Below, piece after piece: positions 1-64,000 of a stretch of DNA of 64,000 nt; within the stretch, counting starts at the first letter, position 1; every line of letters begins with the position of its first letter. Source of the DNA: Mobula hypostoma (Eukaryota). The notes beneath the pieces are model-generated. The model ran no database searches, was not told where the DNA came from, and saw only the letters and a program-made list of their open reading frames with translations. The translations under genes were made by a program, and so were the position numbers. The DNA lies in contig NC_086097.1 in NCBI RefSeq assembly GCF_963921235.1, positions 46,316,001 to 46,380,000 on the forward strand, given 5' to 3'.

Positions 1-63
1 AGAATCCTTGAATTAAGTCCATAGCTACCTAAGAATGACAATACCCATTATAAGCTCAAGATA

Positions 64-932
64 CATCTTCAGAAGTTTTCAGATGACTCTGCCATAGTTG
101 GATGCATCAGCAAGGGAGATGAGGCTGAGTACAGGGCTACGGTAGGAAACTTTGTCACATGGCGTGAGCAGAACTATCTGCAGCTTAATGAGAAAAAAAC
201 TAAGGAGCTGGTGGTAGACCTGAGGAGAGCTAAGGTACCGGTGACCCCTGTTTCCATCCAGGGGGTCAGTGTGGACATGGTGGAGGATTACAAATACCTG
301 GGGATACGAATTGACAATAAACTGGACTGGTCAAAGAACACTGAGGCTGTCTACAAGAAGGGTCAGAACCGTCTCTATTTCCTGAGGAGACTGAGGTCTT
401 TTAGCATCTGCCAGACGATGCTGAGGATGTTCTACGAGTCTGTGGTGGCCAGTGCTATCATGTTTGCTGTTGTGTGCTGGGGCAGCAGGCTGAGGGTAGC
501 AGACACCAACAGAATCAACAAACTCATTCGTAAGGCCAGTGATGTTGTGGGGATGGAACTCGACTCTCTCACGGTGGTGTCCGAAAAGAGGATGCTGTCT
601 AAGTTGCATGCCATGTTGGTCAATGTCTCCCATCCACTACATAATGTACAGGGTGGGCACAGGAGTACATTCAGCCAGAGACTCATTCCACCGAGATGCA
701 GCACAGAGCGTCATAGGAAGTCATTCCTGCCTGTGGCCATCAAACTTTACAACTTCTTCCTTGGAGGGTCAGACACCCTGAGCCAATAGGCTAGTCCTGG
801 ACTTATTTCATAACTTACCAGCATAATTTACATATTACTATTTAACTATTGATGGTTCTATTACTATTATTTATGGTGCAACTGTAACGAAAATCAATTT
901 CCCCCAGGATCAATAAAGTATGACTATGACTA
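64..932 (+). mobile_element. 5'-truncated Rex1/Babar (L2-group) LINE: RT C-terminus, C-terminal domain and 3' UTR
   Basis: HLQKFSDDSAIVG RT motif at ~64-105; frameshift near 195; ORF 211-789 (YKYLG..IDNKLDW..N, RLYFLRRL, HPLH, KSFLPVAIKLYN); ends AATAAA + (TGACTA)n tail. Confidence 0.85.
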
Positions 933-983
933 TACCTTGACTAACCTCTTCCCACTGTTGTTGGTAACGGCTCTATTTCATTC

Positions 984-3329
984 AACACACATCAAAGTTG
1001 CTGGTGAACGCAGCAGGCCAGGCAGCATCTGTAGGAAGAGGTGCAGTCGACGTTTCAGGCCGAGACCCTTCGTCAGGACTAACTGAAGGAAGAGTGAGTA
1101 AGGGATTTGAAAGTTGGAGGGGAGGGGAAGATCCAAAATGATAGGAAAAGACAGGAGGGGGAGGGATAGAGCCAAGAGCTGGACAGGTGATAGGCAAAAG
1201 GGGATACGAGAGGATCATGGGACAGGAGGTCCGGGAAGAAAGACAAGGGGGGGGGACCCAGAGGATGGGCAAGAGCTATATTCAGAGGGACAGAGGGAGA
1301 AAAAGGAGAGTGAGAGAAAGAATGTGTGCATAAAAATGAGTAACAGATGGGGTACGAGGGGGAGGTGGGGCCTTAGCGGAAGTTAGAGAAGTCGATGTTC
1401 ATGCCATCAGGTTGGAGGCTACCCAGATGGAATATAAGGTGTTGTTCCTCCAACCTGAGTGTGGCTTCATCTTCACAGTAGAGGAGGCAGTGGATGGACA
1501 TGTCAGAATGGGAATGGGATGTGGAATTAAAATGTGTGGCCACTGGGAGATCCTGCTTTCTCTGGCGGACAGAGCGTAGATGTTCAGCAAAGCAGTCTGC
1601 CAGTCTGCGTCGGGTCTCGCCAATATATAAAAGGCCACATCGGGAGCACCGGACGCAGTATATCACCCCAGTCGACTCACAGGTGAAGTGTCGCCTCACC
1701 TGGAAGGATTGTTTGGGGCCCTGAATGGTGGTAAGGGAGGAAGTGTAAGGGCATGTGTAGCACTTGTTCCGCTTACACGGATAAGTGCCAGGAGGGAGAT
1801 CAGTGGGGAGGGATGGGGGGGACCAATGGACAAGGGAGTTGTGTAGGGAGCGATCCCTGCGGAATGCAGGGGGGGGGGGGAGGGAAAGATGTGCTTAGTG
1901 GTGGGATCCCGTTGGAGGTGGCGGAAGTTACGGAGAATAATATGTTGGACCCGGAGGCTGGTGGGGTGGTAGGTGAGGACCAGTGGAACCCTATTCCTAG
2001 TGGGGTGGCGGGAGGATGGAGTGAGAGCAGATGTACATGAAATGGGGGAGATGCGTTTAAGAGCAGAGTTGATAGTGGAGGAAGGGAAGCCCCTTTCTTT
2101 AAAAAAGGAAGACATCGCCTTCGTCCTAGAATGAAAAGTCTCATCCTGAGAGCAGATGCGGCGGAGACGGAGGAATTGCGAGAAGGGGATGGCATTTTTG
2201 CAAGAGACAGGGTGAGAATAGGAATAGTCCAGATAGCTGTGAGAGTCAGTAGGCTTATAGTAGACATCAGTGGATAAGCTGTCTCCAGAGACAGAGACAG
2301 AAAGATCTAGAAAGGGGAGGGAGGTGTCGGAAATGGACCAGGTAAACTTGAGGGCAGGGTGAAAGTTGGAGGCAAAGTTAATAAAGTCAACGAGTTCTGC
2401 ATGCGTGCAGGAAGCAGCGCCAATGCAGTCATCGATGTAGCGAAGGAAAAGTGGGGGACAGATACCAGAATAGGCATGGAACATAGATTGTTCCACAAAC
2501 CCAACAAAAAGGCAGGCATAGCTAGGACCCATACGGGTGCCCATAGCTACACCTTTAGTTTGGAGGAAGTGGGAGGACCCAAAGGAGAAATTATTAAGAG
2601 TAAGGACTAATTCCGCTAGACGGAGCAGAGTGGTGGTAGAGGGGAACTGATTAGGTCTGGAATCCAAAAAGGAGCGTAGAGCTTTAAGACCTTCCGGATG
2701 GGGGATGGAAGTATATAAGGACTGGACATCCATGGTGAAAATAAAGCGGTGGGGGCCAGGGAACTTAAAATCATCAAAAAGTTTAAGAGCGTGAGAAGTG
2801 TCACGTACATAGGTCGGAAGGGATTGAACAAGGGGTGATAAAACAGTGTCGAGGTATGCAGAAACGAGTTCGGTGGGGTAGGAGCAAGCTGAGACAATAG
2901 GTCAGCCAGGACAGGCAGGTTTGTGGATCTTGGGTAGGAGGTAGAACCAGGAAGTGCGGGGTGTGAGAACTATAAGGTTGGTAGCAGTGGATGGGAGATC
3001 CCCTGAGCGGGTAAAGTCGGTGATGGTGTGGGAGACAATGGCCTGGTGCTCCTTAGTGGGGTCACGATCGAGGGGTAAATAAGAGGAGGTATCCGCGAGT
3101 TGTCGCTGTGCCTCGGCAAGGTAGAGGTCAGTACGCCAGACTACAACAGCACCCCCCTTATCGGCTGGTTTAATAATAAAGTTAGGATTAGTGCGGAGGG
3201 AGTGGAGAGCAGAGCGTTCCGAAGGAGTGAGTTTGGAATGGGGACAAGGTGCGGTGAAGTCGAGACGGTTGATGTCCCGTCGGCAATTAGCGATAAAGAG
3301 ATCCAGAGCAGGCAGACCAGAGCGGGGTG
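984..3329 (-). mobile_element. Young 5'-truncated Penelope-like element (Neptune type): RT + GIY-YIG endonuclease, disabled
   Basis: IIKPADKGGAVVV, GVAMGT, RYIDD RT motifs; linker C-x4-CxxC; GVIYCVRCSRCGLLYIGET GIY-YIG. In-frame TGA at 2902-2904 and a frameshift in the poly-G run at ~1870. TSD atttcattc at 975-983 and 3333-3341. Confidence 0.93.
1045..1080 (-). ncRNA. Minimal type I hammerhead ribozyme in the PLE terminal repeat
   Basis: AGUC-CUGACGA-AGGGUCUCGGCCU-GAAAC-GUC-GACU: intact core, 4-bp stem I, loopless palindromic stem III (ACGU). Confidence 0.85.
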
Positions 3330-3429
3330 TCCATTTCATTCTCCCAGTTTCTCTGGGTTCACAGAATAAATGCTGAGGACAGCACTTTTAACACCAGTAC
3401 TCTTGAAATTTTGAGGACAACACTTTTAA

Positions 3430-3620
3430 CACCATTCTCCACCGATTACAGGACTCTCAACTGTTGTTTCATTTCACACGACAGCTTTTATCCCTTTTCC
3501 CCTCACCTAAGACAAGGATGGGTTCACCTCGTCCTTACCTGCCACTTCACCAGAAACTCGGCTTAAAGAAATCAGCCTACATATAAATATGATACTTTCA
3601 ATGGGATGCCACCTCCAGAT
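3430..3620 (+). mobile_element. Ancient PLE fragment
   Basis: Degenerate similarity to the RVPLVLTYHPTS...LQRDPTT region of the adjacent young PLE. Confidence 0.45.
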
Positions 3621-3622
3621 AT

Positions 3623-3680
3623 ACAGTGGTAAGAAAAGTTCGTGAACCCTTTGCAATTACTTGGTTTTCTCACAATAAAC
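3623..3680. mobile_element. Tc1-like terminal inverted repeat remnant
   Basis: TA-CAGTGGTAAGAAAAGTTCGTGAACCC terminus. Confidence 0.45.
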
Positions 3681-4065
3681 TCACACGAAGGAGTTTAGCA
3701 AATGCCTTCTGGAAGTCCATATACATTAAATCTATGGATAGTCCCTGACCGCAACTTTAATCAAATTTTCACAAAACTCAGTCTGCCATGATATACTTCT
3801 TGCCTGTTCATTTTGTACCTGTACTATGCTACACTGAGCACAGACGCTCAAGGTGATCTATCTTGGCTTCTTACCAAAAACACCACCTTTACAAAAGCTG
3901 GTTTTCAGAAAATTCTATTCACTCCATGTGATAAAGAAACAATTGAGATCACTGGATAATGCAAATCTATGCAACTGTGTCAATCGTGATACAAAAGACT
4001 TGAACTGCTGAATTAGCCACAAACCCAGCCAAGATCTTCCAGTCCAGTTACAACATTGACGGCTA

Positions 4066-7000
4066 TAGAAACATAGAAAATAGGTGCAGGAGTAGGCCAT
4101 TAGGCCCTTCAAGCCTGCACCGCCATTTATTATGATCATGGCTGATCATCCAACTCAGAACCCCGCCCCAGCCTTCCCTCCATACCCCCTGATCCCCGTA
4201 GCCACAAGGGCCATATCTAACTCCCTCTTAAATATAGCCAATGAACTGGCCTCAACTGTTTCCTGTGGCAGAGAATTCCACAGATTCACCACTCTCTGTG
4301 TGAAGAAGTTTTTCCTAATCTCGGTCCTAAAAGGCTTCCCCTCTATCCTCAAACTGTGGCCCCTCGTTCTGGACTTCCCCAACATTGGGAACAATCTTCC
4401 TGCATCTAGCCTGTCCAATCCCTTTAGGATTTTATACGTTTCAATCAGATGCCCCCTCAATCTTCTAAATTCCAACAAGTACAAGCCCAGTTCATCCAGT
4501 CTTTCTTCATATGAAAGTCCTGCCATCCCAGGAATCAATCTGGTGAACCTTCTTTGTACTCCCTCTATGGCAAGGATGTCTTTCCTCAGATTAGGGGACC
4601 AAAACTGCACACAATACTCCAGGTGTGGTCTCACCAAGGCCTTGTACAACTGCAGTAGTACCTCCCTACTCGAATCCTCTCGCTATAAATGCCAGCATAC
4701 CATTCGCCTTTTTCACCGCCTGCTGTACCTGCATGCCCACTTTCAATGACTGGTGTATAATGACACTCAGGTCTCGTTGCACCTCCCCTTTTCCTGATCG
4801 GCCACCATTCAGATAATAATCTGTTTTCCTATTTTTGCCACCAAAGTGGATAACTTCACATTTATCCACATTAAATTGCATCTGCCATGAATTTGCCCAC
4901 TCACCCAACCTATCCAAGTCACCCTGCATCCTCTTAGCATCCTCCTCACAGCTAACACTGCCACCCAGCTTCGTGTCGTCCGCAAACTTGGAGATGCTGC
5001 ATTTAATTCCCTCATCCAAGTCATTAATATATATTGTAAACAACTGGGGTCCCAGCACTGAGCCTTGCGGTACCCCACTAGTCACCGCCTGCCATTCTGA
5101 AAAGGTCCCGTTTATTCCCACTCTTTGCTTCCTGTCTGCTAACCAATTCTCCACCCACACCAATACCTTACCCCCAATACCGTGTGCTTTAAGTTTGCAC
5201 ACTAATCTCCTGCGTGGGACCTTGTCAAAAGCCTTTTGAAAATCCAAATATACCACATCCACTGGTTCTCCCCTATCCACTCTACTAGTTACATCCTCAA
5301 AAAATTCTATGAGATTTGTCAGACATGATTTTCCTTTCACAAATCCATGCTGACTTTGTCCAATGATTTCACCGCTTTCCAAATGTGCTGTTATCACATC
5401 CTTGATAACTGACTCCAGCAGTTTCCCCACCACCGATGTTAGGCTAACCAGTCTATAATTCCCCGGTTTCTCTCTCCCTCCTTTTTTAAAAAGTGGGGTT
5501 ACATTAGCCACCCTCCAATCCTCAGGAACTAGTCCAGAATCTAACGAGTTTTGAAAAATTATCACTAATGCATCCACTATTTCTTGGGCTACTTCCTTAA
5601 GCACTCTAGGATGCAGACCATCTGGCCCTGGGGATTTATCTGCCTTCAATCCCTTCAATTTACCTAACACCACTTCCCTACTAACATGTATTTCGCTCAG
5701 TTCCTCCATCTCACTGGACCCTCTGTCCCCTACTATTTCTGGAAGATTATTTATGTCCTCCTTAGTGAAGACTGAACCAAAGTAATTATTCAATTGGTCT
5801 GCCATGTCCTTGATCCCCATTAGCAATTCACCTGTTTCTGTCTGCAGGGGACCTACATTTGTCTTTACCAGTTTTTTCCTTTTTACATATCTATAAAAGC
5901 TTTTACAGTCCGTTTTTATGTTCCCTGCCAGTTTTCTCTCATAATCTTTTTTCCCCTTCCTAATTAAGCCCTTTGTCCTCCTCTGCTGAACTCTGAATTT
6001 CTCCCAGTCCTCAGGTGAGCCACTTTCTCTGGCTAATTTGTATGCTTCTTCTTTGGAATTGATACTATCCCTAATTTCTCTTGTCAGCCACGGGTGCACT
6101 ACCTTCCTTGATTTATTCTTTTGCCAAACTGGGATGAACAATTGTTGTAGTTCATCCATGCAACCTTTAAATGCTTGCCATTGCATATCCACCGTCAATC
6201 CTTTAAGTGTCATTTGCCAGTCTATCTTAGCTAATTCACGTCTCATACCTTCAAAGTTACCCCTCTTTAAGTTCAGAACCTTTGTTTCTGAATTAACTAT
6301 GTCACTCTCCATCTTAATGAAGAATTCCACCATATTATGGTCACTCTTACCCAAGGGGCCTCTCACGACAAGATCGCTAATTAACCCTTCCTCATTGCTC
6401 AAAACCCAGTCCAGAATAGCCTGCTCTCTAGTTGGTTCCTCGACATGTTGGTTCAAAAAACCATCCCGCATACATTCCAAGAAATCCTCTTCCTCAGCAC
6501 CTTTACCAATTTGGTTCACCCAATCTACATGTAGATTGAAGTCACCCATTATAACTGCTGTTCCTTTATTGCACACATTTCTAATTTCCTGTTTAATACC
6601 ATCTCCGACCTCACTACTACTGTTAGGTGGCCTGTACACAACTCCCACCAGCGTCTTCTGCCCCTTCGTGTTACGCAGCTCTACCCATATCGATTCCACA
6701 TCTTCCCGGCTTATGTCCCTCCTTTCTATTGCGTTAATCTCTTCTTTAACCAGCAACGCCACCCCACCTCCCCTTCCTTCATGTCTATCCCTCCTGAATA
6801 TTGAATATCCCTGAACGTTAAGCTCCCATCCCTGGTCACCCTGGAGCCATGTCTCTGTGAACCCAACTATATCATAATCATTAATAACAATCTGCACTTT
6901 CAATTCATCCACCTTATTACGAATGCTCCTTGCATTGACACACAAAGCCTTCAGGCGCTCTTTTACAACTCTCTTAGCCCTTATACAATTATGTTGAAAA

Positions 7001-7687
7001 GTGGCCCTTTTTAATGCTTGCCCTAGATTTGTCAGCCTGCCACTTTTACTTTTCTCCTTAGTACTTTTTGCTTCTACCCTCACTTTACACCCCTCTGTCT
7101 CTCTGCACTGGTTCCCATCCCCCTGTTGTGAACAAACCTCCTCACGCCTAGCCTCTTTAATTTGATTCCCACCCCCCAACCATTCTAGTTTAAAGTCACC
7201 TCAGTAGCCCCCGCTAATCTCCCTGCCAGGATATTGGTCCCCCTAGGATTCAAGTGTAACCCGTCCTTTTTGTACAGGTCACGCCTGCGCCAAAACAGGT
7301 CCCAATGATCCAAAAACTTGAATCCCTGCCCCCTGCTCCAATCCCTCAGCCACGCATTTATCCTCCACCTCATCGCATTCCTACTCTCACTGTCACGTGG
7401 CACAGGCAGTAATCCCAAGATTACTACCTTTGCAGTCCTTTTTCTCAACTCCCTTCCTAGCTCCCTATATTCTCCTTTCAGGACCTCATCCCTTTTCCTA
7501 CCTATGTCATTGGTACCTATATGTACCACGACCTCTGGCTCCTCACCCTCCCACTTCAGGATATCTTGGACACGATCAGAAATATCCCGGACCCTGGCAC
7601 CAGGGAGGCAAACTACCATCCGGGTCTCTGGACTGCGTCCACAGAATCGCCTATCTGACCCCCTTACTATCGAGTCCCCTATCACAA
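4066..7687 (-). mobile_element. Young CR1 LINE, 5'-truncated in ORF1
   Basis: ORF1 SGNH/GDSL esterase (IGDSIVR, HIGTND, DGLHLN) at 7185-7685; ORF2 APE endonuclease + RT (NARSI, GDFN, SDH, GVPQGSVLGP, FADD) at 4666-7179, continuing after a frameshift at 4155-4649; 3' tail TTTCTATG repeats. Confidence 0.95.
4155..7179 (-). pseudogene. CR1 ORF2 (endonuclease-reverse transcriptase), frameshifted near 4665
   Basis: 837-aa ORF, then YKALVRPHLEYC...FFTQRVVNLWN in a shifted frame. Confidence 0.9.
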
Positions 7688-8304
7688 CTGGATGTTTAAT
7701 ATATCTGACAATATATTAAACATCCAGGTACATGCTCTACACAGAGAGCTGAACAAATCCTATTTCACTAATTACCACCCAATTTATCATCAATTATCAG
7801 CAAAACATCTCATAATTTGTGTTCCTAAATAGACGTTACCAATAATCAGCTCTGTTACCAGAATCACTCAGCCTGAGATTATTGACAGCCTTAGTCCAGG
7901 ATGGAACACACTCTAATGGTCAAAAGTCATATGTCCTAAAGAAAGATAGGCAAGTTGCTGGAGGTCAAAATACTAGACCTAAGATACAACAGCACATTTA
8001 CAGGGCAACATCGTTAGCCAGGCTATTTCAACTGTGTATTTGATGGCATTCTATCCACCATAAAATCATAAATGACAATGTTTTCTGATATACTTCTTGC
8101 CTGTTGAATGCTGTTAAATGATATAAATGATATATGCAACCTCTCAAATAAAAATAAGAGTCCATGCCTGCAGGCAACAAGCTCTAAATAGTATTCAGAC
8201 ATGAGCTGATTACTACCAAACAATAAACTGCTCCAACCCAACTGAATCCAAACATCTACCATTGTCATTCAGTAGCATTACAATCCCACTCCACCCAATT
8301 CATT

Positions 8305-8775
8305 CTGGAAGGTTAACAAGAATGATTCCAGTAACGAAAGGGTTACTTTATATTGAGCAATTGATGGCTCTGAGCATGTGCTTACTGTTATTCAAAAGAA
8401 TGAGGGGGGGGATCTCATTGAAACCTATCAAATACTGAAAGGCCTCGATAGAGTGGACGTGGAGAGGATGCATCCTATGGTGGGAGAGTCCAAGACCAGA
8501 GAGTAGAGCCTCAGAATAGAGGAATGCCCATTTGGAACAGAAATGAGGAGGAAATTCTTTAGTCAGTGAGTGGTGAATCTGTAGTATTCATTACCACAGG
8601 CAGCTGTGGAGGCCAAGGCAGAGACTGATAAGATTTTTGATTTGTCAAGGCATGAAGGGTTACAGGGAGGAGACAGGAGTTTGGGGCTGAGAGGGAAATG
8701 GATCAGCCATGATGAAATAATGAAGCAGTCTCAATTGGCCAAATGGCCTAATTCCACTCCTACATCTCATGAATC
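8305..8775 (+). mobile_element. Decayed CR1 3' fragment
   Basis: Degenerate RGDLIETYQILKGLDRVD ... FFSQ-VVNL and CR1-like 3' UTR. Confidence 0.8.
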
Positions 8776-8919
8776 CTGGAAACTCAACTAAACCAGCAAT
8801 GCAGATACTGCAAAGTGTTTAGGATCTCATTTTCAATACTCTAAAACCGATCCATCATTGACAAAAGATTTCAGCATATGAATTCTGTGGAGCTGATATC
8901 CTTAATCTCGTCACAGTAT

Positions 8920-9250
8920 AGTTGACACCATTATGAAAAGTACAGTTCCAACAGTGCAAAATGTTTAACCCCACCTGTGGCAAAGCAGTCCAACTGACAC
9001 TTCACCCATCACCATAAACATACATTCCCTCTACCATGGATACACAGTTGCATAATATACACTGTAGTTACCCCCCTATTCCAACAGCACCTCCCAAGCA
9101 GGTACCCGTTTATCAGTCTAGCTCACACTGGAACCTTCTACCTGTGAACCGTGGAAGGATTGCAGCAGTTCAAGGCAGCAGCTCAACAGTATCTTCTCAT
9201 GGATAAATAGGGATATGCAATAACTGCTCACTACCTAGCAACACCCATTA
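8920..9250 (+). mobile_element. Old CR1/L2-group LINE 3' fragment (same family as 29690-30300 and 54740-55105)
   Basis: Shares the GCAGCAGTTCAAGGCAGCAGCTCA...TAGGGATATGCAATAA 3' end with the other copies. Confidence 0.65.
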
Positions 9251-9479
9251 ATCAAACCACAGAAAACTGCTAACTAAAATCTAATAGCATACAATTTTAA
9301 GAATCTAGAAATAGTCCCTTTAGCAAATCCTATTGATATTACCCATTACATACATCGATATGTGCATAATTTCCACATTTTCTGCAAAACAAAGTTCAGC
9401 AAAACAGGATCTATAAATTAATAAAAATGAGAAAACACTTTTCATAAGCACATTTTGTAATAGATTTGTTTATAGTTAA

Positions 9480-9808
9480 AAATACCAAAATAAAAAGGTG
9501 GGGGAAGAGGGGAAAGAGGCTAGCTGGAAGGTGATGGTTGAAGCCAGGTGGATGGGAAAGGTCAAGGCCTGGAGAAAAAAAAAGAATCTGATAGGAGAGA
9601 AGAGTGGACAATAGCCTCTTTCCCCTCACCCCATTTTGTATACGGGCATCTTCTCCTACCCTCCCCAATCCTGAAGAAAGGTCTCGGCCTGAAAAGTTGA
9701 CTGCTTATTCTTTTCCATAGATGCTGCTTGACCTGCTGAGGTCCTCCAGCATTTTGTGTGTGTTGCTTTGGATTTTCAGCATCTGCAGACTTTTTTTTTG
9801 TGTTTGTG
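9480..9808 (+). mobile_element. Older PLE 3' end with an inverted 5' segment and a decayed hammerhead (9667-9702)
   Basis: CTGAAGA-AAGGTCTCGGCCT-GAAAA-GTT-GACT followed by a PLE-type tail; 9480-9614 is the antisense of PLE 3' UTR. Confidence 0.7.
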
Positions 9809-10344
9809 AATAACACATTGCGTTTACTGCACAATCAACATTTGGAAAAGCAATGATCACTGCTTTACAAATTTCCAACCTCCATGCCAAAATACTGGTT
9901 TAATAAGGATTAAAAAGTGAGTAATTAGTGAAGTACATAATTAAGACATGTTGCAACCATTAATAAAACACTGATTCCGGTTTCCAGACACACTCCATGT
10001 GTTATTGGTTTGCAGAGACCTCTGCATTTTTGAATCAAGTTAACTTACTGCAAATCAGAGAAGTGACACAGTAAAGTATTCATCTTGGTTTGATCACAGA
10101 ATTGATTAGGTGCATAATGAGTTCAGTAATACATTAATACTGTAATGAACAAATTCAAATATGACTAGAACAATTAAATAGCTTGGAAATTGGTAAAGCG
10201 ATTTATGCTGTGTTGACTAGTTCATAATGTGCCCAACATTTGCACCATTAGCTATGGCCTCCACAATTCACCATTCAAATGTCAATCCTCTTCTTTCGTA
10301 ATTTAAAGTAAACTCAAGGTATCAAAAAGTAAAATTACACTTAC

Positions 10345-10412
10345 TTCTGAATCTCAACTACTTCTTCCAAAATCTCTGGATCACGAATGTTGCAGTAAAG
10401 TGTTTTTAAAAA
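10345..10412 (-). other. Candidate host exon, 68 nt (open frame FLKTLYCNIRDPEILEEVVEIQ); gene unidentified
   Basis: tttctctag acceptor, gtaagt donor, one open frame, non-repetitive sequence. Confidence 0.3.
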
Positions 10413-10477
10413 CTAGAGAAATATCTGGTTCCTCTTGTCAATTTTTTTTCAGCTCTAACAGGTATATTTATTTGGTA

Positions 10478-10574
10478 AACAACAGGAATTCTGCAGATGC
10501 TGGAAATTCAAGCAACATACATCAAAGTTGCTGTTGAAGCTGCCTGGCCTGCTGCGTTCAACAGCAACTTTGAT
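10478..10574. mobile_element. Miniature fold-back PLE insertion
   Basis: PLE terminal tail plus a 22-bp inverted arm; TSD gtatatttatt(t/c)ggta at 10462-10477 and 10575-10590. Confidence 0.85.
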
Positions 10575-10994
10575 GTATATTTATTCGGTATCAGCTTTGA
10601 ACATAGAATTAAAAAATACTTTAACTGCCCTCTTATCAATAAGGTTAGTTACTCATCTAAAAAATTTTAAAGTTGCATACGGACCAAATATAATCCAAAA
10701 TAATTGAAGCACTAAAGTGAACCGATTCTGATAACACGACTCAAGCCTTAGATTTCATCCTACTTATCAATGCACAACCATCTCACCTTGGTTTACTGGG
10801 TATACAAACCGAAATAGGTTGTGAATACAGGTGTCAGTATGTTCCAAGATTAACCATTAATTAATACTAAACACAGCCAAACAAAATCTGCTAGCATGAT
10901 TTATCACTTTAAAATTTTCAACAGAAAATTAAATGAGCTCTATTCTTCTTCGATATAGATGAGTAAAGTACTTGAGTACTTAATTATGCAATGA

Positions 10995-11420
10995 TAAAAC
11001 TTGCATGTCGTCTCTGGCAGGATTTGCAGGCCATTACTTCCTACAAGGCAAAACCTAACATATTGAATGGCGGTGATGCTTCACTACCAGATGAGCTCAA
11101 TGCCTTTTATGCATGCTTTAAAAGGGAGAATGACCTACCCCTGTGCAAATTCCTGCATCATCTGCTGACCTTGTATTCTCCGTCTTGGAGGCCAACACCA
11201 GAACAACTTTCAAGAGAGTGAACCCTCACAAGGTGTCAGGCCCTGATGGTATACCTGGTAGGGCACAAAATCTCTACCAACCAACAGGCAGAAGTGTTCA
11301 AGACATCTTCAATCTCTCACTGTTGCAGTTAGAGGTTCTCACCTGCTTCAAAAGGACAACAACCATACCAGTGCCCAAGAAGAGCAGGGCGAGCTGCCTC
11401 AATGACTATCGGCCAGTCTC
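10995..11420 (+). mobile_element. Rex1/Babar LINE internal fragment (RT N-terminal region)
   Basis: SLPDELNAFYA; KVSGPDGIPG; PVPKK...LNDYRPVSL. Confidence 0.85.
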
Positions 11421-11656
11421 GCTTGCTTCTGTTTCTCCAGATGATCTCACATCATTGAGGCTGTCTAAGATTAAGGCTCTGTGGAGGCCACACCATCTGA
11501 AACCATATTAAAAAAAATCTCGGGTGCCTAGAACTTTTGCACAGTACTTTACAAGTCATTTGATTTAATAAAGCTGCTATAAATGCATTTGGGATCTTTG
11601 CCATATGAATCCATGCACAAAGAACAAATGCAAAAAATTATGCCTCTGTTGCCATA

Positions 11657-12130
11657 GAGGAGGAGGAGAAGATGGCGGCACGACGCAGCTCGCACGGTCA
11701 CTCCGGTGAATGATATCTGTAATCTGTCAAGTAGGGTACCGTGGACAATTCTGATTTGATGGAGACAGACGTGAGAGTACGGAGGAACATCTGGAGAAAC
11801 TTCTGAAATGCCTGCTTCACTGCTGCTGGTACTGTGTGGTCCGGAGTCTCCGGAGGAGAAGGCCCCGAATCCTCGGCTTTGCTTGTTTTGGCGGCTGGGG
11901 CGAGGTCGAAGGCGCTCGGCAGAGGATGGCACTCAGGAGGCTGTATCGGAGGGACTGGTCGGAAGCTCGAAGTTTTCGGATGGACGGACTCTGTGTCGGC
12001 TGTTATCGGGTGCTTCTAATGCATCGGCAGTTGTCGGTGCCTGGAGGTTTATAGCAGGGAGTTTCTCCCTTTTACTGCCTGCTATCAGGGACTCGGGAGT
12101 CCATCGGGAAGTTGAGATTTTTTTTTACTG
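11657..12130 (+). repeat. GC-rich interspersed repeat, probably a LINE 5' UTR or non-autonomous element beginning AAGATGGCG
   Basis: Sharp GC/CpG-rich island starting gagaagatggcggc, truncated where the HERO-like element begins; no credible ORF. Confidence 0.5.
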
Positions 12131-12139
12131 TGGTTCTTA

Positions 12140-13960
12140 AAGATGACCACCAGCTGATGTTACTACCATTACGACACATCTTCAGTTGTGTACCTCGACA
12201 TCACTGGGTGTTTCGGCCTTTTATCACAAGACACCCTTAGCCGAGGCAGGCCCACCACAAGCTGATCAGACCTGGGTGTGTGTCACATGGTTAGTCTCCA
12301 GATGGTCACTTGGCAGCCCAGACAGCATCCCTTCTTTTCAGCCACAGCCAGTGGCTGCTTATTTCAGCAGCATTAGCAAGTGCTTTGATTGCCTTCCTAT
12401 GGGCCTGCCCTCCGACTCCTACTTCCCTCAGCAACCTTACGGTGGAACTAGCTACAAAGCCCCTGCACCCCACCTCAACTGGGCACACTTTTACATCCCA
12501 GCCTCGCTCCTCTGCTTCAACTGCAAGGTTGGCATATCACAGCCTTTTCCATTCGTAAGCCTCATCCACAGCATCCTCCCAGGGGACCGTCAGCTCAATG
12601 ATAAAGATGCACCGACAGGAGTTGGACCAAAGGACCAGGTCAGGCTGCAGGTTGGCCGTTGCAATTTCAGATGGGAAGGTAAGTTTCTGGCCTAAATCAA
12701 CATGCATTTCCCAGTCCCTGGCTGCACTCAGTGGGCATGAGTCGTGAGGCGAGGGGTTAGCCCCTGGTTTCTTTCCTTCCCGGATGAAGTATGGTAGTTG
12801 TGGGACCGTTGCCTGGGCATTGAGAGGCCTGGTGTTGGTGGTTACTCTCTTACCCTCAAGTTCAGCTGCCAAACACCTCAGCACTTGGTCATGTCGCCAG
12901 GTGTATCTGCCTTGTATTAGGCTAGTCTGGCAACTAACCAAGATGTGCTTGAGGGATGCCAGAACTGTGCACAGAGGACAGGCTGGATCCTCTCCCAGCC
13001 AAAGATTTAGGTTTGTAGGAGAGGGTAGGACATCATACGTTGCTCTGATGATGAAGCTCAATCTGTTTGGCTCTATGCTCCACAGCTCACTCCATGTGAT
13101 CTTCCTCCTCTCAACACCCTCTCACCTCATCCAGCAGCCTTGCTTGGCTTGGGATATTACCTTGGCATATCTGGCTGCTTCTTGGTGACGCACCTCCTCC
13201 ACCACCAGCTGCCGGCGTTCAGCTGTGGTAGCCTTTTGCCAGGTAGGTTTCATCACTCCAAGGCCAAAGCCTCCTCTGCCCTGTTGGACATAGCCCACTA
13301 TGTCCCAGTGTCAGAGGGCGGTTTCTGCGTCCAGTACTGCTGTGGCTGGGGTCTATTTCTTCCCTGTTGCTAGAGCAGGAGCAACGCCTCTTACGATTAG
13401 GTCCTGAGATTTTTTGAGTGTCATTTCCAGCCTTGCTTTGGTACATCTGTATTCCTCCATCAGGCTAGAAATTGGCAGAGAAAGGGCTCCGTTCCCGTAA
13501 AGTCCTATGCTGCTAAGGCATCTTGGTAGCCCAAGCCACTTCCTCACATGTGAGTTCACCAGCCTCTCCAGTCGATTTGCATGAGATAGTGACCTCATAG
13601 ATGGTAATTGGCCACATAAGTCTGGGGCAGCAGTCCAAACTGAAAGCACCAAAGCTTCAACCTCCCTGGGACAGCAGTGTTGTTGATTAGCTTGAGGCCA
13701 CTGATTGTATCCTGCCTTAGTTGTTCCACCTGCTCTGTGTCTCTGAGGTCTGCATTGTACCAACGTCCGAGGCTTTTGATGGGCTTCTCCAGGACGGTTG
13801 GTATTGGCTCAGCATTAATACAAAACCTTATGTCAGGGAGCCGGCCTTTGACAATTGAGATACTGCGAGACTTACTGGGATGATCTCCATTCGTGCCCAT
13901 TTGATGTTTCCCTGGAGTTTATCCAGCAGGCGTTCGGTGCATGCTTTTGTTGTTGTTATT
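12140..13960 (-). mobile_element. HERO-like (R2-group, restriction-like endonuclease) non-LTR retrotransposon, 5'-truncated and frameshifted
   Basis: PSKSRSISIVKG, KSLGRWY, RKWLGLPR RT-thumb motifs; CCHC knuckle CPLC...HILVSC; RLE PDLVLWS...IELTVPWE; stop at 12306. Confidence 0.88.
12171..12286 (-). ncRNA. Putative rearranged (non-circularly permuted) hammerhead ribozyme in the HERO-like 3' UTR
   Basis: GGGUGUC / GAAACACCC (stem III), UUGUG / CACAA-CUGAAGA (stem I + core), GGCCU / AGGCC, GCCUCGG / UCGAGGU, GUGACACA / UGUGUCGU. Confidence 0.7.
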
Positions 13961-14337
13961 GTTATTAATGAAGATAATGATTTAGTAATCAGCCTACATT
14001 ATTGAAAATTAGAAATCCATTGGCTAAAGTCTCACTTTATATTGTCATTTGAAAATAATGCATTGACAGAAAGAGTTTAAAAACTCCCACTGCAATGTTA
14101 ATACGTTTGCTTCATTCCAAATACTTTTCAATTCATTGAACTGATGGTGTCTTTTACAAGCACAGACTTGACACTTTTGAAATTCAATGATCAAAGAGTG
14201 TTTTCTTTTAAAATGGGTTGGGTGAGGCAATTCCTTGCTTAACCATACATTTCACATTCCTTTCCCTTCAGAAGATTATAGGCATCACACTATCTGTGTC
14301 TCAACCTGTTTGTACATCACATGCTGTAAACACTTAC

Positions 14338-14411
14338 TGCATCACATTAATAATTTTGGAGCAGTAATCTTCAAAACCAGTTCAAGTCTTTCCAACAACC
14401 AAGTGCATTCC
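14338..14411 (-). other. Candidate host exon, 74 nt, with strong splice sites; probably non-coding or stop-containing
   Basis: tcttatttttgtgtactttccacag acceptor and gtaagt donor; TGA in all three frames. Confidence 0.4.
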
Positions 14412-14519
14412 CTGTGGAAAGTACACAAAAATAAGAGTACAGGCTGTAATTTACAATTGCGTTTGATTCCATTCTGTATATTTGGACTCAGATTTATTCT
14501 CACTCATATAAAACACTTT

Positions 14520-14990
14520 TTTTTTAAAAAACGACAGCAGTTCATTGCAAGGCATAAAGTATTACAATACAAAATTGAATAATAAGATAGCAGACCATTC
14601 AGAATCTGATGGCAAAGGGGATGAAACAGTTTCTGAATTGTTGAGTGTTTGTCTTCAGGCTCCTGTATCTACTACCATTGGAGAGAAATGAGAAGAGGGC
14701 ATGTCCTGAAGCATTCTCTCTTGAAAATGTCCTCGATGGTACAGAGAGTTATGCCCTTAATGGAGCTGGCTGAATCTACAACCCTCTGGGGCCTCTTGTA
14801 ATCCTGTGCATTGGAGGCTCCATACCAGGCTGTGATGCCACCATAGCAGCAGAATTAGGCCATTCCACCATGGCTAATTCTCCCTTCCTTCTCCTTGTAA
14901 CCTTTAACACCCTTATTAAGCAAGAACCAATCAACTTCGGCTTTAAATATACCCAACTAAATAGCTGGCCTCCACAGTCTATCTCGGCCT
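14520..14990 (-). mobile_element. Decayed Rex/L2 fragment followed by a CR1 3' fragment
   Basis: Similarity to other LINE 3' ends in this window. Confidence 0.6.
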
Positions 14991-16101
14991 TCCAATGTCT
15001 AGTCATAATTCATTAGAAGTTAATTAAACTTAATTAACACATTTTAAGAACAAAATCCTACCACAGGACTAGCTATTTCAGAATTGTTTACTGCTGCAAT
15101 GCAAAGAAAATGAATAAATGCATTACCTCTCAAGCATGGATAAAGTAAAAGGGTAACAGCAAACAAAAGAGCACCCATTATATCAGCAGCACATTTTGTT
15201 TTTTTAAAAAGCTGCAAAGTGACAACTGAATTTATAAGGAACATGCAAGATGTCCCACTATAACTCAAGTGATCTAATAACAAAACTGATAGTCACTGGA
15301 GAGATATTAAAATGAAGCACATTAAGGAAGGAATTAAAATTAATACAAGAAATGCTTTACAGGGAATTCTTGGACTTGGGCACATAAAAACACAATGTAA
15401 TTGTAGGAACAAAGATCATGGGAAGCTGTCTAGCTACATGAGATTATAGAAGCTGCAAGGTCATGGAAGAATTTATAAGCCACAAGTATTTTAAAATTGA
15501 AACACTGCCAACCAGGAGCCAATACAGGTCTACCAGACAGCTGAAAGATGAATGCCTGGCCACAAACATCCAGAGAAAATGGGACATGCAAGTTACAAGA
15601 GCTGGGAGCATGATAATACAACACCAAGTCTGCAAACATCTTGGTTGCAAGTTACTTGAATGGAATAAGTACCAAAGTCATGGCTGCAGTCTTCTCTACT
15701 ATTTTGTTGAAGGAAATTTCTATTCAGCCAACAATTTTGGATAAGCTACAATACATTTGAGAAAGTGGAGACAGGGAGAGGAACAATGAATTAGAAATGT
15801 ATGTCATCTGTTTACATATCAATGTCCTTGCACATCCAATAAGATTGAACGCATCTATGAAAGTTTGGTTACAATTAATGAAATCTGTTATCAACTTGGT
15901 ATTAGCACATCCTGACACTACAGTCAGTAGCGACTGCTACACTACAGCCTGCTGCTGCTCATAAAAACACACCTTGATGAATCAGGTATAACTCAGATGT
16001 TAATAGCCATCACTTCTTATCAACTTCACTGGCACACAAAAATTTTAGCTCTGCGGACTGCCATTATTTAGATAAATATTTAATCCTATTTAAATGAAAT
16101 A

Positions 16102-16885
16102 CAGTGGATTCCGGTTAATTGGGACACATCAGGACTAGTACATTTTGGTCCAATTAACTGGCTGCCCCAATTTCATGGAAATAGTTATAAAGGTATATAA
16201 AAAAAGGCAAACTACCATTTAACTGAGGAACAAATTATGTATTTAAATGAAAAACAGAACAGATTAGAACACTATCAATACTACTACAGTATTATAGTTA
16301 TCAATGTAGGAATTAAGCCAGTGTACAATGCCTTGTTCTTTTGATTGTAAATGAACAAAATCAGTGAAGGCACCCAGTAGGTATAATGGAATGCCTTCAT
16401 ACAACCCTTTCCATGATTGCATCCTCTACACCTTTATTTCCCTTATAATATTCAAGATGATTGCCGACACCTTCGAATTCTTCATTGTTCCTAACTTGAA
16501 GTAGTGAAATTGTTTTATTTCTGGCATTTCCAAGGCTGAGTGCTTGAAAACACGGCCAGCAAAACAGTTCTGAATTGTCTTACTGCTTATTTCTCACCAA
16601 CTATCAGTGACAAGAATCACTGATTCTTGAACACAAACACATGCAACTAATGCTTTTTAAAAACTGTTTGCTCTAAGCATGGTATAGTGTCTAATGGCCA
16701 CACAAATACACATGACTGACATTAGTTAGAAACTGTTCAGCAACAGTCTCCAGCTTCAAGTGACATAGTGTCCCAAATAAATTAAGGGAATCCCAGCTAT
16801 TTTCTCGATTGGTCTTTGTTCTTTAAAAGTTGGCCCAAAAAGCTGTCGCGATTAACCAATGACCCAATTAACTGGATTCTACAGT
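16102..16885. mobile_element. Non-autonomous Tc1/mariner (pogo/Tigger-like) DNA transposon
   Basis: TA-CAGTGGATTCCGGTTAATTGGG ... CCCAATTTAACTGGATTCTACAGTG imperfect TIRs; shorter relative at 33794-34003. Confidence 0.75.
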
Positions 16886-18482
16886 GTTTCTCAAATTTCA
16901 GCTTTTATGTTAAATCCATCTCAATTTCAGCTCCCTGCAAAATATTTCAAAATATAATGCAAAGTTAACATTTTTAACTTTGTGAAAATTCTACAGCCTG
17001 ATTAGATGCTTTGCCTGTTCAGTGATGTCACGGCTGCTGGATGTCATACAGCAATCCCTCCTTCCTTTAGTGAAAATCCATGCTATACAAATCGTAAAAT
17101 GACTGAGGTATTTTCTTCAAGGTCAGTAACAAGATCACGTTGACCACAAAATCCAAGTCATTGTGGTTTTGGATGGTGTCACTGAGCATCAGGAAGTAGA
17201 CAGAAAGAGAGCCACAGGCAAACTCAATTATTAAGAAACTCACTTGATTTCACATTGCTCAATTTCAGTGCTGTGGCATTTAATAATTGGACTTTAACAC
17301 TCAATATGTTAAACAATACAAGATTGTATTCTGTAAATTAACTCTCAAGTGAAAGGGAGAAGAAATTATTCAAGTCGTATGTCACTAAATATTAGGAAAA
17401 GCTGCAAATAAAAACAGAAAAATGCTGAAAATAGTCAACAGCTCAGGCAGCATTTGTGTCAACGATCTTTCATTAGAAAGAGCAAGTAGCAAGGTCATGG
17501 AATGATGCAAATGGGATGAATATTTTTAGACCAAAATTGAGATCGTAATGCTATACCTGCAAAACCACAATCTACTCCCAAGTGGACTACAAATAGCTTT
17601 AGTAATAATTTCAAATTTGTTGTACCAAGTTAAAAGATCCATACTTCCTCAGAAAATAATTTGATATCAAAGAAACACAGTACACAGGATCAGATAGCAA
17701 GCCTACCAAAAACCATTTCAATGAAGAAGGTGAAATGCACACTGCAGTTTCTCAAGTGTATTAATGGAGAATATGCCAAAACACCTAAACGGCCAATCAC
17801 AAATTCTTAAAATATCTTTGTAGCAACCCAGCCACAGCTTCATGGAACTTGAGTTTATCTCATGGAAAACTGCAAAAACAGGCCTATTGTTCATTTCCTG
17901 GGAGATAGCAGGGATTGTATTCACAAACTGAAATTAATTTATTGTATGACAGAAAAATAAGTCACCCTTTAGTGTATGATATGAAAAAACACTTTTTTTT
18001 CCCTGATGCACACTAATTGCAGGTGACCTGATTAAATTTGAAATGAGAGCCTTGCTGTCCCATTACAAATACAGGTGCCTGGATGTACAAAGGCACAAGC
18101 CAAATGTGCGTGCTACCTCATTCCAACACCTCTTTGTTTATAGCTTTCCTGTCTGCCCAAAAATCAAAATACAAAAGAGAACAGAATCTCAATGCAGTCA
18201 AAGGGGTAGAATTTAGTCTGTATTCTGACAATATTTTTAGTGATAAGCACTGAACTGAAACCACCAAATCTCATGATACAGTAGAATTTTTTTTAATCTT
18301 TGCTTATAGTGAACAATTTTATCTTTGTTTTCAATGCAAGGCAATACTATGCCAAAGAAGCTCTTCTCTGGCTTCCAGCCAGGTAAGGTATCAATTTTAA
18401 CCGACATTTCAATGACAAACTCTGCCATTTTCATCATGGATGATGCCTAGGCACGTCTAGTCCATTGGTGTTTATACCCCCA

Positions 18483-19127
18483 CAATGCACTGGAGGTACA
18501 CTTCACTTGTGAGTCTGTTGGGGTCATCTATTGCATCCGGTGCTCCTGGTGTGGCCTCCTCTACATCGGTGAAACCTGACACAGATTGGGGGACCGCTTC
18601 GTCGAGCACCTCCACTCCGTCCGCCACAACAGACAGGATCTCCCAGTAGCCACCCACTTCAACTCTGCTTCCCATTCAGATATGTCCATACATGGCCTCG
18701 TCTACTGCCATGATGAGGCTAAACTCAGTTTGGAGGAGCAACACCTCATATACCGTCTAGGTAGTCTCCAGCCCCTTGGTATGAACATAGAATCCTCCAA
18801 CTTCTGGTAATTCCCTCCCCCTCCCTTCCTCTATCCCTATTTCACATCACCTCCCTCACAGTTCCGCCTCCTTCTACCACTTTGCATTGTTCTCCTGCCA
18901 ATCACCTCCCTGCATCCCTTCCCCCACCCCTTTGTCTTTAAAATTACTGTTTTTTTCAACTACTAGCATTCTTCAAACCCTCCCCAAAGTTCTTCCTTCA
19001 GTCCTGACGAAGGGTTTTGGACTGAAACGTCGACTAATCTTTTCAACTGATGCTGACTGACCTGCTGAGTTCCTCCAGTGCATTGTGAGTGTCCCTTTGA
19101 CAACAGCATCTGCAGATTATTTTGTGC
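18483..19127 (+). mobile_element. Nested PLE 3' fragment related to the 984-3329 family (GIY-YIG C-terminus + 3' UTR)
   Basis: LGDRFVEHL..PVATHFN..EEQHLIYRLG; TSD ttataccccca at 18472-18482 and 19128-19138. Confidence 0.9.
19000..19035 (+). ncRNA. Minimal hammerhead ribozyme (PLE)
   Basis: AGUC-CUGACGA-AGGGUUUUGGACU-GAAAC-GUC-GACU; stem II weakened. Confidence 0.7.
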
Positions 19128-22070
19128 TTATACCCCCATTGTCCATCCCTCCTGAATGGTCAGTCCTCATCCAATCAGGTTTTCACTCTCTCACCTTGTT
19201 TACAATCAAATTCCAGTTCTTACTTAGAGTGAGACCTTAGTCTTCGTTAAAATTCCTTTCCTCTATTTTTATTTCAATGGCTTCCTTCACCAGGCGGTCC
19301 CAAAAGCCACTGGTGCAGCACAGTAGTTTTGTGCCTTTGAAGTCAATCCTATGGCTATTGTGAGTGCAACAATCTCCTACCACTGATTTCTCCGGATAAC
19401 CCAAACAAATACACCACCTGTGCTCCTTGATGCGGGTTTCCACCATACAGAATGGTTACAAAGTTGAAGGAATTAACTGGACCCTTAAAAGGGGCCAATG
19501 GAAAAACCCTAACTATGAGGAGGAACCTGTCGCTATCGCCTGACTTCCCTATTATTTCCACGATTTCTGGAAGGATCGTTGGGATCCTGAAGAAATACTG
19601 GATTAATACCATCCATAAACCCATAAAGAAGCTCAAATCACAGTTGTTGCAAGTCAACTATGACCTGAGACTCAGGACAGCTGGTGTTTACAGGATTCCC
19701 TGTGAATGCAAAACACTGTACATCAGCCAGACAGGACATAACGATGGAAACCCACATCAAGAAGCACAGGAGGTGTATCTGTTTGGGGAATTAGGTAAAG
19801 AAAGCCATTGAAATAGAACTAGTGGAAAAGAATTTTAACAAAGACGAAGGTCTTGCTCTAAGTAAGAGCAGGAATTTGGTTCTAAATAAGGTGGGATAGC
19901 GGAAATCTGATTGGATGAGGACTAACCAATCAGGAGGGATGGATGACAGGGATATAAATACCACTGGACTAGACATGTCCAGACATCATCCGTGATGAAG
20001 ATGGCAGAGACGGTCATCAAAGTGTCAGTTAAAATTGATACATGTACCCAGCCTGAAACCAGAGAGAGTTTATTTGTCATATACACCAGCAATGCACTAG
20101 ATCCTTTTTCAATACTATGCACTTCCTTTTACAGCTTAAAAAAAATCTACCACCACCTCAACTTCAGTCTTTGGCACTATTCAAATATTTTCCATGGGAT
20201 TTAGGTCTAGATATTTATTTATGAGCTCCAAGAAAAAAGATTAAATTCCAAGGACATACACTTTACCAGTTACATGAAAAGATCTTTTGAGTTGTTGAAG
20301 AGTGGCTAACATGGACTTGTTTCTCTTTGTATATTTCAGGATAAACTCAATCTTCAGAACTTAATCAATGCACAGGTAGGCATTATTAAAAGAGTCCTAA
20401 ATTAGTTTGATAACATTTGAACTTTCAGTGCTAACCAATTTGATTGAGCGCATAATTAAAAGTTAAAGAACCTAAGGACAAAGAAACAAAAGCATGAATT
20501 CATACAGCAATTTGTCAAAAATGTTTTGCATCAAACCAAATGTACAAATTAAAAATAGTTTCTAGTTTAGACTAATTTCAGAGTGAAAAAGATTCCTGTA
20601 CCTTAATCTTCCTACCTATCTATAATTTGCAATGTAGTTTGCACTCACTTCACACATGCAGCAGTAGTATAAAACATTATCTGCCTTTCAAGTTTCAGTT
20701 ATAAATACTGCCTAAAATATTCAGAACCCTATTCTTGTAGCTTTGAATGGATATCTTTATATCAAACACATAAACATACAGAGAATTTGTAACAGGAGAT
20801 AAGGCAATATGCATCCATGATATGTACGACCAAAATCTTTCACTGAAATCAATTTATATTGTTTCTAAAACCTGGCATTTTTCCATTGTGTTAAAGTTAA
20901 TTAATTTGTTCAACTGAACTAAAAGCAGTTTGTCAGTGATAACACACAATTTGACTTATGTACATAATGATGGGTGAGGCTCATCACAAGACTGAAGCTG
21001 CAGATTTTTTTTTGCTTTTTAAAAAAAAAATTAAACATAAATAGCAAATTCAGATTCTAGTGAAAAAAGCAAAAAATGTTTTATAATTATAAAGAAACTG
21101 GAATACTGAACAAATAGAATAAGGGAAACAATGGAATAAGGAATACTGAAATGGTCCTTAGTCATCATCTGTGCCCCTCTGCCCCTCTCCATAAAATTCA
21201 TCTTTTTTATTTCAAAAAAAAAATACAATTAACTCAACCCTTCGATTGAGATTCAAGAAAGGAACGTAATGCTAGGTAAAAAAAAGACTAACAATGTTCT
21301 TTTTGAACTGGACCAAACAATTGAGGGATAAATATTTTCCCAAAATGGCATTAGGCACCACCTTCTTTGCATTCTTCTTTCATTTCACAACACAGTGAAA
21401 TGTAGCGAGCTACATAAATATACTGCTAACCATTGCAAGTGCTCTGAAGTGAACATCAACTAGACTAAACCTTCAAGCTTCCTTAGCAATAAAAAACATC
21501 TAAGTTAATTTGCTCCTGTTAATCTTCAGATCCTGCACATTCATACAAGCGATCATATTTTATGATCAAAACAGATCAAAGATTAAATAATGATCAAAGA
21601 ACTCTATGTTGGTAATACTTGGTCTGCTTGCTGGCTCAAAATCAAATAATGCAGCTGTCAGTTCAGTCTTGTTTATCGCAGGAGAACAATAAAGTGTCAT
21701 ACAATGAGTGAAACAGAAAATCATTTATCTTCCATCCAAAATTACACATGATGCTATTCAATCCAATTTGCATTACAGTCAAAAAGAATAATCTTAAGGT
21801 TACAGCTTGTGGTAATTTCTACATAACAAGTGACTCCAGCAGAAACATTCCACGTTCTTAAATACCAGTAAAGTGGAGGATAAATGTACTAACTTTTAAC
21901 AAGACAATGCAATTGACCTAGTAACAAAATATCACCCTCTTCACTAAATATCATGTATTTAAGATAAATTTATCAACTCATGGTTAATCCATATGGCAAA
22001 CATGGAAGGAGACTAATTAATGAAAACTACAACAGGATGTGCATAATGAATTTGTTGCATCACACAGTTA

Positions 22071-22629
22071 TACTCAGTGGCCACTGTTCTTTCTGTATTT
22101 AATAAAGTGGTCACTAAGTACACGTTCATAGTCTTCTACTGCTATAGCCCATCCACTTCAAGGTTTGAAGTACTGTCCATTCGGAGATGCTCTTCTGCAC
22201 ACCGCTGTTGTAATGTGTAGATATTTGAGTTACTGTCACCTTCCCATCATCCTGAACCAGTCTGGCCATTCTCCTCTGACCTTTCCTATTAACAAGGCAT
22301 TTTCACCCACAGAATTGCTGCTCTCTAGATCTTTTTTGCTTTTCACACTATTCTCTGCAGATTTTAGAAACTGACGCGCATGGAAATCCCAGTGAGTCTG
22401 CAGTTTCTAAGATACTCAAGCAACCCCATCTGGCACCAACAATCATTCCACAGTCAAAACCATGCACATCACATTTCTTCCCCATTCTGATGTTTGGTCT
22501 GAACAACAAATGAACCACTTGACCATATCTACACACGCTTATACACTGAGTTGCAGAAACATGACTGGCTGATTAGATGCATGCATTAATGAAGTGTACA
22601 AGTTTACCAAATAAAGTCGCCACTGAGTG
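22071..22629 (-). mobile_element. Internally deleted Tc1-like transposon
   Basis: ACTCAGTGGCCACT / AGTCGCCACTGAGTG TIRs; MGKKCD...FDCGMIVGAR...SILETADSLGF transposase N-terminal HTH. Confidence 0.85.
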
Positions 22630-23449
22630 CGCTTCATGCTTCACTTTTATACAACTCAAAACAATTCAAAGAAATATGTATTATCTTTTCATTTGAATAT
22701 TCTTTCCTCGACAAATTCTAATTCCAGATAAACATTTTCTCTTACTCTGGCTTTGAATGCATCTAAAAATCTTACAATAATTAGCCAATAACTAAGAGCA
22801 TCTATCAGTACAAACTGGTGAGCATTTTGCTAAAGAAATTGTAAAATATCAATAAAAAATTAAAAATGTGTTGGAAATACTGAAGTTTCTCACACATGAA
22901 AATCTTTCCAGACTGCTTTATTCCAGGTTTAACAACAACCAATACCAATCTGTTGCCAAGTGGAATTTTTAGTTCTAAAAACAGCCTTGGCAGAAAATAC
23001 CATTTGCCAAAATGCTTCCCCCAAGTGTATTCCTGAGTCATTTCCATTTCCCCTATACGTCTGAGATTATGTCTCCTTGAAATTTCAGTAGGATTCTATT
23101 TTTGGCCTTCCCCCACCTTTTCCTTCCACTACACGACAAAATCAAAGCATTCTCTGGGAACAGACTGTCCTAGCAATAAGTAATCTAATCAATTTAGTGC
23201 TTAAGTAGTGAAAACTTGCTCATTTTATGTGGAGTACTCAGCCACTTCTCTAGCAAATCAAAGAATCCAACCATTTAAACATAAAAATAAAATGTTGATA
23301 ATGGGAATTTAAAATAAAACCAGAATAGATATACTGTGCATGTTTGGTAACATTTTTTAAATTAATTGATTTTTCAGGATTTTGGCATACATAGCTAGTA
23401 AAACTAACATTTATTACTCACTTCTAATCGTCTTTCAGGTGGTGGTCAG

Positions 23450-23810
23450 AAGCAGGTTCATTATCACTGACACACAGAATGAAATTTGTTGTTTTGTGGC
23501 AGCAGTGCAATTATTTCAAGTTTCAATTAAAAAATACTACAAAAGAGGAATAGCAGGATAGCATTCCTGGGTTCATGGACATTTAGAAATTTGATGGTGG
23601 AGAGGAAGAAGCTGTTCCAAAATCATTGCGTGTAGTATTAAAATCCCTGTACTCTCTCCCCAATGCTAATAATGAGAAGAGGGCATGTCCCAGATTGTGA
23701 GGGTCCTTAAAGATGAATGCCACCTTCTTGAGGCACCAACTCTTGAAGATGTCCTTGATGGTGGGAGGATTACAACCCTCTGCACCTTCTTCTGATTATG
23801 TGCATTGGGA
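23450..23810 (-). mobile_element. Decayed Rex/L2 LINE 3' fragment
   Basis: Antisense HP..HALFSLL-type segment and 3' UTR. Confidence 0.65.
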
Positions 23811-24530
23811 CTATAGATAACAGCTTGACTATCAGCAGACATAGTTCAGGATCTCAGGTCTTCAGCAGTACAGCTGGGATACCATCTGGTCCCATATCTT
23901 AGCTGAATCCAATGCTCACAGTTCTTTGTGATTACATCATAGAATCAATAGACATGGCTAAATACTAGAGAAAACGGGAAAACAGAAGTGATCCCCTACC
24001 TAGAAATTCTGGCTGAATGAACTTCAAAATGGTACAGCCTTAACTCTAGCATTAACATACTGGTAGTGCCAACTAATAGTTGGAATGTATTTGGAGCTTC
24101 TTCCTCCTCCTAGCTGTAAATATACAAGTTACATAATTTTGATCTTATCTATTGATTGAGTTCCATCAACTGCAAACTCTTTTTGGTAGTTAGCATAAAA
24201 GTAGTGATGCTGCAGCTTCACTGGAGCTGGGGGATAGGAGGCACTTCATTATTAGACAATCCTGGTACTGCTCTCAACATGTCCTACTGCACTCATCATT
24301 GAACCCAAATCTGGTCTGAACCAATGGATGAGCTAGGCCACAAGATTACAAGTTGTAATGGAATACACTTCTACTGCTGCTGACAGCCCACTTTTTATAG
24401 ATGCAGATATGAGCAGGAAGATTTATTTAGTCTATCCCATCCAGCACAATCCAATACTAGAAAATAAGCAACATACATCAAAGTTGCTGGTGAACGCAGC
24501 AGGCCAAGCAGCATCTATAGGAAGAGGCGC

Positions 24531-24566
24531 AGTCGACGTTTCAGGCCGAGACCCTTCGTCAGGACT
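24531..24566 (-). ncRNA. Minimal hammerhead ribozyme (left arm of palindrome)
   Basis: Same intact motif as at 1045-1080. Confidence 0.85.
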
Positions 24567-25673
24567 AACTGAAGGAAGAGTGAGTAAGGGATTTGAAAGC
24601 TGGAGGGGGAGGGGGAGATGCAAAATGATAGGAGAAGACAGGAGGGGGAGGGATAGAGCCGAGAGCTGGACAGGTGATAGGCAGAAGGGGATACGAGAGG
24701 ATCATGGGACAGGAGGTCCGGGAAGAAAGACAGGGGGGGGGGGTGACCCAGAGGATGGGCAAGAGGTATATTCAGAGGGACAGAGGGAGAAAAAGGAGAG
24801 TGAGGGAAAGAATGTGTGCATAAAAATGAGTAACAGATGGGGTACGAGGGGGAGGTGGGGCCTTAGCGGAAGTTAGAGAAGTCGATGTTCATGCCATCAG
24901 GTTGGAGGCTACCCAGACGGAATATAAGGTGTTGTTCCTCCAACCTGAGTGTGGCTTCATCTTTACAGTAGAGGAGGCCGTGGATAGACATGTCAGAATG
25001 GGAATGGGATGTGGAATTAAAATGTGTGGCCACTGGGAGATCCTGCTTTCTCTGGCGGACAGAGCACAGATGTTCAGCAAAGCGGTCTCCCAGTCTGCGT
25101 CGGGTCTCACCAATATATAAAAGCCTTTTATATATTGGTGAGACCCGACGCAGACTGGGAGACCGCTTTGCTGAACATCTGTGCTCTGTCCGCCAGAGAA
25201 AGCAGGATCTCCCAGTGGCCACACATTTTAATTCCACATCCCATTCCCATTCTGACATGTCTATCCACGGCCTCCTCTACTGTAAAGATGAAGCCACACT
25301 CAGGTTGGAGGAACAACACCTTATATTCCGTCTGGGTAGCCTCCAACCTGATGGCATGAACATCGACTTCTCTAACTTCCGCTAAGGCCCCACCTCCCCC
25401 TCGTACCCCATCTGTTACTCATTTTTATGCACACATTCTTTCCCTCACTCTCCTTTTTCTCCCTCTGAATATACCTCTTGCCCATCCTCTGGGTCACCCC
25501 CCCCCCTTGTCTTTCTTCCCGGACCTCCTGTCCCATGATCCTCTCGTATCCCCTTCTGCCTATCACCTGTCCAGCTCTCGGCTCTATCCCTCCCCCTCCT
25601 GTCTTCTCCTATCATTTTGCATTTCCCCCTCCCCCTCCAGCTTTCAAATCCCTTACTCACTCTTCCTTCAGTT

Positions 25674-25709
25674 AGTCCTGACGAAGGGTCTCGGCCTGAA
25701 ACGTCGACT
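25674..25709 (+). ncRNA. Minimal hammerhead ribozyme (right arm of palindrome)
   Basis: agtc ctgacga agggtctcggcct gaaac gtc gact. Confidence 0.85.
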
Positions 25710-26427
25710 GCGCCTCTTCCTATAGATGCTGCTTGGCCTGCTGTGTTCACCAGCAACTTTGATGTATGTTGCTTGAATTTCCAGCATCTGCAGAATTCCT
25801 GTTGTTTGCTAGAAAATAAGACTTGTTTTCTGCCATTAAGCTACGATCTGGATAACAATAACTCACAGCAGACTTGAGTAAATAAAAGCTTTCAAGAGAG
25901 AATAGGACACATATCTAACAAGGGAATAAGCTGTACTGCAAAAGACTGGGGAAATGGCATTAATCAGATACCTCTTTCAAAGTGTCATGACCAAGCAGAA
26001 TAGACTGAGTAACTAGCTTTGGTGCTGTGAGTACTCCTTTTATGAAATATGCATGTTTAGATAACTAAATTATTTTCTGTCCATAAGTGCCTGTCTCAAG
26101 ACATTATTATAAGATGGGAAAGTAATAGATCAACAGGAGTGCTCTACTTCAATGAAGAAATAACGCCACTTCCTTTCATGTACAAATTCTCCTCACGTGG
26201 CAAAGGGACTATGGGAAAAAAAATCAACATGCATTTACAGGTTAAAATTAATAACATCATGTTCATGACCAACTATTTTTAACTCTGATTGAGTTCAAAA
26301 ACAATGTAAGAATTGATCAAAGCTGTTTCATGATCTTCAATTTGCAATCAGACACAATTAACAATATTTAATGATCAGGATGGGGAAAAAAGGAAGCAAA
26401 GGAGACAAAAAGGAAAAAAAAACTGTA

Positions 26428-27460
26428 GACATAGAACACAGAGTCAAAGAGTTATGCAGCAGGAAGACATGGCCTTTGGCCCAATTCACCCATGTCAACC
26501 AAGTTGTCTATCTGAGCTGGAAGCATTTGGTCTATATCCTTCTAAAACTTTCCGGTTCATGTATCTATCTAAATGTGTTTTAATTGTTGTAATTGAACCC
26601 ACCTCTTCAGCTTCCTCCAACAGCTCAATCCATATACCCACCATTCTCCATGAGAAAAAGATGCCCCTTCAGCCTCTTCTTAAATCTTTGTCCTATCCTT
26701 TCTCTAGTTTTAGACACCTCTACTCTCAGAAAAAGACTGTGACCATTTACCTTACCTATACATTTTATGATTTTATAAGGTTTCCCCTCAGCCACAAAAC
26801 TCCAGGGGAAAAAAGCCCCAGCCTATCCAGACTCCCCTTATAACTAAAGTCCTTCAGTCAAGCAACATCTTCATAAATCTTTTCTGTACCTTTTCCACCT
26901 TAAGAAATCTTTTTTTATAGCTGAGCAACCAAAACTGCACACAATTCTCCAAGTATGTCCTCACTAACGACATGTACAGTTGTAACATGACATTTCAACT
27001 CCTGTACTCAATGCGCTGACCAATGTACAGTAAACAAGTATGCCAATGCTTACTTCCCCACCCTGTAAAGACTGCATCACCGCTATTGGTCAAATTGGTA
27101 CATATATTTCTAAGCCTCTATGTTCTAGGGCACTCTCTGAGGCCTTACCATATACATGAAAGTCCTGCCCTAATGTCACACGAAATCTTCCTAAACAATC
27201 AAATTATTGTAATGAAGAGTAGACTTTGCACTAATCATCAACACATCATTGAACACAGGCCTCCAATATGGAAAACAAACCTCCATTACCACCCTTTTAT
27301 TCCTTCCAGCAAGCCAATTTTGTATCCAGTTGGCTAGCTCACCATGGATTTCATGTGATCCGATCTTCCAGTTTAGTCTGTGTGGTACCTTGTCAAGTTC
27401 CTTGCTGAAGTCCACATAGACATCCACTGCCCTACTCTCATCAATCCTGCTGGTTACCTC
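26428..27460 (-). mobile_element. Decayed CR1 ORF2/3' fragments
   Basis: AVDVYVDFSK.LDKVPH, WIQNWL motifs; CR1 tail near 26430. Confidence 0.8.
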
Positions 27461-27809
27461 TTCCTTAGCTTTGCACAAAGCCCGAGAATATACATGGCTT
27501 GGCACCAGGCATTTATCCATATTAAAATACCCCGAGAGCGTTGGCACTTTGTCTTTAGAATGTGGATGTGCTCCAATTTTAAATAAAAACAAAATTACAG
27601 AAATACATTAGAGCCTCATACCTGAAATAAAAGATTAATTAATGTTGCAGATAGATATCTTAATCAGAATTACAGTGATAAGCTGTACTTATGTACCAGA
27701 TACTGACAAACAGATAGCCAAACAGAGATGATTGTTTACCTTCCTTTCTTATTTTTAGATGGGTGAAATAAACACTACCTATACCCAAAGATCCAGAACC
27801 TGCATCAAA

Positions 27810-28145
27810 TCAATGTTGGTTCTCAGAACAATCCCATCAATCCCACTATTCCCTTTCTTTCCCCACTACCTATTTTCTAACAAGTGCTTATGAAGACACA
27901 CCTAATTTACTGTAACCAATTAACCAACCAACACATCTTTGGGATGTGGGAGGAAACAGGTGCACCCAATATAACTATTGCATTTCCGGTTTTTTTTTTT
28001 GGTCCTGCAAATCTGAACTTATTTAATAGCGTTAAACTGCGGTGTCAAAATTTTCACACCAGAGGGAAAACACGTAAACTCCACAAAGACAGTATCACAT
28101 TAAGATCAACAACCCCAAGTCACTGAGGTGAAGTAGCAGCATTAC
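27810..28145 (-). mobile_element. Decayed V-SINE-like tRNA-derived SINE
   Basis: Antisense V-domain-like GTTTCCTCCCACATCCCAAAGATGTG. Confidence 0.6.
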
Positions 28146-28217
28146 TTGATGCACATCTTGTTGCACATCTTGTTGCATATAAACAAGAGGCATGCAAGAG
28201 AAAATCTCTCCTTATTT

Positions 28218-29325
28218 CAAGTTCAACTTTATTGTCATTCAACCAGACATAAATACAGTTAAATGAGTTATCATTTCTCTGCGGACAAAGTGCAAAACGC
28301 AGTACATATAGTCATACAGCACACGTACTTACAATCCAGTCATAAAAGTACGTTAACACAAGTCCCTGAGTGGTAGGGCCTGAAGATTGACAGGTTGACA
28401 TAAAGTGTGAGGTGTATGTTTATGTAAGACAGTATAATGCTACTGTCACTACTATAATAAGTTAAACAGTTGTATAAATGTGTGAAACAGCAGCAATAAA
28501 AGACGAAAAGTAACCAATGCAGGATGAGTGTGTCCGTGAGCTGGGGAGTCGGGGGGGGGGGAGGCATTTAGAGAGGGTGTATATGTGTTATGGTGGCAGT
28601 AGGGTGTTAAAAAGTCCAGCAGCCTGGGGGAAAATGGAGGTGCTGCTGTGCCCTCTTGGCTAAAGAGGTGATGTTGTGAGATCGTCAGTAATGTGCACGC
28701 CAAGAAACTTGGTGCTCCTGATTCTCTCCACTAACGAGCCATTGATGTGCAGTAGGGGGTGGTTAGCCTGCACCTTCCTGAAGCGCACAATCATCTCTTT
28801 AGTCTTGTCCTTGTTGAGACTCAGATTGTTGTGTTTTTTTTTTAATCGTTCCACAGGCTCCTCTCCCCTCTCCCTGTATGCTGTTTCATCCTTGTCACCG
28901 ATGAGGCCAGCCGCTGTTGTGTCATCAGCAAACTTAATGATCTGGTTAGAACTGGATTTGACCGTACATTGGTGTGTTAGCAGTGTGAACAACAGCTGGC
29001 TGACCGCAAAGCCCTTGGGGGGGGGGGGGGTTAACCAGTGCTTAGTGTGATGGAGTCAGAGATGTTGCTGCCAATACAGACTTTGTCAGGAAGTCCAAGA
29101 TCCAGCTAAAGAGAGACGTTGAAACCCAACATGGACAGTTTGCCACCAGCTTTTGTGGACTAGTTGTATTGAATGCAGAACTGGTCAAAGAACAGCATTC
29201 TGACATAAGAGACATCATTGTCCAGGTGGGACAGGGCTATATAAAGGGCAGGGGCTATGGCATCATTGGAGGACCAATTTGGGCAATACGCAAACTGGTA
29301 GGGGTCAAACGTGATGGGAAGGCTG
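28218..29325 (-). mobile_element. Rex1/Babar LINE fragment (RT + 3' UTR)
   Basis: IIKFADDTT..GLI, NNLSLN.DKTKEMIV, KFLGVHITDDL. Confidence 0.85.
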
Positions 29326-29329
29326 GAAC

Positions 29330-30820
29330 TAATAAAGGTTCATTTATTATCAAAGTATACAGCTCTGAAACTCTTCTTCTCCAGATAGCCATAAAACTAA
29401 GGAAGAACAGAAGCACCATCATCAACCCAGAAATCCCCCCACAAAAAATGAACAAAAATGGAACAGGCACATCAACCCCAAATTCCCCACACCCACACAA
29501 AAAATGATAAAGATAGGGTGAAAGTCAAAATATAAAGAACTATAAGAATGAAAAAGAAAAGTCCATAGTCCAAGTCTATACCCAAAATGCAGAAAACCAG
29601 GGTAACAGTCCCTGGGCAACACGACAGGCTCTTCCCTCTCTGGCAGCAGAGCAATCCTGAGGGTAACCATTGACAGGAAACTGAACTGATCTGGCCGTAT
29701 AAACACCGTAGCTACCAGAGGAGGTCAAAGGCTAGGAATCCTGTGGCATATAACTCACCTACTGACTCTCCAAAGCCTATCCACCACCTACAAGGTTCAG
29801 GTCGGGAGTGTAATGGAATTCTTGCCAATCATCTGGATGATTGCAACTCCATCAACACTCAAGAAGCTTGACACCATCTGCCCACTTGATTGGTACCCCT
29901 TCTAGAAGCATCCAATCCCTCCACCATCGACGAATAGTTGCAGCAGTGTGTACCATCTATAAGATGCACTGCAACAATGCACCAAAGTTCCTAAGGCAGC
30001 ATCTTCCAAACCCACAACCACTACCATCTAGAAGGACGAAAACAGCAGATACCTGGGACCACCACCACTTGGATATCCCCCTCCAAGTCACTCACCATCC
30101 TGACTTGGAAACACATCGCCACTCCTTCATTGTTGCTGGGTCAAAATAATGGAATTCCCTCTCTAACAGCACTGTGGGTATACCTACACCTCAGGGACTG
30201 CAGCGGTTCAAGGCAGCAGCTCATCACCACCTTCTCAAGGGCAACTAGAGATGGGCAATAAATGCTGGCTTAGCTGGTGATGCCCACATCCCATAAATAA
30301 TTTTTTCTAAAAATCCAACCAACGATCAAAAGGTAGTCTCCCCTCTCTGGTAGCAAAGCAATACCACCAGTGATCAAAAGGCAGTCTCCTCTCTCTAGTA
30401 GTAGATCACTCCCACCAGCGATCAAATGGCAGTCACCCCTCTCCATCAGCAGTGATCCCACCAACAATCAAAAGGCAGGCAGGCAGCGCTCACCTTCCAT
30501 ATTCACCCTGATCTTTCAATCTCCCTCATTGCTTTAATCGGCGAACAATGGAAGCTTTATCAGTGAAATGGAGTTTAACATCGGCTTGTGCCACATTCTG
30601 TACCCATCATGCCACAAGGTTCGCACATGCCGCCTCTGTCTCCCAGAATCCTCTCGAGAGTACAGAGCACTGAAACACTCGAATGATCTCAAAACTGCAA
30701 ATCACAGGCTCCAATAGTTCCGGAGTCACATTCATGACAAAAAACAAACATAAAAGATGAGAAATATATGGCTTCATGGTCTATCCAGAAGACTGTATGT
30801 AAACTGTGGGAGCATTGTAA
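29330..30820 (-). repeat. Non-coding interspersed repeat (related to 60535-61420), interrupted by a LINE fragment; contains a ~48-bp tandem array at 30318-30480
   Basis: Both copies share the ttcatttat...tacagctctga end and AC-rich body; repeated ACCAnCGATCAAAAGGCAGTCTCCnCTCTC units. Confidence 0.6.
29690..30300 (+). mobile_element. CR1/L2-group LINE 3' end
   Basis: IQSLHHRRIVAAVCTIYKMHC; 3' GGCAACTAGAGATGGGCAATAAATGCTGGC. Confidence 0.8.
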
Positions 30821-30834
30821 GCAGGCACTATCTT

Positions 30835-31140
30835 TACAGGAAGCTGCTCAAAATACAGCTTCTGACCAGGCTTCCTAAGTATTTTATCAATACTGAGGTC
30901 AGTTCCATGGGACAGTAGCCATTAAGGCAGGATACAGTTGGCTTCCTGGGCACTAGAATGATATTGGTGACCTTGAAGACTGTGGGGACAGTGATCTGAT
31001 TCAGAGATGCTGAAGACATTAGTGAGAGCATACGTTAGCTGAGCTGCACAGTCTCTGAGCGCTTGGCCAGTATGCTGCCAGACCTTGCAACTTTGTGTGG
31101 GTTGACCCTGAGTAGGGTCTTCCTCAAATCAGCTGTGGCT
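30835..31140 (-). mobile_element. Decayed Rex1/Babar RT fragment
   Basis: VPTVFK..II.VP.KP.VSCLN.Y.P..LTS. Confidence 0.7.
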
Positions 31141-31600
31141 TTCACTTGAATTCTCTCAGAGTTTAAGCAATTCATAAAGGGAGAAGAAGGAAGATGAAGA
31201 AATATCAGCTTGAGGGTGGTAGAGTTCTGAACCTCATCATCCACAGGGCTGACAGCGACAAGAAATCCAACCACACTTAAAGATTATTTGTATTTACAGC
31301 TGTGAACTGAAGGACATTGGTCCAGAATCAGGAAGGGTAAATTAGATGAGGTAGCACAAACAAAATGCAGTGAATGGCATCTTTCTGCATTGTATTTTGA
31401 GTGATTCTGAAGTCATATTAGAAGCTCAATATTTAAATTCTTATGCATGCAGCCCCCACAGTTTACATCTCATCAGTGCTGAGTCTAGATTTTCTCTTCA
31501 AAGAAAGCCAGTAATTTTCAGTTAATAGCAAATAAATGAAGTGGAAAAAAGACCGTCTTTATATTTACTATAGTTGAACATAACACCACTTCTACATTAC

Positions 31601-31651
31601 CTGCTGAAGCCTCTGGAACAATAAATGAACAAGCAAAAAAGGTGGATCCAC
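31601..31651 (-). other. Weak candidate exon, 51 nt (VDPPFLLVHLLFQRLQQ)
   Basis: ctaac...gttgtgtag acceptor, CAG|gtaatg donor, phase 0-0 open frame. Confidence 0.2.
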
Positions 31652-32149
31652 CTACACAACCTAGTACATGGTTAGTCCTGGAGGGATTTAAAAATCAGGC
31701 AGTAGCATCATACTAGACAGCCAAAGTCACTGTCATACTTTTAGTGCTACTGATAAAAACCACATTTTTAAATCACTTTTAAAACCACTTAGAAGTAATA
31801 ATGCTCTCTTGGATAATATAATTTAGCAATTTAAAAAAAATCACCACAGTATACACTGCAAAGTAGTCTAATTTACAGGACAAATAAAGCAATTCAAATT
31901 GTGATTGAACAAATTTCCAACTGCAATACAATTAACTTGAGTTGGTGGTAAAAGCCTATATTATGCATAAAAAGTGCTTTAAATCACATTGATGTTTCAT
32001 GACCTCCTTTTATGGGTTTGCAAGGTCATTAAAGATCACGAGAAACTCCTGTTGCAGGATAATACAAGTTTGTAGTCGGTTTGTGATATAAAAAAATCAC
32101 TTTAAGCACACAATCACAAATCAAAAATTCTTCACAATACAAGTAAATG

Positions 32150-33300
32150 CTATACCGTACCCTTTTCTCAGTTCCTCCATCTCTGCTATATCTATTCTCA
32201 GAATGTGGCTATCCACTCTTGAACAGCTGAGATGACCTTTTTTTAAAAAAAAACAGGGTTTCCCTTCCATCACCATTCATACTGCCCTCACCTGTATCTC
32301 CTCTGTTACCTACAATACATCTGCCTCATTAACATTCCCTCAATATCATAACCTCCATAATTATTCTCCATAATTTCTGCCATCACGAATGGGATCCTAC
32401 CACTAAGCACATCTTTTCCGCCACCACCCCGCCCCACAACATCTATCTGCTTTCTATAGGAAATCGCACAATACATGACTCCATTGTCTGCCTGAACCTC
32501 CGCACTATTCTCTTTTCTGGCACTTATCCTTGCAAATATGACAAGTACTACACCTGCCTGAGGTCTCCTTGTTCACCACCATTCGGGGTCCAAAACAGTC
32601 CTTCCAGGTGAGGCAACACTTCATCTGAGAGTTTACTGGAATCATTCATTGCATCCAGAGCTCCTGGTGCCACCTCCTGTATATCAGTGAGATGCAGTGC
32701 AAATTAGGGGACCACTTTATTGAGCTGTCTGCCACAAGAGGCAGGATTTCCCAATGGCTATCCATTTCAATTTGACTTCTCATTCCCATTCTGCCATGTC
32801 TGTTCATGGCATCTTGTACTGCCATGATGAGGCCAAAAGCAGGTTGGAAGAGTAACGGCTGATATTCTATCTGGCTTGCCTCCAATCTAATAACATGAAC
32901 ATTGATTTCTCTAACTTCTGGAATTTTCCCCCCACCCTATTTCTCCTCATTTGCCCAACACCTCCTTCTGCTTTCCCTCTTTTTTCCCCTTTCTTCCACG
33001 GTCCACCATCCTCTTCTTCAGCTCTTTACCACATATCCCCTACAGCTTCTTACTTCACCCCATCTCAGCCACCTTCTCCTTCACCTGGTTTCACCTATCA
33101 CCTGCCAGCGTGTACTCCTTCCCTTCCTCCCACCTTGTTATTCTGGCTTCTGCCCACTTCCTTTTCAATCCTGAAAAGTCCCAGCCTAAAACATCGACAG
33201 TTTAATCCCCTCCATAATTGCTGCCTGACTTGCTAAACTGCTAAAGGACTTTGTGCATGTTGCTCATGATTTCCAGTATCTGTAAGATCTCTTATGTTAA
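32150..33300 (+). mobile_element. Old Neptune-type PLE fragment
   Basis: Degenerate PFSQFL, GTYPCK..., GIY-YIG remnants, MNIDFSNF stop region and tail. Confidence 0.85.
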
Positions 33301-33793
33301 TACTGTAGTTCGCTAGCTTGATAGTTGTCACAATCAGTTTAAATCCTCTAACTTTAATTCATTTCATAATTAATGATACCTTATTGTGAGGAAGAGGAGA
33401 AACAAAAATTTTACTGCACTCTTATGCAGAGATCAACTTGCCAATTAATGTCTGCTGAACAACAGAAGGCTGACTTTGAATTAGCTAAGTGGGAATTCTT
33501 ATTAACAAGTTTTCAAAATGAGATGAATAAAAAGGAGACTATTGGTGCAGCAAAATTTCATTTGGAAAATTGCCATTTCATTTTGTAAGCTGATTAACCA
33601 TCAGAAGTCAACTGTTTGGCACTCAAAAAGACAAGAAAATAAGTGTCACATATTAGAAATAACTGGGAAGGAAGATTACAGACTAAAGTTTGACGTTAAA
33701 TTTTATTACTCAATGTTATTACTATTTAGAAACAGCACACAAGTTATACACTGAAGTAAGAAGAACTAATTTCTGCAAATCACAAATAGCGTA

Positions 33794-34003
33794 CAGTGGA
33801 TTCCGATTCATTGGGCCATCAGTTAATCGTGGCAGCCGATTAACGTTATTTAAATACATAATTTGTTATTCAGTTAATGGTAATTTGTTTTTTCACATAT
33901 ACCATTTTAACTATTTCCATGAATCTTCGGCTAATTGGGGCAGCTGCTTAATTGGGCCAAAATGTATGGGTCCCATTGTTTCCCAATTAACAGGAAACCA
34001 TTG
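33794..34003. mobile_element. Tc1/mariner-type MITE
   Basis: TA-flanked, TIRs related to 16102-16885. Confidence 0.7.
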
Positions 34004-34316
34004 TATTACCAAATAATTCCCGATTCTGTAGAGACTGCTAGTGATATAATCAGGCTACTATCTGCAACTATTCTGATTCTGTGGTATACTGGGTGCTTAG
34101 TTATGCACCGAGTCACGCAGAGAAAACATTATCTAGAATTTTAATCCCTACATTATTACCAATGTCAAGACTAGGAATTTCTTTTCAAATAAAGATTTCA
34201 GTTTCATCCTTGTCACATGCAAAAATACCCATATATTACTTAGTTCCTTACACAGGCATTGATTTCATTGATTCATATCTGGTTGATTAAATACTAAAAA
34301 TTATTTCTGTTGTTGT

Positions 34317-35198
34317 GACTGTCCATACTACGCTGGATAATTTTGAAAACAAAGCTTTTTCTCTTCGTTTTGACCCTCCATCCACATTGAAACGGCGCTT
34401 TCATCCCCCGAAAATGGAGCTTTTCTAAAACACTCTCCAGAGTGTGTAAATTTGAAAATGACTGTTGCGCGTTGTAGTGTAGATGTGGTAAACGGAGAGA
34501 TTTAAAAACGCTGTCATGACAACACCACAACAATGCTTTTTCTGCTTCTGCTTGGTGCTGCCGGATGGCTGTTATAACGCGCAGTCGGTGTGAACGGCGT
34601 GAGAGTTAAATTGTAAAGTGAGCTTTTTTGACTAGATCCACTAAATTGATTTGATTGAGTCCATCTTTAAAAATATTAATGTCGGAACTACTGCTCAGGT
34701 CTGGCAGCAGAAGATTCCACTCTCTTGTTGATCCTAGGTAGAGGACGGCTTCATGCATGTGTTGTTTACTTTATTGTCTACGTTAATAGCTTGTTTGGAG
34801 TTAAACATCTCCACGTTCTCCACTGCTATGACTACAAAGTCAGCAATTGTAACTCGCAGAAACAGCTCAACTTCATTGTCTGTCTAAACAAAGAAGTCCG
34901 GTCTGCTTTGTATTCCTCGAAGACATTGTTGAAAACTTTCTTTCGCTGTTGTTGTTGGTACTCTAGTTTTTGACCAATGGAAATAGCACAACGCCGCCAC
35001 AGAAACATAAATATTATACCGTTTCCTCTTTGCTTGTTTTCTGTAGATGTGTCTGTGCATGCCCAGTAGGAGTAGATTTGCCCAAATATCCGTTCTAATG
35101 TGGACAGAAGTATTTTGAAAAACGCCTACTGTGGACACCTGTCGTTTTTACTCAAAGCCGGCGTTTTCAAAATTATCTGGTCTAGTGTGGGCGTAGAC
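34317..35198. mobile_element. Non-autonomous PIF/Harbinger-like element, copy 1
   Basis: Degenerate GGCTACGTCCACACTAC..GGATAATTTTGAAAAC TIRs; termini homologous to copy 2. Confidence 0.75.
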
Positions 35199-35300
35199 TA
35201 AAACTGAGCCACATAAAAGCTGTAACGAGGAATATAAAAAACTTTACTCACGTTGCAAACCTCCAAGAGAGATAGTCCAGGCAGATCCAAGAGAATCTGA

Positions 35301-36495
35301 GGCTACGTCCACACTACGCCGGGATAATTTTGAAAACGAAGCTTTTTCTCTTCGTTTTGACCCTCTGTCCACACTAAAACGGCGTTTTCATCCCCCGAAA
35401 ATGAAGACTTTCAGAAACAGTCTCCAGAGTGAATAAATCTGAAGACGCCTAATATCCGTTGCAGTGTATACAGGGTAACCGGAGCTTTTTAAAACCGCTG
35501 TCGTGACGTGCCGGAACAGATGGCAGCAGCGCGGCATTTCATTGTTTTCTTATTATTATTATTACTACTTTATTGTCGCCAAACAATTGATACTAGAGCG
35601 TACAATCATCACAGCGATATTTGATTCTGTGCTTCGCAGAACCTAACAATTTTAGAACAGACGGCAACGAGACTGAAGCCAGAAGGGTTAGAAATGTACT
35701 CACCAAATACTTTGACCCATAGCTTACTGAATAAGTAAGTACACTCACTTTGCCCTGTTTTCTGTCCTTGCTTGTATGAAGGTGGTTTACCTATTTATCC
35801 AAGTACTTCTCTGACAATAGATGTGTAACAGCCTAATGTAACATTGTATGGAAATACAAGATAACACTGATGCAGACATGTTTTATACATTTAACAAGGT
35901 GCTTTATTAATGCAACAGAGTTAGACAGTTTTTCAATGTTCGTCGTCAGCCAGGTTATACTGTCCGTGAACTCCCAGTCAGTTGCCTCCAAACACTCCAG
36001 TATTTGTTATTAGTTTTAAGTCCACCTGCGCGAGAGCCAAGAGCAATTCCTTTTAAGTTTTTCTACTCTGTAACTGGACAAACGTGCAAAAGTATACCGT
36101 TTCCTCTTCACTTGTTTTCTGTGTGTCCTGTGCGTGCCCAGTAGAGGAGATTTGCCCAAATATCCGTGTTAGTGTGGACAGAGATATTTTGAGAAACACT
36201 TAGTGTGTACGCCTACACAAGGAATTCTGCAGATGCTGGAAATTCAAGCAACACACATTAAAGTTGCTGGTGAACGCAGCAGGCCAGGCAGCACCCCTAG
36301 GAAGAGGTACAGTCGACGTTTCGGGCCAAGATCCTTCGTCGGGTCTCAGCCCAAAATGTCGACTGTACCTCTTCCTAGAGATGCTGCCTGGCCTGCTGCG
36401 TTCACCAGCAATTTTGATGTGTGTAGTGTGTATGCCTGTCGTTTTTACTCGAAACCAGTGTTTTCAAAATTATCTGGCGTAGTGTGGACGTAGCC
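35301..36495. mobile_element. Non-autonomous PIF/Harbinger-like element, copy 2, carrying a LINE-tail insert (~35550-35636) and a fold-back PLE
   Basis: Perfect TIR GGCTACGTCCACACTACGCC / GGCGTAGTGTGGACGTAGCC flanked by TGA and TCA. Confidence 0.8.
36215..36423. mobile_element. Short fold-back PLE insertion, turning inside the hammerhead
   Basis: Inverted arms meet at 36340/36341; TSD tagtgtgta(c/t)gcct at 36201-36214 and 36424-36437; paralogous empty site at ~35125-35145. Confidence 0.9.
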
Positions 36496-37409
36496 TCACT
36501 TTGCTGACACAAGGTTTTGTACTTCTTCAATGCAAAGATAACAGTAAATGATTAACTAGTTTCAAGTAATTTACTCACTTTCAGGGCTCTTTACAACTCA
36601 TTCTCAGTGTTATTTTTATTCGTAGTTTGCCTTCTTTGACATATTGGCTGTTTGTCAGTCTTTATGTGCAGCTTTTTGTAAATTCCAAATGGATTTATTT
36701 TTCCTGTAAATCCCTACCAGAAAATGAATCTCATGGTATCATACGTGTGCTTTGATAATAAATTTACTTTGATCTTTGCTTTAATCACCTACTTCACTTT
36801 AGTATTTTGAATTTAGTCAGGTAAATTTTCAGAATTACATATTAACAATGACAGCACATCCCAACTAACAGAACCCTTTTGAATATTCAATACTGGTGTC
36901 GGTTCCAAAACCCTCCAGATATCCAAAATATACCCCTTCAGTCCCAAATTGTGCACAAGTGATAGGGTTACGCCTTAACAATGCACTAATAGCAGGAACA
37001 TTCTTCTTATGTCTTCCTCCATGTAGTTTCAATAGAACAGATTCAGAATGACCCACACTCAATGACTGGTTTCACAAGCCAAGAATCAGTTGGAAGTTAA
37101 ATTGTAATCCATTTTATTTCCTGAAGCCAGGCTCTCATTTTAGTTCATCCATAATTTTGCTAACCATAATTTCATAACTCCAGATTGATCATTGTGTACA
37201 AAATTTGTCAGTCTTTTAATTTTTTTTAAGATTGCCAAGACTAGTTTGTTTTGTCCAAATCACAACCTCATATTTCTATCTCACTCGGGAAACAAAGAAC
37301 GCAGTTCTCAGCTAGGAGTTCCTCCAGTCAGTTTGAACACGTGAGGAGTGATAAGAAAAAGATCATTCTGAAAAAGTTCATTAGCAAACAGAATTATCTT
37401 GTTTATTTT

Positions 37410-37655
37410 TATTTTATTTAGAGATACAGTACAGAATAGGCCCTTCCCGAACAATGAGCTGTACCTCCCATTTAACTGTAGCCTAACTGGTACATCTCTG
37501 TACTGTGGGAGGAATGGCACAGCCGGAAGAAACCCACACAGTTCACAGGGAGAACGAAAATACAAACTCCTTACAGACGGCACTGGAACTGAACTCCAAA
37601 CTCCAGAATAAACTGAGCAGTAATAGCATCGCACTAACCACTATGCTACCATGGG
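37410..37655 (-). mobile_element. V-SINE-like element
   Basis: tRNA-like head and V-domain-like TGTGTGGGTTTCTTCCGGCTGTGCCATTCCTCCCACAGTAC. Confidence 0.7.
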
Positions 37656-39069
37656 GCAACCAAGTTACTATTTGTGTGCCAGATAATTAACTGTTCTGTA
37701 GTAGTTCCTCGTTCTTTGCACTTCAGCCAGAAGAGTTATGCATATCACATCTCGGACTTAATTTTCAAGCAATTAAGTGTATAAGGTTAAGAAAATGGCT
37801 CATACTTTATTGATTGCTATAGAAATATTATTGCAGTTTCCCAGAATCTACCAGTTTTCATGTCTGAAGTCAAAAGGGCAAAGGCTACAGTCTGTCACAT
37901 CATATTACTTCCAGCTTCTAGTCCTTTTGGTGGTTGCCAGCTCGTCTATGATAATTATACCTTCCAGTTCAGAACTGGAAATGGTCCCGATTAGTAAAAA
38001 TTTTGCTAAAAAGATATGAACTAATAAGCACTGGATACTTAACAGATATTCTGCAACATACACAAAGGACTTGGGAGATGCAATGCGAATTTTTAGTTGT
38101 ATAGAATTTACCTTCTCTGAAATGTCAAAAATACTCTGTACACATTCCAATTCTAGCACTAAGTACCAATTATTTTGCCCAAAACAAAAAAAAATTAATT
38201 TGAATTATTTTAATGTCAGACAACTAAAGGATAAATTTCCTTTAAAAGAATTTGTATTAACCCAAGGAATAGCAAACAGGTATTTTACACATCAGTTTCC
38301 ATGAAATGAAGTCATCCATATACAGAGTCTGTCAGAGATAAAAATGGGGATTCTTAATGAACTATAATATATTTATACATTAAACTTTTGATCTAAATAT
38401 AATATACAGAAAAATGTTGAAAATTTTGCATATTAAGTGTTTCATATTGATATATTCCCTAAAAATTCTAATGTCAAATTAAATGGAGTCATTGTGGAAT
38501 TCCATTGCGATCCTTCATTATTCCAAATGATGGACTTTATAGTAATCTAGAAGAACACAGCCACACACAGTTGCTTTTACAGTACATTACATATCAATTT
38601 AACAGATCTGTCAGGAGACAAGGCTAGTTAATGTGCAAAGCTGTAAGCCTATTGTAATAGGCTAGCAGGTGCCACTGCTCAGACTGGGGAGTTGCCATGA
38701 CGTCTTATGCTAATCTCCCTGACACAACAGGTTGCTAAGTAGAAACTGTGCTCTAAACGTTTTGTCAAGAAAAGGACCCTGCTGGAGTTAGTCATCCCTA
38801 CCTTTTCTTTGTCAATCAGGCCTGACAGAATTTTGTGCTCCTTCACATACTGGCATTGAAGTCACCCAGGAGATTCAGTTTGACTCTCCTTGTGATGCAA
38901 ACTAGGAACTTAAGGTCCAAGCAGAAGTGCTTCTTGGCCTTGTCTGAAGCTTCAACAGCTGGTCCATTTAAATTGACGACTGTAGCATATTGCTTCCATA
39001 TTAGCGGAAGGTCATAAAATGTTTACAACTTCGATCGACTGACAGTAGTCCACAGTTGTCTGTGAATGC

Positions 39070-40205
39070 CAATGCCAAGGAATGGAATATTGACTGGCTG
39101 CATCACAGGCTGATGTGAAAACACCATTACCCCTGAATGGAAATTCCTACAAAATGTAGTGGATACAGCCTAGCCCATCATGGGTAAAGCCCTCCCCACC
39201 ATTGAGCACATCTACACGGAGTGTTATTGCATGAAAGTAGCATCCATCAGCAGTGAACACCTTCCACCACCACCCAGGTCATGCTCTCTTCTCATTGCTA
39301 CCATCAGGATGAAGGTACAGGAGTCTCAGGACTCACACTATTAGGTTCAGGAAAAGTTATTACCCCTCAACTATCAGGCTCTTGAACCAGAGGGGATAAC
39401 TTCACTCAGCTTCATTTGCCCCATCATTGAAACGTTCCCATAACCTATGGACTCACTATCAAGATGTCTTTATCTCAGGTTCTCGTTATTTATTTATTAT
39501 TATTACGATTTCTTTCTTTCTGTGCTTGCATAGTTTGATGCCTTTTGCACACTGGTTAAATGTCCAGTTGGTGTGGTCTTTCATTGATCTTATTATGGTT
39601 ATTATTCTATTATGGATTTCTTGCATATGGCCACAAGAAAACGATGCTCAGGGTTGTACCTGGTGACATCTATGTACTTTGATAATAAATTTAATCTGAG
39701 CTTCGGACTCACCTTCAAGGACTCTTCACCTCATGTTTGCGATATTTATTGCTTATTTATTAATGATTATTATTTTTTTCTTCTGTATTTGCTCAGTTTG
39801 TTGTCTTCTGCATTCTGGCTGTCTGGCCTTTTAGGAGCAGTCCCTCATTGACTCCATTATGGTTACTGGATTTATTGAGTATGGCCACAAGAAAACAAAT
39901 CTCTGGGTTGTGTATGGTGACATCTATTTACATTGATAGTAAATTTACTCTGCACTTTGAACTAATTCTACAACCTACAAACTCACTTCCAAGGACTCTT
40001 TATAAACCAAGTTCTCAGAATTATTCAGTTGCACAATTCGTCATCTTTTGCAGCACATTGGTTATTTGTCGGTTGTTGTTTATGTAGTTCTTCATCAAAT
40101 CTTTTGTATTTCTTTATTTTCCTGTAAATGCCTGCAAGAAAATACATCCTAATGTAGCATATTGCGACATATAGCTACTTTGATAATAAATTTTACTTTG
40201 ATTTA
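39070..40205 (+). mobile_element. Rex/L2 LINE 3' end followed by two further head-to-tail 3' UTR copies
   Basis: HHPGHALFSLLPSG motif; three units, each ending TTGATA(A/G)TAAATTT. Confidence 0.8.
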
Positions 40206-41920
40206 GTCTTAATGAAGAAGCTCACTCTATGAAGACAGTTTTCCTGTTGCCCCTCCAGAAGGTGATGTGGCCACATCTTGTATAATATCCTTGCATGTCA
40301 AACGCACACCAGGTAGCAACATCGGTGTCTGGATTCCCTAGCTATGGTAGTGAAAAGCATTTGGATCTGTCCATTTTTCACGAGGATCTTGACATTCTAA
40401 TTCCCAAATTTAATATAATGGTGTGGAAGGTAACAGTGCATGGTTTCTTTTATTGTCGAGTAGTTGCATTATACCAGCTGCTGCACGGGCTCTTATATTT
40501 TTAATCAATGTTATTATACTTGGACATTGTATTGGTGGTACGAAAGTGCTGAAATGCTGTCATTTGAGTTCATACAGAATTTTTTTTTTAATTGCTATTT
40601 GCCAATGTATTTTAAAATAAATGACCCAAACTAAAAGACAGCATACTAGAATCTCTTAATGCCTTCAAGAGAGGTGGAAACAAAAACCATCAATGGATTC
40701 AAAAATGAAAATGGTTGGCTACATAAAAGAATAATTTGCATAGGAATGGAAAAAGATTGGCTAAAGCAATCTTATTGGACTCATTCCCCAAATATCTTCC
40801 TTCTACGTGATAACAATTCTATGATTCTGTTTTATAAAATATGTTCAATTTTTTTTTATAAATGTTCTTACTACCCTAGTTTAAATAAAAGCTTAAAAAA
40901 GTAAAACTGTTCTATCTTCTAAACTCCTACATGTTGTTCTCTAAGTGATACTTAATCACTTTAAGTATGTTTGCAATTTAATCTACACATTTAATGTAAA
41001 ATGTATTTGCAAAGAACCAAATACATTTGATATCAAGAGAATTTTTCAGTCAGTTATCTACTCAAAAAGAAAATATCTACAAGTACTTCAAGCAAAACCT
41101 ACTGCAACTGTAGTGACAAATACTATTTTGAATCAACTTTTCAATTTACAACTTGCATTTCAGTGATATTATCCATAGGCATACGTGCAAATACACATTT
41201 ACAAATATAAGCAGTCAGTCAACATTGAGAATGAACATATGCATGCTTGTATAAAGATGGCACTGTCCAAATGTTGGTGTGTAACATCTGATATTTACAT
41301 TTTAAGTAATCATCTGTACAACTAAGTAATCATCTTTAGTAAATGAATTTGCTGCTTTCTCACTTTCGTTCAACAAGAACTTAATCTATACAATTTGCAA
41401 GAGGAATGAAGAGTTCCTTCAAGATTAAAACAGTAAATTTCTTATGTTTTATAGGACTCAAATGTCTCTACCCTCCCATACAAAATAGAGCCAAATGCAT
41501 AAACCTGAATGTTCAAAGTACACAGGAAACTGACTAAACTCAAAGAAAATTATTGCTTACTGAATGACCCTTGTAAGGTTCTCCAAATGTTATTCTACAC
41601 CTATTCTTAGATTTAATACATATATCCAAATATTTGTTTCCGAATTGTTTATAAAATTGCAGTATAGAATAATTAATGTTTATCTCTATTAAAGGCAATC
41701 AATAAAGACATCACGGTTTAAAAGAAATAAATCAAAGATTGCATTATGAAACTATTTACTACTGCACTCCTTACAAAATAACAAACCTGGTAAATGGTTT
41801 ATTATTGTCACATGTACCAAGACAAAACAAACAGCTCTTGTTTGCCTGCCATTCATTCCATACACATGTCTATCAAGGTAGTACAAATTGGAACAAATCA
41901 AACAGAATGTAGAATACAAT

Positions 41921-42926
41921 CAACAGGAATTCTGCAGATGCTGGAAATTCAAGCAACACACATAAAAGTTGCTGGTGAACGCAGCAGGCCAGGCAGCATC
42001 TCTAGGAAGAGGTACAGTCAATATTTCGGGTCGAGACCCTTCATCAGGACTAACTGAAGGAAGAGTTAGTAACAGATTTGAAAGTGGGAGGGGGAGGGGA
42101 GATCCAAGATGATAGGAGAAGACAGGAGGGGGAGGGATGGAGCCAAGAGCTGGACAGGTGATTGGCAAAGGGGATATGAGAGGATCATGGGACAGGAGGT
42201 CCTGGGAGAAAGACGGGGGGGGGGACCCAGAGGATGGGCAAGGGGTATAGTCAGAGGGACAGAGGGAGAAAAAGGAGAGTGAGAGAAAGAATGTGTGTAT
42301 ATAAATAAATAACAGATGGGGTACGAGGGGGAGGTGGGGCATTAGTGGAAGTTAGAGAAGTCAACGTTCATGCCATCAGGTTGGAGGCTACCCAGACGGA
42401 ATATAAGGTGTGGTTCCTCCAACCTGAGTGTGGCTTCATCTTTACAGTAGAGGAGGCCATGGACAGACATGTCAGAATGGGAATGGGATGTGGAATTAAA
42501 ATGTGTGGCCACTGGGAGATCCTGCTTTCTCTGGTGGACAGAGCGTAGGTGTTCAGCAAAGTGGTCTCCCAGTCTGCGTCGGGTCTCGCCAACATATAGA
42601 AGGCCACATTGGGAGCACCAGATGCAGTATATCACCCCAGCTGACTCACAGGTGAAGTGTCGCCTCACCTGGAAGGACTGTTTGGGTCCCTGAATGGTGG
42701 TAAGGGAGGAAGTGTAAGGGCATGTGTAGCACTTGTTCCACTTACAAGGATAAGTGCCAGGAGGGAGATCAGTGGGGAGGGATGGGGGGGATGAATGGAC
42801 AAGGGAGTCACATAGGAAGCAATCCCTGCGGAAAGCGGGGGAGGGGGGAGGGAAAGATGTGCTTAGTGGTGGGATCCCGTTGGAGGTGGCGGAAGTTACA
42901 GAGAATAATATGTTGGACAATTATGT
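41921..42926 (-). mobile_element. Neptune-type PLE 3' fragment (linker zinc motif + GIY-YIG + tail) nested in an old LINE 3' UTR
   Basis: GTYPCKWNKCYTCPY, GVIYCIWCSQCGLLYVGET; TSD tagaatacaat at 41910-41920 and 42927-42937; mutated hammerhead at 42016-42051. Confidence 0.92.
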
Positions 42927-43003
42927 TAGAATACAATGTTACAGTTACAGAGATCATGCAGTGCAGGTAGACAAATAAAGTGCAAGGCCATAACAATGTA
43001 GAT

Positions 43004-44632
43004 CAGGGAATCCCACGGTTTTGCGAGAGGTTGCTAGAGATTACTTGAGAGATCATGATAGCAACCCCCTTAGAGTTCTCCATAAGCAGTTTTGTTTCTC
43101 TTGTAAAAAAAGAGAAAATCCTGACATTGTCACAACACACTGCTTTCTTCATAGAGAGGTGCTGATGTCAAAAACTCTTAAAGATGATGCACAAAAACGG
43201 TTAACTTTATTAAACAAAGACCAGTTCACTCGAGAATATGTGAAAACCTGGGCAAAGAGCACAATCTCCTGCTACATACAAACATCCAGTGGCTTAGCAG
43301 AGGAAGAGTTCTCAACAGGGTGCTTGAGCTGAAAGGTGAATTGCAGCTGAATTGCAGGAGTACTTTCAAGAAAATAGTAGGCCGGATTTTGCTGAGTGCT
43401 TTGAAGATAAAGAATGGGTGCAGAAACTAGCTACTTAGCAGACATTTTTCATGATATGAACCAGTTGAACAAGTCTCTGCAAGGCCCTAGAGAAAATGTT
43501 TTGACATCAAATGACAAGATTCTTGGATTTAAAAGGAAACTGAATCTTTGGAAAAATCATGTTGCAAAAAGAAATCCTGAAATGTTTCCACTGCTACTTG
43601 GGCTTGAGAGTGAGAAAGCATATCAGATAGTCTCGAGTCTTATTGAAAACCACCTGGAATAACTGCAGAACAAAACTGAACAGTATTTTCCTCCCTTTCA
43701 ACACAATTGTATGGGTAAGGGACCTTTTCTCTGAATCCTCTGCTCAGCCTGAGAACTTGACTTTGAGAAGAGGGAGAACTTTGTGAGCTGCAGTCTGATC
43801 GTGCACTCAAGATGAGATTTACTGACCTGCCCCTGGAAAAGTTCTGGATTTCTGGTATCTTGCCATTCATAGGAAAACAATGAACATTTTGCTGGAGTTT
43901 TCAGCTTCTTACATGTATGAGCCAGCTTTTTCTTGTTTAACAAGCATCAAGAGCAAGGATAGAAATAGTCTCATTTCAGTTAAAGGTGAAATCCGTGCGT
44001 GTTTATCTCAAATTCAAACCAGAATTGAGTATTTGCACAGCAAAAAACAAACACCCGTTTTACATGCTTGGCCTATATTTGAGCCAGATCATGCCACTTA
44101 GTAAGAAAATGTTTTTTTCTCAAAGTCTTGTATAAAATTGTGTTTTATGCTATATTTTTACTCATATTGCTTTGGTTTATGGTTTTTAGTAACTTCACTA
44201 TTCAACATTGTCAATAACTTTTTATGTTGTAAATAGCATTAATTAAAATCAATTTACAACATTTATTTAAATTAAATCTACTGAGTCTACCTTTAGAATA
44301 ATTAAATCCCATTTTGGCTTAAGCCAGTTATTTAACAGAAATTTATTATGTTTCCCTTATGAGTTTTTAAAATTTATGAAAGGGAAAGAAAGATTAATTT
44401 CAAGAAAGGGAAGCTAGCTTAACTATCTGTTTCCGCGCCCCCCCCCCGCAAGAAAGACTGCCTAAAAATTCATTCTCTACTCAAAAGAGCATTGACAATT
44501 ATTTTTGGATTATTCTATCTACTACTTACTGATCACGCTAATGTAGCGTTAGCTGTAGATATAATAATTTTTACTCAGGAGTTCTCTGATACCTGAAAAT
44601 TAATTCAAGGGCAAAATGGTTGAGAAAGATTT
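43004..44632 (+). mobile_element. Decayed hAT-Charlie (ZBED5/SCAND3-like) transposon
   Basis: THCFLHREVL, YLADIF..MNQLNKSLQG, F.ASY..E.AFS motifs; 8-bp TSD atgtagat (42996-43003) / atgtagac (44633-44640). Confidence 0.85.
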
Positions 44633-44699
44633 ATGTAGACTGAAAGATGAAGAGTTCATCTTAAGAGCCCCATTCTGTAACAGTTATGTTTGAACTGCC

Positions 44700-45790
44700 G
44701 CTGAGCTTCCAGTGACCCCAAGCACTGAGGTCCGGACAGGCAGGAAGTGGAAGGCCAAGGATGCAGTGGACATGGCGAAGTCTCACCTGAGGCACAAGGA
44801 TCTGGTAGGGACAGTGGCATCTGGTCAGGCAGGGCAGTGCAGCTTCCCTTCAACCTGCTTTGAGAGGGCCCAGGGGAGGGACAGAGGTAGACACAAACTG
44901 GTCTAGGAAGAGGTGTGAGCAGCTCTCGAGGAAGTGCGTAAAACCAGGATGGTAGGAATGGGGCAGCAAGGAGTTTAGACAAGCTGGGAGGGTATGCTGA
45001 AGCAGATCTCTTGGTCCAACATCCTGGCAGGCAGAACCCAAGTGCATCAAGTTCATGATGCAGGCTGTGTATGACATCCTGCCTAGTTCAGCAAACCTTT
45101 TTGCTTGGGACAAAAGTGAGGCACCATCGTGTCCTCTTTCCCTGGCAGAGGGACACTAGAACACATCCTCAGCAGTTACCCAAAAGCTCTAAAGGAAGTC
45201 CACTACTTGTGGTGCCATGAACAGCTGCTGAAGGCAGAGGCAGAAAACATCTCCTCAGCCATTACCAATAGTATGCACCTCCACCAACCCAGACTGCCCA
45301 TAGCCTTTGTCAAAGCTGGAGACCAACCACAGCCTCAGCCCAGAGCACCAGACTTGAAGCAGATGGTCATCGTAGAACCAACAGCACCTTGGGGATATCA
45401 GACTGAAGAAGTGTTTGAGTGTAAGAAAGCCAAATACCAGGAGCTGGTATAGCAGTGCCAGAGACCGGGGTGGAGGGCATGATGCAAGCCTATAGAGGTG
45501 GGGTGTACAGGTTCTGCAGTAGATTTGCAGAACCTACTCTTTCCTTGGCATTATTAGGGTTGCAAAAAAAAAAACAACAACCATTGGCACCGTCACAGAG
45601 GCAGATGAGCGAGCCTCCAGATGGCTAGGATTAAGAGGTGTGACCTGTGAACCAGTGATGCTGGGACACAAGCTGAGGCCTGATCAACCTAGGCTGGGTT
45701 GCTTGGACAAGGGTGCCCAATGTCAAAAGATGCAAAACACCCGATGACAGCAGCTACATCACTTATGATGTGTCCCAGCATCACAGCAGC
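44700..45790 (+). mobile_element. Older HERO-like RLE LINE 3' fragment
   Basis: TGRKWKA..AV, KF..QAVYDILPS..NL, LEHILS, VE.T.PW, KKAKYQEL; structured 3' UTR homologous to 12171-12286. Confidence 0.82.
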
Positions 45791-45929
45791 TATATTTGGA
45801 CCCAATAGTTCGTGCTCTCTTGTACCTTCTGATCAATTGGGGGTGGGGGAGGGAGAAAGGAGAGAGAAGGGAGAATGACTGAGGTGTGAGGGGCTCCTGA
45901 TTACGTTGTTTGGCTTTATAGTAACAACT

Positions 45930-47190
45930 TTTGTTTATTTCATCTAAATATTGACTGTGTGGGGTACCAAACAAGCGCAGCGCTTTAACCTGAATAGTCC
46001 AAGTAGTGTTGGTGCTGCATCTCCCAGAGGGATGGGGGAGTATTCCATCACATTGACATGGCTTTTAGATGGTGGAAAGGCATTGTGGTGTCAGGAGGAA
46101 AGTCAGTTACTTCAGGATCCTCAGCCTCTAACTTGCTCTTGTAGCCATAGTATGTGTTTGGCTGGTTTCAGTAAGTTTGTAGCCAATGGTGACACCAGAG
46201 ATGTTGCTTGCTGGTGAGAATTCAACAATGGCAATTCCACTGAATGTCACTGAGGCTCTTCCTTTTTGCAGATTACTACTGTCAGTAACTTTTGCACTGC
46301 AAATGTTTACCACTTACCAGCATGTACCGGATCTTTGTCTAGGTCTTATGGCATTAGTTGCTGAGGACTTGTACATGGAACTCAACATTCGGCATTTAAC
46401 AGCTAACTTCCCTTACCTGATGCTGATGAAAGATCATTGGACCAAGGAACATGTCCTTTGACTCGTGCAGTACACTCTCAGGAGTGAGATGATAATTCCC
46501 TAACAACCATAACTACCTCTCTTTGTGTAAGATTGATATTTGCATTACCAGAGTTCCTTGATCCCACATTCAGTCAAATGCTGCCATAGCGCCAAAGGTA
46601 ATTACTCTTGACTCATCTTGTGAATTCAGTTCTTCTGTAGACATTTGAATCAAGTGGCCTTGTCAAAATACAACTGGGAGATGGTGAGCTGGTAACAAAT
46701 GCTTCTTGATAGCACTGTCAACACCTTCTACTGTTTTACTATCAACTGAGAGTAGACTGATTAGGTGACAAGTTGCTAGAATTGAATCGTATTCTAGCTG
46801 GCAGAATGGTGAGTGGTAACCAGATAATACACAGTTCTTTTATCCATGTTTGATCTGATGTCATGAGACTTTACAGTCTGCAGTCAATATTGAGGACCTC
46901 CAGGACTAATCCTTCCCACTTGCATACCATTAATGGATCTGTTCTGCCAACAGGGCTTCTTAAAGGATAGTGATGAAGGATTCCAGGACCAACTTTTGAG
47001 TAAGGTATTATCAATCAGTACAACTATATCATGCTGTTGCTTGATGAATGTGTGGGGAAGTTTTCCCAATTAAGACACCCATTTCCAGATGTTTGTGAGG
47101 AGGACTTGCAAGATCTACTGGGCCAGAAGCAACAATGTCTGGATCTGATGCCAAGGTAGTTAGTCATGTTTTATTCACCACACATGTTAC
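45930..47190 (-). mobile_element. Very old CR1/L2-group LINE fragments
   Basis: Patchy antisense similarity to the 29690-30300 family. Confidence 0.5.
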
Positions 47191-47844
47191 AACTGAGTGC
47201 CTTGCTAGATTATTTAAGAATCAACCACATGAATCTGAAGTTATGTACAGCTACAATATTTCTGATGAATCATGTTTAATTATTAAATTTTGTATCTTTA
47301 TATTACAGAATACCACAGTGTGTTACATATTCTGCTTTTAGAGGTGTTTGTCAAGACTTTGGGATTACATATTGTGTCATTTAATGAATGCACTAGAATG
47401 ATAAATCCTCAACAACCATAACTACCTTTCAATATGTGAAATTGATACCCAATGTTTGTACTAACAACGTTATCACCCGACCACCCCACTAACCTTCACC
47501 CATCCCTTGTTAGCCAAGCATAATTTTTAACTTTAAAAACAGTTAAGTTTAAGCACTACTGCATATACCATCACATTGTCACCATGGACATTGTCAACTT
47601 TGTATGAGTGGTGGTGGTAGGTTACCATCACTACAGTTATCGATCACCAAATCAGTAATGGAAAGGTAGAATATAAAATAGGTGCATAAAAGACACCACC
47701 AACAAATTAACAAAACTAATAATGCATGAGCATACTGCATGAATTGATAATGCATACAATAGTGTGAGTTAGTATCATTACTAAAGGTGCAGTATCAAAG
47801 ATGTATACAAAACACATATTATATATTATATATACACATACATC

Positions 47845-48345
47845 ATGACTTGATATAGCAACTGCTCTGGCCATAACTGCAAGAAACTATAGAGAGTGGT
47901 GGACACAGCTTAGTACCTCAAGGAAACTAGGCTCCACTCCATACCACAGATTTTGTGTATACTTCTAGCTGCCTCAGTAATGCAGCTAATATAACCAAAT
48001 GTCACACTCAGATCAGACACTCTCTCTTGTTAACTCTCCCATCAGGCTGAAAGCAGGTACCACCAGGTTCAAGGGCGGTTTCTATCCTGCTGTTATAAGA
48101 CTATTGAATGGTTCCTTAGTGTGAATTACAGACACTTGACATCACAATCTGCTTCGTTACAACTTTGCACCTTCTTATCTTACCCGCACTTTCTCTGTAA
48201 CTGTAACACTTTATTCTGTATTCCCTTATTGTTTTACCTGCTACTACCTCAATGCACTACTGTAATGAATTCATCTCTACAAATGGTATGCATGACATAT
48301 TTTTCACTATACCTCTGTATGTGTGACAATAATAAAACAATTAAC
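47845..48345 (+). mobile_element. Rex/L2 LINE 3' fragment
   Basis: LQRVV..A, TTRFK.GFYPAVIRLLN-like motifs and 3' UTR. Confidence 0.75.
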
Positions 48346-49164
48346 TTGACAATAATAAAACAATTAACTAACTTCCAAACTTCATAAGCATTCTTCTCTA
48401 CAGGACTTTCTGTACTGTGGTTAAATTGATGTAACAATTAAGACAATTCATTACTGTATATTGACTTTCTATATATGCGATTATAACTTTAAGAAAATTG
48501 AAGATTTTACCATAAAGTGTCAAGTTTCAAATACAGCCTTAACACTCATGATTTTTAATATCCCACATCCATACATTTATCATGACTATTTTACACAAAT
48601 AGAAATACTGAAAGCAAAATAAAATCTGTTGAAGTTGCAAGAAATAAATTCACTCAACACACTCCCTCTTCTCAAATATTCCCTTCCCTATTTCATTCCA
48701 CATCTGTGACAAAATCATGAGATCATACCATACAGAGCAAAGATTTATTTGCATAGAGCAGTAATGGAATACATGCACACACAAATATCAACATATTTGG
48801 ACTTTTCCTGCTTTCTGAAATTCATAGGCACCTGAACTGAAAAGGATTAGGGAAGAAACTAAGATTTTTTTTGGCATGTGTGCTTTACCTCACATATGGA
48901 CCAAATTAAAACTATGTCTGGCAGTTACTAACTGAATCGATTCAATTTGTATATCTGCCTACCTATGTTAATTGAGTCTAATGGAAATATATCTAGATCC
49001 AGCAAATGTCGCCTGAAAACACAGTCACACAGCACAGAAACAGACCCTCAGCCCTTCAGTAAGTAAGATGTTTCTAAGTGAACCATCAAAAACCTTTTTT
49101 TAAAAAAAACCGTAGATGGTGGAAATCCAGCATTTTCTCTTTTTTCATATCAAGTGCCCATCAA

Positions 49165-49730
49165 TATTAACAGGGTAAAGAAATTCAGCATGTCCCTGTT
49201 GACCCTTACCAATTTTTAATTGATGCATCATAGAAAGCATTCTGTCAAGGTGCATAATGGCTTGGTATGGCAACTACTCTGCATGTGACCACAGTAAATT
49301 GCAGAGGGTTGTGTACACAGCTCAGCACATCACAAGAACCAACTTGCCATCTATGCGGTCTGTCGATACCTGCTGCCTCAGTAAAGGTAGACAGTAAAGA
49401 CCTCTCCCACCCTGGACATTCACTTTTCTCCCCTCTTCCATCCAGCAGAAGATACAAAAGCCTGAAAGTACAAAGAACCAAGTTTAAGGACACCTTCTAT
49501 CCCATTCTTATCAAACCCCTGAATGGACCTCGTACAATCAGATGGACTCCATCTTTCAATCCACCTCGTTATGATCTTGCACTTGATTGTTTATCTGTAC
49601 TGCACTTTTTTTGGTAGCTTTTAGCACTTTATTCTGTACTGTTATTATTTTAATTTATTCTAGCTCAATGCACTGCGTAATGATTTGATCTGTATAAACA
49701 GTATGCACTGTATTTTGATAGCAATACCAT
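49165..49730 (+). mobile_element. Rex/L2 LINE 3' fragment
   Basis: DLSHPGHSLFSPLPSSRRYKSL..RTKFKDTFYP. Confidence 0.85.
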
Positions 49731-50049
49731 TTTCTAGTCCATAGTCTATTATACCAAGTGCTCATCTAGATGCTGTGTAAGCTTTATCAGAGCTGCCTCC
49801 ATGACCTTCTTGTGCAATTATTTCCTTATTTGACAGTGCAAGGTTTGACAAAGCTTTTACCTCGCCAACTGAAAAACAGACGGTGACTAAACTATTGTGA
49901 GCAATCAGAATGTTACATTTTTAGCGTTGCGTACAATTGTCAGGAGGGACCAATGTTAATCTCACATACAAAAGGAAGTCAATTATTTTTAATTCATAAA
50001 CTAGACATCCCACTGATTTTGCCACTCCATCCAAAACTCTTATATAATA

Positions 50050-51661
50050 CAGGTTTCCCCCCACCATCCGAAGGTACAGCATTCCTACGAAACGGTTCGT
50101 AAGCCAGAATGTCGTAAAGCGAAGAAGCAATTACCATTTATTTATATGGGAAAAATTTTTGCGCGTTCTCAGACCCAGAAATAACCTATCAAATCATGCC
50201 AAATAACACATAAAACCTAAAATAACAGTAACATACAGTAAAAGCAGGAATGATATGACAAATACACAGCCTATATAAAGTAGAAATACTTCTCTACAAT
50301 CATTGCCTGCACTGTTCTCCATAGCAAAAATCTCACGCAAGCGCTCTCAGCAGAAACACTCTCTCCAGTAACCTTTAAGCTATGAAGCTGCCAAATCATA
50401 CCAAATAATGCATAAAAATACACAGCCTATATAAAGTAGAAATAATGTATGTACAGTGTAATATCACTTACCGGAATCGGGAAGACAGCACCGAGCACAC
50501 TGATGATGGTGTGTTAGGCTGAGTCGTCAGAGGTTGGGGTGGTGCAGTGGTCCCCAACCTCTGGGCCACCGACCAATACCAATCCGCGACGCATACAGGG
50601 GTACAGCGGTGGCCGGGACGCACCCAGCACATCTTTAAGAAAAAAGCCCAAATAAACAAGCTAAATTAATTAGGTGCCGCCCAGCAATTAGATATCGGCC
50701 CAGATCAGAGGCGATTGTCGATTGTGTCGCCTCTGATCTGGGCCAACATTTACGTGCCGAGCGGCACCTAATTAATTAGCTTGTTTATTTCTGCTTTTTT
50801 TCTTAAAGATGTGCTGGGTGCGTCCCGCCTACCGTTGCATTCTCTGCAAATCAGTATCTGTCCGTGGCCCGGGGGTTGGGGTGGTGGGACACTGAGGTGT
50901 CGTCTGTTTCCATCAGGGCAGGCAGGTCATTTTCTATGTCTGCCTGCCTCGATGTCGAAGGTCGAGGTTCGTCGTCTGTTGTGGCTGATGTGGAAGGCTT
51001 GCTTGACTGCTAGCCTTGTGCATTTTCCTATCATACAGTTCTTTGTAAGCACTCAAACCATCTTGCAAATAAGCCTTAAACCGACGTACCCTTTCAAAAT
51101 TAAAGTCGTACTTTCCTGCAATTATTGCAGCAAAAATCTGAAGCAGTTGCTTTACATTCAGTTCCTGGATGACTTCACTTTCGGTCCGTTCGATACTGCA
51201 TTCAGTTTCAATTGTTATCCTTTCCTCTTCCAATTGCATCAGCTCTTCATCTATCAGTTCTTGGTCATAGGATGTCAAAACCTCTTCAACATCATCTTCG
51301 TCAACTTCCACAAGCCAAACTCACTTTGTCCTTACTTCGTTCACCACGATCAAAACACTTAATTATGTCTAGTTTTACGCTAAGTGTAACACCCTTACGA
51401 GCTCTTTCAGGCTTTTCCGATACCTTAGAACTCATCTTGCTAACGGCTGCTCACAGGCACTTGTTTAAGCAATGCCGGCTAGAATGCAGTTCCGAATCCA
51501 GGGGAGGAGCAGCTGCTCAGGACGCGCACTGCTTTTTTTTCACGCACTGCCTTTTTTCGTAACAGTGAAAACACCTTGTTAGCCAAAACAGGGAACTAAT
51601 GTAGGTCCTTCGTAACAGCGAGGTTTTGTAACGCGAATGTTCGAAAAGCGGGGGACACCTG
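50050..51661 (-). mobile_element. Tigger/pogo-like non-autonomous DNA transposon containing an internal palindromic MITE
   Basis: TA-CAGGTTTCCCC / GGGGACACCTG-TA termini; TIGD1-like C-terminal EVDEDDVEEVL...ELIDEELMQLEE at 50934-51311. Confidence 0.85.
50545..50881. repeat. hAT-type MITE-like long imperfect palindrome
   Basis: CAGTGGTCCCCAACC start; ~100-bp arms centred near 50720. Confidence 0.7.
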
Positions 51662-53059
51662 TATATGCAAGCAATCAAGGTGACCAAGGTGATTTTATTT
51701 TTACATAGTCACATCTGCTACAAAGTTAGGATACCACATTCTGAAAGAAAAGATACTAAGCTACCCTAAACATCAAGTAAATGAGCAATAACACAGATCT
51801 TAGCCAACTCTCAAATGTTATAGGACTGTAAGCTTTGTGATTTTCTGCATCCCTGCTCTGTTCTACTAACATTAATTTTGCTAATAACTATGATAAGGAC
51901 AACGGATGGCTTTCTTGACTGAAAAGTCATTTAAATAGACTTCAAATAGGCCTTGCTATCCAAGCAATTTAGTTATTTAAAAATCACTTCTCACCATATG
52001 TACAAGCAAAATGCTCTCAGTAAGTGGCTGTCAGAAATACTGAGGCAAATGCTTCACACACCACAAACTGCTCACAGACAAGATGTATGAAGAAAGCCTT
52101 CCTGCTACAATCAAGAAATAAAGGATTAAATCTATGCGTGTTGTTTACTAAATGACTTATTGTTTTCTTCATTTCACATGTAATATAATTTTCTGATGAC
52201 ATCAAAATGCATTTTGAAAAGATTTAGCTGCAGAATAACAAAGATTTCTATCTGCTCATCCACAGCACAATATATTTTTAAGAAGCTCAACTTAAGAAGC
52301 TCATTTAAGATGTCAACTGAGAAAAATCTTTTTTTAAAAAAAACAAATGACTTAAGAGCATGGTAATGAATGAATGCAAACCATACTATTTGTGCGTAGA
52401 TCAATAATAATGCAATGCTACTTAACAGTATGCATTAATATCTGATATTGTTGATAATACCATCACCTGAGGTACAGGTTTCATCTCAGTCATTAATACA
52501 CACCCCAAGTTTTCTGATGCCACTGTGCTTGTAAAATTCTCACCAAATCCGGTATCTCTTACATCCCAGATTCACTGAGCATCATGTATCCCAAACCTTT
52601 CTCCACATTTCAAGGGTATCAGAGGGCCTCAAAAGGTTTATTTTTCGGTGCTTTCAAATATTTACATGCTGACCAGGCAATATTACAAAATAAAGTCAAG
52701 TTTCCATACACCAGTTAACATCTAGTTCTAACACATCGAACACTATCCAGTTCTAATGCATTTCACTGTATGTTTCGACGTACATGTGTTAAATCTGAAT
52801 CTGGATCTAATCATTCTAACAGTGATACCCCATTTAGCCCGAGATGAATTACCAACTCACAATTTCCCTACCACCATGACCATCAACATGATTTCTGCAA
52901 AATCAATGATGTCACTTCTTCCAGGGGCTTTATTGCTGCTGAAACTATTCCACACCTGTTACCACCATGATGGATTACTCAAGCATTCTCTTAGCTAAAC
53001 AAACACCTTCTACTAATAATAGACAATCTTATCTAAAAACTTTCTACATATATCCTAAT

Positions 53060-53420
53060 TCACATAACACTCCATTCACATTACCAATGTGCTCACTGAC
53101 TTAAAACTGGCTCCCAGTCCATCCATATACACTTGAGAAATTCCCATACTGGTTTTCCAAAAGCCTTCACGGCCTTGTTCCTCTCCATTGCTCACATCTC
53201 CTCCAATATCACAACCCACTGAAATCTCAAGTGGCTCTAGTGTTGATCACTTAATATCCCCATGCCTTAAGGTATCCAGGTACTAAGTTTGGAAATTCTC
53301 AACATAACCTTCTTCCTTCAAGATGTATTTTAAAACCCAGCTCACCTTATGTATCTTATGTGACCCCAGTCAAATCTGGTTTCATTCTCTTGTAAAAGTT
53401 TGCAGTATTGAATACCAAAA
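53060..53420 (+). mobile_element. Ancient L2 3' fragment
   Basis: HIT.VL.DL.WLPV-like motif; similar antisense remnant at ~15430-15530. Confidence 0.55.
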
Positions 53421-55209
53421 AGATGTCAATGATTAACTGAAGAATAATAGCACAACATATTGACAGTACTTTGGACATTTACCATGAAGCAACTTTCAGT
53501 GCTGAACTTGATTTTAAAGTCTCTAAAACAGTGCAAAGAAAGAGATACACACACACACCCTTTTCCTTGGTGGTACATTCCGCAAAGAGCTGCGGTGAAT
53601 GTGGGGAGTCAATTATACTTCTCTCCAAATGCCAATAAACTAACATTGCTTTTTGACAAACAGAGAGCAGGTTCATGCAGAACTACTGTAGTAGTTGAGC
53701 TCCAAATTAATGGCCAGTGCAAGTCAAGGTTCAGCCTCACGGCTTTCGAATTCCCTACCCAAATGTGTAACTATCACCCAGTCAATCAGTTACTGCAGAA
53801 TTTTTATTGTAAGGTTTCTTCTTAGAAATGACTTTCAATAAAGGAACAAGTATATACTTAGAACGAATATTAAGGACATGTACCAACTTAACCCAGTTCT
53901 AAGCATCACTATATTATTGCACTGATTATTTACTATACTGCATATTTCAACATAACAATTCACTCCAGATTACCATTCTAAGATTTCTCTGTTTATGTCA
54001 CACAAATGATAACTTTTAAGGTTAAACCGCATTTCAACACTATTTTTAAACAGCAAAGTTCAAATCTGTTTGGATTCTGTACGTTGGATGATACTTGGAA
54101 GCAGCACTGAAAGTAGCAGGGGTACAGAATATAATATGGATGGGCGATTTCAATATCCAACACCAGAAGTAGCTTGGAAGCACTACTACTGGTCAAGCTG
54201 GCCAATTCCCACAGAATACATCTGCTAGATTGGGCCTCTCACTGTAGTGATACCACAGCAAGAATACTTGACCACATCTTCATCCAGCTGCCTGTGCTAA
54301 ATGTATCTGTCCACAATAGCAAAAATAAGTGACCAAACACAAGGCCTTGTGAAGGCAATACCTATTCTTTACATCAGGGTCACTTTCCGTGGTATTGTGC
54401 GGCAGTATCAAAACAGATCTGGCATCTCAAAGTTGGACAGTTATGACGCACTGTGGATGATAAGCAAATGAAATGGCAGATCCTTCATTCTCCCATTACT
54501 GTCAAGCCAGCTGAGGAAGTGCTAAAGGGCTTGCTGGAAGCTTACATAAGGATGAGGTACCAGCATAAAGATGCTGCAATACAAGACTAACTGCAGAAAA
54601 CAGAAGCTGCATGCAAGAGAGACAACAGATCAGAATAAACCTTTGCAGTCCTGCACAGTTAGTCTTGAATAATGGTGGATAATAACTATATTCCCAGCAT
54701 TAACAATGGCTCAAACAAATTTCAAGCAGTGGCACCCAATCAACCATCCTAAGTATTAATTCACTCTACCACTAGTACACAGCAGTGGCACTGTATTGAA
54801 ATGTACACCATCCAGAAAATGCACTGCAATTACTTGCTCAAGCAACTACACATGCCTCCCAAATCTTCAAGCTCTACAAACAAGAAGGACGAATGCAGCA
54901 GGTGTATTAGAACAAAATCAACTACAAGATCTCCTCCAACATCTAAGTAGCTTGCCTCAATCTTTGCTGGGTCTAAATTCTGAAATTTCCTACCCAACAG
55001 CATCATATCAGAAGGTCTGCAGTAGTTCAAGAAATTAGCTCACCAGCCTCTTCTCAAGTGCACTTGGGAATGGATGACAAATACTGGCCTACCAGCAACA
55101 TTGAGATGGCAGAAAATGAATTTATTAGAAAGCCATGTTGTTTCATACCAGATCCTTCTTAAGGAAGCCAGATTCAAATCAATTCCTGTTCAATTACCCA
55201 TATACAACC

Positions 55210-55535
55210 CAGGCAGCACCTTGGTATGGTTAGTACGGCTGCTGCCTCGCAGTTCCAGCAACCAAGATTCACACTGAACTCTGGCACTGACTGTGTGGAC
55301 TTTGTACATTGTCTGTTATCTCTATGTGGGTTTACTCCAGCTGCTCCAAGTTCCCTCCCACATCTCAAGGAAACATGGGTGGGTCAGTTAATTAGCTACT
55401 GTTTATTGCCCCTAATGTGTAAGCAAATGATAAAATCTGGGGAACATGACGAATCGTGGAGAGAACTAAATGAGATTAATGTAGCTTTAGTAGAAATAAT
55501 TGGGTGATGGTCGAGGGGCCTATCCCATCACAATG
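55210..55535 (+). mobile_element. V-SINE-like element
   Basis: GGCAGCAC...GGTTAG tRNA-like head; TGTGTGGACTTTGTACATT...CCTCCCACATC V-domain. Confidence 0.7.
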
Positions 55536-56374
55536 AATTTAACAGATGGAAAATATCCGTAAAGCATGCACATGATGATCCAAGCAAAAATATTATCAGG
55601 ATATAACAATTCAGGACAAAAATCAGAATCTGTGGAAACAAAAAGAATCAAAATTTCTGATTTGTAGATTTGACAGACTTTTGCTTCCCAAACTAATCAG
55701 AATTTCACTTTCAAAATAATAATCTTTCTAGATTAAATAATGTCAATAAATTATACATAATAATGGAAAACTACTGGGTCTAATATTACGTTATAAATGG
55801 TTGTAATTAAATGTGTTACCCATTTCAAGTAAAATTCAATAACAGCCAATTTTTCAAGACCTTGTACAACAACCAAGAATAAAGTTACGAGCATCTTCAT
55901 ACCGTTTTATATTTTTACAAGTATTAAGAATCCTTGAACTATTCATCTGTAAGCCAACAGCTACATTTTCTCTCAAAAATCTGTAATGATGTCGCAGAGG
56001 TTGGATGTAATCTGTCCAAGATCCTCAAAAATTGCATTGTTGTAGTTAGTCTTAAGAACTACACTTCCTGCTGCTATTAAACTGGTGTCAAAATTGTGAA
56101 ACATAATTTCATTGAACACATTTCAGAACAATTAATTACCAAATGGGCATAAAGAAAAATACCAGTTTACTTATTGGGACTTTCAAATATATAAAACACA
56201 TGAAGTGCAAAAGCTCTAAGGATTGCTTTATAATTGTGTTTTTTTGCATTTTTTAAAAATTGTGTTCTTTACGCTTATCGTGTTTCCTATGATGCATTGG
56301 ATCCGGAAAAACACTAACTTCTTTCACCTTTACACTTGAATGACAATTAACAATCTTGAATAATAATGAAAGTT

Positions 56375-56485
56375 TACTGGAATTATGGGCTGAGTGCAGG
56401 TCGGTGGGACTAGGTGAGAGTAAAAGTTCGGCACGGACTAGAAGGGCTGAGATGGCCTGTTTCCGTGCTGTAATTGTTATATGGA
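56375..56485 (+). mobile_element. Short CR1 3' end
   Basis: GGCACGGACTAGAAGGGCTGAGATGGCCTGTTTCCGTGCTGTA 3' terminus. Confidence 0.7.
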
Positions 56486-57379
56486 AATCATTCTGGGTGT
56501 GCATATTATCTGCCATTTAACAATTTTTTTAAAAAAAAACTTAGAAAAGCACTGCATCCGGCTGATTACAACTAAAACCTTCCAACCCAAAAGGTTATTC
56601 ATTAAATTTTCAATACCATACACTAGCTGGGAATGCACTAGCACAGGGAATGCAATATCATGTAACTAAAAGTGAGGAGGATAAAAGAAAATGGGAAAAG
56701 TTTAACACAAATGATACTCTTAGTAAATTTGCCATAACACAATTATATCATAATACATGAAACCAGCCATCTTTATATTATATGGCTTTTTTTTTTAAAT
56801 TAAGGGAATCTCAACAAGTGCTCAGGCAACAGATCAGATTTACAGCTAAAATCTCACACCAATTATTAAACTGCCCCAGGAAACTTAATAAGCTTCACAA
56901 GATTATCACTCAGAACATAAAGTTAAAGATATTACTTTAAGCAAGAAAGGGGTCTCAACTCAAAAATACTATTTGAAGTGTATTATAAATAATTACACAC
57001 CAAACTGGAGCAAGATCTTTTCCTTCGCATTATTTTCTTTCTAAGCAGCTAAACAAAGGAAATAGCAACTATTGTATTAGTAGTCTAATAGCATTGAGAT
57101 TACTTCAACATGAAACCCAAACAAATTATATCCAAGGGATATTTTCTTAGACAAATGACAAACATCATAATGGGAGGTCCTCATGAAAGATCCTAGACCT
57201 AACCATATTCAGCTTCTGCACTAACAGGCATGAAGAGGTCACTAATAATTTTCCCACTGAGTAATCTCCTCCATTCTGGCTGAGATATTCACTGATCCAT
57301 TGCCACTCATAGATCACTTCCTGAAATTCCCTACCATTAAACTACCTCATAGGCACCATATTTTCAAGTCCTCGAAGAG

Positions 57380-57685
57380 GACCACAATCTTGTTGGAGGG
57401 TTGGAAGGTTTGTGTGCCTCAATGGCCCTGAGAACTATGTTGGTTGGAGACAGGGTCGTGTAGTTTAGCTCTTGGTAGGATTACCCATGCCAAATGGGTC
57501 AAAGGGAAGAGGTCACACTAAGAATGGTTGACCAGTCCTCCAGGTTTGGGGGTTCAGCTCAGGCCAACAACTCTGAGTGATCAAAAATAAAAAGTTACAA
57601 AAACAGCAATCAAGAGTCTTTCTATAACTGCACACATCAGCAATGGAGGACCTTCATTGCTGCCCTAAACGCCGGTGGCATGATC
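57380..57685 (+). mobile_element. Bipartite RTE-derived non-autonomous element (RTE 5' UTR fused to RTE 3' end)
   Basis: Head resembles RTE/Expander-BovB 5' UTRs (TGTGTGCCTCAATG..GAACTATG..GGTAGGATTACCCATG..GGGTC); tail TGGAGGACCTTCATTGCTGCCCTAAACGCC reads WRTFIAALNA. Confidence 0.55.
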
Positions 57686-60534
57686 TCTCCAAGTACAAAA
57701 AAATTAAGAAGGAAGCCCACAGCAATGGCCAACATGGATGCAGAAAATACCCAAATCCCAAGAACAATTTCTAATCAATGCACTGAAATACTATCAGTCC
57801 CAATTATTAAATGGATGTTAATAAAAAGTACAAAAGTACATAAAAACTTTGCAAGTGAAAATGTACAACCCTTCCCCATGGCGAAGGGACTTCCAAGCAT
57901 CATCTAACAATGCAGTTGAACTGTCTTTGATCTTCAGGTACTATATATATACTAATTTTAATGCATGTATTCTGCACTGCCATGAATGGAAGGTATAAGA
58001 ATACAATTTCAAACCATTTTATAATCTTGCCATTTGCCTTATATCAACATTAAACAAGAGTGTTTCCTGTAACGTATAACCACCAATTGCTGCTTTGGGT
58101 ATTTAACAAGGATTACATAGTGCTGTTCAAAACGAATTAATGCATTAATATTACTGATAAACCTGCAACATGGTTTCTAGTCTTGGTACTTACACATCCT
58201 CTGAAGAAGGTATCAATTGTATCAAAACATGGGATTGTTAATTCAACAAGAAACAAATAAACTGTTAATGAAGAACCCAAAAATAAAAGCATGTTCTGAT
58301 AAAAGCTACGTCAACTAGAAACATGAACCAAATATCTCTCAACAGATCCTGTCTGAATGTTTCCATATTTCCTCTAGTGTTTAGTTAGAAGAATAGGTTT
58401 GATGCTTTTAACGTGTCTAAGGCTTAGCTCAGTCATTTGAAATTTGTGAAACAACAATGTATGTGAAACACTTTGGGGGCAGGGGGGGAGAAGAGATGTT
58501 GCACTATAGTAACTGATACCCTCAAATATAAACTAAAATAAAACATAATACAGAGTTAGATCAATTATCTGAAACTGAAATAACAATTCATAGGCAAACA
58601 ACATATCTCAAGATCTGTGGGTAGTCTGCTAGTTAGTTTGGATTAAATAAAATTATGATCTGACACTCAAGGAACTTAGCTCAACTACCTGTATGTCTTT
58701 ATCTGCTTTTCCCAGACTTCAACGTAATTAGGGTGAGTCAAAACACCTGTATGGATGGCTTAATATTTTAAAAATCTATATGTTGTTAACTGATAATTGA
58801 TTCAATGTTACAGGAATAGCTTCTTCCCCTCTGCAATCATATTTCTGAACAGTTAATGTACACTATCTCATTATTCATCTTTTGCACTACTTATTACTGT
58901 AACTTGTTAAGCCTACTCTGTACTGTTGCCACAAAACTATAAATTTCATGGCTAATATCTGTGACAATAAACCTGATTCTGATTCATGTAAAACAAGGGA
59001 ACAAATTGTTTACAATTCAAGAATAGGCTAAAATTTATAAGGTTGGATAAAAAATGGTTTTGAAAACTTCAAATGTTAATCTCTGGAGTGTGATGGACAT
59101 CCAAGGGAAATGACAAATACAATTCTTAAAGTAAAATTAAATGTTCTTTTCAATAATTCATTTTTCTAGTATCAAATCCATGTGTTTCATGGTAACTTCT
59201 TAGATACTATTGAGACAGATTTCTACTGAAACTCCGCAAACACAGAGTGATATTTAGTATTAAAGGAACCTTAATATGATCACTTTCTAAACTGTAAAAT
59301 GAATAATAATCTAACAAAGTGTGTGATAGAACTTCCACTTACTTTGTACGCATCTGCAGACCCTTAATTATTTACAGAACTATTTCAAACTTGAACACCA
59401 TAGTAACAAAATTATTGCAGATACAAGAGTTAAAAAGTATAAGGATAAACATCTAAACTTCCTTTAACATTAGAAATATATAAATATATACAAGCAGCCC
59501 AAATGACTTAATTCTAATACAAGACGATACAAATATTCGGACATAAATAGCTCATAAAACCTTCAGTACAAAGATCTGATACAAGACAAATACATAGCAG
59601 CTTACATATTTCTAACCACATTATTAATACATACTAAACACCCTCCTTAATCAAATTCTGTAAGTGGAAATCGCAAGCAAAATTTTCCAGATTTTTTTAA
59701 AATTAAAAAGTACAAGTTTTATCAGCTATATATAGGAGGAGAATTAGACCATTTCGGCCATTGTGTCTGCTCTGTCATTTCATCGTGACTGATCCACTTT
59801 CTCACTGAGCCCCAATCTCCTGTCTTCTCCCCATATCCCTTCATGCCCTGACTAAATCAAGAATCTATCAACCTCTGCCATGTTCTATGAAAATATGATA
59901 GCACTATAAGGTACAAAGGCCAACAAGAAATTTAAAAATCGTATGAAAAATACAACTCATCTGTGATTTAGACAGTTGATTCAATTTTTAAGAGTGAATT
60001 CTGTCTAAAAGCTTGGCTTGGACTGGGGTGGGCAGGAAGCTCAATTCTGTGCTGTATAACTCTGATTTTAAAGCCAGTCAAGCCATTTTAGGTGTGTTGA
60101 TTTATTTAAGAAATAATCAAAACTAATCAATTGTCCCACATGCTTCCTTTGGCATCCATTAAACTTGGACTTTGTTGAACCTCAGAAGAAGCACTGCTAG
60201 CAAGAGCAACAATATTATGAATAATTTCACTGTTTCCCAAATCCTACCTCTATGTCAAAAATGAAGTTTTACATTATACTCCAAGTGCACAACATCAAAA
60301 ATAGAAGGAAGCAGAATCAATCTACTTGGATCTTCCATTTCTGACTCTTGTCTTATCCAAATAGAATTACTACTTTTCACTGAAGGCGAAGAATTTTTAA
60401 GCCTATCCGAAACCCACTAAAACTGAGCAGAAACCCTACTGACACAAACTTCTGTCAAAGGTGACTCAGAAAATCTCAAGAAATTTCACCCTTTTGTCTC
60501 TTTGTAAACGTACATCAAACTCAAGAATAAGCAA

Positions 60535-61420
60535 TAAAGGTTCATTTTATTGTCAAAATAAACATATACAATACAGCTCTGATATTTGTCTTCTCCAGAT
60601 AGCCATGAAATACCAAAAACCATGGTGTTATTGAAAGAAAATATATCAACCCACCCCACCCCCTGCACGGAAAAGAAAAAGAAACAAAACTCACAAACCC
60701 AAAACAGCCCCACCACCTCCCTCTCCTAAAAACTTTCCCATTTTCCCAGCCGGAAAATGGCAGCTATTACGTCAAAAACCCAAACCCCCACCCTCAAAAA
60801 AAATAGCAACAATAGCATCAAACCCCCAACCCCTCTCCCACACACATAGAAAAATATCAAGAGCATCAGACCCCAAATCCCCAACCCCTCCCTCGCACAA
60901 AAATTAACACATCGCCCACCCGCCAATTGGCAACAGGAAAGAAAACACAGAAAACTGAAGGAGACCAATATAAACTACAGTCCAATAATCACATAAAGCT
61001 CATTATTTTCAAAAACATCCGTCAGCATCAAGGAGACCGGCTGCACAAACCCAGTCCTTTCGTGAAGAGCAACCGCCACGCTGACCTGGATACCGACCTC
61101 CACTGACCCCACGGCATCCGTGGAGAACGACCATTGACTTCCTCAGCATTCGCCTCTATGCTTCAATCTTCCTCGACAATTAAACCATCAAAAAAAAATC
61201 ATAGCCCCATGCCCCTTCTCTGGTCTACTCCACGAGGCAGTTCATGCTCTTGGTCCTCTCCAGGGACAGCAGAGCACTAAGTCATTCAATCTAATTCTAA
61301 ACAGCATGTCACAGACTCCAATATTTTCTGAAACACAATTAAGATATAAAGGTAAGCAGAAGATGTAGACAAAGTGAAATAACTGAAGAGGTCAGCTATC
61401 TGGAAGATATCTGGAAGGCA
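60535..61420 (-). repeat. Non-coding interspersed repeat related to 29330-30820
   Basis: Shared termini and internal AC-rich repeats. Confidence 0.55.
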
Positions 61421-62164
61421 GATACATCATGCACTTGCTCACATCTGTTGTCTTTTAATAAAATATTGACTGATCCCAAACTTCTGTTTTCCTGCTCATC
61501 TCCATAATGTCCTTAGCATCCAAACTGGCGAGATTAGAGGCCAATCTAATACACTTTCACCTCGCGCAATGACCTCTTCAATTCAGGAAACATTTGTGTA
61601 AATTTAAGCTGCACCACCACCAAGGTAAGTACAGCCTGTCTCAGGAATGAATACCAAAATTGTACATGGTACCCCAGGTATAATATCTCCAAAACCCAAA
61701 ACATTTCTAGCAGATAACCTTACTTTTGCATTAAAAGCCAAGAACCCATTCACTTTTTCCTCCCCCAACTGTACGTCCTACTGAATAATTTTATGATTCA
61801 TGAACCTGCACTTCAAGATCTCTCTGCACACAAAAACTGACTGGCTTCTCAAATTTTCCTTATTTCTATTCTTCCTGTCAAAAGGACAACCACATTTTGC
61901 CATAATGCACTATGACCTCCTCTCCCCCCACCTCCCCCCATTTGTTCATTTGCTTAACCTTTGCAGGCTTTCTACGTCTTCCTCAATCAACTTTCTTACT
62001 TAGATTTGCATTATTGATAAACCTCAATCCATCACACTCTATATTTTTAATATATGGCATTAATATGACCTGTGAATTGCTTAAGACTCAATACTAATCT
62101 CTGTGGAATCTTAATAGATGCATCGCAAGCTCAAAAGCCAATTTATCTTCATGATAGAGGATTA

Positions 62165-62585
62165 AATTGGTAAATTGGTTTATTAATGTCACATGGTACA
62201 AGGAAAAAACTTGTCTTGCACACTGTCCTTACAGATCAATTCATTGAGATAGTACAAAGTAAAATAATAAGTGCAGAATAAAAGTGTAACAGCTGCACAG
62301 AAAGCGCAGTACAGGTAGATAGTAAGATACAAGGCCACAACAAAGTAAATTATGAGGTCAAGAATCTATCTTATTCTAGGAAAATTGTTCGATAGTCTTA
62401 TAATAGCAGGATAGAAGCTGTCCTTGAGCCCAGTGGTATGTGCTTTCAGGCTTTTTGCATCTTCTGCCTGATGGGAAGGGAAGAATAGAGAATATTAGGC
62501 TGGGCGGGATATTTGATCATGCTGACTGTTTTACTGAGGCTGTTTTCCAATGATGTACTGATCTGCATTTACAACTCTTTTGCAG
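62165..62585 (-). mobile_element. Rex/L2 LINE 3' fragment
   Basis: Same 3' UTR family as the host repeat at 41790-43000. Confidence 0.7.
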
Positions 62586-64000
62586 TTAAAGAACAGAAAT
62601 AGAAAAATCAAATGTTACCGCTCCCTACCCCATCTTCTTATGTAGTACTTTCTCAGAGGCATTTTGAAAACCAGATTAATTACATCTACTTGTTCTCTCT
62701 TTACTACCATGGAAGACATTTCTACAAATGCTTTTTAGAAATCTGTATATGACAGCTGCAGTCACTTTACTTAACTAGTAACATTCTCAAAAAGTGTTTT
62801 AAATAGATTACGGATTAATAAATGAATAAATCCAAGTGCACAAAATCACATTACAATACACACTTGTGTTACAAAGGAGACGCATGCCTAGAAAATGACC
62901 CGTATTAAAATTTTTCTTAATGCGAACCCCTGACAAAATTTGTGGTTTCTTTTGCAATGGGCTTAATTGGCTTTCCCCTCCCCCCAGATAAAATCCATAA
63001 GAGCAATTTTTTTATTCCACATCTCAAAATATTTTGATGGTGATTTGTAATTCTGTATAAGTGAACTATTACCCAAAATGCTAAAACTAAAACTCAAAGT
63101 AAAAAGTCGCATTTTTATTCTACAAGAATCATAATATGCTGTTACAAATCTCTCCCTACATGAAATCTAATTTCTATAATACTGACTAGCTAGCTTTACT
63201 ATAAACCTAATGTACAGAAGCTTACTAAGGACAACAAAACCATGAACCTGAAGCCAGTGCAGTTTTTAAATTACAAATTGTTAAGAACTATACAAACAGA
63301 TAAAGCTCAAAAGGTAGAGTTCCTTCCATATCTGCAAAATTTCATACATGCTAATATATTTTATAGGTTTATTGAAATGACTATTGCTGCACTGTTAAAG
63401 GTTTTTTTCTACCGTATTATCTTGAATGACCCATATTCTCATGAGTTCAGAAGCATGGATATTTAAATATTTGAGATGACCCATATAGCATTGATAGCTG
63501 TTAAAAATACTAGTCTCATACTACATAGTAAATATGATAAAGTTTACTAGATGCAAGGTGCAAAATGTATATTAAAAAATCCTTCAACATCTTAAATACA
63601 TCTGCATTGTTGATTAAAACAAAAGACTGATGGAAAAAATACTGCTATGGGAACTGTAATGTTACATAGCTAACTTCAAAATGATTACACTGAACTAAAA
63701 TAATTTAACAATTTTGTATCATTTTAATAGTGGCAGAAAAGGCATCAGAGACACAGGAAAAGGTAAAACTAACTCTACAGGAGAAACTATTTAGCTCTAA
63801 GTTTAAAAATTGGCAATGGAAATAAACAAAGTAAAAATTAACAAATTTCCAGGGCCAGGCTGTTCTCCACTCAAATACAGGAACATAAGAAAATAAGAGT
63901 AACGGTAACCCATTTTGACCCCTAGCCATGGTCTGTCACTCAATGGGTTCATGATTAACACCCCCTTTCCACTTTCTCCACATTTCAACAAAAGACATGG

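Follow-up and report, generated by a model that had tools for sequence, protein, structure and literature searches.

A predicted hammerhead ribozyme fold of unusual connectivity in the 3' UTR of HERO-like non-LTR retrotransposons

We identified a hammerhead-like RNA domain of 116 nt (minus strand, 12171-12286) in a 64,000-nt stretch of the Mobula hypostoma genome (hereafter, the window), hosted by a multi-copy non-LTR retrotransposon that encodes a reverse transcriptase (RT), a CCHC motif and a restriction-like endonuclease. Of 69 loci that are distantly related (31-67% protein identity), at least 24 have the same domain, 116-123 nt long, 3' of the ORF. Judged from conservation and covariation, the domain is a genuine hammerhead fold that is held by selection, and its topology, as predicted from the aligned sequences, is new: the core blocks follow each other in the order S-G-C, as in type-SGC hammerheads, with the 5' strand of stem II placed upstream. 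In the reading that we favor and consider probable, this fold is under selection in the 3' UTR, or inter-unit spacer, of a clade of restriction-like-endonuclease non-LTR elements, where it would cut itself after H17 and process longer-than-unit RNA.

The retrotransposon copy in the window is dead and truncated at both the 5' and the 3' end. Its parts, and a second copy of the domain, are as follows.

12309..13989, minus strand: degraded, 5'-truncated ORF remnant with frameshifts and stops (tblastn, residues 599-1160 of homologue P0004; frame fragments)
12306..12308, minus strand: TGA that ends the RT-endonuclease ORF as its stop codon, 19 nt ahead of the domain; the C-terminus ...WLWLKRRDAVWAAK agrees with homologues
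12171..12286, minus strand: whole hammerhead-like domain, 116 nt; descriptor match; model R1 125.6 bits, E 7.5e-31, a match by construction, the window domain being among the six seed sequences of R1
12279..12286, minus strand: 5' strand of the closing helix P-a, GUGACACA; pairs with 12171-12178, both sides changing in 8/8 pairs across families
12253..12278, minus strand: hairpin that separates P-a from stem II, its loop CUGAUCA including the palindrome UGAUCA; 9/9 pairs covary, loop letters conserved in 13-17 of 21 sequences
12248..12252, minus strand: stem II, 5' strand GGCCU, displaced upstream of the cleavage block, with G10.1 at 12252; pairs with 12215-12219, 3/4 pairs changing on both sides
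12240..12247, minus strand: 5' strand of the clamp helix P-b, GCCUCGGC; pairs with 12192-12199, 7/8 pairs covary
12237..12239, minus strand: non-bulged side of the kink-turn-like loop (columns 76-77), UAA in the window, N-G-A in the family (G 17/21, A 19/21; the G is lost in the window copy)
12230..12236, minus strand: stem III, 3' strand GGGUGU, and C17; predicted cut at 12230/12229; 4/6 stem III pairs change on both sides
12225..12229, minus strand: stem I, 5' strand UUGUG; pairs with 12186-12190, 6/6 aligned pairs changing on both sides
12220..12224, minus strand: linker AUAAA leading straight from stem I to stem II; A-rich and 2-7 nt long in all families
12215..12219, minus strand: stem II, 3' strand AGGCC; pairing and covariation with 12248-12252
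12212..12214, minus strand: core G12 A13 A14 (G 20/21, A 21/21, A 21/21)
12206..12211, minus strand: stem III, 5' strand ACACCC, from pairing and covariation in the alignment
12200..12205, minus strand: bulged side of the kink-turn-like loop, AGU-GA-U (columns 120-121, G 16/21, A 20/21)
12192..12199, minus strand: P-b, 3' strand GUCGAGGU, from pairing and covariation in the alignment
12186..12190, minus strand: stem I, 3' strand CACAA; pairing and covariation with 12225-12229
12179..12185, minus strand: CUGAAGA, core C3-A9 (C 21/21, U 21/21, G 20/21, A 20/21, N variable, G 21/21, A 21/21)
12171..12178, minus strand: P-a, 3' strand UGUGUCGU, immediately 3' of A9, from pairing and covariation in the alignment
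12131..12170, minus strand: remainder of the 3' UTR; the last ~68 nt of the family, including the conserved terminal motif, are absent
45663..45776, plus strand: second, decayed copy of the domain, in a divergent element (model R1 60 bits, E 4e-13)

The sequence strings from which a first-pass annotation of the window had built its hammerhead proposal are all present at their minus-strand positions, exact to the base, and two of them, GCCUCGG (12247-12241) and UCGAGGU (12198-12192), fall within the two strands of P-b. The TGA at 12308-12306 is likewise the genuine end of the ORF, as had been assumed, with the frame reading ...HWLWLKRRDAVWAAK up to the stop and full-length homologues terminating alike. 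By contrast, the length of 3' UTR downstream of the predicted cut, given as ~90 nt, had to be corrected to ~165 nt, because the window copy ends at ~12131 and the 3' UTR is ~68 nt longer in 29 other copies. The accompanying statement, that the 3' end of the element cannot be set by cleavage, holds.

In all matching loci, the domain lies on the coding strand, after the ORF. The 24 loci are the union of 21 loci matched by a descriptor that demands the core, stems I, II and III as well as the clamp helix, and 20 loci matched by model R1. The descriptor found the window domain once (12171-12286) and the 21 related loci in sense orientation, with no antisense match in the 69 related loci and none in 10 block-shuffles of 244,745 nt (2.4 Mb). 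Among 21 distinct sequences, all six helices covary. For the whole structure, 93.2% of the cells pair, compared to 60.7% in shuffles (0/500 reach the observed value) and ~40% in slide controls, and both sides change in 37 of the 41 pairs. The pseudoknot stems I and II, which are absent from the aligning model, taken alone show pairing in 91.3% of the cells against 65.1% after shuffling (0/500), with changes on both sides in 9/10 pairs. RNAalifold, applied to the model-fitted alignment A5, recovered the nested helices, with compensatory change in 28 of their 30 pairs, and single-sequence folding recovered P-a, P-b and stem III, with an unremarkable energy (z -1.0).

The hammerhead core is invariant save N7 in these 21 sequences, with three deviations, all in two decayed copies. 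At H17, C stands in 10 sequences, A in 7 and U in 4, and no sequence has G; A15.1-U16.1 is kept in 20/21 sequences and C15.2-G16.2 in 20/20, and G10.1-C11.1 is a G-C pair in 19/21. Each of the three stems adjoins the core in the correct polarity and is supported by covariation; stems I and II are short (4-7 bp). The earlier structural proposal, a hammerhead core in the order GUC, GAAA, CUGANGA that requires pseudoknots, is borne out, together with the helix covariation and core conservation across copies that it entailed. The two extra helices that had been placed between A9 and stem II are P-a and the hairpin, which separate A9 from G10.1 in 21/21 sequences, so that the direct A9-G10.1 connection of a three-way junction is absent throughout.

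The proposed architecture begins with the 5' strand of P-a, the hairpin, the 5' strands of stem II and P-b, the N-G-A segment and the 3' strand of stem III with U-H17, after which the RNA would be cut. The chain would then continue through the 5' strand of stem I, the A-rich linker, the 3' strand of stem II, GAA and the 5' strand of stem III, and end with NNN-GA-N, the 3' strands of P-b and stem I, CUGANGA and the 3' strand of P-a. Equivalently, the domain could be described as a type-SGC hammerhead that was circularized and re-opened between A9 and G10.1, with P-a and the hairpin inserted there and no spare nucleotides; the core would formally be a five-way junction with two pseudoknots. P-b is predicted to clamp stems I and II together at their far ends, substituting for the usual loop-loop contact, and a putative kink-turn-like loop between stem III and P-b would allow P-b, starting from stem III's far end, to fold back. 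The kink-turn consensus comprises a C-stem, a 3-nt bulge, tandem sheared G.A/A.G pairs and an NC-stem. In such a layout, stem III would be the C-stem and P-b the NC-stem. The GA columns are conserved in 16-20 of 21 sequences, but only 12/21 aligned rows have both GAs.

The closest known relatives are the non-circularly permuted type-SGC (HRIMA-1) hammerheads, for which Eckert et al. (2023, PMC10085705) showed cleavage and which come from metatranscriptomes, where they are associated with hairpin ribozymes. In that report, stems I and II are connected by a short linker, their other sides are tied by a helix, and the permutations are enumerated as six block orders, on the assumption that 'block C' cannot be split. 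The present domain shares with type-SGC the succession of cleavage block, GAAA block and CUGANGA, two core pseudoknots and conservation of all core nucleotides, as well as a short linker between stems I and II (2-7 nt here) and a helix tying their other sides (P-b). However, the stem II 5' strand of type-SGC directly follows A9, whereas here this strand, like that of the clamp, is found upstream of the cleavage block, two helices occupy the A9/G10.1 position, and both strands of the clamp helix meet stem III through a conserved loop. Blocks S and G are intact and in order and block C is split, so the domain falls outside type-SGC as defined by uninterrupted blocks S, G and C (PMC10085705). Type-SGC is also known to cleave experimentally and is metatranscriptomic, whereas the present domain is known from sequence and resides in the 3' UTR of a eukaryotic retrotransposon.

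A true type-SGC fold, with stem II formed by the sequence just after CUGANGA, was considered and rejected: in all families, that sequence pairs with the far-upstream P-a strand, and it is not complementary to the strand preceding GAAA. With hammerheads of types I, II and III, the domain shares C3-A9, G12-A14, A15.1-U16.1, an H17 that is not G, and G10.1-C11.1, as well as three helices with correct strand polarity around the core. It differs from them in connectivity, in that no stem is open or capped by a simple loop, in the five-way rather than three-way junction and in the lack of an Rfam match. The comparison with Rfam that the first-pass annotation had proposed gave no match at the gathering threshold of Rfam 15 in the window or in 20 related loci (111.6 kb), and no hammerhead or HDV-like match near the domain or the junction between units, even with the E limit relaxed to 10 or 5. 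The rodent Clec2 3' UTR contains a discontinuous hammerhead in which the substrate and enzyme strands are far apart; it resembles the present case in its 3' UTR location and unusual connectivity, but its topology is canonical and it is not in a retrotransposon.

In the literature searched (open-licensed PMC papers, including the article text of Eckert et al., and bioRxiv), neither the fold nor its link to such elements is described, and helices inserted between A9 and G10.1 have no precedent. The A9/G10.1 insertion point adjoins a metal-binding site of the hammerhead. Helices inserted next to this site could therefore impair hammerhead activity.

The ORF of the element matches RVT_1 (E 2.4e-17) and contains invariant columns of a C..C..H..C (CCHC) motif and of a PD-(D/E)XK endonuclease (R-P-D ... 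E-x-T-V-P-W-E ... K). The order, RT followed by the CCHC motif and the PD-(D/E)XK restriction-like endonuclease, is that of HERO elements, and the 3' flanks differ among 29 copies, indicating variable insertion sites; HERO elements are described as inserting mostly non-specifically (PMC4640811). The earlier label of a HERO-like 3' UTR stands as to the 3' UTR location, and the element, a candidate member of the HERO clade, fits this description by domains and insertion flanks. In nine families, that of the window included, the domain is 0-25 nt away from the stop codon; in others it lies 56-377 nt past it (~1.5 kb in L070), and P-a overlaps the stop codon in L040, L055 and L062. A separate conserved motif is located at the extreme 3' end of the element. 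We found no relatives of the element protein in viral contigs, no tRNA called by ARAGORN in 11 loci, although some 3' UTRs contain tRNA-like strings, and no Rfam match to HDV-like ribozymes in 20 loci of the element clade.

Full-length copies in the Mobula hypostoma genome are arranged in a characteristic manner: 23 of 26 full-length 5' ends directly follow the 3' tail of a partial unit that lies upstream. In L052, L054 and L078, the upstream partial copy is followed by the domain and then by the next ORF, and seven assembled contigs show head-to-tail terminal redundancy. This layout, like that of Penelope-like elements, points to RNA templates that are longer than a unit or circular. Tandem partners are mutually closest (96.6% identity over 903 nt and 97.5% over 356 nt, compared to at most 94.8% and 95.2% for other copies). 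Template jumping or local duplication could also give rise to such partners.

The flanking repeats (PLTRs) of Penelope-like elements carry minimal, type I hammerheads that are believed to work as dimers (Cervera and de la Pena 2014, PMC4209133). As in these elements, a hammerhead, in our case a predicted one, occupies the end, or the region between units, of an autonomous retroelement with full-length copies flanked by a partial upstream copy, and the palindromic loops found in both (in the present domain UGAUCA, UGUACA or UGGCCA) could permit dimerization. However, Penelope-like elements combine a telomerase-like RT with a GIY-YIG endonuclease, whereas the elements described here have a restriction-like endonuclease, and their minimal ribozymes contrast with the large, self-contained 116-nt domain. 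Work by Eickbush in 2010 and Ruminski in 2011 reportedly placed ribozymes of the HDV-like kind at the 5' end of non-LTR elements, R2 among them. For such 5' ribozymes, processing of co-transcripts and assistance to translation have been proposed (PMC13725137). The R2 case resembles ours in joining a self-cleaving ribozyme, predicted here, to a non-LTR element with a restriction-like endonuclease; however, the R2 ribozyme is of another class and cuts its own 5' edge at the 5' end of the element, in contrast to the 3' UTR domain.

Given that full-length units are nearly always joined 5' to an upstream 3' tail, the predicted ribozyme would sit between units, as do the hammerheads in Penelope-like flanking repeats and in retrozymes. 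Self-cleavage after H17 (12230/12229 in the window) is the cut that we infer, and concatemeric or read-through transcripts would thereby be cut into unit RNAs. After cutting, the two halves would stay joined by ~27 base pairs, which may favor religation or circularization. None of 30 genomic copies starts at the predicted cut, the 5' truncation points being scattered, and this bond is likewise not the start of any upstream partial unit examined, so a cleaved linear RNA leaves no footprint as a template. Contigs from the public runs X1, X2, X9 and X10 on L005:1100-1860 bridge the predicted cut, although contigs cannot show RNA ends.

Retrozymes are thought to replicate through hammerhead-processed circular or concatemeric RNA. 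We tentatively raise the possibility that this clade replicates in a retrozyme-like manner, through hammerhead-processed circular or concatemeric RNA, using a seventh hammerhead connectivity with a split CUGANGA block, a five-way junction as its core, and a kink-turn and clamp helix built in. Multimers would be cut, the unit RNA religated, and reverse transcription would proceed from a fixed internal site past the unit junction, resulting in insertions of a 3' fragment plus a full unit, as observed.

A rather unlikely but serious alternative is that the hammerhead fold was kept or inherited as a protein-recognition scaffold that binds the element RT near the stop codon, for cis-preference or template selection, with no productive cleavage in vivo. 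The position within 25 nt of the stop in nine families, and P-a overlapping it in three loci, would suit such a role, as would the fact that genomic copies were all made from RNA uncut across the site, and R2 3' UTRs bind the R2 protein via pseudoknotted RNA (PMC12222951). Nevertheless, pure binding leaves unexplained the 13 fixed hammerhead core positions, the free N7 and an H17 that avoids G, and the conserved motif at the extreme 3' end is a better candidate for the priming site. A translation-coupled switch, which we regard as improbable, would have terminating ribosomes unwind P-a and the hairpin while untranslated RNAs fold and lose their 3' tail (or the reverse), sorting messengers from templates; in many families, the P-a 5' strand indeed overlaps the stop codon or lies within ~20 nt of it, and the predicted cut would part the ORF from the terminal motif, but the far larger distances from the stop in other families, up to ~1.5 kb, speak against such coupling. 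Chance resemblance of an ordinary structured 3' UTR to a hammerhead would agree with the absence of Rfam 15 hammerhead matches and the non-significant single-sequence energy, but is highly improbable and contradicted by 21 sense matches of the descriptor against none in antisense or shuffled sequence and by core identity and covariation across families, and Rfam models cannot represent this strand order in any case.

The predicted self-cleaving fold, which we favor over these alternatives, breaks the rule of Eckert et al. that the CUGANGA block and the following stem II strand are inseparable, suggests that the catalytic core may tolerate helices at A9/G10.1, and implies that natural hammerheads of this kind would escape a search built on six block orders. 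If active, it would be the first hammerhead that we found in the literature searched to be tied to the R2-like group of restriction-like-endonuclease non-LTR elements, a group known for HDV-like ribozymes. The unit junctions suggest replication through longer-than-unit or circular RNA in a class thought to copy simple linear transcripts. The fold widens the known forms of the hammerhead ribozyme and offers a hint of the way in which such elements deal with their RNA, and the strong covariation and many natural variants provide material ready for biochemistry.

The second copy in the window (45663..45776, plus strand) has a broken core, with CUUAUGA in place of CUGANGA and an A replacing G12, and the ORF remnant upstream of it (44736-45512) is 29% identical to P0004.

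The helix and core strings listed in the first-pass annotation are all present on the minus strand of the window, each in its place between 12286 and 12171, and the TGA at 12308-12306 is a genuine ORF stop, as had been read: the frame ends ...SSHWLWLKRRDAVWAAK, full-length homologues (~1,170 residues) end alike, and the domain starts 19 nt past the stop codon in this copy. From 5' to 3', the domain comprises the 5' strand of the closing helix (P-a), a hairpin, the 5' strand of stem II, the 5' strand of the clamp helix (P-b), N-G-A, the 3' strand of stem III with U and H17, the 5' strand of stem I, an A-rich linker, the 3' strand of stem II, GAA, the 5' strand of stem III, NNN-GA-N, the 3' strands of P-b and stem I, CUGANGA, and the 3' strand of P-a. 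The extra helices noticed earlier between A9 and stem II are P-a and the hairpin: A9 runs into P-a, and P-a, the hairpin and stem II are contiguous, with zero unpaired nucleotides.

Eckert et al. 2023 (PMC10085705) split the hammerhead into a cleavage block (S), a GAAA block (G) and a CUGANGA block (C), which they take to be indivisible, and report SGC, CSG and GCS as new orders. The strand order of our domain, already flagged as unusual, falls outside all six block orders. Type-SGC, as described there, has a short linker between stems I and II and a further helix tying their other sides (PMC10085705); the domain has both the linker and the tying helix (P-b), but its block C is split, with the post-A9 strand of stem II and its clamp strand lying upstream of block S. 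In effect, the domain is a type-SGC hammerhead circularised and re-opened at A9/G10.1 via an added helix, formally a five-way junction. No Rfam 15 family matches the domain in the window or in 20 related loci. Within the full-text literature covered, we found no hammerhead linked to these elements and no description of a split CUGANGA block or of a kink-turn hammerhead, and the term "type-SGC" turned up in a single paper. For known departures from types I-III, a 2026 paper (PMC13725137) still points to Eckert et al. and two other studies.

A protein-alignment scan of metagenome contigs yielded 69 loci (31-67% identity), and post-stop sequence was taken from 39 of the 43 in which the protein match reaches the C-terminus. 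A simple descriptor (stem III 3' strand, U-H, stem I 5' strand ... stem II 3' strand, GAAA, stem III 5' strand ... stem I 3' strand, CUGANGA) matches 20 of these 39, with two weak hits. All share the strand order seen in the window, and helix sequences vary by family: GACGU/ACGUC (locus L048) and GCGGU/ACCGC (L080) for stem III, for instance, and GGAGGA/UCCUCC (L104) for stem II. When the clamp helix was also required, the descriptor matched the sense strand of 21 loci among all 69 and, in the window, the reported site only; the antisense strands of the 69 loci and ten block-shuffles of 244,745 nt gave no match. A covariance model built from six sequences with the four nested helices only (P-a, hairpin, P-b, stem III) gave 23 matches in 312 kb, including divergent members missed by the descriptor. 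One is a second copy in the window, with a broken core (CUUAUGA, and A for G12):

45663-45776, plus strand: second, divergent and decayed copy of the domain, matched by the covariance model
44736-45512, plus strand: ORF remnant upstream of that copy, 29% identical, same kind of ORF

The domain is not always beside the stop codon, since in one distant family (L070:4993-5098 and L072:537-642; 37% identity, unit of ~6 kb with internal tandem repeats) it lies ~1.5 kb past the stop and ~1 kb ahead of the next ORF. In L053, L081 and L099, tRNA-like strings (GGUAGUGGUUAGAG...GGUUCAAAACCC) replace or precede the putative ribozyme domain in the first ~100 nt past the stop; ARAGORN called no tRNA at these strings. 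Next to the truncated copy in L005, the short segment L005:1104-1187 reaches contig depths of several thousand or more in public sequencing runs X1 and X2 and probably belongs to another, far more abundant repeat.

In the covariance-model alignment (21 distinct rows), 93.2% of cells pair over the full structure, against 60.7% in shuffles (0/500 reach the observed value) and ~40% with slid partners, and both sides change in 37 of 41 pairs. The pseudoknotted stems I and II had no part in the covariance model; in these two stems alone, 91.3% of cells pair, against 65.1% in shuffles (0/500), with both-side changes in 9 of 10 pairs. RNAalifold, run on the same model-fitted alignment, predicted the nested helices by itself, with compensatory change in 28 of its 30 pairs. 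Copies within the window's genome are uninformative on RNA selection, because they differ mostly by CpG decay.

Across the 21 sequences, C3, U4, G8, A9, A13 and A14 are invariant, and G5, A6 and G12 are each present in 20; the three deviations are confined to two visibly decayed copies. N7 is free (C 6, U 7, G 2, A 6), H17 is C, U or A but never G, and the pairs G10.1-C11.1, A15.1-U16.1 and C15.2-G16.2 are conserved. Site for site, this pattern is that of a hammerhead, down to the one nucleotide that may vary.

Between stem III and P-b lies a loop with a G-A on each strand and three unpaired bases on the side of the stem III 5' strand; in its GA columns, G occurs in 17, A in 19, G in 16 and A in 20 of the 21 aligned rows, with both GAs together in just 12. 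We read this as a putative kink-turn layout with stem III as the C-stem. A sharp kink here would fold P-b back along stacked stems III and II, bringing it to the distal ends of stems I and II. Such a reach is flagged as a geometric puzzle for some type-SGC members in the text of Eckert et al. (PMC10085705).

The ORF remnant in the window matches only residues 599-1160 of the protein homologue P0004 and contains frameshifts and stops. The family is abundant in this genome (40 matches with 92-100% identity, scored of 108 candidates). The window copy is 3'-shortened near 12131; in 29 other copies the 3' UTR extends ~68 nt more and has a conserved end without poly(A), beyond which the flanks are unrelated. 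A longer copy contains an RVT_1 domain (E 2.4e-17), and seven aligned homologues share the invariant columns C..C..H..C and R-P-D ... E-x-T-V-P-W-E ... K downstream of the RT. These columns mark a zinc knuckle and, after it, a PD-(D/E)XK restriction-like endonuclease, an arrangement shared with the R2/R4/NeSL/CRE/HERO group. The sequences flanking insertions vary between copies, in agreement with the largely non-specific insertion described for HERO elements (PMC4640811). Named protein homologues come from many ray-finned fishes, one lamprey and one lancelet. Two further stretches of the window with weak RT similarity to P0004 (23-25% identity; 5026-6000, minus strand, and 11191-11472, plus strand) are remnants of other, unrelated retroelements.

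Less certain but farther-reaching is what the fold implies for how its host element replicates. In each of two arrays in the window's genome, a 3' fragment is joined precisely (...TCAAAC|TGAATATCTGG...) to a full unit, the periods being 3,755 and 3,679 nt; in metagenome loci L052, L054 and L078 the ORF end and the domain are followed by the next ORF start 200-250 nt on, and seven contigs show head-to-tail terminal redundancy. Array partners are 96.6% and 97.5% identical to each other, against at most 94.8% and 95.2% to any other copy, which points to a single insertion event or a local duplication. We surveyed all 26 genome matches reaching the first 21 nt of the unit: a 3' tail lies directly ahead of the 5' end in 23, and its length varies, from the whole domain in some to 50-110 nt in others. 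If the template were a linear RNA with a defined 5' end, full-length copies should be flanked by host DNA, which appears to hold for just 3 of the 26. Most simply, templates would exceed one unit in length, as concatemers or circles, or the RT would regularly jump from the 5' end of one RNA to the 3' end of another; under either, the putative ribozyme lies between units. Penelope-like elements likewise carry hammerheads between units, in flanking repeats (PMC4209133).

We favour a role in which the predicted self-cleavage (after H17, 12230|12229) would process longer-than-unit transcripts. Chief among the alternatives is a scaffold that binds the RT and has no further need of cleavage. As a genomic proxy for cleavage, we looked for copies starting at the predicted cut, as expected if cleaved 3' fragments were reverse-transcribed; none of the 30 copies in the window's genome begins there, their 5' ends being scattered and at least 11 lying beyond the flank examined. 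Under the processing role, both halves would stay joined after the cut through ~27 base pairs (P-a, II, P-b, III), favouring religation, and this would explain the result.

Three other RNA segments of the element are conserved or patterned:

12262-12270 in the window, minus strand; also L055:3037-3148 and L054:2344-2454: hairpin loop of the domain with a self-complementary hexamer
Last ~35 nt of the element (L005:1820-1856, L047, L037, L141-L161): terminal motif GGGAU-N-N-AACAUC-N-AGUCCUA ... AAAC
First ~100 nt of the unit, just past the tail-to-head junction (L106:6322-6620; L138-L161, window's genome): strongly conserved between subfamilies

The loop hexamer varies yet stays palindromic (UGAUCA in most families, UGUACA in L055, UGGCCA in L054), which suggests a kissing-loop dimer between two element RNAs. 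The terminal motif, separate from the ribozyme and conserved across subfamilies, is likely the reverse-transcription start signal; about two thirds of copies have T as the first flanking base past it. The first ~100 nt of the unit have no Rfam match and contain two short hairpins with GAAAG-type loops (...CAGUGAC-UGCUG-UGAAAGG-GCAGC-UGAC...CCAGG-GAAAGA-CCUGG-UGAC...); possible roles of this segment are promoter, translation element or protein-binding RNA.

What the first reader, a model, noticed from the sequence alone, without database searches (positions are those of the whole stretch)
24457..25820. Near-perfect 1.3-kb palindrome made by a single Penelope-like insertion, with a ribozyme on each strand
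Seen: two ~650-bp PLE 3' ends joined with a 1-nt loop at 25124, at the element's native AAAAGGCC site, inside one 12-bp TSD (ctagaaaataag). The arms differ by a few substitutions and one ~10-bp indel (left 24775-24790 versus right ~25460), and only the right arm has the final ~35-nt tail. Established: inverted pseudo-LTR arrangements occur in PLEs, and spacerless long palindromes are usually unstable. Inference: read-through transcription in either direction would give a ~650-bp hairpin dsRNA (an endo-siRNA or ADAR substrate) whose 3' arm holds an intact hammerhead masked by its own antisense.
Basis: partly seen in the sequence, partly recalled or inferred. Interest (0 to 1): 0.7.

Follow-up and report, generated by a model that had tools for sequence, protein, structure and literature searches.

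The report
Mirror-image Penelope retrotransposon insertion scar
This 1.3-kb DNA palindrome is one recent insertion of a Penelope-type jumping gene laid down as two head-to-head stumps, a known layout that is common in this genome, and it was likely made by the enzyme copying its RNA twice, once from each cut DNA strand.

Summary
The palindrome is real. Arms 24469-25123 (-) and 25125-25808 (+) differ by 3 substitutions and an 8-nt indel. A 34-nt tail is on the right arm only, and a 12-bp TSD flanks the unit. A related organism has the empty site with one TSD copy. The arms are 3' ends of an endonuclease-bearing, Neptune-like Penelope element. The layout (inverted 5'-truncated copy, one-sided tail, TSD) is published (PMC3846280, PMC8557442) and common here: 9 such pairs among the first 100 of 14,104 motif matches. 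The GGCC fold site is no hotspot (3 junctions, against 12-16 at three other sites). The hammerhead lacks helix III, a dimer-only type, so a lone copy is predicted inactive even unmasked. No siRNA or editing evidence was obtainable. Sister insertions favour two cDNAs primed from both nicks at the element's two RT start sites over fold-back: 9 of 9 pairs have one tailed and one tail-less arm, the tail-less arm is longer in 6 of 9, and 10 of 43 pairs differ at 3 or more subfamily sites. The scan noted this pattern before in at least 14 genomes.

The parts
24457..24468 (+). Left copy of the 12-bp target-site duplication; its last 3 nt (AAG) are microhomology with the tail-less arm's end
   Evidence: single copy at the empty site in organism B
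24469..25123 (-). Left arm: 5'-truncated PLE 3' end lacking the last 34 nt (tail-less arm)
24531..24566 (-). Minimal type I hammerhead motif, mirror copy (no helix III)
24781..24788 (-). Second unit of an 8-nt tandem repeat; present in the left arm, lost from the right arm (the two-unit state is the usual one in the family)
25124..25124 (.). Centre of symmetry at the native GGCC tetramer; 1-nt microhomology joint
25125..25808 (+). Right arm: 5'-truncated PLE 3' end running to the element's normal terminus (tailed arm)
25125..25385 (+). C-terminal 86 codons of the GIY-YIG endonuclease (LLYIGET...NFR, stop); cut off before the GIY motif, no RT, so non-autonomous
   Evidence: no Pfam hit alone, while the sister copy 1373-1891 gives PF01541 at E=0.0066, below cut-off
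25674..25709 (+). Minimal type I hammerhead motif: core CUGACGA at 25678, GAAA at 25698, predicted cut after C25705; helix III reduced to the self-complementary ACGU, dimer-dependent
   Evidence: motif class from PMC4209133
25775..25808 (+). 34-nt PLE tail, on this arm only
25809..25820 (+). Right copy of the target-site duplication

Best explanation
This is a non-coding, non-autonomous insertion of a Penelope-like retrotransposon, two 5'-truncated 3' ends joined head to head inside one target-site duplication, and it was likely made by double target-primed reverse transcription. The endonuclease would nick both strands 12 nt apart. One nick would prime a cDNA at the element's outer start site (tailed arm), the other at the inner start site about 34 nt upstream (tail-less arm). 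Both cDNAs would copy RNA from the same source element, stop at about the same place, and be joined end to end at the GGCC tetramer with 1 nt of microhomology. Shown: the structure, TSD, empty site, family, frequency and tail asymmetry. Inferred: the order of events and the two-primer mechanism. The hairpin RNA and the masked hammerhead are likely by-products with no selected function.
For: (a) One-of-each rule. All 9 pairs picked only by position in the list have one arm ending 0-2 nt from the terminus, one ending 28-133 nt short, and a 13-15-nt TSD. In 39 further two-arm units (the window among them), the outer arm ends 0-5 nt short in 38 and the other 28-46 nt short in 34. (b) Single-arm copies also end at either place, e.g. 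L032, L042, L045, L046, L055, L058 and window 977 end 31-39 nt short. The inner end is therefore a start site in its own right, matching the two RT start sites that bound the tail in vitro (PMC11167929, text parts 1-2). (c) That paper also shows both target strands cut and extended and predicts a protein dimer. (d) The tail-less arm reaches further 5' than the tailed arm by more than 30 nt in 6 of 9 unselected pairs, and by more than 2 nt in 7 of 25 tight pairs. Neither arm then contains the other. (e) 10 of 43 pairs differ at 3 or more non-CpG sites polymorphic in the family; in L134, L140, L147 and L149 both arm haplotypes recur in other copies, the rarer one far above chance in three of them. 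This points to two templates. (f) Arms are still closer than random copies (2.8 vs 14.8 diagnostic differences per kb) and share private variants (1.06 per kb in tight pairs vs 0.04). Of these, 8 of 15 are A>G or T>C, against 33 of 215 one-arm changes (p=0.0013), so they are likely template-borne rather than converted germline mutations. The window's arms share two such variants and differ at no diagnostic substitution. (g) Arms stop within 30 nt of each other in 3 of 9 pairs vs 0.33 expected (permutation p=0.0025; one of the 3 is complex; p=0.023 with 17 pairs), as if both ran off a common RNA end.
Against: For this one copy fold-back cannot be excluded: the arms start 1 nt apart, the inner 335 nt are identical, and the private variants are shared. 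The 8-nt loss in the tailed arm only could be later slippage. Central deletion of an unstable fold-back palindrome could also leave either arm longer, which weakens (d). Diagnostic differences rise weakly with age (Spearman 0.36, p=0.018), and ectopic conversion among more than 14,000 copies could produce some of them; in L016 neither haplotype recurs. [quoted passage not shown] L157 has two tail-less arms and no TSD. The in vitro work is on a Poseidon-clade element, whereas this one is Neptune-like by motif.
Confidence: 0.65

Rival explanations
1. Fold-back self-priming. A single cDNA primed at the tail folds on itself at GGCC and is copied back; endonuclease resolution or early joining removes 34 nt from the second arm, and later central deletions create the unequal arms in sister copies. 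PMC3846280 proposes self-priming on an antisense template, and PMC8557442 attributes the tail to endonuclease resolution.
For: The window's arms start 1 nt apart, share private variants and have an identical inner 335 nt. All 3 junctions found in this 30-nt window fold at the self-complementary GGCC. Near-coincident starts are enriched. The tailed arm is longer in 13 of 25 tight pairs.
Against: Zero-loop junctions (L002, L035) cannot be literal hairpins, which leave 4-6 central bases unpaired (PMC7999016, passage). The tail-less arm is longer in 6 of 9 unselected pairs. Arms carry different family haplotypes in some units. Lone copies begin at the same inner site. A control site chosen for lacking a self-complementary word has as many tight junctions (15) as sites with an 8-nt palindrome (12, 16).
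Confidence: 0.25
2. A functional hairpin locus: the palindrome is kept because read-through RNA yields endo-siRNAs or an ADAR substrate that silences the family, with a regulated ribozyme.
For: Predicted ~650-bp hairpin. Low-depth contigs from runs guessed to be RNA cover unique flanks (X9, X10). Antisense small RNAs to Penelope families are reported in rotifers (PMC3846280, passages).
Against: The insertion is absent from the related organism at 1.6% flank divergence, so it is young. It is one of roughly a thousand similar units (extrapolated). The hammerhead is the dimer-only type with one sense copy per strand. No host gene was identified.
Confidence: 0.07
3. Assembly fold-back artefact, or two independent insertions that happen to abut.
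For: No read spanning the centre was available.
Against: One TSD encloses both arms; the empty site in organism B lacks both; the arms differ at 4 places; both junctions appear in short-read contigs (22-24 nt into the arms); 9 head-to-head vs 0 tail-to-tail pairs within 5 kb among the first 100 matches (read from the list), all 9 with TSDs.
Confidence: 0.03

Closest known systems
Insertion unit of endonuclease-positive Penelope-like elements with an inverted 5'-truncated copy, one-sided 30-40-bp tail and TSD (Pen2a_Av in PMC3846280; fig. 2 legend and text of PMC8557442; passages read)
   Same: Head-to-head inverted copy at the 5' end, palindrome at the junction, tail on one side only (34 nt), TSD around the whole unit, hammerhead motif near the 3' end.
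   Different: Both arms are long (about 650 nt, reaching into the endonuclease ORF) and start 1 nt apart, so the whole insert is a palindrome. The host is a vertebrate with over 14,000 motif copies, enough for junction statistics.
PAc (Poseidon, Anolis) in vitro mechanism, PMC11167929 (parts 1-2 of 4 of the text read)
   Same: Two RT start sites bounding the tail, about 90-125 nt downstream of hammerhead stem II; both target strands cut and extended; AT-rich target.
   Different: The parts read do not derive the inverted arm from the two start sites and found no strand preference for either site. This element has the CX4CxxC linker of Neptune/Nematis, which Poseidon lacks.
Minimal hammerheads of metazoan PLEs (PMC4209133, passages read)
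   Same: Conserved core, short helices I and II, self-complementary positions 15.2-16.2, no helix III.
   Different: The two copies here lie on opposite strands, so they cannot form the tandem dimer; activity was not tested.
LINE-1 twin priming (recalled; seen only in search listings)
   Same: Both nicked target strands prime cDNA, giving an inverted 5' part joined by microhomology inside one TSD.
   Different: L1 twin priming inverts an upstream segment without duplicating the 3' end. Here both arms copy the same 3' region, from two fixed start sites.

Membership tests
EN+ Penelope-like element | Single ORF with RT (DKG motif, YxDD) and C-terminal GIY-YIG endonuclease | tested here: met
   Met in a sister copy, not in the stump itself: L052 (98% identical to the right arm) has an 873-aa open frame with DKG at 278, YIDD at 519 and YIG at 790. 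Window copy 977-3334 gives RVT_1 E=1.3e-5 and GIY-YIG E=0.0066, both below Pfam cut-offs.
EN+ Penelope-like element | CCHH zinc-finger motif with two cysteines between GIY and YIG | tested here: met
   VIYCVRCSRCGLLYIGET followed by two histidines in L052; definition from PMC8557442.
EN+ Penelope-like element | Hammerhead motif in the terminal repeat region | tested here: met
   Minimal motif at 25674-25709; no Rfam match at gathering threshold.
EN+ Penelope-like element | 5' truncation, inverted adjacent copy, 30-40-bp one-sided tail, TSD | tested here: met
Neptune clade | CX2-5CxxC linker between RT and endonuclease | tested here: met
   CKRNKCYTC at residue 740 of the L052 frame; shared with Nematis according to PMC8557442.
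Neptune clade | RT phylogeny | not tested
   No tree was built; reference PLE proteins were not fetched.
Active hammerhead ribozyme (monomer) | Helix III able to close in a single molecule | tested here: not met
   GAAAC is followed directly by GUC; folding of the region does not give a three-way junction.
Active hammerhead ribozyme (monomer) | Self-cleavage | not testable with these tools
   Needs an in vitro assay.
Hairpin-RNA / endo-siRNA locus | Transcript through both arms, phased small RNAs or A-to-I edits | not testable with these tools
   Only contigs of runs guessed to be RNA were available.

The most novel reading that the evidence does not exclude
Head-to-head Penelope insertions are the genomic record of a double target-primed reaction in which each nicked strand is assigned its own RT start site (one tailed, one tail-less), with one or two RNA templates. 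This genome's roughly thousand long two-arm units would then answer the open question of how PLE inverted repeats and tails arise. They would also show that a vertebrate germ line tolerates hundreds of near-spacerless palindromes with 400-650-bp arms without purging or homogenising them.
Probability: 0.6. Interest if true: 0.5.

Novelty: new member of a known kind. Interest (0 to 1): 0.3.

Why it matters
The single locus matters little: it is a dead stump of a published architecture. The population it belongs to bears on an open point. PMC8557442 and PMC11167929 both say the steps that give PLE tandem/inverted structures are undefined, and PMC3846280 infers self-priming. The arm statistics here favour priming from both nicks and give predictions that the existing in vitro system could test directly. 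I did not find this model in the library searches (open-licence papers only; older subscription papers on Penelope and all supplements unseen). Other agents of this scan reached it on other genomes. The many surviving tight palindromes are also a natural data set on palindrome stability and on retroelement-derived double-stranded RNA in a vertebrate.

Tried and rejected
Rfam scan of the window: 0 matches. GGCC as a genome-wide fold hotspot: rejected, 3 junctions there vs 12, 16 and 15 at three other sites, including one chosen without a self-complementary word (the patterns differ in length and degeneracy, so the counts are only roughly comparable). Arm-to-arm gene conversion near the centre: no clear gradient in 28 tight pairs (1.4% at 0-50 nt, 1.7-2.8% out to 450 nt, confounded with element region); the window (335 nt) and L002 (289 nt) do have identical inner parts, chance about 0.055 for the window alone. 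Strand- or arm-biased C>T change, suggested by the window's 3 of 3: no clear bias after normalising for base content; private changes 79 vs 89 in tailed and tail-less arms. Shared variants as A-to-I editing of one sense RNA: not supported, A>G 4 and T>C 4. The 8-nt indel as a subfamily marker: rare in unselected arms (1 of 34 pairs); among pairs selected for the loss in the tailed arm, the partner shared it in 5 and lacked it in 8 (read from the table), which does not separate the models. Exact-match junction mapping was broken by variants, so BLAST ends were used. Host gene: 137 frames scanned with Pfam; the SNX FERM hit at 48034-48384 is a spurious repeat end, the PDB look-up for it failed on a frame slip, and long frames within 50 kb on either side gave no recognisable host protein. 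No RNA holder listed. Rows dropped: of 42 tight loci L116-L157, 25 simple two-arm units were analysed; 17 were left out (complex or partly deleted units, the duplicate L145, L157 with two tail-less arms, and L116, L135, L146, which gave no row). L135, L136 and L145 were left out of the offset count.

Full report
Observation. The palindrome is in the sequence as described. The arms are 24469-25123 (-) and 25125-25808 (+), with one base between them. They differ by three substitutions and an 8-nt indel, all 335 nt or more from the centre, and the last 34 nt are on the right arm only. The 12-mer CTAGAAAATAAG occurs twice in the window, once on each side. A contig from a related organism (run X5) joins 24456 to 25809 directly, so the ancestral site held one copy of the 12-mer and nothing else; its flanks differ from the window by 21 substitutions in about 1,325 nt, 1.6%. 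Short-read contigs of the window's organism enter each arm from its flank without differences, but by only 22-24 nt, and nothing spanning the centre was seen. Arm divergence of 3 in 650 against 1.6% between organisms suggests a recent insertion (inference; assumes no conversion).

What it is. The right arm begins with the last 86 codons of a GIY-YIG endonuclease, followed by a pyrimidine-rich stretch, a hammerhead motif and the tail. A 98%-identical copy elsewhere (L052) has an 873-aa open frame with DKG, YIDD, a CX4CxxC linker and the CCHH-type GIY-YIG domain. By the definitions in PMC8557442 (passages) this is an endonuclease-positive PLE, Neptune-like by motif; no tree was built. The stump encodes no RT and only part of the nuclease.

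The layout is known. PMC3846280 describes an inverted copy 37 bp shorter than the direct ones, a 31-bp tail and a TSD, and infers self-priming from palindromes at inverted junctions (passages). PMC8557442 describes an inverted 5'-truncated copy and a 30-40-bp tail at one end as common (passages). It is also common here. A 26-mer at the fold site has 14,104 exact matches; the first 100 listed include 9 head-to-head pairs within 3.2 kb and no tail-to-tail pair within 5 kb, roughly 1,300 long two-arm units if extrapolated. In 60 arbitrarily spaced 10-kb stretches, 4 of 21 family insertions are two-armed. Junctions with at most 30 nt between motif copies number 3 at this site and 12, 16 and 15 at three others. 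GGCC is the exact fold point in all three local cases but is no genome-wide hotspot.

How it likely forms. All 9 position-picked pairs have one arm ending at the terminus, one ending 28-133 nt short, and a 13-15-nt TSD. In 39 other two-arm units the ends cluster at 0-5 nt (38 of 39) and 28-46 nt (34 of 39). Single-arm copies end at the same two places. PMC11167929 showed in vitro that a lizard PLE cuts and extends both target strands and starts reverse transcription at two sites that bound the tail (text parts 1-2). The simplest synthesis (inference) is that each nick primes its own cDNA, one at each site, and the two 3' ends are joined. Three results favour this over one cDNA folding back. 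The tail-less arm is longer at its 5' end by more than 30 nt in 6 of 9 pairs. 10 of 43 pairs differ at three or more family-polymorphic non-CpG sites, in several cases with both haplotypes present in other copies. Zero-loop junctions exist (L002, L035). Arms are nonetheless usually from the same or a close source: 2.8 diagnostic differences per kb against 14.8 for random pairs, and shared private variants about 25 times commoner in tight pairs than in random pairs, with a spectrum unlike post-insertion decay. Arm starts coincide more often than chance (3 of 9 within 30 nt, p=0.0025), which would follow if both copies ran off a common RNA end.

Against it. For the window copy itself fold-back fits nearly as well. 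Later central deletion could make unequal arms out of fold-back products; diagnostic differences rise weakly with age; the in vitro paper saw no strand preference for the start sites; and L157 breaks the one-of-each rule. I put double priming at 0.65 and fold-back at 0.25.

The RNA claims. A read-through RNA is predicted to form a ~650-bp hairpin, and the hammerhead region pairs far more strongly with its antisense (-89.4 kcal/mol) than with itself (-11.5) or a second sense copy (-31.3). But the motif has no helix III. Such minimal motifs are thought to work as tandem dimers, and a single one showed no cleavage (PMC4209133, passages). Each strand here has one sense copy, so it is predicted inactive regardless. 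Transcription was not shown: no listed run is on record as RNA, runs guessed to be RNA give only low-depth unspliced contigs on the flanks, and no host exon was found.

Stability. Long spacerless palindromes are fragile in model systems (PMC7999016, passages). Among 42 tight junctions, offsets of 0-2 nt are not depleted (10 counted, a few of them artefacts of mismatches, against 6.4 expected), and arms are not clearly homogenised near the centre. This is a survivor sample and says nothing about loss rates.

Novelty. The object is a new member of a known kind. The double-priming reading was not found in the searches (listings and abstract starts; open-licence library only; supplements not read; the retrozyme preprint 10.64898/2026.07.22.740005 was read in passages and adds nothing on this). 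The scan's index holds 29 similar findings in at least 14 genomes, several with the same reading; these are unreviewed and are not counted as support. I recorded my reading in that call before seeing them. Interest 0.3.

Noticed in passing
window 977-3334 (-) and 41917-42918 (-): Two more copies of the same PLE family: a 2.4-kb tail-less copy with broken RT and endonuclease frames, and a 1-kb tailed copy.
   Followed up: partly
window 36220-36433: A second, small head-to-head pair of PLE ends (arms 36242-36334 / 36341-36433, 86%, 6 nt apart). A sub-threshold Pfam TT_ORF2-like hit falls on a frame over it, likely spurious.
   Followed up: no
window 4096-7715 (-): LINE with an 844-aa open frame (endonuclease plus RT, CR1-like by recall) at 4666-7200.
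   Followed up: no
window 19128-19957 and 50604-50837: Older inverted pairs: 164-nt arms at 84% with 502 nt between, and 111-nt arms at 80% with 12 nt between.
   Followed up: no
L035 1165-1586; L016, L021, L047, L120, L131, L162: Complex units with extra short inverted pieces between the two main arms, still inside one TSD in most, suggesting repeated template switches at the junction.
   Followed up: partly
L144 and L145; L135 and L136: Pairs of loci 160 kb and 376 kb apart on one contig with the same junction, likely segmental duplications of an existing insertion.
   Followed up: no
window 25125-25459 and L002 centre: Both GGCC-centred simple palindromes have perfectly identical inner parts (335 and 289 nt) with all differences further out; possible cruciform-driven homogenisation limited to zero-loop cases, too few to test.
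   Followed up: partly
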